Positions 1-64,000 of a stretch of DNA of 64,000 bases are shown here, in pieces. The notes under the pieces were generated by a model. That model worked only from the letters and a program-made list of their open reading frames with translations. It was not told the DNA's origin and did not search any database. Origin of the DNA: Podarcis melisellensis (Eukaryota). Where the stretch lies: the NCBI GenBank assembly GCA_964234715.1, contig OZ174280.1, one strand, 5' to 3'. Both the position numbers and the translations under genes were made by a program. Numbering within the stretch: the first letter of the stretch is position 1; the number at the start of each line of letters is the position of its first letter.

Positions 1-218
1 TAGTTCCAATAATTCACCTTAACAAAACTTCTTGCAAACCTGCAAACGTAGTTTGATCATCACTATTACTTTTCAAATATTCTGTAAATTTACACCAGTC
101 TTCTGTGAATTTCTGGTCCCGCAGATTTTTGAATCCTTCCTGTTAGTTTGTCTAATTCTGCATAGTCCATTAATTTCATCCTCCATTCTTCTTTCATTGG
201 TAATTCTTCTTGCTTCCA
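1..218 (-). mobile_element. L1-clade LINE, ORF2 C-terminal fragment (runs off the window edge)
   Basis: Minus strand reads WKQEELPMKEEWRMKLMDYAELDKLTGRI... with frameshifts. It aligns by eye with the L1 copy at ~61870-62070. Confidence 0.75.
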
Positions 219-250
219 AAACAAACAAACAAACAAACAAACAAAAACAA
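219..250 (+). repeat. (AAAC)n microsatellite
   Basis: Read directly from the sequence. Confidence 0.9.
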
Positions 251-1323
251 AAAATCCAGCTCTTCAGTTCTATGATTCTGTAAACTTAAAAAGAAGTCTT
301 CAATCTAGGACCAATTCACTCTGTTATCTTTTGGACAGATTTCGAATCCAAGCTGATGACTTGACATCACTTTGGTCAACCAGGAGGAACAAATCTACTC
401 TGCCCTCAAAGTTAACTAGCCAGGCTCACATTGTTACCACACAGGTGGGCAAGCAAATACTAAATGTTAGACAACTCACATGAGGAGGAGGGACAGAGAC
501 ATTTTTCCTGGCTGAAGACACATGTTGTTGTGGCTAGCATCATCAGCTACCATGCACAATCTACTGCAGCCAACACAACAACCCATTATAGAGCTTGAAG
601 GAACATTGTAAAAGAATTGTGTGGATTTGCCCTTATCTTGACCAGCTGTCTGTAGAGGTTTAATTCATGCATTTCAGCACAAGATGGATTACTGTAATAT
701 GCTTCCAGCTGATCCCTTGGAGGTGAATGTTGGTAAAGTATGAGCAAAATGTTGCTGTCAATGAGTTGACGTTTGCAAAATGCAATGGAGGTGATTGTGT
801 CAGTTTCACACTGACTGCCGGTTGCTGGCTGAAAAGAATATGAAATTAGGGTTGTCACAATCAGGCTAGCAAAAAGAACTGGGAGATAATGATACAAATC
901 CCGAGCAGCCCATGTCTCCCAACCCTTGTTGTATGTCTTTCTGTTTGTTATATAGTCAAACTTTTGTTGTATAGTCAAACTATTGACTCAACAAACACTG
1001 TTTGTACTGGGGAAGCGAAGATCAGCATGTTTCCAGTATATTCTTCTTTCACATCTATTTATTCCCAAGTCTCTTCCGTACTGTTGTCATAATCGGTGGG
1101 AATCCCCTCCACAATGAATAATGGCCTGAGTAAGGGGTGTGTGTCAGTAGTTTCAGCCACACAGAAAGACCAAGCCAAGGCAGATCAGCACCCTGGAGAG
1201 GTACCTAGGTGTGGGTTTTAGAACCATAGTGAGCCTGCAACAGAGGTGGAACATGCAAGATGTCTCGGCAGTATCTTTGAGACTCGTTTATCTTTATAGC
1301 CTGGGCTAGTTATTCACCTGGAT

Positions 1324-1459
1324 CAGGCATCCCCAAACTCGGCCCTCCAGCTGTTTTGGGACTACAACTCCCATCATCCCTGACCACTGGTCCTATTTGC
1401 TAGGGATGATGGGAGTTGTAGTCCCAAAACAGCTGGAGGGCCGAGTTTGGGGATGCCTG
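1324..1459. mobile_element. Palindromic hAT-type MITE (136 bp)
   Basis: Perfect 58-bp inverted arms (1324-1381 / 1402-1459) around a 20-bp loop. CAGG...CCTG termini. 8-bp TSD-like flanks acctggat/acctagac. Confidence 0.9.
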
Positions 1460-1763
1460 ACCTAGACTAAAGGTCCCATGCTCTGAATGATGCATCTGGT
1501 CAGTTAAAGGGCCAGTGCTTCCCTCTGCAGCTGTTGGCTTCTTCTAGGCGCTTGGGTTTCAAGCTGTGGGGACGTCTCCTTGGGGCTCCTGGGCAGTTTA
1601 ACTGCCCAGCAATTCAACATTAACAATAGCACACCTCTCTATTTAAAAAAGTAATTTCTCAACCATCTGTCATATTTAAGAGTCTCAGCAAGAGGTGGAC
1701 TCAAGGATGGGGTTGAATGTACACAGCTGAAGAAGCTGAATTATGCAGATAAGAGCAGGTTTG

Positions 1764-1804
1764 TTTTGACTATGGCAGACCAACACGGCTACCTATCTGT
1801 AACT
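1764..1804 (+). mobile_element. 41-bp 3'-terminal fragment of a Penelope-like element
   Basis: Reverse complement of the terminus at 4780-4818. Flanked by a perfect 12-bp TSD agagcaggtttg (1752-1763, 1805-1816). Confidence 0.8.
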
Positions 1805-2614
1805 AGAGCAGGTTTGATTACCCATAGATTTTGACACCAGGACATCACCCTCCAGGCGGTAGGATCACAGCAATTTATGAGGCACAGGTACAGTCCCTGA
1901 TAAATAGGGACAATTTGGGCATAGGTAAAACAGTAGTTTTATAGATTTGTTGAATGTGTATCTATTCAAGTGAATTGAATTATTATGAAATGGGGAGGAA
2001 AGAAGAAGCTATGAGTGTATGTTTATGTGCTTTCCTTTCATTCTATTCTAGTCTTTCTTTTAAAAGAACACCTATTTACTTGCAAGTCATATTTTATTTA
2101 CCTGTATTCAGAAGCGTCAAGGGAGGGGGAGCAGAAGAGAAAGGTATAAAAGCTTCAAAAGCTATGTCAAAGAAAGATGAATGCCCAATTTGTCTGAGAA
2201 ATGCAATACCCTTTGATGTAAGATAAAAGACAGGGATTTTTCATTTACTTTGTTAATTATAAATACAATAGGCAGATGAGACGGAAGTTTTTAATTATTT
2301 TGTTTCTTCAAGAAGCATGTGGTGCACGTCTTTTAAAAATGCATTCTCTGAAGTGCATTGAAATCCTTTTGGTAAGCAGGCTCTAATATAGTCATCAGAA
2401 AAAGACGGAGTTTTTGTTTGGAGTGCCCTGTTTTAACAAAGAGGGATGGCAAACCATCTAGACCTATTTTACCACCACACCAGAATGAAGACTTGAGTCA
2501 AACAATATTATGAGAAAACAGGTTATATTTATTAAAATATAATAAATTGGAGGATCTGCAAATCAACTTAATTAAACCAAATTATATACATCCAGGCAGG
2601 TGAATAGTAATAAA

Positions 2615-3331
2615 TGGCTGCATCAACAAAAGTAGAATGTCCCAATCAAGGGAAGTCATAACAATCACTCTGGTTGTTTTGCCTTGGTCTGACCACATCT
2701 TGAATACTGTGTCCAGTTCTGGGTGCCACAATTTAAGAAGGATATTGACAAGTTGGAATGTGTGCAGAGAAGGGTGACCAAGATGATTGAGGGTGTGGAA
2801 ACCAAGTTGTAGGAGGAATGGTTGAAGGAGATAGCTATGTTTAACCTGGAAAAGAGGAGACCGAGAGAAGATATGGTATCTAAAGGACTGTCTCATGAAA
2901 AATGGAGCAATCTTGTTTTCTCCTGCTCTAGAACCAATGGCTTCAAGTTACAAGAACAAAGATTCTGACTAAACATCAGGATAGTTGTTGAGCTTTTACA
3001 AATACGCCAAAAATTGTGATTTTCCAATGGACTTCCAGGACAAAGCGCCACATTTCAGAAATTCCCCCCAGATGTCAATTCCGCCTTTGAAATCCTGGTA
3101 GTGTCTGGGAAAATCTGGACGTATGCCAGCCCTAGCTTTCTGACATTAAGAGTTGTTTGACAATGGAACTGACTCCCTCGGGAGGTGGTGGATTCTTCTT
3201 CCTTGGAGGTTTTTAAGCAGAGGTTGGATGGCCATCTGTCATTGATGGTTTAGTTGTAATTCCTTTATTGCAGTAGGTTGACTTGATGATTCTTGGGGTC
3301 TTTTCGAACTCTACAGTTCTATGATTTCATG
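2615..3331 (+). mobile_element. CR1 LINE 3' fragment (end of RT plus 3'UTR), interrupted by a DNA-transposon fragment
   Basis: Encodes [29 protein letters not shown] and NLEKRR motifs. Ends in the CR1-type ttctatgatt repeat. Confidence 0.9.
2981..3134. mobile_element. Non-autonomous hAT-like element nested in CR1
   Basis: CR1 homology stops at ...aacatcagga and resumes at gctttctgac. The insert ends in tgccagcccta (TAGGG-type terminus). Confidence 0.6.
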
Positions 3332-4094
3332 ACTTATTCCCTTGCTTGTTCTCTGCCTTTACCGTTCTCTGATGTGTTGGCCCTGAGGGCCATTTTTCGT
3401 GGCAGGTCCATCTTTTGATTAGGTATACTTTTTCATCACCTCCAAACTAGGACAATTACTCAAATACAGTGACTTTTCTGGCTCCTCCACACACACCTTC
3501 TTTGGTTCAAATAGTCAAAGCTTCTAACGGAATAATTCTCCCACATTGTTCTTATGGGAAATGGCATCAACAAAGCAGAAATGCACTGAGGTTTCTAGCA
3601 TATATTTCCATAGAGATGTTTGAAGCTTTTAGCACACAGTGGCAACCTCTCTGTAGCCTTTGTGTCTAATATTTCTGCCATGAAGGATCACCTAATTGAG
3701 TATGTTTCTGTTCAAAGAATGGAAGAGAAAAAGGAACATGAACAAATCAAAGACTGGAGTTGCAACTCACCAAGATCAGAGCATCAGACACAAAGATCGA
3801 TGGGAATTTTGAATATTTTTCAGTCTCATTCTGCTTTTCTGATGTTCACAGAAAGCAAGTATTACGTGCTGCATGTAAGTTTAAAATGAAACCCCAGAGA
3901 GAAAAATCCTAGGTATTTTGTTTGTATTTAGAAAACGGAGCAGTGCTGGGGAGGTATTCAATAGATCTGCATAATTTCTCATAAGTATTCAAAGAAAAAA
4001 TATTTATTTTTCTGAAAAGCTACCATGCTTTCCTTTAGCATTCATCACATATTTCAGATATGCCCAAAATGTGTCCAATTAGGAAACTGATACA

Positions 4095-4411
4095 TCCACA
4101 CTTCTTCCCTTGAGATGCAGAAGAAAACCAATTCAATTTTGCTTGCATTTTGATAAGAATCTTGTTTGCAATTTGTGAACCGAAATGGGAACTCAAACAC
4201 AACCACCCTTCAAAATTCATGCTCTCCAAATTTTGTGGCACAGCTCTCCAACTAACCAATGCGTACAAAAATGGACATGTTAGGAGAAACTGCTTTAAAA
4301 ATATACATATTAGTCTAAACTGCATACAATAAAAAACATACATTTGGATAATTTTGCGGCCAAATGCTGACGAATATCCAGAATTGAAATTGGCAGATTT
4401 GCCCATCTGTA
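4095..4411. mobile_element. Old AT-rich non-autonomous DNA-element family (related copies at ~8228-8600, ~38875-39430, ~40000-40670)
   Basis: Copies share motifs such as ttggttggagaactg, gcaatttccc and ttaaattcag. Boundaries are approximate. Confidence 0.5.
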
Positions 4412-4779
4412 TTTCTCCCACCCACTTATATAATTGCTGGCTCCAGAAGCAGGAACAGCAGCAGAAGGTATGTTGCTTCTGCTCTCGTGACATGACTATT
4501 TTCTCCTGGGAGGGCTATTTCCAGCAATGAAAAATAGGCAGTCCAAAAAGAGACGAGTGCAAGTAAGTTTGAGCCGAGGGCCAACTTGTACAATGCATAG
4601 GCTCCATATCTATCTGTGCCTTTCTGTATAAGAGGGAGGTGGGGGGGGGGTTCCTGGAAGAGAAATTAAAGCAACACACAAATTGCCAGTGCAGGATTCC
4701 TGATCCAAGCTGGGACCATTACAAGGGTGGCAGCAGATGGTTATTTCTTTTTCTGTATTTCGTAATATTTATATACCAC

Positions 4780-5030
4780 TTACAGATAGGTAGCCGTGTT
4801 GGTCTGCCATAGTCAAAACAAAACAAAATTCCTTCCAGTAGCACCTTAAAGACCAACTAAGTTAATTCTTGGTATGAGCTTTCGTGTGCATGCACGAAAG
4901 AGATCTGCACACAGAGATCTGTGTTGATCTCTGTTGATCAGTATCTGAAGAAGTGTGCATGCACACGAAAGCTCATACCAAGAACTAACTTAGTTGGTCT
5001 TTAAGGTGCTACTGGAAGGAATTTTTTATA
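4780..5030. mobile_element. Penelope-like retroelement remnant: two pseudo-LTR ends in inverted orientation
   Basis: About 68-bp near-perfect inverted arms (4826-4895 vs 4955-5025) containing a hammerhead motif. Flanked by a 10-bp TSD tatataccac (4770-4779, 5031-5040). Confidence 0.85.
4941..4978 (+). ncRNA. Minimal type I hammerhead ribozyme motif (PLE-associated)
   Basis: GUAU (stem I) - CUGAAGA - A - GUGUGC/AU/GCACAC (stem II) - GAAA - GC - UC^ - AUAC (stem I'). All core nucleotides are present. Palindromic AGCU replaces stem III. Confidence 0.8.
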
Positions 5031-7207
5031 TATATACCACCTGATTGTGAAAAAGAAACTGCAAATAAGTTTGCCAAAAGATTTTTTTTTTTTTTGCACC
5101 AGGAACCCTGGAAATATGAATTGCGGGGCATTTCCTTTCAAAAATGAAACCTGTTCACTTTTAACTCATTAAAGCCAATTGCGCATTTTCAAATCCATGT
5201 TTTCCACCTTGGAAAGAGGTGGCTGAGATTCTTCTGCTTGCTGTGTGAGAAGGTGCACCTGACTCCCCATGCTGAGCACGTTTCTCTCTTCCACACCTTT
5301 AAGTTTCTCTTGAAGTTGCATCAGGATATGCTCTGTCACTTTATTAAAACTCTGGTTATCATTTGCTTCTTGCTAAAAAAAATGTGGTTAAATCCCACTT
5401 CCCCCATGCTAGGGTCTCAGTCTAGGCTGGCTTCCTATCTGGGGTTGGCACACATTGTCAATTTAGGTTTTGAAACAACAACCCTGCACTTAAGAGTACG
5501 GATCGCCTAGTATGACCCTCAGAAATGACACAGGCTTCAAGGGATAAGCTGGGTCAGGATCTGTTAACCCTGTTAGGAACGGAGGACAGGAAATTTCATT
5601 AAGCTTCCTGAAGTCTGCTTCACTCTCACTGAAACCTTTTCTAGTGAGATGGAGAGGGCTTCAAAAATGCTTAGCAAAATGTTTCCCAGACAGCCCCATC
5701 TTTTTCACATGCGCAACCAAGCAAACACACATCTGTTGCACCCCAGACAGAGGAATGGGCACAATGAACAAATTGAAACAGAATTCTTAAAAAAAAGAAA
5801 AAATCTAGCAAAATAGATTCTTTCATTTTTCCCCTCTTGTTGTTTCTTAAGAAAAGGTACTGGGGGCGGGGAGAGGTTATTTTCATCACTGCAATACAAG
5901 ATCCTGATTAGAATTCATAGTGAGTTTTAGTTCTTATCTTTCTGAAATATATGTAAGCATAAATGCCTAGAGTCCCAGTCTCTTTCTTCCCTCCCCAGTT
6001 TCTTATGTATTTCTGCCTTGTGAGATATTGGGGGTAGGGTAGAGGGGCATGCAGTCTTCTGAGCCTGAATGAGAACAGCACAGGGAGAGCCATTTGCACA
6101 GCAGTGACTGGCTCCACCATTGTGTCTATCCCTGTGTCATCAGCAGGATTTTTTTGTTTCATATAACAATGGTAGCTGGCAGCAGCGATTGCTGCAAAGC
6201 AAGTTAGCACCATGTTAACAAAGAGAAGGAGTGGGCGGGCTGTGTTTAGAAAGCACAGGCCAGACACACAGAGAAAAGAACCTCGTGCTTCAGCATTGCT
6301 CGGGTGCAGAAGGTCAGAATCCTTTCAGGCAATGTCAAGGCTATATTTGGGAAGCATTTAATCATTTTAAAGTTTTGATTAGGCTCACTGAACACCAAAT
6401 CTGCCTCACTGCTGAATTGCAAGCTTGACTAACACCCAAGTCAACATAGCAATAAATTAGCGGAGTCAATACAAAAGGAAATGTGTGTGTCATTATTTGA
6501 AGGCTTGAGAGAGGACAAAGCTTGGATGCTGAGCGTACCGGAATGTGTTACAAATGAGAGGAGAATGAACAACGCAACTCTTGGTTGTGTGATGGATCTG
6601 TGTTGTGGAATTGCACAAAGTTCAGCCCAAATGATTGGAAAATTAGTAAGATGAGCTGACTGGGTAGCAAACAAAAAACATGCAGTGAATTTGATTATTG
6701 CTGCTGGAAGAGAAAGAGAGCACCCCCAGTAAACTGTGTTGCATACCATGGCAATTTCCCAAGGAGGATCCTGATATCCACTTTATTTTAGAAGGCTCCT
6801 TCTAACAATGGCATTCATTTAACCAGAGCTTTTACAGTGCTGTCCAACTTCAGATAGTAAATGAAATTGACCAGAAAGTGCACTTCATTGCATTTTCCTT
6901 TAAATGCATGAATCATTTCATTCCATTATCTCTGTACAAGTCAGGACTCAAGCCTACTGCAGCTCTTAACTTGAAGAAGGAGGAGGCAGTGATTTGGGCT
7001 GTATGACACTCCATAGCCCTGGTTGAAGGATGGATCAGGGTCAACAGCCAAGGGAGTTTCCTGATCCCATAAATGCTTATGGATTTGTTCAGTTGTTTGA
7101 AAAACAAAGGGATCTGCTCTTGAATTCAGACAAGGCGGCTTGTGGCACCTAACAAATGTAATCATGAGACTGATGACATTCCATTTATATGACCAGATCT
7201 GTTTCAC

Positions 7208-7432
7208 TCCAGAGGTGTGGCCATGTTAGTCTGTGTTGTGGCAAACAGAACAAAGGTTCTTGTGGTGCCTGGGAGATTAACAAATTTATTCATGAGACTG
7301 ATGGATTTCTATTTCATACAGCTAAATCTTCTGAGGATTACACACCATGCATCTGATGAAGTGGACACTAACTGATGAAAGCTTCTGCCTTCATAAATTA
7401 GTTAGCGCTTAAGGTGCCACAAGATTCTTTGT
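7208..7432. mobile_element. Older Penelope-like inverted pseudo-LTR remnant with a degenerate hammerhead (7349-7388)
   Basis: Inverted arms 7249-7289 vs 7393-7432. Motif gcat-CTGATGA-a-gtggac...-GAAA-gctt-ctgc. Confidence 0.7.
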
Positions 7433-7957
7433 TAACTTTCATGAAATAATTCCAATGAAGTTTTCTCCTTTTCAGCCTTGGAAAGCAAAAGAAACTGTTG
7501 TTCCCTCTGTTCTCTCCTGGGTCTTTCCTCTCTGCTGCTGGAACGGGCTCCTAGGTGTTCCTCGATGTCAGCTCAATTTGCCATCCTCAGATTACATCCT
7601 TGGATCACTTCCAGTAAAACCCTTTCAACCTGAGAAGCTACTTAGAAAACTGTTAAGGAGAGAAATTCTTCCCGAGAAGCAGTTGCTCCTTAATTTTTCA
7701 TAGACATTGTGATCTCAGCCGATATGGATAAGTAATTAATATCAACTTTGCTCGAATGTATATTTCTCTAAAGCTCAGGTGACTTACTGCAATCTCAAAT
7801 GCATGGGATCGACTTGGGGGGGGGGGACCTTGAGGTCAATGATAGAAAAATTATTGTGTTGATTCACAGAGCCCTAAACCTCCTGGGGTCAGTGAAGGTA
7901 CTTCACCTTCGGCTGAAGTGACCTGAAATGAAATAAGCCAGTATGCCATCGTGGTTA

Positions 7958-8136
7958 GAGTCTTGGCCCAAGACCTAGGGTATCAGAGTTCAAACCTCCA
8001 CTCAGTCCACTCACAGCCTCTTAGCTTAATCTACCTCATAGGGTTGCTGTGGTGATAAAATGAGGAGGAGTATATGCACCACCTTGAGAGCCTTGGAGGA
8101 AAGGTGGGATATAAATATAAAAATAACTAAATAAAT
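7958..8136 (+). mobile_element. MIR-like/Squam3-type tRNA-headed SINE, degenerate
   Basis: A box (gtggttagag), B box (gagttcaaacc), acctcatagggttgctgtg core, gggatataaat and an A-rich tail. Confidence 0.7.
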
Positions 8137-8631
8137 GACACTGAGGTAGGCTCAGGGTCAACCTTTCTGAAAGAGCATTCCAAAACCTGGGAACAGACGC
8201 CAAGAAGACCATTTCTGCAGTAGCTACTAGAGATAGATGAAAGTCAGTTTCAGTTTATCTCAGTTTCTCATTTTTCCATTCTTAAGTTCAGCACACCCAC
8301 ACACAAGTACACAAGTTCAGTTCTCTACATTTCTGCATCAGTCTGAGCTTATTTTTTTAAAAGAAAACTCTTGTGAAAATTTGTCAGCATCTCTCTTCAT
8401 AGTCACTCTTGTTGTTGTAAGCAATTTCCCCTAGAGTAATGCAATTTTTAACACTGTTTTTGCCAAGAAATGCATTTTAGGTGCCCTTTCCCCCTAACAT
8501 GTGGGTTTTTGTATGCAATTTGGTTGGAGAACTGAACGGGATAGATAGGTGCACTTCAGTGCGGCGTATATTGTTTTGGGAACTGAATGTCCTTCAGCTG
8601 ACCTGGTCCCAAGCTGTGAAAAGAAGTTAAG

Positions 8632-8885
8632 CAGTGGAGGCTGGTCCATTAAGGCCCCCCCCCCCAACCTCAGTCTGCGTCCCCAACAAGCCCGCACCTG
8701 CCTGCCTGATTTCTTTCTGGCATCCAGTGAGTTTTCTCTTCCTTGGTTTCATCCTTGCCCTTGTAGAACTCAGCAGGGAAGAGGATGGGAGCAAAACTGG
8801 CTCTGCCTGTCATTGGCTCTTGTTCCACCCATGAGACCACCCTGCCTTCCACCCCACCACTCCCAATGGACACCAGCCACCACTG
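8632..8885. mobile_element. hAT-type MITE (CAGTGG...CCACTG)
   Basis: TIRs cagtggaggctggt / accagccaccactg. 8-bp TSD aagttaag/atgttaag. Confidence 0.8.
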
Positions 8886-9626
8886 ATGTTAAGATAAAGT
8901 TTATAATCTGAGTTGACCCTGGAAATTGGCAGGGAGTCAGTGGATCTGGTGAAGAACGAGTGTAATATAATGCTCAGTATTAGTTGAATTGTTGCTGCTG
9001 TCTGTGGATCATTTACCCCCTTTGTTTATCCTCTGACTTTATTTCTCCATAATAAAATAAAAAAATTAAAAAATATCACTGGATGAATGCTAAATGAGCT
9101 TTGATTACTCTAGGGAAATTTATTTGGGGTGCAGTGGCTTGAAGTAGGATATTACATCTTCTTAACACTGCCACCAACTTTGGCCCCAAGTCAAAACGCT
9201 AAGATGAAATTTGGAAATTCCTGCTTACGTGAAATTTCAAAGGTAAGTGAACATTTCAATAAAATAAGCAACATTACTCTGGATAAAACATAGAAACCCT
9301 GTCTCTGGAGACATTTCACAAGTTAAACTTCTTGCAGTATTTTTTTTAAAGTTAATATTTTATTCACAGGTTCAGCAAAGTGAACCATTAAAAGTGAAAC
9401 AAACTTAGTTGAGCGACAAATTAAAATGTGCCTCAAGCAGCCGACACATTTCTTTTTTAACTCCCATCTGTCGAGTGCTAGCTTCTGAGGTATGTGGCAG
9501 GAAAAAAGAAAAGAAAAGAAGATAAAGAAAAAGAAAGAAAAAAGACAATATTTGTTCACTCACGGCACTTCCCTCTGTTGTGTGGTTGTCAATCCTATTA
9601 ATAGGCAGTGGCTCTGTGAATATATA

Positions 9627-9850
9627 GAGTTGTAGTCAATCAACCTTTCCTCAGAGTAGACCCACTGAAATTAATAAACCCAAGTTAGTCATGTCTGTTA
9701 ATCAAAGCTGGTCCATGCTGAGTAAAATGTAGTTGAATACAACTCATAGGATTTTTACTCAGAACAGATCCTTTGAAATTAATAGGCACAAGTAGCTTGG
9801 ATGTATTCATTTTAAGTATACTCAGTAAAATTTAGTTGAGTCTGACCCAT
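9627..9850. mobile_element. Two adjacent degenerate palindromic MITE-like units
   Basis: gagttgtagtcaa...ttgaatacaactc (9627-9745), followed by a similar unit tttactcag...tgaaattaat...gtaaaatttagttga. Confidence 0.5.
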
Positions 9851-10001
9851 GGCTATGGAACACCTGCTGCCCCACCCTTCCTAGTCTGTTAATTAAATGA
9901 GGATAGAGGGGAAATTTGATTTTGTTCACATAAAATTTTGCACACCCTTTCTCCTAATCTAGGGTATCCTAATGTCCTACTTTACAGAGGACAGCTATCT
10001 A

Positions 10002-10537
10002 CCGTATTTTTTGCCCTATAGGACACACTTTTTCCCTCCAAAAATGAAGGGGAAATGTGTGTGCCCACCGACCCCTCTCGCTCTCCAGGCTTCAGGAGAG
10101 CCACAGTGCCAGCCCCACAAGGTAGGGGGACAGTGGGGAGGCAGAACGCCACCATCCCGCTGTCTCCCGAAGTGGTTTGGAGGCTGATGGCGGGGAGACG
10201 CGTGCTTCTCCCCGCCGCCAGCCCCGCAAGCTCCAGGGACAGTGGAGAGGCGCAGCGCGTCTTCCCGCTGTCCCCAGACCTGGTCTGCAGCTGGGCGGTG
10301 GGGAGAAGAGAGCTTTTGCCCGCTGCCTGCCCCACAAGCTCCGGGGACAGCGGGGAGGCGCAGCGCATCTTCCCACTGTCCCCGGACCTGGTCTGCAGGA
10401 GGGCGGTGGGGAGAAGAGTGCTTCTCCCCGCTGCTGGCTCCACAAGCGCCTGGGGGGGATTTTTCCCCCCATTATTTCCCCCCAAAAAAACCTGGTCATC
10501 CTATGGGCCGGTGCGTCCTATGGGGTGAAAAATACGG
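10002..10537. mobile_element. Tc1/mariner (pogo/Tigger-like) non-autonomous element with internal GC-rich ~108-bp tandem repeats
   Basis: TA|ccgtattttt...aaaaatacgg|TA termini. Three repeat units start at 10126, 10235 and 10343. Appears inserted in an older TAGGG-type MITE (~9960-10580). Confidence 0.85.
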
Positions 10538-10727
10538 TATATGAAGGTGTCCTGTGTTTGAAGAGCTGTCTGATCCAAGCCCAGTTTATAAAGATAAAGA
10601 GACATCAGAAGAAAGAGCAGCAAGAGCCTTGACATCGCCCACCGTTAGCACCCGACAGTAGAATGATCCGGCAGACAGAGGTCATTTGGTCAGACCTTTC
10701 TCCACTATGGTGAGATGCATCATCTTC

Positions 10728-11156
10728 TGTCAGAAGTCCAGGTTCCCAGCATGATTACACAGTAAGTGTGGGTAATTAAAAAGGAGGCTTTATTGCAAAA
10801 ACAAACAGATAGCTCCGGACGGCTCTGACAAAGCCTCAGGCATCATTGCCCAAAATGATCCTTCTGAAGACTTCTTCTGGCGTCTACAGAAGATATTGAA
10901 CTTATGACCTTTATGTCTCTTGTTTTGCTTCCTCACTAGCAGCCCTCCCATTCACCGACTCTTCGGACTTAGTGGATCAGCTCCAACTTCTTCCTGTTCT
11001 GAGAGGCTGTCTCTGAATCTATTCGCTCCTATTTGTGCTTCCGGTGAGCTTTGGCTGTGTTCTATCCTGCGCTAAGCTACTGCCTTATCAGCCTGCCTGT
11101 CAAGGTCAGGAAGAGCTGAAGTCTGCAGCTGTAGGCTCTCCCCTGCCTGACTAACA
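10728..11156 (-). mobile_element. Possible solo LTR
   Basis: TGTCAG...CTAACA termini and AATAAA on the minus strand (tttatt ~10789). No convincing TSD. Confidence 0.4.
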
Positions 11157-11424
11157 TTTAAGCCTTTCTGTTCCTGGCTGCTTTCTGCAGTTGGCTGCAA
11201 ACCTTTGCTTGGAGCTGGCTCTTTATTTCTTATTGAAGCATTTCCTTTTTCATGGAGTCATATGTAAGATGGGCCAACCTTATTGTGCCATTATGTGTCT
11301 GGAGAAGGAAAATTGGAGGAATGTCCACACAAGCATTTCCTGTTCCTTTCAAGAAACAAAATTCAGGAACCTGCAATGCCCATCCATCATTCTGGGGATC
11401 ATATTGGCACTTAAGGAATATTTG

Positions 11425-11836
11425 TGACCTTAAGGATCATCTAGTACAGCTTTCTTCAATGCAGGAATCTCACCTATGACAGATGGCCACCCACCCTCTG
11501 CTTAGAAACTTCAAAAGAAGCAGAGTCCACCACCCTCTGAGGGAGTCTGTTCCACAGTTGAGCAGCTCTTACTGACAGGAAGTTATTCCTGATTTTTACT
11601 CAGAATCTCCTTTCCTGTCACTTGAAGCCATTGATTCAAGTTGAGGTCCTACTCTCCATAGTGGAAGAAAACAAGCTTGCTCCATCTTCCATGTGAAAGC
11701 CCTTGAGATATTTGAAGATGGCTGTCATATCTCCTCTCAGTCTCCTCTTTTCCAGGCTAAACATACCCAACTCCCTCAGCTGTTCCTCAGGCTTGGTTTC
11801 CAGACCATGATCAGCTTGGTTGACCTCCTCCGTACA
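11425..11836 (-). mobile_element. CR1 LINE 3' fragment
   Basis: Minus strand encodes [36 protein letters not shown], the typical CR1 ORF2 C-terminus. Confidence 0.9.
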
Positions 11837-14800
11837 AATTTGTCTGCTTACGAGTGAGCAAGCAAGCACCCAGGTCTGTCTTCTATTTGTTACGCTGTCA
11901 TCTGCTTATCCAGTTAGCACATGATGAGTGCACCTCTGACCACGTGCAGAGCATGTGTCCTGCCCAACATGAATCAAGCTGGAGAAAAGCTCATTGGCCA
12001 CTTCTGGAGCAACCACTGCCATCCCCACTGTAACTCCCTTCCTTCCATGAGCAGCAAAGGCCATGCAACGCTTGGAGCCAGAGACCTCACCTGCCACTTG
12101 TTTCTTCCAGGCTGAGGTGACTCTCCAAAGGAGAGAGAAGAACCCCAGGGTAGGGACATTAGAGGAAGTGGGGTGGCAGTGCAGACATTTGCCCCCTATG
12201 ATAAAATCTGCAGCACTGGCACTGAGCCAGCCTTTTTCTCCTTGGGTTGCCTCAGATCAAAATATATCTGATACTGGGACCACCACCCCAGACTTGTACA
12301 TCAGGCACATGGTCAATATATGCATGCATGCATGTTCACAGATGTGTGTACATAAAGCTATTTTGTGTGATAAAGCTATTTTTCCTGTACTCATCCCCCC
12401 ACTTCCCTTTCTTGGTGTTACACATGAGTCAAATGCCTGAAGAGGACTCCTATTTATCCCGATTCTTTAACTTTCTCTGTGTACAACTAGGGAAAACCTT
12501 GATCAAATAAATATGTCTTGAATAGAATTTTCTATGCTTGGAAGGGAAAAAGATGGAGGGAGAGCAATGTACATGGCTTTTTCAGACCTACTGGCTGTAC
12601 TGAAATATTTAAAAAATACCTCAATAATTAATAGGGAGGCTGAGACACAGAGGAGATTCGCAACACAAATAAATTATATACAATACTTGATTCGAGATAA
12701 AACTTAATTTTGTTGGAAAAGATATATCTGAGCTTGAGTAGTTCAACAAATATTTAATTTAACTTCTGCTCCCTTTGTTATATCAGAGCTGGCTGTGAAG
12801 CAAAATTGGAATTGAAGCTCAGCATTTAAAAAAAAAAAAGGCGATAAAATATATATGATAGCCTGCTATCTATAAATACATTCCTTCTTCTAAAGAAAAT
12901 GATTACATTTACTCATGAAGAAGATAGGCCGGGAATGAAAAGACGCAACAGCATTTTATTTTTAATGGTGTGCATAAACATATTCATCAACCCAATCCTT
13001 AGATAGCACTTTCACATTTGTATTTTGAATCTTCTCAGCAACCAGGCTTAGCTTAGCAAAATGCAACCCCACCAAAGCTTTGTCTTTTTATGATTCTCAG
13101 CTAAAGTTTTTCCCTCCCTAATTAAATACTTTATAGCAGACCAAATGTTGCATTTATGGAAAAGGCAGTGTGCAATAAAAGACCGACAAAGCTTGAGTTG
13201 TGCTTTATTTTACTTCTTACAAGGTAGCCTTGATCTGTCTCTATATTCATAATGTGGCTTTAAAAAATATATATTTGCAGTTGCAGTTATTTGGGCCTCA
13301 AGCTCAGCCCTCCATGGGCATTCAGGGTTGCTAACAATATTTTGACATCGAAGCCAAGCATGAATTGCAGAAATATTTCCCGATAGAACTGCCCAGTTAA
13401 CTCTCAGCCACCAGAATTTGTCTGCTTGTCTTTCTACTTACTTGAAAGATTACACCCTCAACTTTTCAGCTCTAAAAACGGGTGATGAATTATATGGGTA
13501 AAATTAATTACTAATCAAAATGCAAAGATCAATTCAGTAACAATTAAAAAGAAATGAAAAAGTCAACAGATTCAAACAAGCAAAAGAAGAATAAGAGAAA
13601 TAAAGAACATCAATCAAACAGAAAAAAACTTAAAAGTTTCTGAAAAGAAAAGAAAAATCTTTAAGACCCATTTAGGATTTTAAAGATGAAAACCAGCACT
13701 TTGGAAATGGATCAGTAGCTTGCATAACAATGACTTTATATGCTTCAAAAACTTGGTGTAAGCTGACATTTCCAAAATCTACAAAAGCAGCTCTAGGCAG
13801 AAGATGTCACAGCAATCTGGTCTCCCATTTTGCCAGCACCTCTCTGGTCTAAGTAGGTAGGGTTGGCCACCTTTGGCCCCATGAATTCTTGCCCAGAAAC
13901 TTCTGTTGAAGCACAGTCTCTGGACCCTTCAAGGAATGACACGTCTCTCAGTGGAGCTCATCCTAGTCATCCATATTGAACAATAGCTTTATTTAATGCT
14001 CATTCTGAGATTCCATATTGCTATGGCAGATTTCTTGCATCAGCAGGTGTGGGTGGGTGGGTGTACTAGATGGTTTTCAACATCCCTTCCAACTCATTGA
14101 TTCTATGAAGTAACAGGTGAGCCTTCTGCCAATGTATCTCTGCCGTGAACCCTCTATGGAGCTCTCCAGGGTACTACTTGCATCATAAGCTCCTGCTTGC
14201 CTTGCTTTTCTTTAACTTACCTTGCTTTGAACCAATAATTTGCCATGCCTGCTTGCTTGCTTGCTTGACCCTTTGCTAAATTCTCACACTTTGCTCAGAA
14301 GCCTCACACTGCTGTGATAATTGTTTGGCATATAAAATAATGACACCCTCAGCTAATCATGACATCATAGAAGGACATTTCATAGGACCCTAGATGCTGT
14401 GATCTCATTAGATTGATGTTGCTAAAATGTAGCTATTCTTCTAATTTCTTTTTCACAATTGAATTGTGTTGCTATTCAGCTTTCTTGGACATCTCCAGCT
14501 CAAAGTATTAGACATTGATTTATATCCTGGAAATCTGGAGTCCAGCTCAGATTGCAGCATGGCCTAAGACTTAAATTCACAGTATGTTAACCTTTTGCAC
14601 ATACAACACTTGATTCAGAAATGGAATCCAAGTGTGATTTGTCCTTACTGGCTTTGAGAATGCATCTTCCTTTCTGGATTGACCAAAAAAGTTGAACTAC
14701 GTGCAAGAAAAATCACTCCAAGTGTTGGTCATTGACCAGCCCTGCAGCAATCCATTTCAAGTATTATGATATTGTATTTGTATTTAGAATATTTGTCAGT

Positions 14801-16369
14801 TGCATATGTTGCACAGTGATTTATACACTGCCATTTCACTAAATAATTGCTTAAAGGAGTATAACTCTGGGATAGGAATAGGGGTATCCTAACAACTCTT
14901 AGCATCCTTAACAAACTACAGTTCCCAGAATTCTTTGGGGGAAGCCATGACTCTTTAAAGCGCTTTAAATGAATGGTGTCAATATGGCCAGTATGCTCAT
15001 CTTCTATAGTAGCAAGGAAGCAAAGCCCAAACATGATTTCACAAGTCTTTTGACAAGCAACATAAGCTATTGGGGATTGTTTGTCCTTTCTGCATTTAGC
15101 AAAAAGTTGCAGTTTTATTTAAATTAGCATTTGACAAAGTACGGTAAGTTTTCACAAATAAACTCATCACCTCCAAAACCAACTTCCCCTCCCTCCCCAC
15201 CTGTACACATCTATTTTGCAAAAATCTGTCATCACTGATTAAAATACAAAGTTTGCCTCCTAGGCTAAAATTAGCATATCATTTTAAATGTCTGGCATTC
15301 AGGTCTGAAAAAGAACAGGCCATTTATTTCAATATTATTGCCCTGTCCCTTTAGAAGGGGCATCCATTATGGCCAATTACTGGTTAATTGGGGCTCATAA
15401 TTCAAACACTCGCTGCTTAGAAATTGAGAAATCATTATATTTGATTCCACTGCTGTCTGTGAGATCTCAAAACCCTTTAATCAGGAAATAAGTCACATTT
15501 GTAATGTGAATTCTATTTTTGCTAGTTTAGCAACAATGATGCAGTAAATCAGCAGCGGTAAAATTTAGCTGTGCAAGAAGCATGGAGCTCATGTGATGTT
15601 GAAGTTGCTTGTAATGCAAATAGCTAAACATGATGAAGCCAGAAATGCAAGATATTAGCCCTCCTTAGACATTTCAATTATGTAAGCACAATTATGTAAG
15701 CACATATGGGGCTAGAGGCATGGACACACTAGGTCCATTCCCCTCTCTGCCATCTCTGTTGGCTTTTAATTCATGGTAGGTGATCTTGTGAAGCAGGGAG
15801 CCTCCTCTGCTTCTGAAAGCACCCCGTGCATATTGGAACCTTGATATTCCAGGGGTCTAAAACACACATGAGACTCCACAATCCCCTCACTTCAGAAGGT
15901 CACCTATCAAAAATTGGAAGGAGAGGGGAGGGGAGCTAGTTGGCTCATGTCTGCACAGGTAACATCTGAAGAGGGTGTTAAAGACATAAAATGATATGAC
16001 TGGATGCACTGTATGTAAAATGCTATGCAGAGAGCATTGCATTAGACATGAGTTTTGTTTGTAGCAAATGCTTTTTCCAGTAAAGCTTTGTGGTGGAGAG
16101 CAAATTCATTTCTACTCTGCGCAAGTTCCAGATCAAGGATTCCATTCCAGCATCTCTAAGATAGGTTTAGTATGTTTTTTTGGGGGGGGTTGAGTTGAAT
16201 GTTCTGGATTTCTCCTTTGCTTCATCTTTCTCTGAAGAACATATGAGCGTGCATCAGAATTGAAATTGTTCTTAAGAGGTTGTTATTCTTTGGTAACTTG
16301 TTTGCCTTCAGAAGGAGGGATGAGATATTTATTTATTTATTTATTTATTATCAGTAAATAAGGTCATTG

Positions 16370-16752
16370 GAAGAACACATTGTTTCAGGCCCGTGGCTCA
16401 TCTAGTCCAGCAACCTGTTTGCACAGTAGCCAGATGCCTATGGGAAACCTGACTGGAACAATACTCTCCCTTCCTGTGGCTTCTGATAACTGATATTCAG
16501 AAGCATTGCTGGTTCCAACAGAGGAGGTAGAACCTCGTCATCAAGGTTAGAAGCTGATATCCACCCTCCTTTATCTTAAGCTCATTATACTAGACCTTCG
16601 GCGTGGGGTAGGTGAGAAAAAGATCTCACCCTCATCTTTCTGACAGCTCTCTGAGGATTTGAAGAGTACTCAGTCTTCCCGTCTCAAGGCTAAGTTCCTT
16701 CAGCCTTTCTTCATAGGACTTTTCTGACAATTTTTGTTGTTCTCTATTCCAG
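16370..16752 (-). mobile_element. Degenerate CR1 3' fragment
   Basis: Shares catctagtccagca / ccagatgcctatggg / caactg.tattcagaagcattgct motifs with 21538-21760. Confidence 0.6.
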
Positions 16753-18897
16753 CATGAGCTCCATCTCATATATAGATGAATGGCTAGAGCTTTGCCCTCT
16801 AAAATCAGTGGGAAATTCTTTGCTGCCTTTGAGGCACCAACCTAAGCTCTCTTTGGCTTTGTCGCTTGATGAAGTTCCACATTCAGAGTGTGGAGACAAA
16901 GAGCCACCTTCAAGTATTGTGCTGGGGAAATCAAACCCATCAATGAGGCCGAGGGCAACAACTAATTTTTAAGCTTCACTCCGGGAGAGCATTTACTGCA
17001 TTGCTGTGCACTTTGTGGCCATAATTAGAAGTCAAATTAGCTGGAAGATGCTCAGGTGTTACGGCAATCTCTGCAGAGAAATAAACTAGATGAGGACAGA
17101 ACAGAGCCAAGAAGTAAGGAAATTACATTCACGGTTTTCTAAATGCAGGTAATAAAAATGGTTCATGCCAGGTTTCAGAGGAGTATGTGGGCATGGCGCA
17201 GAGAGAGAGGGACAGAGGAAGAGAGAGAGAGGCAATGAACTGCATGCACAGCTAGAGCATTACGTATATATTGCTTTGCAGCTGTTGCTTCTGCCAATCA
17301 AATGTGTTCCTTTTTAAAATTTAAACCACCATAGCTCATCTCTTCAGCAATGGGAATTGTTGCAGAGAAAGTGAGATCAGAACTTATACTATGTGCATGA
17401 TTCTGTTCCCGGCATATGAGCATACCATACTTTGGATCTATGTGCTGGTCAGGTTTTTGTGGTATCACCAGGGATTGCCCATACACTTGCAAGCACATCG
17501 CTACAACCACGAAAGAGCAAGAAACATTTTAAATATGAAAAGTAAGATAAGGAAGCAGTTGAATTCTGAACCCAGTTGCACATGCTGCACTGCCAGGAAC
17601 TCCTACAGTCATAGTGTTGGGAGAGACTTAAAAGTTGATTTCGATGAGGTGTGTGTGTGTGGGGGGGGGGGGGGTGCAGCAAATATGTTTGTGTCTTCAG
17701 TATCTTTTAAAAACCCACCACCCATCTTGAATTCCCTTTGCCTCGAGTATTTCTCATAATAAAATTCCATTTCATTCTTTCTTAACTTATTGGAATCAGC
17801 TACCTGGGCATGTGATACAGCTACCTATACTTGTTTTTAAAAGTTTATTAATCCTTTATCATTGTTTTTAATTATGATGCTTTGGTGCATATTAGTTTTT
17901 AACTGGTTTGCAAATTTAAGCTGTGCTTTATCTACAGTTTTCCTTGCCCACCTCTTGGGCAATCCAATGTAAGGCTGGAGTAAGCTCTAAATTCTTTTCT
18001 CTCTCTCCTTTACTTCATACTGTGGAGTTTTCAAGAGCATTCGGCACCATTTGTCAACAATGCTGCAGAGAAGGAGAAAAGCCCATAGGGCTCCCTCACC
18101 AGGACTAAATCTTTAGACAGGCAGTTTACTGAAGCTCAATTTAAAAACACGATTCCTCTGGATTATTGTCATGACTGTGGGCTGTTCTCAGGGCAAGTGG
18201 AATAACAACTTTCAACAACTTTACTTTAACTGATATATTTCTGCAGAACCATTCTTTAAGGAAGTCAGCAAGCAGGTTGAATTCTCCAATCAACCTAGTC
18301 TCCTATGTGGAAAAGAAAAGAATCATGAATGAAAAAACGATGGTAAAGAGCCGGCAAGATGCCATTCTGTTGGTTTTTTTGTTTTTTGTTTGTTTTTTAA
18401 TGCACTAGGCAGCAGCAGCCCGTCATTCATTTTTCATCCCTGTCTATTTGTTACATCAACAATTCTTTTGAATGGAAGGAGATTTGGCACAACACACACA
18501 CACACCATAGCCGCTGGGCTCTTGATGCATTCAGGAATCATTGCTCATCTTCTTCTTCATCTTAACGTGACACAAAGGGGCTGTCAAGGTTCCCCTAATA
18601 AATTAGGACTCTTGGTGATCTATGGCAGGAAGTTGTGGAAACACATTAATATTAAAATCTGTGTCATCTAGGAAAAGTAACCACTGAAAAAGTTGTCAGT
18701 TTAATTACTCACCTGAAAAGCAAGGCCAAAGAAAAACACTGAATATTTGTCAGCGGGCAAGTGTCTACGAGGAGAGAATTTTTTAAAGCCTAAGTGGCTT
18801 AAATGGAAAACTTGACTGCAGTAATTTCGCATTCGGATGAGGCCAAGGCACCCCAGTTCATAAAAGCATAGAGTTGCAGGCTACGCAAAAGGAAACA

Positions 18898-19073
18898 GTA
18901 AGACAGGAAACTACCTTAGCAATTATTTGCCAGTCATTCAGTTGGTCCAGCTAGCTCAGTATATTTACATTGACTGGGAGTGGTTCTCCATGGTTTTAGG
19001 CAGGGGCTTCTCCCTCCCTGGAGATGCTGGGGATTGAATCTGTGACCTTGCTGTACCACTGAGCTACAGCCCT
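18898..19073 (-). mobile_element. tRNA-derived SINE with CR1-like tail
   Basis: Minus-strand head gggctgtagctcagtggtacag and B box gattcaatcccc. Confidence 0.65.
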
Positions 19074-19084
19074 TGCAGAGCTAG

Positions 19085-19290
19085 GCTGGGCACCCAACAG
19101 ATGGCTGTCCAGCCTATGCTTGAAGACCCCCAATGAGGAAGTCCCTACCACCCCTCTTGGCAATTGGCCCCATCGCCAAACTGCTCTTACCATCAGGAAG
19201 ACTCTCCTATTGGTTCAACTAAAATATACCCTCCTGCAGCTTTAATCCATTTGATCTAATCGTTCTCTCTGGGGCAGCAGGGAACAAGTT
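19085..19290 (-). mobile_element. CR1 fragment
   Basis: Minus strand reads MVRAVWRWGQLPRGVVGTSSLGVFKHRLDSHL, the CR1 ORF2 end. Confidence 0.75.
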
Positions 19291-20066
19291 TATCAGCAAT
19301 CTACTCCCATCCTTATTACTGGAGATAACAGAACACATAGATCTTGATGAAACCCTTGCTCTAGTAGTGAATCTACTTCTTTTTTATCAAACCTGAAGTC
19401 GAGGTACTTGTTTTTCATTCATAAAGCATAAGGGGAGAGAGGAGGGAGGGAAGAAGAGGGAAGAAATAGCTGAGGTGGGGAATGCAATGATTCAGGTACA
19501 CAAATTATATGATAGCGTAAACAGTAATATTTATACTTGTGTCTTTCTTTGTTGGGAAGGACGTACATTTCCAGCAACTGTTTGGGAGTTTTTCTTTCTT
19601 CTTCCTGTGCAACAATTATGTTCAAAATTATGCCCCCCTCCCAGTCAACTGCTGAACTCCATCTATGTTGGGAACAAGCTGGTGGGTGAAGAATATTGCA
19701 CCAGGAGTGGTGGTGGTGGGAAACAAATAAACCTTAGCTGATGGTTGAATTGGGACTCAATGGCCATCACGGGGAATGGAGCCCACTCTGAATCATGCCA
19801 AATGGGTTCAGGCCCAAGAAGACACCAGAGGGCTCCCCAGAAGACCCTAGGAATGGGTGGAGACTGCTGTGGAGGCGGCATGATGGGGTGGGGAAAACTG
19901 CCAAGGAGGTGGCAGATCTGGCTTCCGAGGAGCCCACTGAAGCTGCTTTTGCTACCGTGATAGCAGATGATGTGTTTCTTGGAGGCCAGATCTGCTGCCC
20001 CTGTGGATCTTGCCACCAGGACAATTAGCTCACCTTGTCTCATGGGCAGGCCAGCCCTGGCATGAA

Positions 20067-20242
20067 GGCCCATAGCTCAGTGGTCGAGCATCTGCTGTGC
20101 ATGCAGGAGGTCCCAGATTCAACCTCTAGCATCTTTCAGTAGGCTTGGGAAAGGGCCCTGCTACACACCCTGGAAAGATGCTGCCAACCAACCAGTGTTG
20201 GCAATATGGACCAATGATGTAAAGCAGTTTCCTATCTTCCTA
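20067..20242 (+). mobile_element. tRNA-derived SINE with CR1-like tail (other copies ~46015-46185 -, ~50470-50660 -, ~56544-56645 +)
   Basis: Head ggcccatagctcagtggtcgagcatctgctgtgcatgcaggaggtcccagattcaacct, then a non-tRNA body ending gcagtttcctatcttccta. Confidence 0.7.
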
Positions 20243-20636
20243 CGTATATAAATGTGTGTTCCTCTGGCAATTGGAAACATCCTTTTTAAAGCAAAATTTG
20301 TGATTCAATAGTTGCTCAGTGTCAGCATGCTGCTCTTTTGCTTTTTTGGCCTTTTGCAGTTTTTAGCATTGTTAATACATGTTATAATGATTGAGTTATC
20401 GTTGCTTTAATGCTTGCTATTATTGGTAGCTGCCTTGAGAAATTCATTTGTGGAGGACAAAAGAGGGGTATATACATTATTAAGATAAATAAAAGAAGGT
20501 ATGGAATTTACCAGTGCAAGAAATGACAACAGTTACTACTGCATACAGTAAGGTGGGATATACATTGAAATATAAAAATAAATAAATAAATACTCATCAA
20601 GCCAATTCTTATATCCCATTGTTCTGGTTCCCAAAT

Positions 20637-20735
20637 GTTGTTGTTGTTGTTGTTGTTCTTTAGTCATTTAGTTGTGTCTGAGTCTTCATGACCCCATGGA
20701 CCAGAGAATGCCAGGCACCTCTGTCCTCCACTGCC
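20637..20735 (-). mobile_element. Bov-B (RTE) LINE, 99-bp 3' tip
   Basis: Reverse complement of the Bov-B 3' end with an (AAC)n tail. TSD tcccaaat (20629-20636, 20736-20743). Confidence 0.85.
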
Positions 20736-21537
20736 TCCCAAATATAGACAATTAAAAATGAGACAGTGGACCCAATAGTGTCTGTAAGACCACCCAGTTA
20801 CCTATATGTGTGGGCTTTTGAGTGATTGATTTTTCAGATTTTTTTTTATAAAGTTTCAGTATGTTTTGACAAGATTCATTATTATTTTTTCAGATACAGG
20901 AGAATAGACACTTGTTACCTATGTTGAAGGAAGGATATTACTCATCTTCCCAACTTCATGAAGTGTTGAATTGCAAAATTCACAGGAATGCTAGCAGCAT
21001 TTGTCAAATAAATCAAAGTATGGTCTTTGAGATAAATACCCTTCATACAGACTCTGTCCGACAGAATGAAGGCAGACATATGAGACAGGGAATCTTCAGA
21101 GTCATTAGTAACATTAGAGAGACTCAGAAACATAGCCTTTCTTTCCAGTATATGTATTCATTATCCACCTTGATGAGGAAGCAGATGTTAAATACCACCC
21201 CTCTCTCCCCACCCATGGTCTCATCAAAATATATTATCTTCTCTGAGAGTTTGTTATAGGTTTTTAATAATTTAGCACAACTGATCTTACCATTGCATCC
21301 AACACCATAATGAACCTCATCCCAGCTGTTCAGAAGCATCCTTATGTGAGCAACTGGATGATAGAGATTGCTTTTGTGCCTCCTAAGACACTAGTAAGAT
21401 CAAGGGTTCCACAGAAAGGGATGAGGAAGTAGAATTTCCATTCTTGCTGAGCTTTCCCTTCCTCTTCTCTTATAGAATCATGTAACAATAAATATCCAGA
21501 GGGAAGAATAGATGATACATCAAGACATTAATATCTG

Positions 21538-22120
21538 GACATAAGAAGAACCTGAGGGATCATCTAATTCAGCATCTTGTTCTCACAATGACCAGCCAGA
21601 TGCCTGTGATATACCTGATAGTAGAACCTGTGCACAAGAGCACTCTTTCCCCTGTGGTTTCTTGCAACTGGTATTTGGAAGAATTGCTGCCTCTGACCAT
21701 GGAGACAGGACATAGCCATCATTGCTAGTAGCCACCAGAAGCCTTACTCCTCATGAATCTGTCCAATCCTATTTGAAAGTAATCCAAGTTGCTGACCAGC
21801 ACTGCTTCCTGAGAGAGAGCAAGCTCCACAGTTAAACTATGTGCTGTGTGAAGAAGTAGTTTATTTCATCTTCTAAAATTCAACTTCATCGGATGTCCAT
21901 CAGTTCTAAAGTTATGTGAAAAGGAGAAAAACTATTTTCCCATCCAGTTTATCCATGACATGCATAATCTTATTATGCCACCTCTTACCTTTTCTCTAAA
22001 CGAAAATGTGCCAAACACTCCGCTCTTTCTTCATAGTCACTCCATCCCCTTGATAAAGTTGATCAGCCTTTTATGAACCTTTTCCAGCTCTGCAATATCC
22101 TTTTGGGGTGAGGCAACCAG
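21538..22120 (-). mobile_element. CR1 LINE 3' fragment (second subfamily)
   Basis: Minus strand SPQKDIAELEKVHKRLINFIKGME, followed by 3'UTR. Confidence 0.8.
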
Positions 22121-22401
22121 GCACTGAAACTTTCCACAGGAGCATTGTGAGTAGGTGGAGAGTGCACCAAGAGCACCACAGCCACTCACCATGGCTGCAA
22201 TGCCATTCCCACCCAAACAGTGTGGGGAAAACCTGGCCACATCTCTCCCCTCCAAAGAGGACTTGTGGGGGGGGGGTCAGCTGACTGAAGGGGCCAATCA
22301 GCAGGAGGATCAAAGCTGGCTGGTATAGGATTGCTCCTCCCCAAGCTATCCAGTCTGCTCTTTGCGGCATCCTCCCTCCCTCTGCAGTATGGGCTTGGGC
22401 T

Positions 22402-22643
22402 AGTCACCTGGTGTAGTGGTTAAGAGCGGTAGACTTGTAATCTGGTGAACCGGGTTCGCGTCTCAGCTCCTCCACATGCAGCTGCTGGGTGACCTTGGGC
22501 TAGTCACACTTCTTTGAAGTCTCTCAGCCCCACTCACCTCACAGAGTGTTTGCTGTGGGGGAGGAAGGGAAAGGAGAATGTTAGCCACTTTGAGACTCCT
22601 TCGGGTAGTGATAAGGTGGGATATCAAATCCAAACTCTTCTTC
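22402..22643 (+). mobile_element. Young tRNA-head/CORE-type SINE with L2-like tail (Squam3/POMSINE-like)
   Basis: A box tggtgtagtggttaag, B box gggttcgcgtc, core gggtgaccttgggctagtcac, tail ccactttgagactccttcgggtagtgataaggtgggatat...ctcttcttc. Confidence 0.75.
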
Positions 22644-22763
22644 AAAGGCGGAGTTTTTAAATAGGCCATGGACTCTCTATTTTTGCCTATGTCATACTGT
22701 TGGGAGCATTATGTTCAGAGTAGCATTGTTTTTGCTTGGTTTAACTGGTGGTTAGCCTGGGCT

Positions 22764-23143
22764 TCTTTTGATGCTTTTGAATTATGGTGCTGCAGGAGAC
22801 TCTTGAGAGTCCCATGGACTGCAAGAAGATCAAACCTATCCATTCTTAAGGAAATCATCTCTGAGTGCTCACTGGAAGGACAGATCGTGAAGCTGAGGCT
22901 CCAATAATTTGGCCACCTCATGAGAAGAGAAGACTCCCTGGAAAAGACCCTGATGTTGGGAAAGATGGAGGGCACAAGGAGAAGGGGACGGCAGAGGACA
23001 AGATGGTTGGACAGTGTTCTCGAAGCTACCAGCATGAGTTTGACCAAACCATGGGAGGCAGTGGAAGACAGGAGTGCCTGGCGTGCTCTGGTCCATGGGA
23101 TCTCGAAGAGTCAGACACGACTAAACGACTAAACAACAACAAC
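22764..23143 (+). mobile_element. Bov-B (RTE) LINE 3' fragment
   Basis: Encodes DAFELWC.RRLLRVPWTARRSN...MRREDSLEKTLMLGK. (AAC)n tail. TSD agcctgggct/agtctgggct. Confidence 0.95.
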
Positions 23144-25384
23144 AGTCTGGGCTGCAAAGACAGATTGAGAGTGATGCAGGGCCGCCATCTTGTCCTCAGG
23201 ATTGTGCCTGCTGCCGCAATGCAGACATGCAGGCATGTGCATGTGATGCCGCACATTCATGTTGCGGTGGGTGGTGGCAACTCCTCTTCTTCCTGCTATC
23301 TGCAGCCAGTGGGGCACCCTTTTCCATGGGGAGGGCCTCATGCTTCTGCATCAGAGCTCCACCCCCTGGAAAAAAGTGCCTTGCTCATGGATCTGAACCC
23401 CTTCTCTCTCGGAGGCAGCACCACTGCCACCTGCCGGCTTTTTCCATTGAATTTGTGGGTGCCCAGACTCCACAATTATATTATAGCACCCAAGGCCCCC
23501 TGAAGTTGGTTCCTATGGAGTGATGTGGTAATCAAAGGCAGCACTATTGAATTAAGGGCGCTCTTGGCCACCCTATGCTTTGCAACAATCATTAGGGGTG
23601 CCCTCATTCTTGGCATGTGTTCTGGGGTGAATGCTGAGCCAGAGGGGCTATGAATTTGTCAAGTTCATATACCCAACATGCTCAGAGCAAGGAGGAGGGG
23701 TTCCTTCCAATCTGTTTCTCTGACACCACAGACTGTGCCTGCAAACATGCTCATGAGTAGGGAGGTTCTCAAATTATCCAGATTAGGAAGTTTCCCTGAC
23801 TGGACTATATTTAGATTTGGTTAATCAAGTTATTGTTGTTGTTATTTGCAGATCCTCAAAATTGTTATATTTTAATAAATATCACCATCACTCAAAGTTT
23901 GTGTCTTGAATCTAATTTGTTGGCAAAAACCCTTTAAGTGGAAAAGTGATGAGAGAAGTCTCTGTTATTAGCAGTTTGGGGAGAAAAAAACCCTTATCTT
24001 CTCCTGTGCCCCTGAAGACTGGAACTCCCCCCTGTTTTCATATCCCTCAGTAACTGAAAAAGAACATTTGGCACAATACAATAGTTCCCTGCATCTGTTT
24101 TGCATCTAGATTGGCAACGGGACAAGAGGGAGGTGTTATCTGTCCTGGGGCAAGGTATGACTCACTCTTGTACTTTTGCTGATCCATAACTTCAAATATT
24201 TGAACAGGTGAGGCTAAGAGTTATTCATATACCTAAGCTTGGAATGACAATGCAAGTTCTTTGTCTCTCCTGTGGATCTGGATATTTCAAATAATTAGAA
24301 TCACACAAAATAATCTGATACCTGCTCTGGTTAGAGAAAACAATTGCTCTCCAGTCGGGCTATGAATATTGCATCTGGTCTTTAAAACAAAACAAAACAA
24401 AAGGTGGTGAAAACAACAGCAACACAAAAACTGTGAGCATGACATCCTTTCGCATGAATTTCTACCATTATCACTTAGCACTGTGAGTACAGCAAAGATG
24501 CATCAAATGGTTTAAGTGGAAAGCAAAAAAGGAATTAGGACAAGCAATGATGTGGCAATTTATAATAGCTGGAAATTTCTCAGACTCACAAGAATCAGGC
24601 ACCTACTGTAATTTAGGCCACTTAAAGAAACACAATCGGTGTAGGATGAAAGAATTTCATAATTTTAATGCTGAACATTAAACACAGTCTTCCAAAGTAA
24701 AAACTGTCACTCATGAGGATAATTAATGATGACTTTGTACAAATGGAAGGTTAGGAAAGCAAGCTAAACACGCAGTGCAATGCAATTTGTGAATTCTTAA
24801 CTCCAATAATTACATAATTGGAGCATATAATAATCCTTGTCAGAGGAAGGTATTTTCTTCCTTTTTTATTTCATGCATCTGCTTCTCTCCCCACCCCCCA
24901 CCCGCCGGCAACCCTTGCTAATATTGTGGATTCATTTTCTAGCTGAAGAAATTCCAAGTGACAAAAGGGACAATGAAACGGCTGTTAAATGGTCAAATAT
25001 TTGATTTAATTCCATTTCCTTTGGAGAAGAGGAGTTGTTTGTTCTGCCAGCGTCTGACAATAATTTAATTTAACTGCACAATAACATTTAGAAGATCATT
25101 AATATTTGATTACTATATGGCATCGTTATAGCTGTGTCATGTCATTCCTATTCTTTCTTTTTAATTATTGGCTTTTTTTGAAAAGAAAAAAATGTATTAT
25201 CCATTTCAGAGGAAATGGATGCTCGTCATAAACAAATGATTTAAATTGCTTTTAATGCTATCATTCATTCTTCTTCTGTTACAGATTGATTTTAAAAGGA
25301 CATGAACTCCTGCTAGCAAGATGCTCACCAAATGATGGTAATGTATATTGAAGTGCAATAAGCAAAACAAGCCGCAATAATGCG

Positions 25385-25692
25385 TCCTTGGACATATTTA
25401 AAGCACTATGATATCACTATAAACAGCCATAGTTTCCCCCAAAGAATTCTGGGAAGTGTAGTTTGTTAAGTATCCTGGGAGTTGCTAAGAAATCCCTTTT
25501 GCCCTAGAACTACAATTCCCAGAGTAGTTTCACAATCAATCCTTCTTCCCAGGGAATTCTGGGGACTGTAGTTTTTTGAGGGGAATAGGAGGCCCCTTAA
25601 CAAACTACAATTCTCATGATTCTTTGAGAGAAGTCACAACTATTTAGAGTGGTATCGTAGTGCTTTAAATGTATGGTGGGAATGTGGCCTTG
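25385..25692. mobile_element. Long palindromic MITE (partial copies at ~14860-14990 and ~42770-42840)
   Basis: Nested inverted arms: atttaaagcactatgata / tatcgtagtgctttaaat and tgtagtttgttaag / cttaacaaactaca. Confidence 0.75.
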
Positions 25693-26086
25693 GCCTTTTC
25701 AGAGCACAAACTGATTAGGCAACATTTTCAGCCTTATGTGGCCTTTTTGCTAGTCTCATATCCTCTCCTCCTCATCGCTGGATCCCATTGTCCTCCACAT
25801 GCTGGAGGAGAAGGCCTACAACAGGGAGCCTGTTGGGCTCACACAGTTAGAAACTTGTACAATCAGGGTTCCAAGTTCTAAATCACACAGAGGACCTTCA
25901 TGCATCCAGCAGAAATCCCCACCACAGACTTTTGCCCTCTAATGCACGGAGAGTGAATGGCCATGCTTCTGGAGCACAACAAAGAGAATGGGGCTAGCAA
26001 GTCCTGCTTTATTCTCCCTCTTGCACACTAGAGCATTGAAGATAGCCATTTAAAACTTTGAGATGTTCAACCATGCAAATGGTGGT

Positions 26087-26211
26087 GGTTTTTAAGCAGA
26101 GTTTGGATGGCCATCTGTCATGGATGCTTTAGCTGAGATTCCTACATTGCAGGGCATTGGACTAGATGGCCCTCAAGTCCCTTCCAATTCTACATTTCTA
26201 TGATTCTATGA
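26087..26211 (+). mobile_element. CR1 3' terminus
   Basis: ggtttttaagcagag...cccttccaattcta...(ttctatga)2. Confidence 0.9.
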
Positions 26212-26215
26212 GCTA

Positions 26216-26464
26216 CAGCAGAACCTCTACTCATGACCACAATCCATTCCAGAGGCCCGTCCTCATGGTGAAACAGGTCACTGGTAGAAGTGCGTTGTGC
26301 GCAGGAACATTTGGTGGCAGCCCGCTTCTGCGCATTTGCAGACGACGGTGGCCGCTTCTGCGTGTGCGCAAATCGTGGCAAACCCAGTGTTTACTTCTGG
26401 ATATGCCACGGTCACGACTTGGAGCAGGCCTAAGTAGAGCAGGACGTAAGTAGAGGTTCTACTG
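26216..26464. mobile_element. Tc1/mariner (Tigger-like) MITE
   Basis: TA|cagcagaacctctact...agtagaggttctactg|TA; TIR matches 15/16. Confidence 0.85.
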
Positions 26465-26474
26465 TATTTTTAGA

Positions 26475-26475
<1 letters not shown>

Positions 26476-26519
<44 letters not shown>
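26476..26519 (+). repeat. (AAT)n microsatellite
   Basis: Read directly from the sequence. Confidence 0.95.
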
Positions 26520-26520
<1 letters not shown>

Positions 26521-26521
26521 T

Positions 26522-26868
26522 GGTAAAGGGACCCCTGACCATTAGGTCCAGTTGTGACCGACTCTGGGGTTGCGGTGCTCATCTCACTTTACTGGCTGAG
26601 GGAGCCAGCGTAAAGCTTCCGGGTCATGTGGCCAGCATGACTAAGCCGCTTCTGGCGAACCAGAGCAGTGCCCAGAAACACCGTTTACCTTCCCACCGGA
26701 GCGGTACCTATTTATCTACTTGCACTTTGACGTGCTTTTGAACTGCTAGGTTGGCAGGAGCAGTGACCGAGCAACGGGAGCTCACCCCGTCACGGGGATT
26801 CGAACCGCTGACCTTCTGATCGGCAAACCCTAGGCTCTGTGGTTTAACCCGCAGCACCACCCGCGTCC
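26522..26868 (-). mobile_element. Sauria SINE (Squam1), near full length
   Basis: Minus strand starts ggacgcgggtggtgctg, has B box ggttcgaatcccc and body catgctggccacatgacccgg, and ends ccctttacc. Confidence 0.92.
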
Positions 26869-26965
26869 ATAATAATAATAATAATAATTTATTTATACCC
26901 TGCCCATCTGGCTGGGTTTCCCCAGCCACTCTGGGAGGCTTCCGGCAAAATATTAAAATACAATA
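26869..26965 (-). mobile_element. L2 3' tail with (ATT)n
   Basis: Minus strand cccagagtggctggggaaacccagccagatgggcagggtataaataaattattatt; matches the L2 end at ~43770-43810. Confidence 0.75.
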
Positions 26966-28155
26966 ATTCATCCAATAATTATAGTGAATGGAAAACATAG
27001 AGATTGCTATTATACAGAAGGTCAGAAGCTGTAGTATGGACGGAAGGAGCAAGAGCACAGAGCAACTCATTAACAGATCAGAATGATAAATTGTGCAGAT
27101 AGAAGGAAGATCTTGTGGCCTAATATACATACACACATATGCACTTTCCTTCATATAATAGCCTAGCTTATTAAGGAGAAAAGTTCTTCCTAGCTTAGAA
27201 TTATCTCTTAGCTTTGTATATGTAGGAAGGATGTGTGGGAGGGAGTGGCTGGATCAAGCAATGTCCCACCTGCACTTTGAACTAGAATAGACAATTGAGA
27301 GTAGCATCATGATTCTGCTTTACTTGACTAACTCATCACTAATTCAAAACCATCAGTGTGCATAGATCAATCCTGATGCTGCCAAATATTTGATTTTTTT
27401 TCCTACGTGCAAAAAGGGAAAAGTTGCTAGTCTAGCTTTCTTGCAACATTTATCTTAAATATAAGTAAAACAAAATAGTATGCAGAGAATGGACCATGTG
27501 CTATTTTCCTCCCCATTCTCCCCTTCTAGTTTTCCTTAGAGTAATATGTCTTTTCCAGTAGAGCGGGTAGGGATGAGTGCAGTAACACCACTTGAAAAAG
27601 ATAAGAACCAGGTTGTTTACATGTGGGAATTGCCAGCTGGGGAGTGGGGTGGGAAATATATTCTTGCATTCCAGAAAACTTCACTTGACCTTAAAAGGAA
27701 ACCATCTGGTTTTGCCGTTTTGTTCTTGTTTAAGAACAGCTTGTGTTTGCCAATCACAATTTAACACATGGTAATAACTGGCAGGACTTTGTGAAGCATG
27801 AATCACTTTCCCTAATGTGGCGGCTTGGGGGGAGGAATAGAAAAGAGTTTTGGAAGCAGTCGTTTGCTTCTGATGACTGGCTTGTCTTCTGTGTTGGCTT
27901 ATGTTGTCACAACTGCTGTAATGTTAAAGTGAAACCCCAAAAGCAATGAAGGAAATGCAATATGAGGGAGCCAGGCTTTCTCTGTTGTTGTGTCATTCTG
28001 CATTCATTCTCTTTGGAAAATGCAATGGTGTTTTCTTTTAATGGGAGGGTGGACATTGAAGGGCTTAGAGCAAGGCTGGGCAACTTTTTGTAACTTGACA
28101 GCCACTATCTCTTTTAGGGGCCACATCCCTGTGGTGTTGGGAAGAGGCAAAGCAG

Positions 28156-28156
<1 letters not shown>

Positions 28157-28217
<61 letters not shown>

Positions 28218-28277
28218 TTATTATTTATACCCCGCCCACTCTGGGTGGCTTCCAACAAAAGATTAAAAATACATTAA
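28157..28277 (-). mobile_element. L2 3' tail with expanded (ATT)~20 microsatellite, inside an older hAT-like element (~28068-28470)
   Basis: (aat)n followed by ttatttataccccgcccactctgggtggcttcc. Confidence 0.7.
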
Positions 28278-28476
28278 TGAATGTATTTTGAATGAATGTG
28301 GAACAATGAATGTGACTTTGAGCTGAGTACAATAGACTAGGTTCTTCCTACTCGTACATCCCTCTCAAGCCTCCATCCAGGCAAGCAGGAGACATTATCA
28401 GAGTTCAAGCGCCATTGTGCAAGCAGAAATCCTATTAGATCTATGTTGCTAGATACAACCCATGGTCCTTCACAGG

Positions 28477-28623
28477 CAGTGGCGTAGCGTGGGTTGTCAG
28501 CACCCGGGTCAAGGCAAGTAATTTGTGCCCCCTAACCCATGGATTTGCGCCCCCTAACCCTAACCCCCAGATGTTGCGCCCGGTGTGGCCGGCCCCCCCT
28601 GCACCCCCCACGCTACACCACTG
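28477..28623. mobile_element. hAT-type MITE (147 bp)
   Basis: TIRs cagtggcgtagcgtggg / cccacgctacaccactg. Perfect 8-bp TSD ttcacagg. Confidence 0.92.
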
Positions 28624-28742
28624 TTCACAGGGCAGGGATTGCAAACTTTGCAATTACCACTAAATATCTCCCATCATTTCTCCGGTCTAAACTAATGTAT
28701 CTAGCAGAGGGCAGCTCCTGGAGATGGTTCCTGGGGTTGACC

Positions 28743-28877
28743 CAGGCATTCCTAACCTTTGGCCCTCCAGATGTTTTGGACTACAATTCCCATCATCCCT
28801 GACCACTGGTTCTGTTAGCTGGGATCATGGGAGTTCTAGGCCAAAACATCTGGAGGGCCATAGGTTGGGGATGCCTG
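28743..28877. mobile_element. Palindromic hAT MITE, same family as 1324-1459 (older copies near 32915-33050, 34435-34494, 35050-35180, 44915-45012, 45530-45652, 53375-53470, 56650-56765)
   Basis: caggcattcc...ggactacaattcccatcatccctgaccactgg...ggggatgcctg. Confidence 0.85.
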
Positions 28878-29280
28878 GTCATAAATGAACTCCCTCATCC
28901 TTCTTTCTTCAAACTTTTAAAATATTGTAAATACATGTATTTAAATTTAAATTTTAACTTGTTGTTCTTTTGCAGAGTGAAACCCCACCAACTGCCATGG
29001 TACCTGGATGCCAGATTTCAGATGTGTGCCATTGATAACTTGGCACCCTGCAGATCTAATAAATAAGCAAACAGATAAATCAGACTGCCACATTCGCGTC
29101 ATGTACTGTGTGTGCTGCAAAAGCCTGAAATTTCAGCTATCTTATAACCTGCCAGAAAGCTGGCAATGCACCTAGAAAAGTTAGTGAACTTCATTACCTG
29201 GCAGCTCTGGGAAGCAGCTTGCTACATTCTCTACTTTGAATAATACCCTGTAATGAGCATCATCACAAGTTTGAGGCGTC

Positions 29281-29284
<4 letters not shown>

Positions 29285-29330
<46 letters not shown>
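29285..29330 (+). repeat. (CT)23 microsatellite
   Basis: Read directly from the sequence. Confidence 0.95.
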
Positions 29331-29335
<5 letters not shown>

Positions 29336-31429
29336 CTATTGGGAGACTGGAGAAATTGATGATTTGGTCTGGCAAATATATGTTCCCATATGTGCCCTTA
29401 TGATATCAGGCATCTGCTTCCCGTCAAGATGTCAGTTTCATTTGAAATAGCAGAGGGGAAAGAAGCACCTCTCTACTGTCTTACAAATTTCAGTTAGAGT
29501 ATTTTGCAACTATTGAATGTGTGTATAAAACAATGAAGGGTGTACCAAGTCAGAAGAAAATGTGAATGAGAGCTCCATGTGCAAATGGCCTCTGAAAATT
29601 CTCCATCCTATCTGTGTGCAGAAAAATGCGGGAGACCCCATCACTGAATTTCTCCACAGGGAGGATAAATTCTACAACAGTGTCCTGGCAACTGGGCTCA
29701 TCATATTTGCCAGCATTTTGCATCTTCCACAGTGTCCCAGATCTATCATTGTTCCCAGGTACTGTGATTAGGTAGTCCCATTGCACAATGTCCCCTCTTC
29801 TCCCATTAAAATTCTACATGCATTAGGGTGGTGAGATGAAGGAGGGGAGGTAGCTAGAGAGAGAGTTCCTGCTCTTTCAACAGCAGTGTAGAGGAAAGAG
29901 TTTCTACAGGTGTAACTTGTCCTAGAAGCTATAAATGCTATAAAAGTCCTCTCTTCCACATAACTGGAACCTGGAACCAAAGTTCCTCTTTGAAGGCCCT
30001 ATTCTTAGTCCCCCAGCCAAGTGAAATAAGGTGGAAGAGGGCTTTTCCAATAGTAGCACCCTGGAGAGGCCTCTCCTGTTGCCTTCTTTATGGCCTTTTG
30101 TATGGCATATGAATGGCACCAATAGGATTCTTGAGCACAAGGTCATTTATGTGGTTGCCTTCTCAGGATTCTTGAACTTGAGGTCATTTGTACATAAGTA
30201 CCGGCAAATGCTGAAGTCATGAAGACTGAGGGTGGAGAAGACCCATCCAGAGAGATACTGGGGAGGGACTGGAACGAGCCCTCCACCCTTCCCTTGATGC
30301 ACTTTTGTTGACATATGTCCAGGTCAATTGCCTGAAGGGGGCTTGTGCTGTTGACACACCAGATGCGAGCTAATTTCACAAGGAAATGAAAACCCAAGAG
30401 CTCAGTCATATTGAATAATTTTTTTGCTGGTTAACCAACATTCTGCATCCTGCTCATCAAAATGATAGAGACAGCAGTGATCATTGCTGCATCCACCGTC
30501 TTCACGGATCTGCAGGGCTTTGACAGACTTCATCTGTATTGAATTTGAGATCCCTTGTTAATTTCTTCCCCATATATTATGAGGCACTGGAAGGAGTGGA
30601 GTGGGGGAATTAATTTAACTTGGTGACCTTTTACAGCTGTCAGACTGTAATAATTTCACCCTTCTTGATCTTCACTGGACTTGCAGAGGGTCTCCAGAAA
30701 ACCGCAATAATAAATGCTTTGCTGGGCTGACATTTCACATTACATCATACTAGACAAGAAAGAAACGAGGCTCTCACCTGACATTCTGCAGTGGGGAAAT
30801 CTAAAGTGAAACAATAGCCCTCCATTTTTAATAACATTAAAACAACAACACATACATCAAGAGGAGAACTCCATAACAGGGATGACCTTCCAGGGATGGT
30901 GGGAGTTACAGCCCAGTAATGTGTGGAGGGGAACAGGCTCTCTATCTCTGTTCCATATTCAGGGTGGTTTCCAACTTTACATTATGTCTGGCATGTGGCT
31001 GAGTTTTACAATGAGGGTGTCCCTTTTTGTGGTGATGGAGGGAGCTAAGTGTGTCAGGGTGCCCCAATTAGGAGCTGTGAGCTGGAGTTAGAGCTGTGGA
31101 AAGACCTGAGCCAGGACAATTTGGGTCTTGGCCAGGGAGTTCCAGAGCTGGAGACCAATGGACTCATACAGGGGGCTGTTAACCCAGCATGTTCCAGTGG
31201 TGGCTAAAGGAGTAATCCTAAATATGGGAAACCATCACAAATCATGCCAGATTATGTTAAACCAGCATAAAGTCTGTCAGATCCAAACTCAGTTCAGGAG
31301 TGGGGCTGCTGATGGCCGAGTCAGCCTAAGCCTGGCAGCAGAAACAGAAGCCTTTAAAATTAAGTTTGTCTTACATGTTGCCAGGTCATGTGGAGGAGCT
31401 GAAAGGAGCTGGGGTCCAGTGTAAGTCAT

Positions 31430-31950
31430 CCTCAGGGACTTCCCTTGTATGCGAAGAACAGCTCTGGTGGATTGAGCGTACAGGACCAATAGTGGGTCTA
31501 AAGGTCAAAAAGGTGGTTTCTGCACCTGCTGTAGAGGGAACTGAGGGGCAGATGGGGCTTGTCAATCTGGGATGGTGGCCCATCTAGGAGAAGGAAAACT
31601 TTGATCCTAAACCTCCACTGCTTTGTGGGATATCTTCAGGAGAAGAAAAAGCTAGGGAGTAAACCATATACAAATCCAGAGTGAAGTACCTAAGAAGGTC
31701 AGATGGTGCCTTGTACACCTCCTTCCAGCAACTCCTGCAGCCAAGATGGTGCCAAACATACTGCTCTGCTGTCCTTTGGATCGCATCAGCAAAACTGGTC
31801 TTGTCATTTGGGCAGCCCAGGACCACCATACACACCACCCAGGCTTGCGCCCCAAGAAGGTCACTTCAGTGCAGCTAACATAACAGTTTGACTTCACCTC
31901 CGGAGACTCAGTCCATTGTCTATTGAGTCAGACAGATGCCAACAGTACCA
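31430..31950 (+). mobile_element. Non-coding interspersed repeat resembling an RTE-clade 5' region (non-autonomous RTE or SINE)
   Basis: Homologous in reverse to 41230-41990 and 46790-46960. Contains ctcctgcagccaag...tcctttgga and ctaggagaaggaaaact motifs. Confidence 0.55.
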
Positions 31951-33214
31951 GCCTAAAATTCATTTGTCTTGGCTCATCCACCTTAGCCAGCCTGAGTGTG
32001 TCAAACCAGCATATCTCCAGCTGATCCAGGATGAGGGAGTTCCACTGGCATAGCCCAGCTGTGCCAGGAATTGGCCAGGCCCATAATCTGTTGGATCCTA
32101 AAATGCTTATTCCTGCAGATCTTGGGATTTCAGTGTTCCCTTATACTGTGAGATCCTCCTCCACTTAGTCTTCTGCTGGCTCATTGCTTGCAGCTGGGGT
32201 TTCCCCCCTCTCATTTCCTAGAGATAGAGCAATCTGAAACCAAGTGGGCACTCCTCTGGAGACTCTTGGCTTCCTGTTGGAGCAATTTTAATTAGATTTA
32301 AATTTTTTTAATGTAAAAAGTGAAACCATTTTTTATTATTCAGAAAAAGGGAAAAGAGGGGGAGATATTTCCACCCTCTGCATGTTTTTGTTGCTTTTGA
32401 AATTTCAGTATTTCTCAATGATAATCAATTGAGGGTTTTTATAATTGCAGAATGAGATGCTTTCTCTCTCACGCACATACAAACAGTGGATATATTTAGA
32501 TGGCTCTATCCACATCTTAATTACCCCAAGAGTTGTTGTTTTAAAATCTGTCCTGTCAGGTAATGAAAATATACTACTTTCTCCCATTAAAAGTGATGAT
32601 ACGGATTCAGACTGCTCAACTATGCTAAACAGCAGTAGTAAAAATGCTGTTAATGTTTTATTCTCCCAAATGCGGTTTTTATGTGATCTTTCCCAGCATA
32701 AATAAAATATGATCAAATTTTCCTTTTCACTGATGCTATTTATCTAGCCTGACCTTTACAGGTTAGATAATCACGTCCTTGCTGTGATATCTGTTGCAGC
32801 AGCATGCCAACCCATGTCTATCAATCCCAGTTCAGGAAAGGAAAAAAAAATATATAGTGTCAAGTAGATTGGTACTAGCTGAGTTGACAGCTCTGAACAG
32901 CATTTCAGGAGGGTAGGGTTAGCTAATGTGGTGCCTTCTAAATGTTGTTGGACTACAATTCTCAGAAGCCCCAGGCACCATGGTAAGCAGTCAGGCATGA
33001 TAGGATCTGCAGTTCAACAACATCTGCAGGGCACCATGCTGTCTACACCTGATGTATGGAATTCAGGCTGTCTAGAAAACTGCAGGGCATTAAAAACTAA
33101 AGCTGTGCACTGGATTTGGCTGAAGCCCAAATCCTAAACCAAGCTGGGCCAATTTGGGGAGATCTGGACTTAAACCAACTGGGTTAGAAACAATCTTGGA
33201 TTGCTATTAGTCAG

Positions 33215-34980
33215 GCCACCTGGCGTGATCTTGAGCTGTCAGGGTGTGTTTCTGGCACTGGGCAATTGGGATGGATTAGGGATACTGCTGGTTTACTTTG
33301 CTGCTCAGCAGCTTCCCTGCTTGAGCTAACAGAGCTGGTCTCAGTGTGCAGGACTCCTAAAGTACTGCTTTTGGGGGACTTTAATGTCCATGCTGAGGTG
33401 ACTGGCTCTGGGTTGGCTCAAGCTTTCGTGGCTGCCATGACGACCATAGGGCTTTCCCAACATGTCACCAGTTTGAAAGTGGGGAATATTGACACCAGAC
33501 CCATGTCATTATCACATCATTTCCTGTTGAGATTTGGGCTGATGGATCTAACAAGTTTCCAAATAGCTCTGAGGGATTTTCCAACCAATATAGCTGCACT
33601 CCCTGGCTGACTTCTGGAACATCCGTATGGCTCGGACTGTGGACACGATTACCACTAAGCACACTCTCCCACTTTGTGGAATCTGGCTTCTTGATATATT
33701 CCAGAGCTTAGGGCAAGGATACAAGCTGGGAGACAGCTGAAATGCAAGTGGAGGAAAGATCTGGTTGGATGCAATCAAACAATGGTGAAGGCTCATCTTC
33801 AAGCATACCTAGTGACAGTGAAGGCAGCAAAGAAGGCATACTTCAGTGATTCCATTGCAATCACATTGTGCTGTCCGGCAGAGCTTTCCTGGGTACTGCA
33901 GGACTTTTTAGAGTCTGTCCCAAAGGACGTGACAGAACTGACGGTAGCTCTCTGTGATTTGTTTGCAAAGTACTTTAAAGACAAAAATTACCTGCATCTG
34001 TTGGGACCTTGACTACATTGTTATAGCAGATTAATCTCAAGAGGTGCCCAGAACACTGTCCAGTCCTGTTATGTTGGATGAGTTTCAGTTATGGCTTGAG
34101 GATGTGGACCAAGTGCTTGGATCAGTCAAGGTGACCGCCTGAGCTCTGGACCCTCAGCCATCTTGGCTGATAAAACCTAGCAGGGAGGAGACAACTGGCT
34201 TGGTCAGCGAGGTGATTCACGCCCCCTTGTGAGAGGGGATGGTTCCTGCCTGTGGACTAGACACTCTTGGAGTTTAAGCCTGGTTTTGGCACAGAAATTG
34301 CTTTGGTCACCCTGTATGATGAGCTATGTTGGAAGAGAGATGGGGAAAATGTGAAGTTTCTCCTTGACTTGCTTTGCAATGGTTCCAGTGCAACTTGGAT
34401 GGTCATTTCTAGAGGGTGATGCTTGGGGATGATGCAAGGGATGATGGGAGTTGTAGTCCAAAAACAGCTGGAGACCCAAGGTTGGGAAACACTGATGTAG
34501 AGCCTTCGGTGTGGGAGTCCTCGGGATTTGACATCTCCATGAAACTGCTGAGTTCATCCTGCTCTTGATGCAGCTACATTCTCTCTGAAGGAGTGGGTAC
34601 ACTGCTTGGGGGTATATCTGCATCCATTGCTGTCACTTGAGGCTCAGGTGGCCTCAGTGTCATGGACTGCCTTCCATCAGCTTCAGCTGGTAGTCCAGCT
34701 GCATCCCTATCTGGATAGGGATAGCTTAACTTCTGATGTCTATGCTCTGATAACTTCTAGTTTAGGTTACTGAAAAGTGTTTTATGTGGGGCTGTCTCTG
34801 GAGATGGTTCAGAAACTTCAGGTGGTGCAGAGTTCAGCAACCAGGTTGCTCATCAGGGCAAGGTGATCCTGATCTGACAGCATTGGCTGCCAATTAGTTT
34901 CTGGCCCACTCTGAAATGCTGGTTTTGACCTATACAGATTTGAATGACTCAGGACTACAACCTTCAAGAACCGACTTGCA
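33215..34980 (+). mobile_element. Degenerate L2 LINE ORF2 (APE endonuclease to RT) with deletions and a MITE insertion
   Basis: PKVLLLGDFNVHAE..FVAAMTTIGLSQHV (endonuclease), VKAAKKAYFSDSI, and later LLSLEAQVA / HQLQLVVQL..YLD / LQVVQ motifs. Many stops and frameshifts. Confidence 0.85.
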
Positions 34981-36784
34981 CGGCACCAAAATATGTGCAT
35001 CCTGATTTTCATCAGCAGAATGTTGGAGATTATGTAATGGCATAATGCAGGAGCAGTCTAAATGTGACTTCCACATTTTGTTGGACAACTCCCATCAACC
35101 CTGGTCATTGGCTTTGCTGGTTGGGACTGAGGTGAGTTGCAGTCCAAAAACATCTGGATTGTACCATGTTAGCTATCTCTGGCATAATGAGATCAAAGGC
35201 AACATTATTAGAATCACCACAGTCCATGGGATTAAATGGTAGTGTAGGCGAGTGGAGCAAAGAGGAGAACTCTGAATGCAAACAAATAAGGAAACTGCAC
35301 TAAGAAAAACAGCAGAAAACCACAATGAATAAGTTCAGCATAATGGCCACAAATCACATACATATTTGAGCCTTATGAGCCAGAGAGATTTGTATTTCTG
35401 AGCCAGGAAATATAAGTCTCAGCAGCACCACTTAACTCGGAACTTGCATCCAAGTGGGTTAGCTTAGAATTGCAATCTTGTCATATATAGAGGAAAGCCG
35501 GATGTGTATATATAAAGAAGGTGAAAACAGATTTCACCTTTCTCCCCTAGGCAACGTATATTTTCCATTCTCTGCACAGAAAGCTTTCCACTTTCTTGAT
35601 GTGCAGGAAAATGAACGACCATAAACAGCACATAAAACAGTGCTGCAAGGCTGTTCCGAAGTACCTGAAACTTGTAACCAACTCAAACATTTTTATCAGC
35701 TCCATAAGGATACACAGGCCAATAATAAAGCCATGATTCACTAGCCAATCCAAATCCAAATGACACCAGCTTTAAAAACAAATAGCCCAATCAAAGCAAC
35801 ATTGATGCAGCTCTAAAACAATAAATATTAGCTCTGTCACTGGATAACAGCTTCAAAGCGCTATACACTGTCTGGCTGTCACCGCCAAAGATCTCAAAGA
35901 GAGAGGAACTGAACAAATACAAAACTGAACATTCTGTTCAGAGGCAGCTGCAACTTTCAGTCATTTCCCCCTCCTCTGAAGTTTTGCTGCTGTGACTTTG
36001 CTTCACACACAATATAATGATAGATGGGACGCATGGTTCCCAAAATTGAATTTAATATTTTGCTGCTGCACTGAAATAAGAGAGAGCCACAACTACATAT
36101 GAGGAGGAGGACACTGAAAAGAGGCACTTAGATGAAGAAGCTGCCGAATTGCCAGCACTTTGCTGTTCCGTGTGTTTACGCTTCAACAATGCCACTGCAG
36201 TTTAAATAACATTATCAGCCAAGGAAATGAAAGACTTACATCCCCCTGTGGGAGGAGAGGAGGGGGAAGCACCACTCTAATGTAATGGAAAGACACCAGT
36301 TGACACACTGACAAAGCAGTGGCCCTGATCCAAGGATCCTTGCATTTACATGCCCAGCAAACAGATGGCCAGACAGCCCTAATCAGTAATCACTTGTTGG
36401 AAGAGTGGGAGTGGGATTCAGTCTCTCAGCTCCCAAACTGGTGATCAGTGCTGCTGAAAGCTTCAGAAAGCAGCTCACATCATCTGCTTGCTTGTTTTGT
36501 ACTCTGTGCGTGGTCCCAATTTAAATAAGGGACCTGTTTGCAGGGAACCTCTACAAACAAATTCATGGATAAAAATTCATGGGGGATTGATGACTCTGTT
36601 CTGTCTCCAGTTCTGTTAGGACTATGCTGAGGGTCAAGTCAAATTGGGCACATTTGGACAGTTTTAGACAAGTTGGGGATAGAAAGCCACAGATTGCTGT
36701 GAGTTCTGTTAGGACTGTGCACCAGATTCTGCTGAGGGTCAAGTCAAATTGGACATATTTGGAGGGTTTTGGGCAAGTCACAGA

Positions 36785-37106
36785 TAGGGGGTCAGCAAAC
36801 TTTTTCAGCAGTGGGCTGGTCCACTGTCCCTCAAACCTTGTGGGGGGTTGGATATTTTTTTGAGGGGGGGAATGAACGAATTCCTATGCCCCACAAATAA
36901 CCCAGAGTTGTATTTTAAATAAAAGCACACATTCTACTCACATAAAAACACCAGGCAGGCCCCACAAATAACCCAGAGATGTATTTTAAATAAAAGGACA
37001 CATTCTACTCATGTAAAAATACGCTGATTCCCAGACTGTCCACAGGCCGGATTTAGAAGGCAATTGGGCCAGATGCAGCCCCTGGGCCTTAGTTTGCCTA
37101 CCCATG
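36785..37106. mobile_element. hAT (Charlie-like) non-autonomous element with an internal duplication of 71-bp period
   Basis: Termini taggggg.tcagcaaact / agtttgcctacccatg. Repeat gccccacaaataacccagag...attctactca at 36888 and 36959. Confidence 0.75.
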
Positions 37107-37752
37107 GGGATAGTCCCACAGAGATCAGTGGCTATCGGGGGGCAGGGCATTAGGCAGGAAGGAGAAGCAAGCAGGGTGTGAAGATCATGTGAAAAATGCA
37201 GAAACCTACCAGGAAAAAGTAGGTCCAGTGGTGTGACTCTCTTCCTGATGTTCCACCTGCAGGACCAATGTCCCCACTCAGCAGCTTTCCTGCAGGAAAG
37301 TCATATGTGAAACATCACCGGGCAGGTCCAGATCATTTATTGTGCTGGCTGCTCCTTATTGTACAAAGCTTTCCTTTAAGCAAGGAAAGTCACTTGCAAA
37401 GAAGCAGCAGCCAGCTCATGAAGAAAGACACCATGCGGGGACTGAACTGCAAGGATCTGATCCTGCATGGTACTTGCTCCTTCGCTGGTGGCTTCCCTGC
37501 ACATAAGGAAAGGTGTTCACAAAGAGGCAGCAGCCAGCACCATGTGCGATTGTATTCTCCCACTCTGATCTGGGGGGCATATACTAGGGCAACAGGGAGG
37601 ATTAATGGGTCCATGCACAGCCCTTTGGGAATCCCAAGTGCAGAGAACATCTCCTGGGGAATCACAAGCGGTGAGCAGCCCTGTATTAGAGGATGCAGTG
37701 GAAAGGACACAGCAACCACACCAGCCCAGTAATAAAATAATTGGTCCTCCTA

Positions 37753-38114
37753 GGGACGCGGGTGGCGCTGTGGGTAAAACCTCAGCACCTAGGACTTGCC
37801 GATCGCATGGTCGGCGGTTCGAATCCCCGTGGCAGGGTGTGCTCCCATCGTTCGGTCCCAGCGCCTGCCAACCTAGCAGTTCGAAAGCACCCCCGGGTGC
37901 AAGTAGATAAATAGGGACCGCTTACTAGTGGGAAGGTAAACGGTGTTCCGTGTGCTGCGCTGGCTCGCCAGATGCAGCTTGTCATGCTGGCCACGTGACC
38001 CGGAAGTGTCTGCGGACAGCGCTGGCTCCCGGCCTCTAGAGTGAGATGAGCGCACAACCCTAGAGTCTGTCAAGACTGGCCCGTGCGGGCAGGGGTACCT
38101 TTACCTTTACCTTT
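37753..38114 (+). mobile_element. Sauria SINE (Squam1), full length and CpG-rich (young)
   Basis: gggacgcgggtggcgctgtggg head, B box ggttcgaatccc (37816-37827), (ACCTTT)n tail. Confidence 0.95.
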
Positions 38115-39075
38115 TATTATCAAGAAAATGACATCATCCTGTGTCAAGGTAAGGAGGGGAGTAGAACAGCAGCTATCTTGCTAAGCAAACTCCTTTAATG
38201 TTAGTTTCCTTAGTTTCCTTCCATAAAACCCTGCTTGGGTCCTATGAGACATTAGGCCCTGAGCACTCTCCAAGTGCTGAATGTTCACAGCAAGGAGTTA
38301 GATAACATTCCTTCTTACACTAAGGAGGGCCTCTGCCAGGTTGCTTAAGGGACTTTGTTCACAAAACAAAAACAACAACTTAGTTTTGGCTCACAGTAAT
38401 ATCAAAGGGCTACCAGTTGTGTTCAGAGGTGAGGTCTGGTCAACCTTGTTTTATATATTTACTTACTTATGAAACTTCTCGTTCATTGACTTCTAGGCTT
38501 CACAAAGCGCTTGGAGCAATGTTCATTCTAAAGCTTGAAACATAAAACACAATCATCAATGATTAAAAGCAAAAATCAAACCTATTAGAAACAGACACAG
38601 CCCTAAAACTAAAGAGTAAAACAAAAACAAAACCAAGTATACAAATCAGGTTTCAACTGTAGCATGAAAATAGCAGCAGATAGCCAACATATTCCCAAAG
38701 AGAAACTTGGTACCAAAAGACATGGAGGGAACTTAATAGGTGGAAGTTCTCTGATGTGTTTTTCAAGCACCACAACTAAGAAGACGTGTCCTCATGCCTT
38801 GAACCAAATTAACACTGGCCAAAATGACTCAAATTACATATGGCTGCCTATAACTTCAACTTGAGTCTTTTATAATAGGATGCCCATTAATAAGGAGGGA
38901 GGAATCTATAATTTCCACTTTCTCTTAGCTTCTCCTTCTCCCAATCTTAAATTCAGCTCAGTCCATTTCCATAGACTTTTCTGGTTGTTGTTTTTTAAAA
39001 TAGTCTGCATGAAAATTAACTGCAATTATCATGCAATCCATTCATACTGTTTGCAATTTTGCCTCGTGTACATAT

Positions 39076-39165
39076 CATAGCTGTCAACTTTTCCCTTTTC
39101 TTGCAAGGAATCCTATTCGGAATAAGGGAATTTCCCTTTAAAAAAGGGAAATGTTGGCAGCTATG
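39076..39165. mobile_element. 90-bp hAT MITE
   Basis: TIRs catagctgtcaac / gttggcagctatg. 8-bp TSD gtacatat/gtatgtat. Confidence 0.8.
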
Positions 39166-40088
39166 GTATGTATGTTTAAAAGCAATTTCCCTCTAACACA
39201 GCATATATATATATATATATTTGTAGATTATTTTCACCAATGTGGGCATTTCTTTTGCTAATACTCACCCTTTGTGCACCCCTTCTTTGGTTGGAGAACT
39301 GTGCCACAAAAATCAAAGAAGTGTGAATTTCAAAGGAGATTTGTGTTTTAGATAGTTTATAGTTTTGGGAATAGCAAATTTAGTAGCTTCTCACAAATGG
39401 AAACTGAATGAATTTCTTGTTCAACCCCAGAATGTTAAGTTTAGTTTGGGGCAACTATCCACTCCTGCCCTGTACAACTTTCCTGAAGTCATAATAAGTT
39501 ATGGCTATTTATGAAGATCAATCAAAAATTCTCCCGTGAGTCTTGTTTTTCTTATATTTGGCATGCCATTGGATCATTATAGTGATTTTCCTTGCCACTT
39601 TTCAAAGGCCTTCTTATATGTGGGAGGGAGCAAACAAGAGAATCATAATCTATGCTGTCAGCTGTCAACTGAGCTGGTATACACAAAGCTTTCTCTCAGT
39701 GCCAGTATGCAGCAACAAGTGACCTTGACCTGAGCTGTTTGTCTTTTCATACAAATGTCACATTCTGAAATATAATCATTAGCACTTTGGTGACATGGCC
39801 ATTGTAATGAGACAGCCCCCCAACAGCTACTTTTTTCAAGACAGAGTGGATTATTCATGGGGAAAAGGAGAATACAGGGGTGGGGGTGGGGGGGTGGCAT
39901 TCAGCAAAGGAGATTGGAAAGCATCAACTAAATCCACATGTTGGCCATAGGGGACAATTAGCTACTCAGCCATGAAGCATTTTTGAGCAGGATGGATAAG
40001 GGTGGATAAAGCTACCAATTTGGGTCCCTCCAATTTTTCCAGTTGTCTTTGTCCATGAACCATTTTGTCCATGTCCATTTTTCCAGTT

Positions 40089-40567
40089 CAGCATCTTAAA
40101 AAGCAGTCCGTATAGCTAAAGCTATGGTTTTCCCAGTAGTGATGTATGGAAGTGAGAGCTGGACCATAAAGAAGGCTGATCACTGAAGAATTGATGCTTT
40201 TGAATTATGGTGTTGGAGAAGACTCTTGAGAGTCCCATGGACTGCAAGAAGATCAAACCTCTCCATTCTTAAGGAAATCAGCCCTGAGTGCTCACTGGAA
40301 GGACAGATCCTGAAGCTGAGGCTCCAGTACTTTGGCCATCTCATGAGAAGAGAAGACTCCCTGGAAAAGACCCTGATGTTGGGAAAGATTGAGGGCACAA
40401 GGAGAAGGGGACGACAGAGGACGAGATGGTTGGACAGTGTTCTCAAAGCTACCAGCATGAGTTTGACCAAACTGCAGGAGGCAGTGGAAGACAGGTGTGC
40501 CTGTTGTGCTCTGGTCCATGGGGTCACGAAGAGTCGGACACGACTAAACGACTAAACAACAACAACA
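40089..40567 (+). mobile_element. Bov-B (RTE) LINE 3' fragment
   Basis: RT C-terminal peptide (ORF 40226-40555), (AAC)n tail, 12-bp TSD atttttccagtt. Confidence 0.95.
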
Positions 40568-40671
40568 ATTTTTCCAGTTGGAAATTCAGTTTGCCCCATT
40601 TCCACATATCTGCACTTACCTCCAAACACATTTTCCCTAGTATACAGGTTTTTGCACACAATCTTATTTTT

Positions 40672-40885
40672 GTTTATTCATTTATTTATTGAACTTATAG
40701 CCCACTTTTTTCACCAAGGAGCACAAGCTGGTATACATGGTTCTCCCCTTCCTCGATTAATCTCCACAACAGCCCTGTGAGGTAGGTTAGGCTGAGACGC
40801 AATGACTGGGCCAAGGTCACTCAATGATCTTCCTGGATGATTGGGAATTTGAACCATGGACTCCTGGGCCCTAGTCTGAAACTCT
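40672..40885 (-). mobile_element. MIR-like/Squam3-type SINE
   Basis: Minus-strand tRNA head (ccagtgtggtatagctgttagag...ggttcaaattccc), core gtgaccttggcccagtca, A-rich tail. Confidence 0.75.
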
Positions 40886-41229
40886 AACAGCTATACCACA
40901 CTGGTTCCCAGTAGAAGCCCACTGAGTTCTACAAGGACAACAGTGAGACTAAGGAGAAGGAATCTGAAAGGTCTTGCCATCCTCTGGACTGGTTGCAATA
41001 AAGAAGGCAGTCAGGGAGGGGCTAGCTGAGAGCAGAATGAGGTTGGTCGACCAGCACCTCACCTGCCAAAGTGGACCAGCGTCTTCTGCTTCCAGATGCT
41101 GTAGGACTGCCGTCATCCTTGTCCATTTGAAATGTTGACAGTGGGCATTTGGATGGCACAACATTGTTAATCCCTGTTCTAAGTAGCTATTGTGGTTTTT
41201 AAAAATGAGTCAGTGGGGGACACCTCCCT

Positions 41230-41990
41230 CGGCCTCCAAAGGAAAGTAGAGCAATACATTTGGCACCAGCTTGGCTGCAGGAGTTGTACAAGATGCGATC
41301 CAACTGTCTGAGGGACTCCAAAAGGATTTGTGTAGGGTTTACTCCTTAGCCTTTTCTTCTCCAGAAGGTAAAGGGTAAAAAGCTAAAGGACCCCTGGACA
41401 GTTAAGTCCAGTCAAAGGCGACTATGGGGTTGCAGCACTCATCTCGCTTTTTAGGCTGAGGGAGCCAGCGTTTGTCCACAGACAGCTTTTCCAGGTGATG
41501 TGGCCAGCATGACTTAACTGCTTCTGGCGCAACGAGACACTGTGACAAGTGCCAGAAAGCACAGAAATGCTGTTTACCTTCCTGCCACAGTGGTATGTAT
41601 TTATCTATTTGCACTGGCATGCTTTCAAACTGCTAGGTTGGCAGAAGCTGGGACAAAGCAACGGGAGCTCACCCCGGTGCACAGATTCAAACTGCCAACC
41701 TTCCGATCAGTAAGTCCAAGAGGTTCAGTGGTTTAGACCACAGCACCACCCACTCATCTTTACCGTCCTCCTGAAGATATCCCACAAGCCAGTGGAGGTT
41801 TGGGATCAGAGTTTTCCTTCTCCTAGATGGGCTACTTTCCCAGGCTGCTGTGCTCCAGCTGCCCCTCACTTCCTTCTGCAGCATTTGCAGAAACCACCTT
41901 CTTGACTGTGGGATCCACTATTGATCTCATCTGCTCAATCCACCGGAGCTGGTCTTCGTTTGCAGAGGAAGTCCCTAAATCACCAAGGGT
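41230..41990 (-). mobile_element. RTE-5'-like repeat (same family as 31430-31950), interrupted by a Sauria SINE
   Basis: Homology to 31560-31780 on both sides of the SINE. Confidence 0.6.
41366..41753 (-). mobile_element. Sauria SINE (Squam1), older copy
   Basis: Same body as 26522-26868 with CpG decay and an (ACCTTT)-like tail. Confidence 0.9.
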
Positions 41991-42846
41991 TTGAGAATGT
42001 TTGAGGGTTTAGCACAGTGGCAAACCTAATTTATTATAAGGTGAGGGAACTGTGAAGGTGATACAGGGAACTGGGTGTATCACGCTCTTGTAGCTCAGCT
42101 ACAGATCAGCAATTTAAATCTCGAGTCCAAAACCAACAACAGCACAGTAACAGAGAAAGGGAAGTCTCTCTTCTTTGTAAAGGTCTTGTAGAATACTGAC
42201 CAGGGAAGAGATTGTGGAGTGATTACAGGGAAATCCCTAAAGCTGTCTGCTCAATTTAGAGGCTCATGGAAGAAACTACACAAGACTCTCAGATTTCCAA
42301 GAGTTGCTGAAAGAATATAAATGATATTGGAGGTAGCTCAGCTGTAGCAAGCACTGCTTAGGCCTTTCCAGATGCACAATATCCAGTAATGATCACCGAC
42401 ACTTTGAGGGGATATAAGAATGATGAATGTGTAAAGCTGGCTGTGATAAAGAGGTTTTAAAGGGATAAGTTACGGAGAGCACTGGAAAAAATATGGCTTT
42501 TCCAGTTAAAGGGGCTGGTTTCTGAACAAGACTCTTTAAAATTATGAAGGCACTAGACAAAAATACGATATATTTGAATGGACAATTTAAAGTCCTGGGT
42601 AATAATAGAATATATATCAACAGGTAGCGTAACCAGAGGCAAAGAAAGAAAGCACACTTTCACCTTTAGTTGGGGAGAAGAGGTAGTAGTTGTTAAAAAA
42701 GCAGCAGCTTTCAAAATTCCCACTTCTGCAAAATGTTGAAAGGTACGGAAACCTTTCTCTCTACATCCTTAACAAATAGGGTTCCTAGGATTCCTTGGGG
42801 GTGCAAAATGTGCATTAAATGTATGCCATAAATGTGACCTTATTCC

Positions 42847-42976
42847 CATGGGCCTAGCCAGGATTTATTTTGGGGGGCAGACTTTATATTGGGGGGCAGA
42901 GGAGTTAATTAAGTATTTTTATTTATTTACTTGATTTGAGTGGGCAGGTAATGCCCCTCCCCCAGCTACACCCATG
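42847..42976. mobile_element. Short hAT-like MITE
   Basis: TIRs catgggcctagc / gctacacccatg; weak TSD. Confidence 0.55.
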
Positions 42977-43058
42977 CAAATTCTCACTACTCCAGGGATA
43001 GGGAGTCTCAGGCCTGGGACTCAACTCTGGCTCTCCATGGCTTTCTATCTGGCCCTTG

Positions 43059-43357
43059 GGGTGGCATAGTGTGTGCTGCTATAGCCTGGGCTCAGGCAGA
43101 GGGAGGGAAACAGACAGAGTACACAAGCACATTCAACCGCCTAACTGCATTGGTGTCACCCAGGAGATTGCAGGCATAGATAAGAAGAGAAGAGTTGTTT
43201 TGTTGCCTGGAGAGGTCACTTCCTGGTTCGTATGGAGAAGCTGTTATCAGTGGAGCCATGTGAGGGAAGCAGTGCTGGGTGTTGAAATTTTGCACAGCTA
43301 ACAATTTTGTGCCCAGGGCAACCGCCCATGTGCCCCTCATCCCATGCTATGCCACCG
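43059..43357. mobile_element. hAT-type MITE nested in an older element
   Basis: TIRs gggtggcatag / ctatgccaccg. Perfect 8-bp TSD ggcccttg. Confidence 0.85.
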
Positions 43358-43496
43358 GGCCCTTGGAATCTCTCTGGCTACATTCCCAGACTACACCCCT
43401 TTCTTCCTAGGCTCCACCCTTCAACACCCTGCTCCATGTCCTCCTTGAGTGCCTTTGATGGAATGGAGTGTGTCCTTGATCTGTAAAACCTGTAAC

Positions 43497-43815
43497 ACCT
43501 GAAGGAGCGTCTCCACCCCCATCATTCAGCCCAGACACTGAGGTCCAGCGCCAAGAGCCTTCTGGCGGTTCCCTCCTTGCGAGAAGTGAGGTAACAGGGA
43601 ACCAGGCAGAGGGCCTTCTCGGTAGTGGCACCCGCCCTGTGGAATGTCCTCCAATCAGATGTCAAGGAAATAAACAACTACCTGACTTTTAGAAGACATA
43701 TGAAGGCAGCCTTGTTTAGGGAAGCTTTTAATGTTTGATGTTTTATCATGTTTTTAATATTCTGCTGGGAGCCACCCAGAGCTGGGGAAAGCATACAGGG
43801 ATAAATTGTTGTTGT
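43497..43815 (+). mobile_element. L2 LINE 3' end
   Basis: Encodes LKERLHPH..AQTLRS..RAFSVVAPALWNVLQSDVKEINNYLTFRRHMKAALFREAF, then 3'UTR. Confidence 0.9.
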
Positions 43816-44275
43816 TACAGCACCTCTTACTTGCCTAGATGGAGCAAAGTGTGGATAGAAACCTCTTACTTGTGTGGCTGAAATAAAATCTACCATCAAA
43901 GGTGAGAGTCAAATATGTTTCTCCACCAACCTTACCTCTGGCTCTTTGTATCACTGGCGTATGGGCCTCAGAAGGCTGCCCATGATGCAATGTGGCCCTC
44001 AGGCTGAAAAAGACCCCTCCCCCCATGCACAATTCCTATGTATGGGACAGCAAGGCTGTGTGTTGGTGTCAGATCAACATCTATAGTTTGGGGAGCTGCA
44101 CCTAGGATTAATTATATATATATTGCCTGTAGTGCCTTAAGCCAACAATTTCCATATATATCCCAGCAATCTAAACATTAAAAGCTTGGGAAAGAATCCT
44201 CCTTCAAGTTCTTGTTCTTTAGCCTCTGGGAGCCAGGACACAGCTATAGTTATGCATTGGTGCCAGGTGAAAAAA

Positions 44276-44280
<5 letters not shown>

Positions 44281-44326
<46 letters not shown>
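44281..44326 (+). repeat. (TA)23 microsatellite
   Basis: Read directly from the sequence. Confidence 0.95.
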
Positions 44327-44329
<3 letters not shown>

Positions 44330-45051
44330 ATTGAAGCATTAGCATTGTTTTAGATTTATTTGTTGTTGATTTATTATTCCTTTTATTGATATTACTTGTT
44401 ACATTTTTAAAAATGATATAAACATTTTCTTAATGGGTTATATTGAAGAAATAAATAGTAGGATGAGTGTGTGAGAGGGATGTCTGGTCTAGTTAACTGC
44501 CCAGGCCAGAAAAATCTACTGTATTGTTGTTTCATTATATATCCTTCCACATTCATTTCTTTATTACATACATTAACTGGAGTGATGGAAGGAGCAGCCA
44601 TCTGGAAATAACAATATTTTCTCTTAAGTTAATGAATCTTTAGGAAGATGCTGGCACCCCCCCCCCAATGTGAAATATAGATTCCCCTCAGCCTATCTGT
44701 AATTCATCTGTTCTGCATACCATACACTTTCCAAGTGAAGAAAGTGGGGTTGTGGTTGTTTTTTTTATGATGACAGTCATGGCACAGAACTTTGATGCAC
44801 ACCCGGACTTCCTGTTCCCTTCCACAACTGAGCTCATGTTCTGTGAATAACCCTGCTGAGTTTCCTTCAGAACATGCCAAATACTGACACAGAACCTGAG
44901 TGATTCCCAGGGGGATTCTTTGGGGGATGTGGTCTTCCAGTTGTTGTTGGATGGCAACTTCCATCATCCCTGACCCAGCAACATCTGGTGGACCATAGGT
45001 TTCTCATTCCTGTAGCAAAAATTTATCTTGAGAAAGGTGCATCCTACTACC

Positions 45052-45430
45052 TGTCGGGATCTCCGCTCGGCCAAGCTGATGGAGCTCATCCTCCTCCGGC
45101 CAAGTCTGACGTGATTAACGACCTGAGCCTTTGATGAGGCTCAGGCACATTCCCGTTCAGCAAAGAATCAAAGCAGCACGCGGAAGTGATGAGATTTATG
45201 GCTACATTGCAAAGAGTTTTATTTTCCTAACTATGCAGACAAAAAAACACATCCTCTCTCTGTGAAAGCAGAGAGCAACTGAAAACAAAGGAACAAAGGA
45301 GCAGGAAACCAGTACGTCACATCCGTCTCCCGTCTCCCATGAGACTTCCAACAGCCTGGAATGTCTCTGGAATGTAAACAGAGTTCTGTGACTCCTAGCA
45401 GCTGCACAGTGACACAAACAGAAACTAACA
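45052..45430 (-). mobile_element. Solo LTR (379 bp) of an LTR retrotransposon or ERV
   Basis: TG...CA termini (tgtcgg...ctaaca), 5-bp TSD ctacc/ctccc, minus-strand AATAAA (tttatt ~45218-45223), CpG-rich. Confidence 0.7.
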
Positions 45431-47386
45431 CTCCCCACAGTGCCTCCATCCCCAAGAGGTTCCTGGTGGTCCATTTGAGCTGAGTCTCTGCCTCCTGCCT
45501 CTGCTGTCTTCTGTACACTCCCATCTTACAGGAGTGGGAAAATTGGGGACCTCCTGATGTTGTGCTTCATCCATGTTCATTGGCCATGCTGGCTGAGGAT
45601 GATGGGAGTTGGAATCCAATAAAAACTGAAGAGTTGCAGGTTCTCCATGCCTGCTCTGAGAAGGCCCCTCTTTTGTATTCAAATGAATTAAGCTTTTAGA
45701 GACCAACCAGTCTGGAATCGGACTCTTCATTTCCATGAGTGTATGTGCAAAATGAGCTTTGCATTGAGCTGGTGAAAAAGAAGGGAGGGGTCCAAAATGA
45801 AATGGACAAGTGGTTAGTAGAAGGGGAGGGGCAAACAGAGGAGATGGGAGCTTTAGAAAAACAGAGAAAGCTGCTAAAATGAAAAGGACAGAAGCGTAAC
45901 TTTAAATCAGGGCAGAACACATTGCAGGTGTGTAACACATGGTGGCAAAGAGGAATAAAGCAGAAGGAAGTGATGGGGGTGAAGTGTACAAAATGTTTGG
46001 GCCTTAGGAATGCAAGAACAAAGGAAGCTACCTTATACAGAGTCATGCCATTGTTTCATCTAGCTCAGTATTGTCTATAGCAACTGGCAGAAGCTTTCTA
46101 GGGTTTCATACAAGAGTCCTTCTCAGTCCCTGGGATGCCAGTGATTGAATTGAGGACGTGGTGTTCTACCACCAAGCTGTGGACCAAGACCTCTGATAAG
46201 AGGAAACCGTTCACCTCCCCATGCCCCCGTTTCATAACTGCATAACTCACTTTCTGACCTTTCAAACATGGATCAGATTTCATAACATCCATTTTTAATC
46301 TGGCTGCAACTACAAGAATTTTAGCCGTCTCAGCACTTCCCATCAGTTCTATGTGTATGGATGATGTATGGGTGAATGTGAAATGAGTTTGTGTGAACGG
46401 AATGAATGGGGTGTGTATATAGCTTTGACCACTTTCACCTATGTCTTCGGGCCAGCCTGCCACTGCTATGTAGCTCTTGGAAAGTTGCCTGCAAGGAAAT
46501 GATGCCCTCAGACTGAAAATCATTCCCATTCCTTGATGTGTTTAAAACTTTTATAGTGAATTTGCTTTGTGCTCAATGCATATGGGGGGAAAAAACAATA
46601 CGTCTGAAGGTTCTGACATGCCCACTTTCCTCAAAAATCTGTAATAGGAGAGAAAGATTTAATGAAATGCCCTTCTATCAGATATATTAGAGTGAACATG
46701 ATTTCCTCAAAGAAGCGAGTAATTCTCAATTTCAATCAATTTCTCGATCAAACTTGCTTACAAAAGTATATGATCCTCCACCTGCACTAGGTATTTGTTG
46801 GCATCTGTCTGTCTTGGGAGACAATGAAAGAGTGCACCTTTTGGGGTGAGCTCAAGCTGTCACAGTTGCAGCACCTGCTGTTGCTTTAGAGACCAACGTT
46901 GGAGAGACATGTTTTGTTGCAGCTGGGGCAGATGAAGGCATCTAGTTGTGGTGCTGCAGATGTACCATGGAGTTTATTCTCTCTGTGTTCCTCCCAGTGG
47001 TCATTTCTCCTCTGGTCGCTGCTATGGATGCCCAATATGGCAGGGTTGATGTTACCAGCCTTCATATCATGTTAGGAACCTAGGAAAACTAATTAAAAAT
47101 GGATATAGGGTTAGGGATCAGAGATAAAATAGACACTGGTTCTCTGATAGCATTAAACAGCAGCTTGGTTAAATTGGATGTGTGCATCAACCAGATTTAA
47201 ATGCTGGAAATGTGATGCCCTCTGAGTGGATCTATTTAACATGTGCTGGGTTTATCAGCTATTGCAGTGTAGAGTCATTATCACAAACTGTTAGTCACAA
47301 TGTGAGTCTAGACCCTCACATTACATTTCAGAGATTCCCAGCATAGAACATAGAGATATTGGGAAATAGTCAGGGAATGACCCTAA

Positions 47387-47571
47387 NNNNNNNNNNNNNN
47401 NNNNNNNNNNNNNNNNNNNNNNNNNNNNNNNNNNNNNNNNNNNNNNNNNNNNNNNNNNNNNNNNNNNNNNNNNNNNNNNNNNNNNNNNNNNNNNNNNNNN
47501 NNNNNNNNNNNNNNNNNNNNNNNNNNNNNNNNNNNNNNNNNNNNNNNNNNNNNNNNNNNNNNNNNNNNNNN
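47387..47571. other. Assembly gap (185 N)
   Basis: Run of N. Confidence 1.
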
Positions 47572-48511
47572 TATCAATGAAAGATCTGGGCAGCTAATAT
47601 AGCTGACAAGTGGATACCTTTCATTGCATATTGGAATAGTAACTGTGGTCATATCATATTGTATAGCAGTTTTGTGTGTGATAACAATGAAGATAGATAC
47701 CTTGATGGATAGATTTAGAAATGTGCTCACACACAAATCTCTCAGTGGTTTTATACATTGCATGGCCATATTAATAACATTTATTTTTTGACTAGTGTCT
47801 CTGAAATAGAACATCTGAGCTTGTGGTATTTTTTTTATCAGATTAAACTAAGAAATTGCAATGTCAATTAAAAATAATAATTCACAGTTCTGTGAAGTAG
47901 ACTGCTGCTATCCCCCTTTGACCCCAGCCCCCTCAGTGGCTCCATGGCAGAAGTGGAAATTCAAGCCGACAAGAATCAGGTTCTATTCTTTATCAACTGG
48001 ATCTCAGCATTCGCTCAAACAGCTGGAGAGCGTTTCTGAGGCAGCCCAGAGATCTAAAGAATGTGATCGCAATTCACAAAAAGCTGAGCTGCCTATACCT
48101 GATTCACGTTCTAAGCCGAGACCCCCTCTCCCTGTTAGCATTAACTGTTCGGCAGAGTGCTGAGGAGCCCGAGGCAATTCTCTCTATTTGGTGTGCAGAA
48201 GATGAGCATTGTTATTCATTTCTGGTATTAGACAGCCAAAGCTGTGCAAGAATATTCAAAAGCCAAATTAGTACTCATCCCTGACTCTTGTTTGTGAAGT
48301 CAGAGGCAGACCTAAGGGCAGACTCTGCTGAGCCTGGAGGCAAAATTGTTTAAATTAGTATTACAAGCATGGGAAGGTCGAGCAGTGCATAATTAGAAGG
48401 GACCTCAAGCTGCACATTTTACTTATGAACTCCCTAAACTTCTTAGTCTTGGAATGTGTATAGGGATACATAATTTCTGGTTGTCGCTGAAATATTTCAC
48501 TTGGAATTTAG

Positions 48512-48513
48512 CT

Positions 48514-48560
<47 letters not shown>
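48512..48560 (+). repeat. (TTTC)n microsatellite
   Basis: Read directly from the sequence. Confidence 0.95.
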
Positions 48561-48561
<1 letters not shown>

Positions 48562-49358
48562 TGCGTGGACAGGCAGAGTCCCCAGATCCCGAGCGGCCCC
48601 CCCCCCGTCATGTGGAATAACGACTCAAGACAACGTGCTATGGGATTAAATTGGCCACAACTTTATTATATTTCAGATGTGGGTAGACCTTGGATCAGGC
48701 ATTGGGCATTATCCCTCCCCAGTCCCCAGCCGGGGGACCTATGGAACATCAGGGTTATCCGGGGGGGGGATGGGCCGGTTCTGGAGAACATATGTTCAAG
48801 CAGAGATAGCCACCCCCATTACGCCGCCGCCGCAGGGGAGAGCAATGATGACCTCTCGGCATACGGTCAAAGCTTCCCTTCAGAAACCCCTTTAACGGGG
48901 AACCCTGGTATTGCCGCTGCAAAGAGGAAGATAGACTAAAGGATTCCGCCCAAGGCCTGATACCGCCAAAGTTGTGACGTTTTGCTACTGGAAAGGCAAA
49001 ACCTGCCAATGCAGGGGAATTCCTTTCCGGCCCTTTAACAGCGACCTTGACATAGCAGCGCCCGCATACCTGTGAAGAAAAGTTAACCTGCAAAATAAGA
49101 CTTAACTAAGGGTGGGTAGGGTGGGAGAAGCTCTGGAGCCAACTGAGGATTCCCAGGTAAGATCCTCCCTCTATTGTGTGGGCAGGAAGTCCCTCCCCTA
49201 CCTGGCCTGCTCTCCTTGGCAACGCTTCCCCCAGGTGGGATTGGACAACTGACTGAGGTAGGCAGAGACCTCCAGGTATCCCACCTGAGGGAAGGCAAAG
49301 CCAAGCCTGTGTTGATGGAGCCGCTCCAGATCCAGGGGCTGCGTGTGTCCACGCAAAG
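48559..49358 (-). mobile_element. CpG-rich ~800-bp element with inverted termini; candidate DIRS/Ngaro-type solo repeat
   Basis: ctttgcgtggaca...tgtccacgcaaag termini (imperfect out to ~38 bp), no TSD, minus-strand AATAAAGTTGTGGCC. Homologous to 58744-59475. Confidence 0.6.
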
Positions 49359-49849
49359 GGTGCCCCCGTTTTATGCGGGGAGCGGTCATTCTTCCCCATT
49401 CAAGGATGGGGTTTAAACAACAAGGTGAGGCGTTGCCTCCAGTAGCAGTTGATGGGGCATGAAGCTGCTTACCTGACTTCCCTTCGGGGCAGCGAGGTCA
49501 GCACAGTGCAAATGTATTGGCAGGAAAATCCAATTGACTCCGGCAGGTATGTTTGCATTGCGCCAACTCTACCTTCACCTCATTCCTCTCCCTCCTAGTG
49601 TGTCACAACTATGGTAGTGACAAGAAGTCGCTGCCCCAACTGATACTGGTTGCCTCCATGTCCTGCCATCTTGTAGGCATCTTGTGGGCCTCTGTTTACA
49701 AGAGCATGCTGAATTAGACGACTTCTTTGATCCAGCAGGGCATTTCTCATATTCTCATGTTCTCATGATGGGAGGAAAGTAGGAAACATAAAGGATCCCA
49801 GTGCAATGCAAAGCATGTCTATGGAGAAATGAGCTTTATGTAATTCAGT

Positions 49850-50463
49850 GCGGCTGAGATTTTACTTTCTTGGGCTCCATGATCACTGCAGATGGTGACA
49901 GCAGCCACAAAATTAAAAAGACGCCTGCTTCTTGGGAGAAAAGCAATGACAAACCTAGACAGCATCTTAAAAAGTAGAGACATCACCTTGCCAACAAAGG
50001 TCCGTATAGTAAAAGCTATGGTTTTCCCAGTAGTGATGTATGGAAGTGAAAGCTGGACCATAAAGAAGGCTGATCGCTGAAGTATTGATGCTTTTGAATT
50101 ATGGGGCTGGAGGAGACTCTTGAGAGTCCCATGGACTGCAAGAAGATCAAACCTATCCATTCTTAAGAAAATCAGTCCTGAGTGCTCACTGAAAGGACAG
50201 ATCGTGAAGCTGAGGCTCCAATACTTTGGCCACCTCATGAGAAGAGAAGACTCCCTGGAAAAGACCCTGATGTTGGGAAAGATTGAGGGCACAAGGAGAA
50301 GGGGACGACAGAGGACGAGATGGTTGGATAGTGTTCTCGAAGCTACCAGCATGAGTTTGACCAAACTGCGGGAGGCAGTGGAAGTCAGGAGTGCCTGGCG
50401 TGCTCTGGTCCATGGGGTCACGAAGAGTCGGACATGACTAAACGACTAAACAACAACAACAAA
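49850..50463 (+). mobile_element. Bov-B (RTE) LINE 3' fragment (longest copy)
   Basis: Encodes KRRLLLGRKAMTNLDSILKSRDITLPTKVRIVKAMVFPVVMYGSESWTIKKADR...; (AAC)n tail. Confidence 0.95.
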
Positions 50464-51163
50464 TTTCCCATAGGAATATAGGAAGCTGACTTGTACCAAA
50501 TCAGATCATTGGTACATATAGCTCAGTATTGGTCCATATAGCTCAGACTGGAAGCATCTTTCAGTCAGGGGGCATCCCCAGCCTTACCTAGAGATACCAG
50601 GTATGAACCTGGGACCTTCGACATGCATGTAGATGCTCTATGATTAGCTTTGTCCCTTCTCTGGGCACATGTGTGCAGGATTGCAGTGTTTGAGGTCCAG
50701 CGATAGAGCTGAGTTGGTGTGATGTGGCCCATCTGAAAAGGTGCAATGAACACTCCTCATGTGCATACTTGGCTACTATCCTAACAGAAAGCAGAACTAG
50801 GTTAATACAAGTGTGAATCGTGATGGCTGCCTTAGATCTCATTTTCCAGAATCGCCTACTGTACTATTATAAAGCAATTATAAAGGAGGTGCCTTGAAGT
50901 CATCACAATATGAATTTCTTTATATAATTACATCATAGCAAAGTCACTCAGGTATGGCTTATTTTGAGCCTGAGCTGAAACATCCAAGTGGCAGCCTCCT
51001 CCTGGTTGTTAGCATGGACATGGACTCTTCTTAGTCAACTGCTTTTGGAAAAGATCCTTAAGGAGTGGTACCAGAGTACTGACACATCTATGATACCAAA
51101 CACTTCAATGTTTTATATTGTAAATCACCCTGCGATCCTTGGATGAATGGCAGTATAGAACAT

Positions 51164-51164
<1 letters not shown>

Positions 51165-51208
<44 letters not shown>
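51165..51208 (+). repeat. (GTT)n microsatellite, tail of a short LINE/SINE 3' end starting ~51105
   Basis: Read directly. The upstream caccctgcgatc...gatgaa motif recurs at ~53760. Confidence 0.85.
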
Positions 51209-52247
51209 ATCAAACCTCCAATTTTACTGAGATTTATAATAGTTTTTAAATAGTTCAGAGCCAGTCCTTACTTTACCTATGGGGCAGTGGTGTGATGATG
51301 GGGGGAGCAATGGGTCCCATGTTGTCACATGCCTAAAGAAACGATCAAACTGTCAGTGTGTATTAAATTTAACACACAAACCCTCCAAAGAGGATATGTC
51401 TGAACTTACGAGTTACATGAAGTTCTGAAAGGTGCCACATCTAGGAAGCCTGCCAAAAGTTGTCAGACAAGTGACAGTGGCATTGTTCAGGATGTTCAAG
51501 ATTCTTTTCATATCATGACAAACAGATGACAATGTCATGTCACTGCTGTTAATGTGTAGTGCCTGCCAAGTGTGTTCTTAAAAGATAAAACTGGTGGGAA
51601 TAAGTTCTGGAGACCACAAGAGAATATACAACCAATCTGTAATGCTGTCGTGCATGTTTTGCAAGATGACAGTGGTTTCCCATGATGGTTCTGAATATGA
51701 ACCATTGAAATGGCAACTCACAAATAAGATTTGATGCAACAGACTCAGGGAAGCAATTTATGTACCTGGTAATATTTACTTTTGCTCTCTCTCCAATACA
51801 TCAGTGTAGGCTGGGCAATGGAATTTGTTGCAGTGTTTTGTCACTTGATCACAGCTTCCCTTCAGTGAGAAAGACTTTCCAAACAATGTTAGTTCCACAG
51901 TGCACACACACATTCTGAACCTGTGCATGGGCTGAACATGTTTTAAAACAGGGGTGGCCATCCTTTCTACTCTTGGATGGAGGAGTCTGGGAGTGTATTT
52001 TGAAGTCCAAACTGACCTTCTCATAGGTGGTCAGACTTCAGAATAATGTTGCCACCATGTAACAGCAAAAGTCTCACAATGATGAAGCATGTATGTTTGG
52101 ATCCTACCTACCAAACTCGAAGGATGATGCAACACTGAAGAATAGAATCTCATTTTTAGTGCTGTGCAAAAAATAATCCCCTACATTTCATGACCACTAT
52201 CCATCAGATAATGAGACAAAGAATTGCATTTGAAAATGATCAAAGGG

Positions 52248-52249
<2 letters not shown>

Positions 52250-52292
<43 letters not shown>
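52250..52292 (+). repeat. (GT)21 microsatellite
   Basis: Read directly from the sequence. Confidence 0.95.
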
Positions 52293-52293
<1 letters not shown>

Positions 52294-54347
52294 TCAAAGG
52301 GTGTCCTTTCATTCTACAAATAATTTTCCAGCAGTCTAACTTTTGTCAGTGGCCAGGCTTCCTCAAAAGCACATGATGTCCTCAGCTGAGCTTTCCTGTA
52401 AACATGGGAAGGTAGAGAGGCTGCCTGCTTAGTGCCTGATAGTTCATTATTATTATTTTAAAGTGAAGTATTTTTACTACTAAAATATATGGGGTTTATT
52501 GTTTGTTTTTAAAAAAACTGACAGGAAGAACTTCCTTTAAAAGTAAAATCGGTGTACCAAAGTGAGACACTCAGTAGCCAGCGTCCCTGGAATCCCACAC
52601 TTCATTTAAAGTTCAGACATCACAAAGTAACTCACTCCATGGGCCTTTTTTAGATTAGGATGCAATGGCACCTGGGGAGGCTGCAATGCACTGAAAAATG
52701 TTTAATAGAAAGCAAAATTTGCACCACCACTACCCTTTGTCTATGGCAGTGATAAGGTCAGTTCAACCCTGCCTCCACTGAAATTCTAATGGAATTGTAC
52801 AGTGCCCAAGAATGAGGCAGAAAAATGGTAACCTCTTTTGCAGGAGAAGAAAATATTATTAGAAATTAGATGACAGGTTTTGACATAGGACTGATCTCTC
52901 TTATATACAGTATTTTGAAAATCAATTTATTTTCCTTATAAGCAGAACTGTGGGCAAATTGCCACATCTTGTTTAAAAATTGGAAAGACCAGATCAACTT
53001 ACTTAAGAGCTCCAAAGGGAATTGGTGAGTTGATTGCATAGTCACATTGAACAATTTTAGCTCATCATTTTATAAAGTTTTTATTCTGCTGGTTTCACCT
53101 AGTGTCTGCAATATATTAGAATGCTGGTTTTAATTGTTTAATGCAAGTTGATTGCTGTGAGCTTCACTGTTCTCCCTTTGGAAAATAAAATTTGAAATAA
53201 TAAATCAATAAAAATTGACTTCCATTTCTCTTTCCAATAAAATACCTAACTTCTCCTGAAAATAAGATTCTGGTTGTTTAGCTACAGAAGATTATTATCT
53301 TCTACTCAGGAAATATTATCTTGACCACCTGGATTCCAGAAAATTCAGCACAATTCACCGTGGACTTTAGGAACCCAGTTTTGTCTAATCCAAGGATGGC
53401 TCTCCAGGTATTGTTGGACATCAGCTAAAATTATCAGTCCCAACAAGCATGGCCAGCTAATGGGGGAGAAACACTTTTGATATATTGCAGGAATAAGCAG
53501 ATGTTTTATACAAAATCTTGATTTTAGGCATCTGATATATACAGGCATGTGTCACTGAAAGAACAAAAATCCAGAGGAGGCTGATTTTCACTCATTCAAA
53601 GGAAGATATTTCTGCTGTGTTCAAAACTGTGTGTTATCTAACCAACCATGATTCTCAATTTTGCAGAAATGAGAATGTCCAAACATTATTCTGGTGCAGT
53701 TTCTTGAAATATTTGTTATATAGGGATGGACAAATCTTGTATGTAATTTACTGTTTTGAACCACCCTGCGATCGTCAGATGAAGGGTGGTATACAAATTT
53801 AATAAATAATTATAATAATTTAAGATTGAGACTTTGGTTTGAAATCTAGATCTTATTACAAAAACATATTTACTTACCTAATAACAGTGTCTCCCCTCCC
53901 CACCCCACAATGGCCAGTTCACTAAAACACAAACTTTTAAATTCAAATGTTAAATCTCTTAATTAAAAATTGGATTTTTTTTTTTTAATGAACAGAGAAA
54001 TCCTATAATCCAATTATGCCGGGAAGGAAGATATGTCACTGTTACGCTCATTCAATCATACATTTATGAGATTTATTTTTAAGATTTCTTACTCACTCTT
54101 CATCATAAGGTGCCAGGGCCAGCTACAACAATAGAATATAAAATTATATTAAAAACCATTACAATGATCAAACTCATAAAACTGTTTCAAATGGAGCAGA
54201 ACAGTATCTATTTACCAAAAGTGGTGAGACCCACAAAACAAAATACCTTCTATAGTCCCTTGCTCCATGAGCTGTCATCTGTGTTATGGTCTTCCTTTTC
54301 ATATACTGGTGGTGGTGTGCTTTGATTAGGTGTTCAGTAACAATATA

Positions 54348-54649
54348 GTGATGTATGGAAGTGAGAGCAGGACCATAAAGAAGGCTGATCGCTGAAGAAT
54401 TTATGCTTTTGAATTATGGTGCTATAGGAGACTCTTGAGAGTCCCATGGACTGCAAGAAGATCAAACCTATCCATTCTGAAGGAAATCAGCCCTGAGTGC
54501 TCACTGGAAGGACAGATCCTGAAGCTGAGGCTCCAGTACTTTGGCCACCTCATGAGAAGAGAAGAGGCAGCAGAAGACAGGAGTGCCTGTCATGCTCTGG
54601 TCCATGGGGTCATGAAGAGTTGGACATGACTAAATGACTAAACAACAAC
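54348..54649 (+). mobile_element. Bov-B 3' fragment with a ~120-bp internal deletion
   Basis: Reads ...HLMRREE|AAEDRS, skipping DSLEKTL...KLRE. TSD aacaatata. Confidence 0.92.
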
Positions 54650-54888
54650 AACAATATAACCTATGCTTTGACATGGCAATATGGGAGGGGCAATTGCCAA
54701 TATGGGAATGGCTATTTATTTTAATTTCTCCCCCCCAACCATTGAAGTAAATCATAGAGGAATTATTTGTTCCAGGTCTGGTGTAAATTTGTACCATCAC
54801 TGGGCACTGAGAGTGGAAGAGATATGGGATGTAACCTAAGTGTGGTCTTTCTTTGTGCTGCCCCTATGCTGCCTACAACTCCATGGCC

Positions 54889-55196
54889 TATAGAGTCATA
54901 GAGTTGGAAGGGATTCCCAAGGAGCATCTAGTTCAAAACCTTGTGATGCAAAAATTTCAGCTAGATCATACATCACAGATGATCTTCCAACCTCTGCTTA
55001 AAATCCTCCAAGGAAGGAGAGTCCACCACCTCTCGTGGGAGCCTGTTCCACTGTCAAACAGCTCTTACTGTCAGAAAGTTATTCCCGATGTTTAGTTGGA
55101 ATCTCCTTCCTTGAAGCCATTGGATCTGATCCTACCCTCTGGAGCAGGAGAAAACAAATTTGCTCCATCTTCCACGTGACGACCCTTTAGCTGTTC
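54889..55196 (-). mobile_element. CR1 LINE 3' fragment
   Basis: Reverse complement of the CR1 end (tatagagtcatagagttggaaggga...ctcttactgtcagaaag). Confidence 0.88.
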
Positions 55197-57529
55197 CCCT
55201 GGCATATCTTCAGTGGTGGAGCAGGTCTACTGGTGGAGTATTCTGCTATCCTATCTATCGTGGTGGAGACATGTCTCACATTCTACTGCTGCAGTGGGCC
55301 TTTCACTAAATCCACCAGCATAACCCCCAAGTATAGCATTGTGCCATGAGATTTCGACATGTAAATATTTACTTGGCATAAATGTATACTAAAGTTACTT
55401 AGTCTCCTTATATGATGGAATGCTCCTTTCCTCTTCACACACGTCCTTGACCCTCAAAATCTGCTGTGGGGTTTTCCCCAATCCTTCAGAGCATATTTGG
55501 GGAGCCAGAAGTACAAGAGGTAAGGAGAAGGATGGGAAGTTCTATTGTATAAGTCAAAGTCATTCCACTCATGCAACGATTTCATTAAATTCAACCCTGA
55601 AATCTGTTTCCCTTTCTAGTAAGAAAAGGTTTAGTGCTCTCCTACAGGCCAGTGCTAAGCAATATACTGCACTACTTAACCTCTGCATGTTAAGACATAT
55701 TTAGGCATTTCAGTATGTCCAAGATTCTCCATATTAGATTAATAAAGATGGGATGTGCCTTGCTACACTTTTATTTGTTAGTGTGCTTGCAATTACTCCT
55801 GGTTCTCCAAGGACATGGCCTGATAGATGATGTTGCAGGGAAACAAAATACAAGTTTTGTTATTCTCAGCACCTTTTTGCATCTTAATGAGCCTGAGAAG
55901 AGAAAGGAGGGTGGGGGAGGGAGAGGCAGGGAAGAAAAGAGACAAAGTGAGAAGGTTAAGCTGAAACCAGAGTGCTCCAGGTTTGCCTCTAGGCCGCTCA
56001 TCAGGAACCTAAGCCCATAACAATTATATTGTTTGTTACTGAAATAATGAAAGGGAGTAATTAGAGTGATGCTGTTAAAATTACCTGCTCTTTGTAATAT
56101 ATGCTTCCTAAATTAGTTTGGCAAGTGTGCTTTGTAATAGTCCGTATGAAACAAAAAACAAAAAATGTATAGAACAACACAAACTAAAGTGTGGCAATTA
56201 GGCATCCAAGCCACCATGTTGACAGCTTTTTAGAGGTGCTTTCATTTTTAATTTTAAAATAGCCAGGTCCCACTGAGAACAATATCTGTGCACTGTGGTT
56301 TTGTTGAATAGGATGGTGTGCTGTTAGCAATTAATTATAAAAAAACCTACATAAAACTTTGCTCCACTTGCAGGGATTCAATAGTCATAACTGTCACCTT
56401 TAAGTGTAGCCCTTTCTGTAATTAACCAAGGCGTCAGCTGAATAATTGTCATAGATCAACCAAAAGCTTGAATTCCTCCTATAGTGTTGGTTGTGCTCCC
56501 TTTAAAATGTGGTACAAAAAGTTCCACTGCAAGAACAGAGGAAAGGGCCGTGGGTCAGTGACAGAGCATGTAATTCATATGCAAAAGGTCCTGGGTTCAA
56601 TCCTCAGGATCTCCAAAGAACCCTGATGAGTCACTGCAAGTCAAAACCAAGGGTAGAGAATCCCTGGTCTTTCAGATACCTGCTCCTATGAGCACCACCC
56701 AGCATGGCCGATGTTGAGTGTTGATGAGAGTTCTGGCCCAACATCGTATGCAGGATGTCCATTTCCTCATTGGTGATGTAGACAATTCCATCTTCATATT
56801 CAGTGAAATTGCAAAGTCTTGCTGACTTCACCCACCCTGCATAAGGAGCTCTTCAAACTTGCCCTAGGAAGTGGTGAATGACTATTCAAAACAGGGATGT
56901 CATGAATGTCACTCAGTGGTGGTCTGTGAGGAGGAACCATGGCGCCCCAACACTGGCACCACTGCAGCTGAGGTGAGGGCTTCATGGGTGCACCAGATCA
57001 GGAGCAGCTGCTTACCTCCACCAGTTTCCTCACAAAGCCCCATTCTCATCATCTCCTTGTACTGCAGCACACCATTCCAGGTAAGCTGCATTGCTGGAAA
57101 AGCATCTCTGTGGTTCCACCCCAACTCTGCAGGCTGCTGCTGATCTGACTGAAACACTTTCAGTATTTCTCAGCTATTTTGCCCAAGTAGAGGCCTCCAA
57201 ATGAACAATGACTTTCAATTCCCTTGCAACCGAGGCAATGTGATAGTCTTATTGAAACTCTAGTTTCCCTGACAATTATTCAGCAGAATCCTCTAAAATT
57301 CAGCAGGAACCTCTTTTTTTTAAAAAAAAAAAAAGATGGAAGGCAGAGACAACTATAGCCCTGAACACTGCTGAGTCTGGCTCAGTGCTTGCTGTCCACT
57401 GACCAGTTTGGGATATTTGAAGTGCAGTCAAACCAACAATTTGTATTTTGCTAGATAGGTGCATGAGAGGAGCTGAAGCTCACAGAGCTTTTCTGTAAAC
57501 TTGCTGGAGAGAACTCTGTGAGAGATATT

Positions 57530-58047
57530 CATAGCTGTCAACAGATTTGAAAATAAGAGACGAGCAGCCTCGAAAATAAGGGATCAGTAACCAAAATAAG
57601 GGATTTTCCGGCCACAGGTATGTTCAACTTCTGAGCCCCTCCGAGCCAAAGGCAGAAAGCCCAGCCAGCAGCCAAACCAAGCCTTAAGCGGTGGTTGCCA
57701 TAGCACAGCAACCCAGCAAAGGGGATGCAGCAAGGAAAACCACCGTCACCTCTCCGCTGGGAAGCGCTGAGCAAAGGTGAGTCCCCAGGCAATGCGGCCG
57801 ATTTGATCAGCACAAGGCATGCAAGCTCCACCCCCCAGTCGTTCTTAGACTCCTTATTGGGTGAGCAACGCAGCCAAGCAATACAGTTGGAGCCTCCCTC
57901 CTCCCTGGCCAGCAGGCAGGGAGGGAGAGGAGCTGCTTCCTTTGAAACCCGGGAAATTTAAGGGACATCATCAATAAGGGACAGCAGCGGGACACAGCGC
58001 TGGGATAAGGGTGTTTTCTGCCAAATAAGGGATGGTTGACAGCTATG
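57530..58047. mobile_element. 518-bp non-autonomous hAT element
   Basis: Perfect 13-bp TIR catagctgtcaac, 8-bp TSD gagatatt/gagatact, repeated subterminal AATAAGGGA motifs. Confidence 0.9.
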
Positions 58048-58743
58048 GAGATACTCCCACTGTGCCCCAAAACAGGGCACATATATAGAGGCATAGCTAT
58101 ATATTTTTCCACCTGCCTGGGCACTCCCTCTTTCTCTTTCCATCTCTTTCCACCCTGTCAGCAATGTAAGAACACATGCTAAGTCTTAGCTCCATGTTCA
58201 GACTACATTTTAAGCTTGACTTACATATGTCTTTGTAACTGAATTACTATTTTAAGCCTGCCTGAGCAAAGCAGTTGCATCTGTTGCTCTTCAACAAGTA
58301 TCCTTTTACAAGACTGTTTGTGTGACTGTTAGTTTAATGGGTAGAAAAGAGAGAAATACCAGAAAAATCCAGTCTGCCTTAAAACATCCTGGGTTACTTA
58401 AGCTTAAAGGCTAAAACTACCCTATCTAAGCTTCCTTTCAAGCTGCAAAGGGATAGCGTTCTGCTGAAGTCATAAGTGCGAGAAAGGAAGGATAATAGCT
58501 TATAAATATATCCTCTCACAGCTTCTATTCACATCCCAAAAGCTAGCACCTCAGGGTTAGGCATAGCAAAGAGTAATGGGGGGACTGTTCCCTTTCCAGG
58601 CAGCTCAACTGTAGGCAAAATCCTGTCACCACCAAAGTAAATGATGGTGGTATTAAACAAAATATTTGTGCTATTGTGAGGAATAATGCTAGTTCATTGG
58701 GTTTCTGCCCTCCTCCTCTTCACCTTGCACCATCCTCATATCT

Positions 58744-59475
58744 GTTGCGTGGCAAGTCCCCTCCCCCATGAGAAATGAAGACACTGGACACATTATTTAA
58801 GGTTAATGGGCATAAAAAGGTCACAACTTTATTGATTACAGAATTGAAAGGTATTGGCCTTAGGCATTGGCTCCTATCGACTACCCGGCATGGAGACCGG
58901 GAAGGGTTGTCCACAAGCCGTGGAAGTCCTGTTGAAGTACGCCAACTAGGATCCCATGGGTGTCACCGCTCGGGGGCGTGCCGGGGGCCCTTACCTCCCT
59001 AGGTTTCGGACAAGGCAACGCCCCCCGGAGTCCTCTACCGGACTACCCTTTCCATTGGGGAAGGTGATGGCGCTTCCTTCCCCCCATTCATTTGCATAAC
59101 AGTTAACCCCTGCCAATGCCTAACCGCCAATACCGTGGAAGTTGTGATGTTTGCTACAAGGCAGGCGAAAAAACCAAAAGGCACGAAGTGTGCCAAATTG
59201 GAAAAATTCCTACCAGGCCCCTTGCGGCAACCAACCGAAGTCCATAGCAAGGTCATAGCTAGCTAATCCTAAAGGGTGGGTGGGATGGGAAAACCACTCA
59301 GCTGGGAAGGGGAAAGAGGGCGGTCTCCGGGCGTGCCTGGCCTCAAATGGGCTAGGCCCTGCCTCCCCAGCCCGCCAATTGGCGGACGGGGTGGAAGGCA
59401 CGCCCGGGGATTCCCTGTTCACGCGGGGGCAAGGTCCCGCCCCCGCGTATGTGGGAGGAGGGTTTTGCCCGCAAC
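58744..59475 (-). mobile_element. CpG-rich ~730-bp element with inverted termini; diverged relative of 48559-49358
   Basis: gttgcgtggcaagtcccctcccc / gggaggagggttttgcccgcaac termini. Shares cacaactttatt, ggcattgg, aagttgtga, tttgctac and aagggtgggt motifs in the same order. Confidence 0.6.
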
Positions 59476-60235
59476 CCCCTCTCCTCCCAGGGCGGAAAAG
59501 GCTCTCTGATGGCTTGTGGGAAACCCCAGAAGAGATTCAGGGGGCACAAAGACAGAGGAAAGAGAGTGAATGTTCTATTGTGCAAGGAGAAATCCTTCCG
59601 CTGATGGAACACTCTCCTTAGCAGTACATAAAACACAACCCAATATGTGCACAAAACTCAATGTTGCCAAGACTTTCTCCTTGACCAACATTGTATTTAC
59701 TTGTTTATTTTGGCAACCGTGCTGCCATTTCAAGGGCAGACAGTGGAAAGAAGGGCTGCTGTATTCTATTCTTAGCTCTGCCTTCTGCTGGCTACGTGAC
59801 CTTGGGCAAGTCACTTAGCATACTTCTAACTGATGTTTACCCATTTATAGGCATTACTTACCACCCTCTTCTGTTTAACCTTTAATCCATGCCTTAAATC
59901 AATAGTTTCAAAACATTAGGCTCTTAATTCAGATCGCTCTTATTTTCCTTTGTAAGCTAAAGCATTGTGTGATTTGTTTTCTTTATGTCGCAAAGCCTTG
60001 GAAACCATTGTGTTGCTGAACAGCTTTGCCGGTACTGTAAAAAAGGAAGGAAGGAAAGGAGGCCAGACTCTGTGGAAATCAATGTGGCCCTCCTACGCCC
60101 CACTTAAAATGGGGACAGAGGATAATCAAGGAATATTGCTTCTACTGCATCATCACTGCTGCCACCCAGGTAACTAAGGAGCAAGGCAAGGAGGGATTGC
60201 TTGCTGGATGGCAGGGATGAACCCCTACTATGAAC

Positions 60236-60476
60236 CAGTGGTGGAGCTTCATGCTCCAGCCCCGGGGGGGTGGAGAGCAGGCATGGCATGGCTGGTGCAT
60301 ATCCCAAGGGCGTGGCGACCACCCGCAGGGGTGTGGCATGCATCCTGGGGGTGTGGTGCACTGCCTGCGGGGGCGTGGTGCCCAGCTCAGGCAGGGGGCA
60401 GCTGTGATGGCACCCCACTGGGATCACGCTGCTGGGGGTGTTGTGCTCCCCCTGCCCCCATCTTCCTCCGCCAGTG
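60236..60476. mobile_element. hAT-type MITE with GC-rich (ggcgtggc-like) internal repeats
   Basis: TIRs cagtggtggag / ctccgccagtg. Perfect 8-bp TSD ctatgaac. Confidence 0.88.
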
Positions 60477-61266
60477 CTATGAACCAGGTCCAAATTCAGA
60501 GGGTCCACCTTCAGCTAGTGGTATGCTGAGAATTTTCTAAACTGAGATGGGATTATATTTCAATTCTTCCTTAGTTCCACATCTGCCTTCAGTATAAAGC
60601 TAGAATGGTACAGCAATCGAAACATCCTTGGGCTGGGCTGAAAAGCAGCGGGTGATGATGTCGCACCACCCAGCCTCCACCAACATCTCCCTATATAGTG
60701 AAAGCAGTATGCATTTGTGAGCAGGCAGAAATGCCACTGGTGGGATCCTTGCTGGCAAAAGCCAGCAAAACACCCCAGAATGGACTGGCACAGTGTTCAA
60801 TATACCCTCACCTTCTGCCCTAACTGGCATTACCCCCCCACCCTGTTAAGTTTAGCTGGCAGTGGCTGGGGTTAGCACTGAACTCTAAACAAGAAATAAA
60901 ACTAAGGTCAAAGGCTTTAGTCATCATCTTGGTGCTTTAAAGGGATAGTTTTTTTCCCCTTTAAAAAGAAAAGTGAAGTCAATAACATGCATTTTTAAAG
61001 TTTGTTCAACAGAGAACCATTAGCACAAATGCTACTGTACCAGAGCAGGCATCCTGGAGGCAAATCTATAGCTAACATTATACCAGGTCATGACAAGTAA
61101 GCATTGGTGTCCTTCTGTCAAGGTCCTTTCTGACAAAGGAAGCATATTCCATCATGAATGGCCTTGTTGTTTGATGGTGGGCCATTTCTAATGTGCATCT
61201 AAGAACAGGTTCACATATTCATTATGTTAATGAAAATACAGAAGCATTTCACACAGGTAAATATAA

Positions 61267-61533
61267 CAGTCCCTCCAGGTGTCCCTATTTTCCAAAGACA
61301 GTCCTGGATTTACAGAAGTCGGCCCATTTTCTGATTTGATCCCAGAATGTCCCACTTTTCCTTATGATGTTCCTATTTTCATTGGAGAAATGTTGGAGGG
61401 TATGGAGTTATCCAACCCCCGAGCCATTTGAAGGCTGTATAGGGAAGGTTTTTTTTAAGTTTAGTGTTTTACTATGTTTTTATATATGTTAGAAGCGGCT
61501 GGGGTAACCCAGTTAGATGGGCAGGGTATAAAT
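61267..61533 (+). mobile_element. hAT-like MITE (61267-61404) joined to an L2-like 3' tail
   Basis: cagtccctccagg / tgttggagggtatg termini, then ...ggggtaacccagttagatgggcagggtataaata. Confidence 0.6.
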
Positions 61534-61616
61534 AGCACAAAACTGCCGTCAGAGTTTTAGCCACTTTTGGAGTTGTTGCGATTGTATGTTGTTGTTGTTG
61601 TTGCTGCTGCTGCTGC

Positions 61617-62848
61617 TTTTTATTGGGTTTTATAAACAAGAATAATGTTATAGAAACAAGTATACCAAGTTTCCGTTTTTATTAGTTTTTTAACATATCA
61701 TTTTCAACAGTAATTAAACATACTTTTACATCTTATTCAAATTTTTTTGAGTTCCATCAATCCTGTCTGAAAATTTTCCAATCTAATCTCTTAGTATGCA
61801 TTTCTTATCTTCCCTATTACATTTCCCTATTACATATCTTTTTCTGCTTTGTAACACTTCGTATATTTCTCCTTACAAAACTTATTGTAGTCCTAGTAGT
61901 GTAATTTGTTGATTACAGTTGCTTTTCAAATAATTCATATACTTCTTTCAGTCTTCTGTAAATCTCTGGTCCTGCAGGTTTCGAATCCTTCCTATAATTT
62001 TGTTCCATTCTGCATAGTCCATTAATTTCATCTGCCATTCTTCTTTCATCGGAATTTCTTCCTGTTTCCATTTCTGAGCTAACAATACTCTTGCCGCAGT
62101 TGTTGCTTATAAAAACAATTTAACATCTTGCCTATTAATGTCCTGACCTATAATACCAAGTAAAAATGCTTCTAGTTGTTTTTTTAAAATGTATATTTCA
62201 ATATCTTTTTCATCTCATTATATATCATTTCCCAGAAGTTCTTTACTTTTTTACATTCCCACCGCATATGATAAAACGTTCCTTCTTTTTCTTTACATTT
62301 CCAACATTTATTATTTGTCGTATACATTTTAGCTAACTTCACTGGTGTCTTATACCACCTATACATCATTTTCATCATATTCTCTTTCAAAGCATTACAG
62401 GCTGTAAATTTTATCCTTTCATTCCACAACCTTTCCCATTCTTCAAGCTGTATATTATATCCAAAATCTTTTGCCCAATGCATCATTACCGATTTTACTT
62501 CCTCATCTTTCAGATGCCATTCCAACAGTATTTTATACATTTTAGACATTATTTTACATTCATTGTTTAAGATTTCTATTTCAAATTTGGATTTTTTTAT
62601 CATCAAATCCTTTTTCCTTTAAATCCCCTTTATACATTTCATTCACTTGGCGGTAGTGCAACCAATCATTTACATATTCTTTAACCTCTTCATATGGTTT
62701 CATTTTCCATTTATTTCCTCCCCCCCAAACAATTTCTCATAGGTAACCCGATTTTTACTCATATTTATCTTTTTCATACTCATAGCTTCCAATGGAGATA
62801 ACCACCAAGATGCTTTACGTTCTAATAAGTTTTTATACCTGTTCCATT
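61617..62848 (-). mobile_element. L1-clade LINE, 5'-truncated (ORF2 C-terminus with zinc-knuckle region, plus 3'UTR)
   Basis: ORF 62184-62606: LKENMMKMMYRWYKTP...KCWKCKEKEGTFYHMRWECKKVKNFW. A-rich 3' end near 61620. Confidence 0.92.
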
Positions 62849-62859
62849 CTGCATAAGTA

Positions 62860-63510
62860 TACCAAGTTTTCTCATGTCATTTGTATATCACAAAAATAGC
62901 ATGATAAATGTGGAAGAATATCTACAACATATGTTTCATTATTAGCGGTCAATGTAAAAGTTCTTGGTTTTTGAATTGGTTTAAACAATTAGGAGGAAGA
63001 AGAGAGAGAAAAGAAAAGGGGAAAGGGGGAGTGGGAGTGGCGAGTGGGGTGGGGTCAGATGGTTATGCTTCTATTATTCTACTCAGTGTGTGTGAGGGGT
63101 TGTTTCAGTGTTACTTGTATGGGTTCTCTTACCATTCACTTGTTGTATTTCCTTGGTGGTGAGGGAGATTGGGTGTGGCCTAGGGTGTGGTTGGTTGTCT
63201 TTGGTTGGCTGTAGTGAGAATTGTTTTTGTGTGTGAGTGGGGTGTGAGTGTGTATTTTTGAATCAGGTTAGCCAGATTGATTTGTATGCTGTCGGGGGAT
63301 TCTTGTCATTATCTTGTTGGGCTGTGAATGTGATAAAGGGGAACCAAACTGGGGTGAAGGCGTCTTCTTCTATTTGTCCCTGTGTCAGTTTCAGTTTATT
63401 GGCTAGTTTTTTCTAATAAGGCTGTTTCCTATACTATTTGATACCATTGGTCCATGCTTACTCCTGACAGGTTTCTCCAGTGTCTGGCTATGATGTTTCT
63501 CGCATTGTGA
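62860..63510 (-). mobile_element. 3' end of a second L1-clade family
   Basis: Minus strand ARNIIARHWRNLSGVSMDQWYQIV*ETALLEKLANKLK...DAFTPVWFPF, followed by a C-rich 3'UTR. Confidence 0.75.
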
Positions 63511-64000
63511 TTGTATGTTGATGACTCATACCCTGTCTGTGTAAAAACAGAATGGATGAGAAACGTTTTATTTGCAGCTGTACAGCTGAGTCCTAAGTCT
63601 GCCTTGCACACATTCAAGGCTGCAAAACCTTTCAGTGCAGAGACTTGTCTAGGTTTTTGTGTGAGAGCAGGTAAGAACAATGAGGACTCTGTTGTCAAGA
63701 TCTGGCTTCTGTGTAGATGTGGGTGAGACAGGAGGCAGAGAGCAGTCAACACCTGTATGGAATCAACTGGAGCAGGAGGTTTCTTATTTAGAATAGCTTT
63801 CCTCCTGCATTTCTCTTGTTTGGATCGATGATGGGACAGCGGTTGAGATAGCCTTTATACTACCATTCCTGCTTATAACACCCATCTCTATTTGCATGTT
63901 CAGACCCAGAGACCTCCCCCCTTAATAATTGGCAAATAATTGTGTTTCTAGTTTTAGGCTAGCCCTATTCAGGCACCCATTAGCTGTATCCATGGGGATG

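What the first reader, a model, noticed from the sequence alone, without database searches (positions are those of the whole stretch)
58744..59475. Conserved nested long-range fold shared by two otherwise diverged elements
Seen in both elements, in the same order. Outer stem: cacaacttt/aaagttgtg (48656-48664 with 48968-48976) and tcacaactt/aagttgtga (58821-58829 with 59139-59147), overlapping the minus-strand AATAAA. Inner stem: atcaggcattgggc/gcccaaggcctgat (48694-48707 with 48948-48961, 13/14) and ggtattggccttaggcattggc/gccaatgcctaaccgccaatacc (58850-58871 with 59112-59134). The enclosed loop is 240 nt in both although its sequence cannot be aligned by eye. The termini also differ between elements yet stay complementary within each. 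Inference: compensatory change points to selection on an RNA or ssDNA structure, for example gating of the poly(A) signal, packaging, or circularisation during replication. I do not know a description of this fold, so it is the best candidate for an undescribed system here.
Basis: partly seen in the sequence, partly recalled or inferred. Interest (0 to 1): 0.72.

Follow-up and report, generated by a model that had tools for sequence, protein, structure and literature searches.

The report
Inverted repeat bracketing LTR-like poly(A) signal
Two diverged copies of a lizard LTR-like repeat keep the same interrupted inverted repeat around a roughly 300-base variable stretch, ending in the poly(A) signal; it probably pairs in the transcript, but two copies cannot prove this, and similar structures are known in retroviral LTRs.

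Summary

- **The elements.** E1 (48559-49358) and E2 (58744-59475) are discrete, non-coding, GC-rich units read on the minus strand. They have TTGCG...CGCAA inverted ends, no target-site duplication, unrelated flanks, and an AATAAA followed by a conserved GT-rich block.
- **Conservation.** They are 55% identical overall. Three of the five best-conserved islands are stem arms.
- **Predicted pairing.** Within the whole-element RNA the stems have pair probabilities of 0.79-1.0 in both copies, apart from E1's one mismatched position.

The case for a selected fold is thin:
- There are only two copies. I count two or three compatible changes against about as many disruptive ones.
- Neither strand is favoured.
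- The 240-nt loops fold no better than shuffled sequence.
- E2's inner arms carry four CCAAT boxes.

The repeat is not a DIRS internal complementary region, and nothing in Rfam matches it.

My best reading, at confidence about 0.4, is an RNA helix controlling 3'-end formation. That would be a relative of the HTLV Rex-responsive element and the HIV-1 poly(A) hairpin.

The scan holds similar unverified notes on other DNA of this genome (s1-511051, s1-508257).

The parts
58744..59475 (-). E2: LTR-like, non-coding unit with GTTGCG...CGCAAC ends and no target-site duplication
   Evidence: Flanks are not homologous to E1's flanks. GC 0.57 and CpG o/e 0.59, against 0.13-0.18 in the flanks.
48559..49358 (-). 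E1: diverged relative of E2 with CTTTGCG...CGCAAAG ends and no target-site duplication
   Evidence: 42-nt terminal inverted repeat at 76%. 55% identity to E2 over aligned columns.
59139..59147 (-). E2 outer stem, 5' arm (UCACAACUU)
   Evidence: Pair probability 0.79-1.0.
58821..58829 (-). E2 outer stem, 3' arm (AAGUUGUGA), starting inside AAUAAA
59112..59134 (-). E2 inner stem, 5' arm, carrying two ATTGG (reverse CCAAT) motifs
   Evidence: Pair probability 0.92-1.0.
58850..58871 (-). E2 inner stem, 3' arm, carrying two CCAAT motifs
58872..59111 (-). E2 enclosed 240-nt spacer; not conserved and no more stable than shuffles
   Evidence: z = -0.78 on the minus strand and -1.14 on the plus strand. 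Ungapped identity to the E1 loop is 24%.
48967..48978 (-). E1 outer stem, 5' arm (9 Watson-Crick bp, extendable to 12 with two G.U pairs)
48654..48665 (-). E1 outer stem, 3' arm, covering the last four bases of AAUAAA
48948..48961 (-). E1 inner stem, 5' arm
   Evidence: 13/14 paired.
48694..48707 (-). E1 inner stem, 3' arm, carrying one CCAAT motif
48708..48947 (-). E1 enclosed 240-nt spacer
   Evidence: z = +0.38 on the minus strand.
58828..58833 (-). E2 AATAAA hexamer
   Evidence: Lies in a conserved island with 17/21 identical columns.
48662..48667 (-). E1 AATAAA hexamer
58778..58792 (-). E2 GT-rich block about 40 nt downstream of AATAAA; candidate downstream element of the poly(A) site
   Evidence: Read; partly conserved with E1. 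Function is inferred.
48619..48634 (-). E1 GT-rich block downstream of AATAAA
   Evidence: Read and the alignment. Function is inferred.
59148..59157 (-). E2 conserved block GTAGCAAAC directly 5' of the outer stem, preceded by a U-rich tract
   Evidence: Island with 18/21 identical columns.
48979..48988 (-). E1 conserved block GTAGCAAAAC directly 5' of the outer stem

Best explanation
E1 and E2 are solitary copies of two diverged families of one LTR-like terminal-repeat unit, read on the minus strand. The order along that strand is a promoter/enhancer-like part, then AATAAA with a GT-rich block, then a 60-90-nt tail.

Both inherited an interrupted inverted repeat: an outer arm pair of 9-12 bp and an inner pair of 14-22 bp. 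It brackets about 305-309 nt of freely evolving sequence, and its 3' arm begins inside the poly(A) hexamer.

The most likely working form is RNA. In transcripts that read through the unit as a 3' untranslated region, the two arms would pair and loop out the variable stretch. This puts the 3' half of AAUAAA into a helix. It also brings the conserved GUAGCAAAC block, with its U-rich tract, next to the poly(A) signal. The pairing would therefore tune where and when the transcript is cleaved and polyadenylated.

- Shown: the repeat, its conservation, and its dominance in predicted folds.
- Inferred: that the unit is transcribed on the minus strand, that both arms are in the RNA, and that pairing (not each arm's own sequence) is what is selected.
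For: - The arms are 3 of the 5 most conserved islands, while the rest of the alignment is 55% identical with 23% gapped columns.
- The outer arms are perfectly complementary in both copies. They contain no CCAAT box, so that rival does not explain them.
- The stems appear in the minimum-energy fold of the domain. In the whole-unit RNA their pair probabilities are 0.79-1.0 in E2 and 0.88-1.0 in E1, except at E1's one mismatch.
- One clean compensatory pair (C-G/U-A), one further swap or paired indel, and one U.G/U-A change are present.
- The asymmetric internal loop (3-4 nt against 17-20 nt), which leaves the first half of AAUAAA unpaired, is the same in both copies.
- The spacer between conserved anchors is 305 versus 309 nt, although the loops are unalignable.
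- CpG o/e of 0.46-0.59, against 0.13-0.18 in the flanks, indicates that the copies are not heavily decayed. On that basis, most E1-E2 differences arose while the lineages were still active.
- There is precedent: the HTLV Rex-responsive element is a long stem-loop in the LTR that sets the geometry of the poly(A) signal (PMC6714889).
Against: - There are only two sequences, and disruptive changes roughly equal compatible ones. These are the E1 C x U mismatch, three frayed end columns, and a 7-nt indel that removes half of E2's extra helix in E1.
- Neither strand is favoured: z is -4.9 minus and -5.3 plus for E2, and -2.0 and -1.6 for E1.
- The loops are not structured (z = -0.8 and +0.4).
- Other GC-rich window pairs in each unit give duplex energies as good or better.
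- E2's inner arms coincide with four CCAAT boxes.
- The transcription start is unknown, so whether the 5' arm is in the RNA at the element's 5' end cannot be said.
- The parent element was not found, so it is unknown whether it is an LTR element or a tyrosine-recombinase element.
Confidence: 0.4

Rival explanations
1. The feature is a DNA-level promoter architecture. The arms are an inverted duplication of a CCAAT-box (NF-Y type) module that flanks the core regulatory region. Each arm is conserved because proteins bind it, and the complementarity is a by-product.
For: - By my own reading (not a computed count), E2 has about eight CCAAT/ATTGG motifs where I estimate about 1.4 by chance, four of them inside the inner arms. 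E1 has at least four.
- Neither strand is favoured, and the reported stems are all Watson-Crick.
- The loop is unstructured and unconserved, as expected for a spacer.
- E1's only mismatch destroys a CCAAT box as well as a pair.
Against: - The outer arms have no CCAAT box, yet they are the best-conserved and are perfectly complementary.
- In E2 the roughly 11 inner-arm positions outside the CCAAT pentamers are also complementary.
- The C-G/U-A change occurred in both arms at the same position.
- E1 keeps 13/14 pairing although it has lost three of the four boxes.
Confidence: 0.25
2. The repeat is an inherited relic. An old inverted duplication is kept in both lineages by chance or by weak constraint on each arm (for example, the 3' arm as part of the poly(A) site). 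It has no function as a pair.
For: - E1's stems alone are not significant, and a nested 9+7 arises in 7-9% of shuffles.
- Because the arms are conserved in sequence, E1's complementarity is mostly inherited rather than independent evidence.
- Disruptive changes are as frequent as compatible ones.
Against: - The two outer arms are 100% conserved while most of the unit has diverged beyond alignment.
- By my own estimate, two independent conserved islands would share nine complementary bases by chance with a probability of about 0.001.
- Changes fall on both sides of the same pairs more often than expected (my own estimate, p about 0.03-0.15).
Confidence: 0.18
3. Complementarity is renewed by the replication mechanism, as in DIRS-order elements. 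There, internal segments template the ends in each cycle, so arms stay matched without any selection on a fold.
For: - Neither copy has a target-site duplication, and the inverted ends are TTGCG...CGCAA.
- DIRS-order elements are abundant in lizards: 775 DIRS1-like copies in Anolis (PMC3266345).
- Unverified scan notes report Ngaro elements in this genome.
- All-Watson-Crick arms that differ between elements but match within each are what templated copying would give.
Against: - The arms are complementary to each other, not to the termini. No internal segment matches the ends.
- The terminal repeats are 26-42 nt, not 66-316 nt.
- The mismatch and bulges inside the stems argue against recent copying.
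- No known DIRS or Ngaro model includes such a pair.
Confidence: 0.1
4. The arms are sites for inversion of the enclosed segment, either by the element's recombinase or by homologous recombination. The spacer would then exist in two orientations.
For: - The E1 loop aligns slightly better to the reverse complement of the E2 loop than to the same orientation: p=0.004-0.1 inverted against 0.13-0.73 direct.
- The inverted score of 175 exceeds all 36 scores against real GC-rich control segments; the same orientation scores 137.
- Spacer length is conserved without sequence conservation.
Against: - Both alignments are heavily gapped and have nearly equal identity (0.74 and 0.73).
- K-mer and ungapped comparisons show no signal in either orientation.
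- The inverted alignment is offset by about 25 nt.
- Such a switch has no precedent in a retroelement.
Confidence: 0.04

Closest known systems
Rex-responsive element of HTLV-1 and other deltaretroviruses (LTR U3/R stem-loop)
   Same: Both are long stem-loops of a few hundred nucleotides inside a terminal repeat, closed by a long-range helix and sitting at the poly(A) signal. In HTLV the fold sets 3'-end formation by bringing the signal and the cleavage site together (PMC6714889).
   Different: Here AAUAAA lies in the 3' arm, already next to its presumed cleavage site, and is not separated from it by the fold. The enclosed sequence is neither conserved nor predicted to be structured. No Rex-like protein or parent element is known. 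There is no sequence or Rfam match.
HIV-1 poly(A) hairpin in R
   Same: The AAUAAA hexamer is partly base-paired, so helix stability can tune poly(A) site use.
   Different: The HIV structure is a local hairpin of about 47 nt. Here the partner strand lies about 305-309 nt upstream.
DIRS1-like termini and internal complementary region
   Same: Both insert without a target-site duplication and have inverted ends. In both, complementary segments within one element differ between elements.
   Different: The internal complementary region pairs with the element's termini and lies as two adjacent halves (PMC3266345). Here the arms pair with each other, and nothing internal matches the ends. The terminal repeats are also far shorter.
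SIRE, the short solitary A2-B2 unit of the tyrosine-recombinase retroelement VIPER
   Same: Both are short, non-coding, interspersed units that correspond to the terminal repeats of a larger retroelement without a DDE integrase (PMC6681497). This is a model for what E1 and E2 may be.
   Different: No parent element was found here, the host and sequence are unrelated, and no inverted repeat of this type is described for SIRE.
Solo LTRs of endogenous retroviruses and LTR retrotransposons
   Same: Shared features are TG...CA ends, short terminal inverted repeats, enhancer-like motifs, AATAAA with a GT-rich block near the 3' end, and a size of 730-800 bp.
   Different: Neither copy has a 4-6-bp target-site duplication, and the bases outside TG/CA (T...A) are shared by both copies.

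Membership tests
DIRS1-like retrotransposon (termini plus internal complementary region) | Two adjacent internal regions complementary to the start of the left terminus and the end of the right terminus | tested here: not met
   Self-comparison finds only the terminal inverted repeat and the nested arms. Nothing internal matches the ends. Definition taken from PMC3266345.
DIRS1-like retrotransposon (termini plus internal complementary region) | Inverted terminal repeats of 66-316 bp | tested here: not met
   The terminal repeat is 42 nt at 76% in E1 and about 26 nt in E2.
DIRS1-like retrotransposon (termini plus internal complementary region) | No target-site duplication | tested here: met
   No 3-6-bp direct repeat flanks either unit at any plausible boundary.
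DIRS1-like retrotransposon (termini plus internal complementary region) | gag, RT/RNase H/methyltransferase and tyrosine recombinase reading frames | tested here: not met
   The units are 730-800 bp with only short ORFs. None of the ten window ORFs scanned (140-212 aa) matches a retroelement family in Pfam.
Ngaro-like retrotransposon | Split direct repeats A1 ... B1-A2-B2 | tested here: not met
   There are no internal direct repeats in either unit. A solitary A-B remnant cannot be recognised without a full-length parent. The Xenopus repeat sizes are A 236 bp and B 152 bp (PMC9210276).
Ngaro-like retrotransposon | The unit matches the terminal repeats of an element encoding a tyrosine recombinase | not testable with these tools
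   No other part of this genome or of other squamate genomes could be fetched.
Solo LTR of an LTR retrotransposon or endogenous retrovirus | TG...CA ends with short inverted repeats | tested here: met
   TGCG...CGCA in both units.
Solo LTR of an LTR retrotransposon or endogenous retrovirus | Target-site duplication of 4-6 bp | tested here: not met
   E2 flanks are tctgt and acccc; E1 flanks are tcttt and aaggg.
Solo LTR of an LTR retrotransposon or endogenous retrovirus | U3-R-U5 signals: poly(A) signal followed by a GT-rich element near the 3' end | tested here: met
   AATAAA lies about 80-105 nt from the 3' end, followed by a GT-rich block, and is conserved in both units. This is a sequence match only; use is not shown.
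Retroviral response element of the Rex/Rev/Rec type | Conserved multi-branched structure that binds a viral export protein | tested here: not met
   The loop interiors are no more stable than shuffled sequence and are not conserved. Protein binding cannot be tested here.
Any Rfam family (ribozymes, response elements, other cis-elements) | Covariance-model match | tested here: not met
   A permissive scan of 48300-59700 gave no hit inside E1 or E2.

The most novel reading that the evidence does not exclude
The two arms form a functional long-range helix (in RNA or single-stranded cDNA) that is specific to a so-far undescribed family of terminal units. These units insert without a target-site duplication and may belong to a tyrosine-recombinase-type element. 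The spacer would be constrained in length (about 305-309 nt) but free in sequence. The helix would act as a switch for 3'-end formation or for closing the replication intermediate. In the boldest form, the arms also allow the spacer to flip.
Probability: 0.12. Interest if true: 0.6.

Novelty: new member of a known kind. Interest (0 to 1): 0.3.

Why it matters
If the pairing is selected, it is a further example of a retroelement using a long-range helix in its terminal repeat to control polyadenylation. It would be in a reptile element that seems to insert without a target-site duplication, and cis-acting RNA signals of such elements are barely studied. It would also give a simple structural marker for finding and classifying this repeat family in squamate genomes.

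If it is only a pair of inverted CCAAT-box modules, it is ordinary promoter architecture. Either way the claim currently rests on two sequences.

Tried and rejected
**Getting more family members.** This was the decisive data, and every route failed.
- Translating an ORF inside E1 and searching the protein collection, to pull out other copies, gave nothing. I did not repeat this for E2, because even the window's own ORF is not in that collection.
- Conserved-motif scans of viral, metagenome and prokaryote-genome contigs gave no hits or chance hits only. The two metagenome hits, L001 and L002, are bacterial coding sequence.
- The scan's own index holds no look-alike.
- The window holds no third copy.
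- None of the ten window ORFs scanned (140-212 aa) matches a retroelement family in Pfam, so I had no protein seed for fetching full-length elements.

**Reads.**
- The look-up of sequencing runs showed the locus in DNA runs of about eight related organisms, and a small share in possible RNA runs.
Expression, transcript ends and orthologous copies therefore could not be examined.
Local whole-window passes (ARAGORN and my own scripts) did run over them.

**Analyses that gave nothing useful.**
- Rfam gave no hit in the elements.
- Duplex-energy ranking of window pairs is dominated by G-run/C-run pairings and does not discriminate. Searches timed out.
- RNAalifold's 13 'compensatory' pairs, most of them inside the loop, come from fitting two GC-rich sequences and were disregarded.

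**Readings rejected.**
- E1 and E2 as the two LTRs of one 10-kb provirus: they are too diverged, and the interior is other repeats with no coding remnants.
- A MITE nested in an LTR: there is no target-site duplication around the arms.
- A Helitron: the ends do not fit.
- A hammerhead or HDV-type retrozyme: no ribozyme hit.
- A DIRS1-like deletion derivative: no long inverted terminal repeats and no internal complementary region.

Full report
**What is there**

The window holds two discrete GC-rich units, E1 (48559-49358) and E2 (58744-59475). Both read best on the minus strand.
- Each has inverted ends of the form TTGCG...CGCAA: 42 nt at 76% in E1 and about 26 nt in E2. This end motif occurs four times in the window, only at these ends, against 0.29 expected.
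- Neither unit has a target-site duplication at any plausible boundary.
- The flanks of the two units are unrelated on both sides, so the inverted ends mark the true limits.
- There is no coding capacity, no Rfam hit, and no third copy in the window.
- On the minus strand each unit carries motifs that resemble binding sites: many CCAAT boxes, CACCC and GC boxes, a GGAATT and a TTGGCA block. These are followed by AATAAA, a conserved CCCAT about 25 nt later, a GT-rich block, and a 60-90-nt tail ending in CGCA.
- This is the layout of a long terminal repeat. The missing target-site duplication in both copies is what one expects of an element that inserts by a tyrosine recombinase.
- CpG o/e is 0.46 and 0.59, against 0.13-0.18 in the flanks, so the copies are not heavily decayed.

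**The observation**

- MAFFT gives 55% identity over aligned columns, with 23% of columns gapped. Only five islands reach 10 of 12 identical columns: a CACCC block, the 5' outer arm with its GTAGCAAAC leader, the 3' inner arm, the AATAAA plus 3' outer arm, and the 3' terminus. Three of the five best-conserved islands are therefore stem arms.
- The minimum-energy folds of the domain recover the nested stems in both copies.
- In an RNA running from the unit's 5' end to just past AAUAAA, the stem pairs have probabilities of 0.79-1.0 in E2 and 0.88-1.0 in E1, apart from E1's one mismatch. All 30 pairs in E2, and 22 of 23 in E1, are in the minimum-energy structure.
- Measured between conserved anchors, the spacer is 305 versus 309 nt. 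The exact 240=240 match depends on where each inner stem happens to end.

**How strong is the case for a selected fold**

- Because the arms are conserved in sequence, complementarity in E1 is mostly inherited. Only the columns that differ between the copies are informative.
- Compatible changes: one C-G to U-A swap; one G-C to C-G swap (or paired 1-nt indel) at the loop end; one U.G to U-A change.
- Disruptive changes: a C x U mismatch in E1; three frayed columns at the ends of the outer stem; and a 7-nt indel that removes the 5' half of E2's extra 9-bp helix in E1 while the 3' half remains (and manual reading).
- With about 17% divergence per arm site, about 0.7 pairs should change on both sides. 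Two or three do, so by my own rough estimate p is about 0.03-0.15.
- E1's stems alone are not significant in shuffles. E2's 12-bp run has p=0.03.
- The excess folding stability of the domain is the same on both strands: E2 z = -4.9 and -5.3, E1 z = -2.0 and -1.6. It lies wholly in the closing repeat, because the 240-nt loops alone give z = -0.8 and +0.4.
- The loops are at random identity when compared ungapped: 24% in the same orientation and 27.5% inverted.
- Nothing therefore points to a structured RNA domain inside the loop, and nothing separates RNA from single-stranded or double-stranded DNA.

**What else could keep the arms**

- E2's inner arms carry four CCAAT/ATTGG motifs. By my own count from the sequence, the unit as a whole has about eight where I estimate about 1.4 by chance. 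An inverted pair of NF-Y-type modules is a real rival.
- It does not explain the outer arms, which have no such motif and are the best-conserved and perfectly complementary. It also does not explain the complementarity of the inner-arm positions outside the pentamers.
- Templated renewal, as in DIRS elements, fails the definition. The internal complementary region pairs with the termini (PMC3266345), and here nothing internal matches the ends.
- A weak lead: the E1 loop aligns slightly better to the reverse complement of the E2 loop than to the same orientation. Both alignments are heavily gapped and nearly equal in identity, and k-mer tests are flat. I leave it as an unresolved hint of inversion.

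**Most likely mechanism**

I take the arms to pair in the transcript that reads through the unit, with confidence about 0.4.
- The helix begins inside AAUAAA and leaves the first half of the hexamer in a conserved asymmetric internal loop.
- The helix would also place the conserved GUAGCAAAC block, with its upstream U-rich tract, next to the signal.
- This geometry could either mask the signal or supply an upstream enhancer of cleavage only when the upstream part of the repeat is present in the RNA.
- The logic is known from the HTLV Rex-responsive element, whose stem-loop in the LTR brings the poly(A) signal and site together (PMC6714889). It is also known from the HIV-1 poly(A) hairpin (my own knowledge).
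- The specific fold has no Rfam match and, as far as I could search, no description. The kind of device is not new.

**What the units are**

This is not settled.
- The ends, signals and size fit a solo LTR. The absence of a target-site duplication in both copies, and the shared T...A outside TG/CA, fit a tyrosine-recombinase element better.
- A solitary A-B unit of such an element has a precedent in SIRE/VIPER (PMC6681497).
- Lizards carry many DIRS-order elements (PMC3266345), and unverified scan notes report Ngaro elements and other 'GCAA-bounded' units without a target-site duplication in this genome.
- No full-length parent could be fetched.

**Limits**

I kept those letters out of all later database, pattern, paper and findings searches. 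Local whole-window passes (ARAGORN and my own scripts) did run over them.
- Transcription, transcript ends and orthologous copies therefore remain untested.

Noticed in passing
59478-59491 (minus strand: GGGAGGAGAGGGGG) and 49363-49372 (minus strand: AAAACGGGGG): Both units have a run of five G, inside a purine-rich tract, immediately 5' of their minus-strand start. It abuts the start in E2 and lies 4 nt away in E1. It looks like the polypurine tract that precedes a 3' LTR, or like a target preference. The flanks are otherwise unrelated.
   Followed up: partly
48514-48561: An (AAAG)n / (CTTT)n microsatellite of about 12 units abuts the minus-strand 3' end of E1. E2 has nothing similar.
   Followed up: no
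59421-59448: A perfect 10-bp GC-rich hairpin (ACGCGGGGGC, an 8-nt loop, GCCCCCGCGT) lies about 25 nt from the minus-strand 5' end of E2. It is not conserved in E1. Another scan note mentions a '5' hairpin' in GCAA-bounded elements of this genome.
   Followed up: no
59372-59385: A 14-nt palindrome, CCGCCAATTGGCGG (two back-to-back CCAAT boxes), in the upstream part of E2. It sits inside a longer imperfect palindrome.
   Followed up: no
58872-59111 versus 48708-48947: The two 240-nt loops align slightly better in inverted than in direct orientation: p=0.004-0.1 against 0.13-0.73, and the inverted score exceeds all 36 scores against real control segments. The alignments are heavily gapped and inconclusive.
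   Followed up: partly
58989-58997 (minus strand): A consensus-like splice donor, GAG|GTAAGG, lies inside the E2 loop. The aligned E1 sequence, GAG|GTCATC, is weaker.
   Followed up: no
50031-50462 and 54346-54654: Two copies, 91-94% identical, of another interspersed repeat ending in ...GACTAAACGACTAAACAACAACAA. From memory it resembles the tail of BovB-related SINEs of squamates and ruminants.
   Followed up: no
No conclusion is drawn. I kept it out of all later database, pattern, paper and findings searches.
   Followed up: no
window:58300-59900 in public runs: The locus is held by DNA runs of about eight related organisms, with 0.41-0.73 of sampled words. Possible RNA runs of two further organisms hold 6-7% of the words. 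Which part they hold could not be checked.
   Followed up: no
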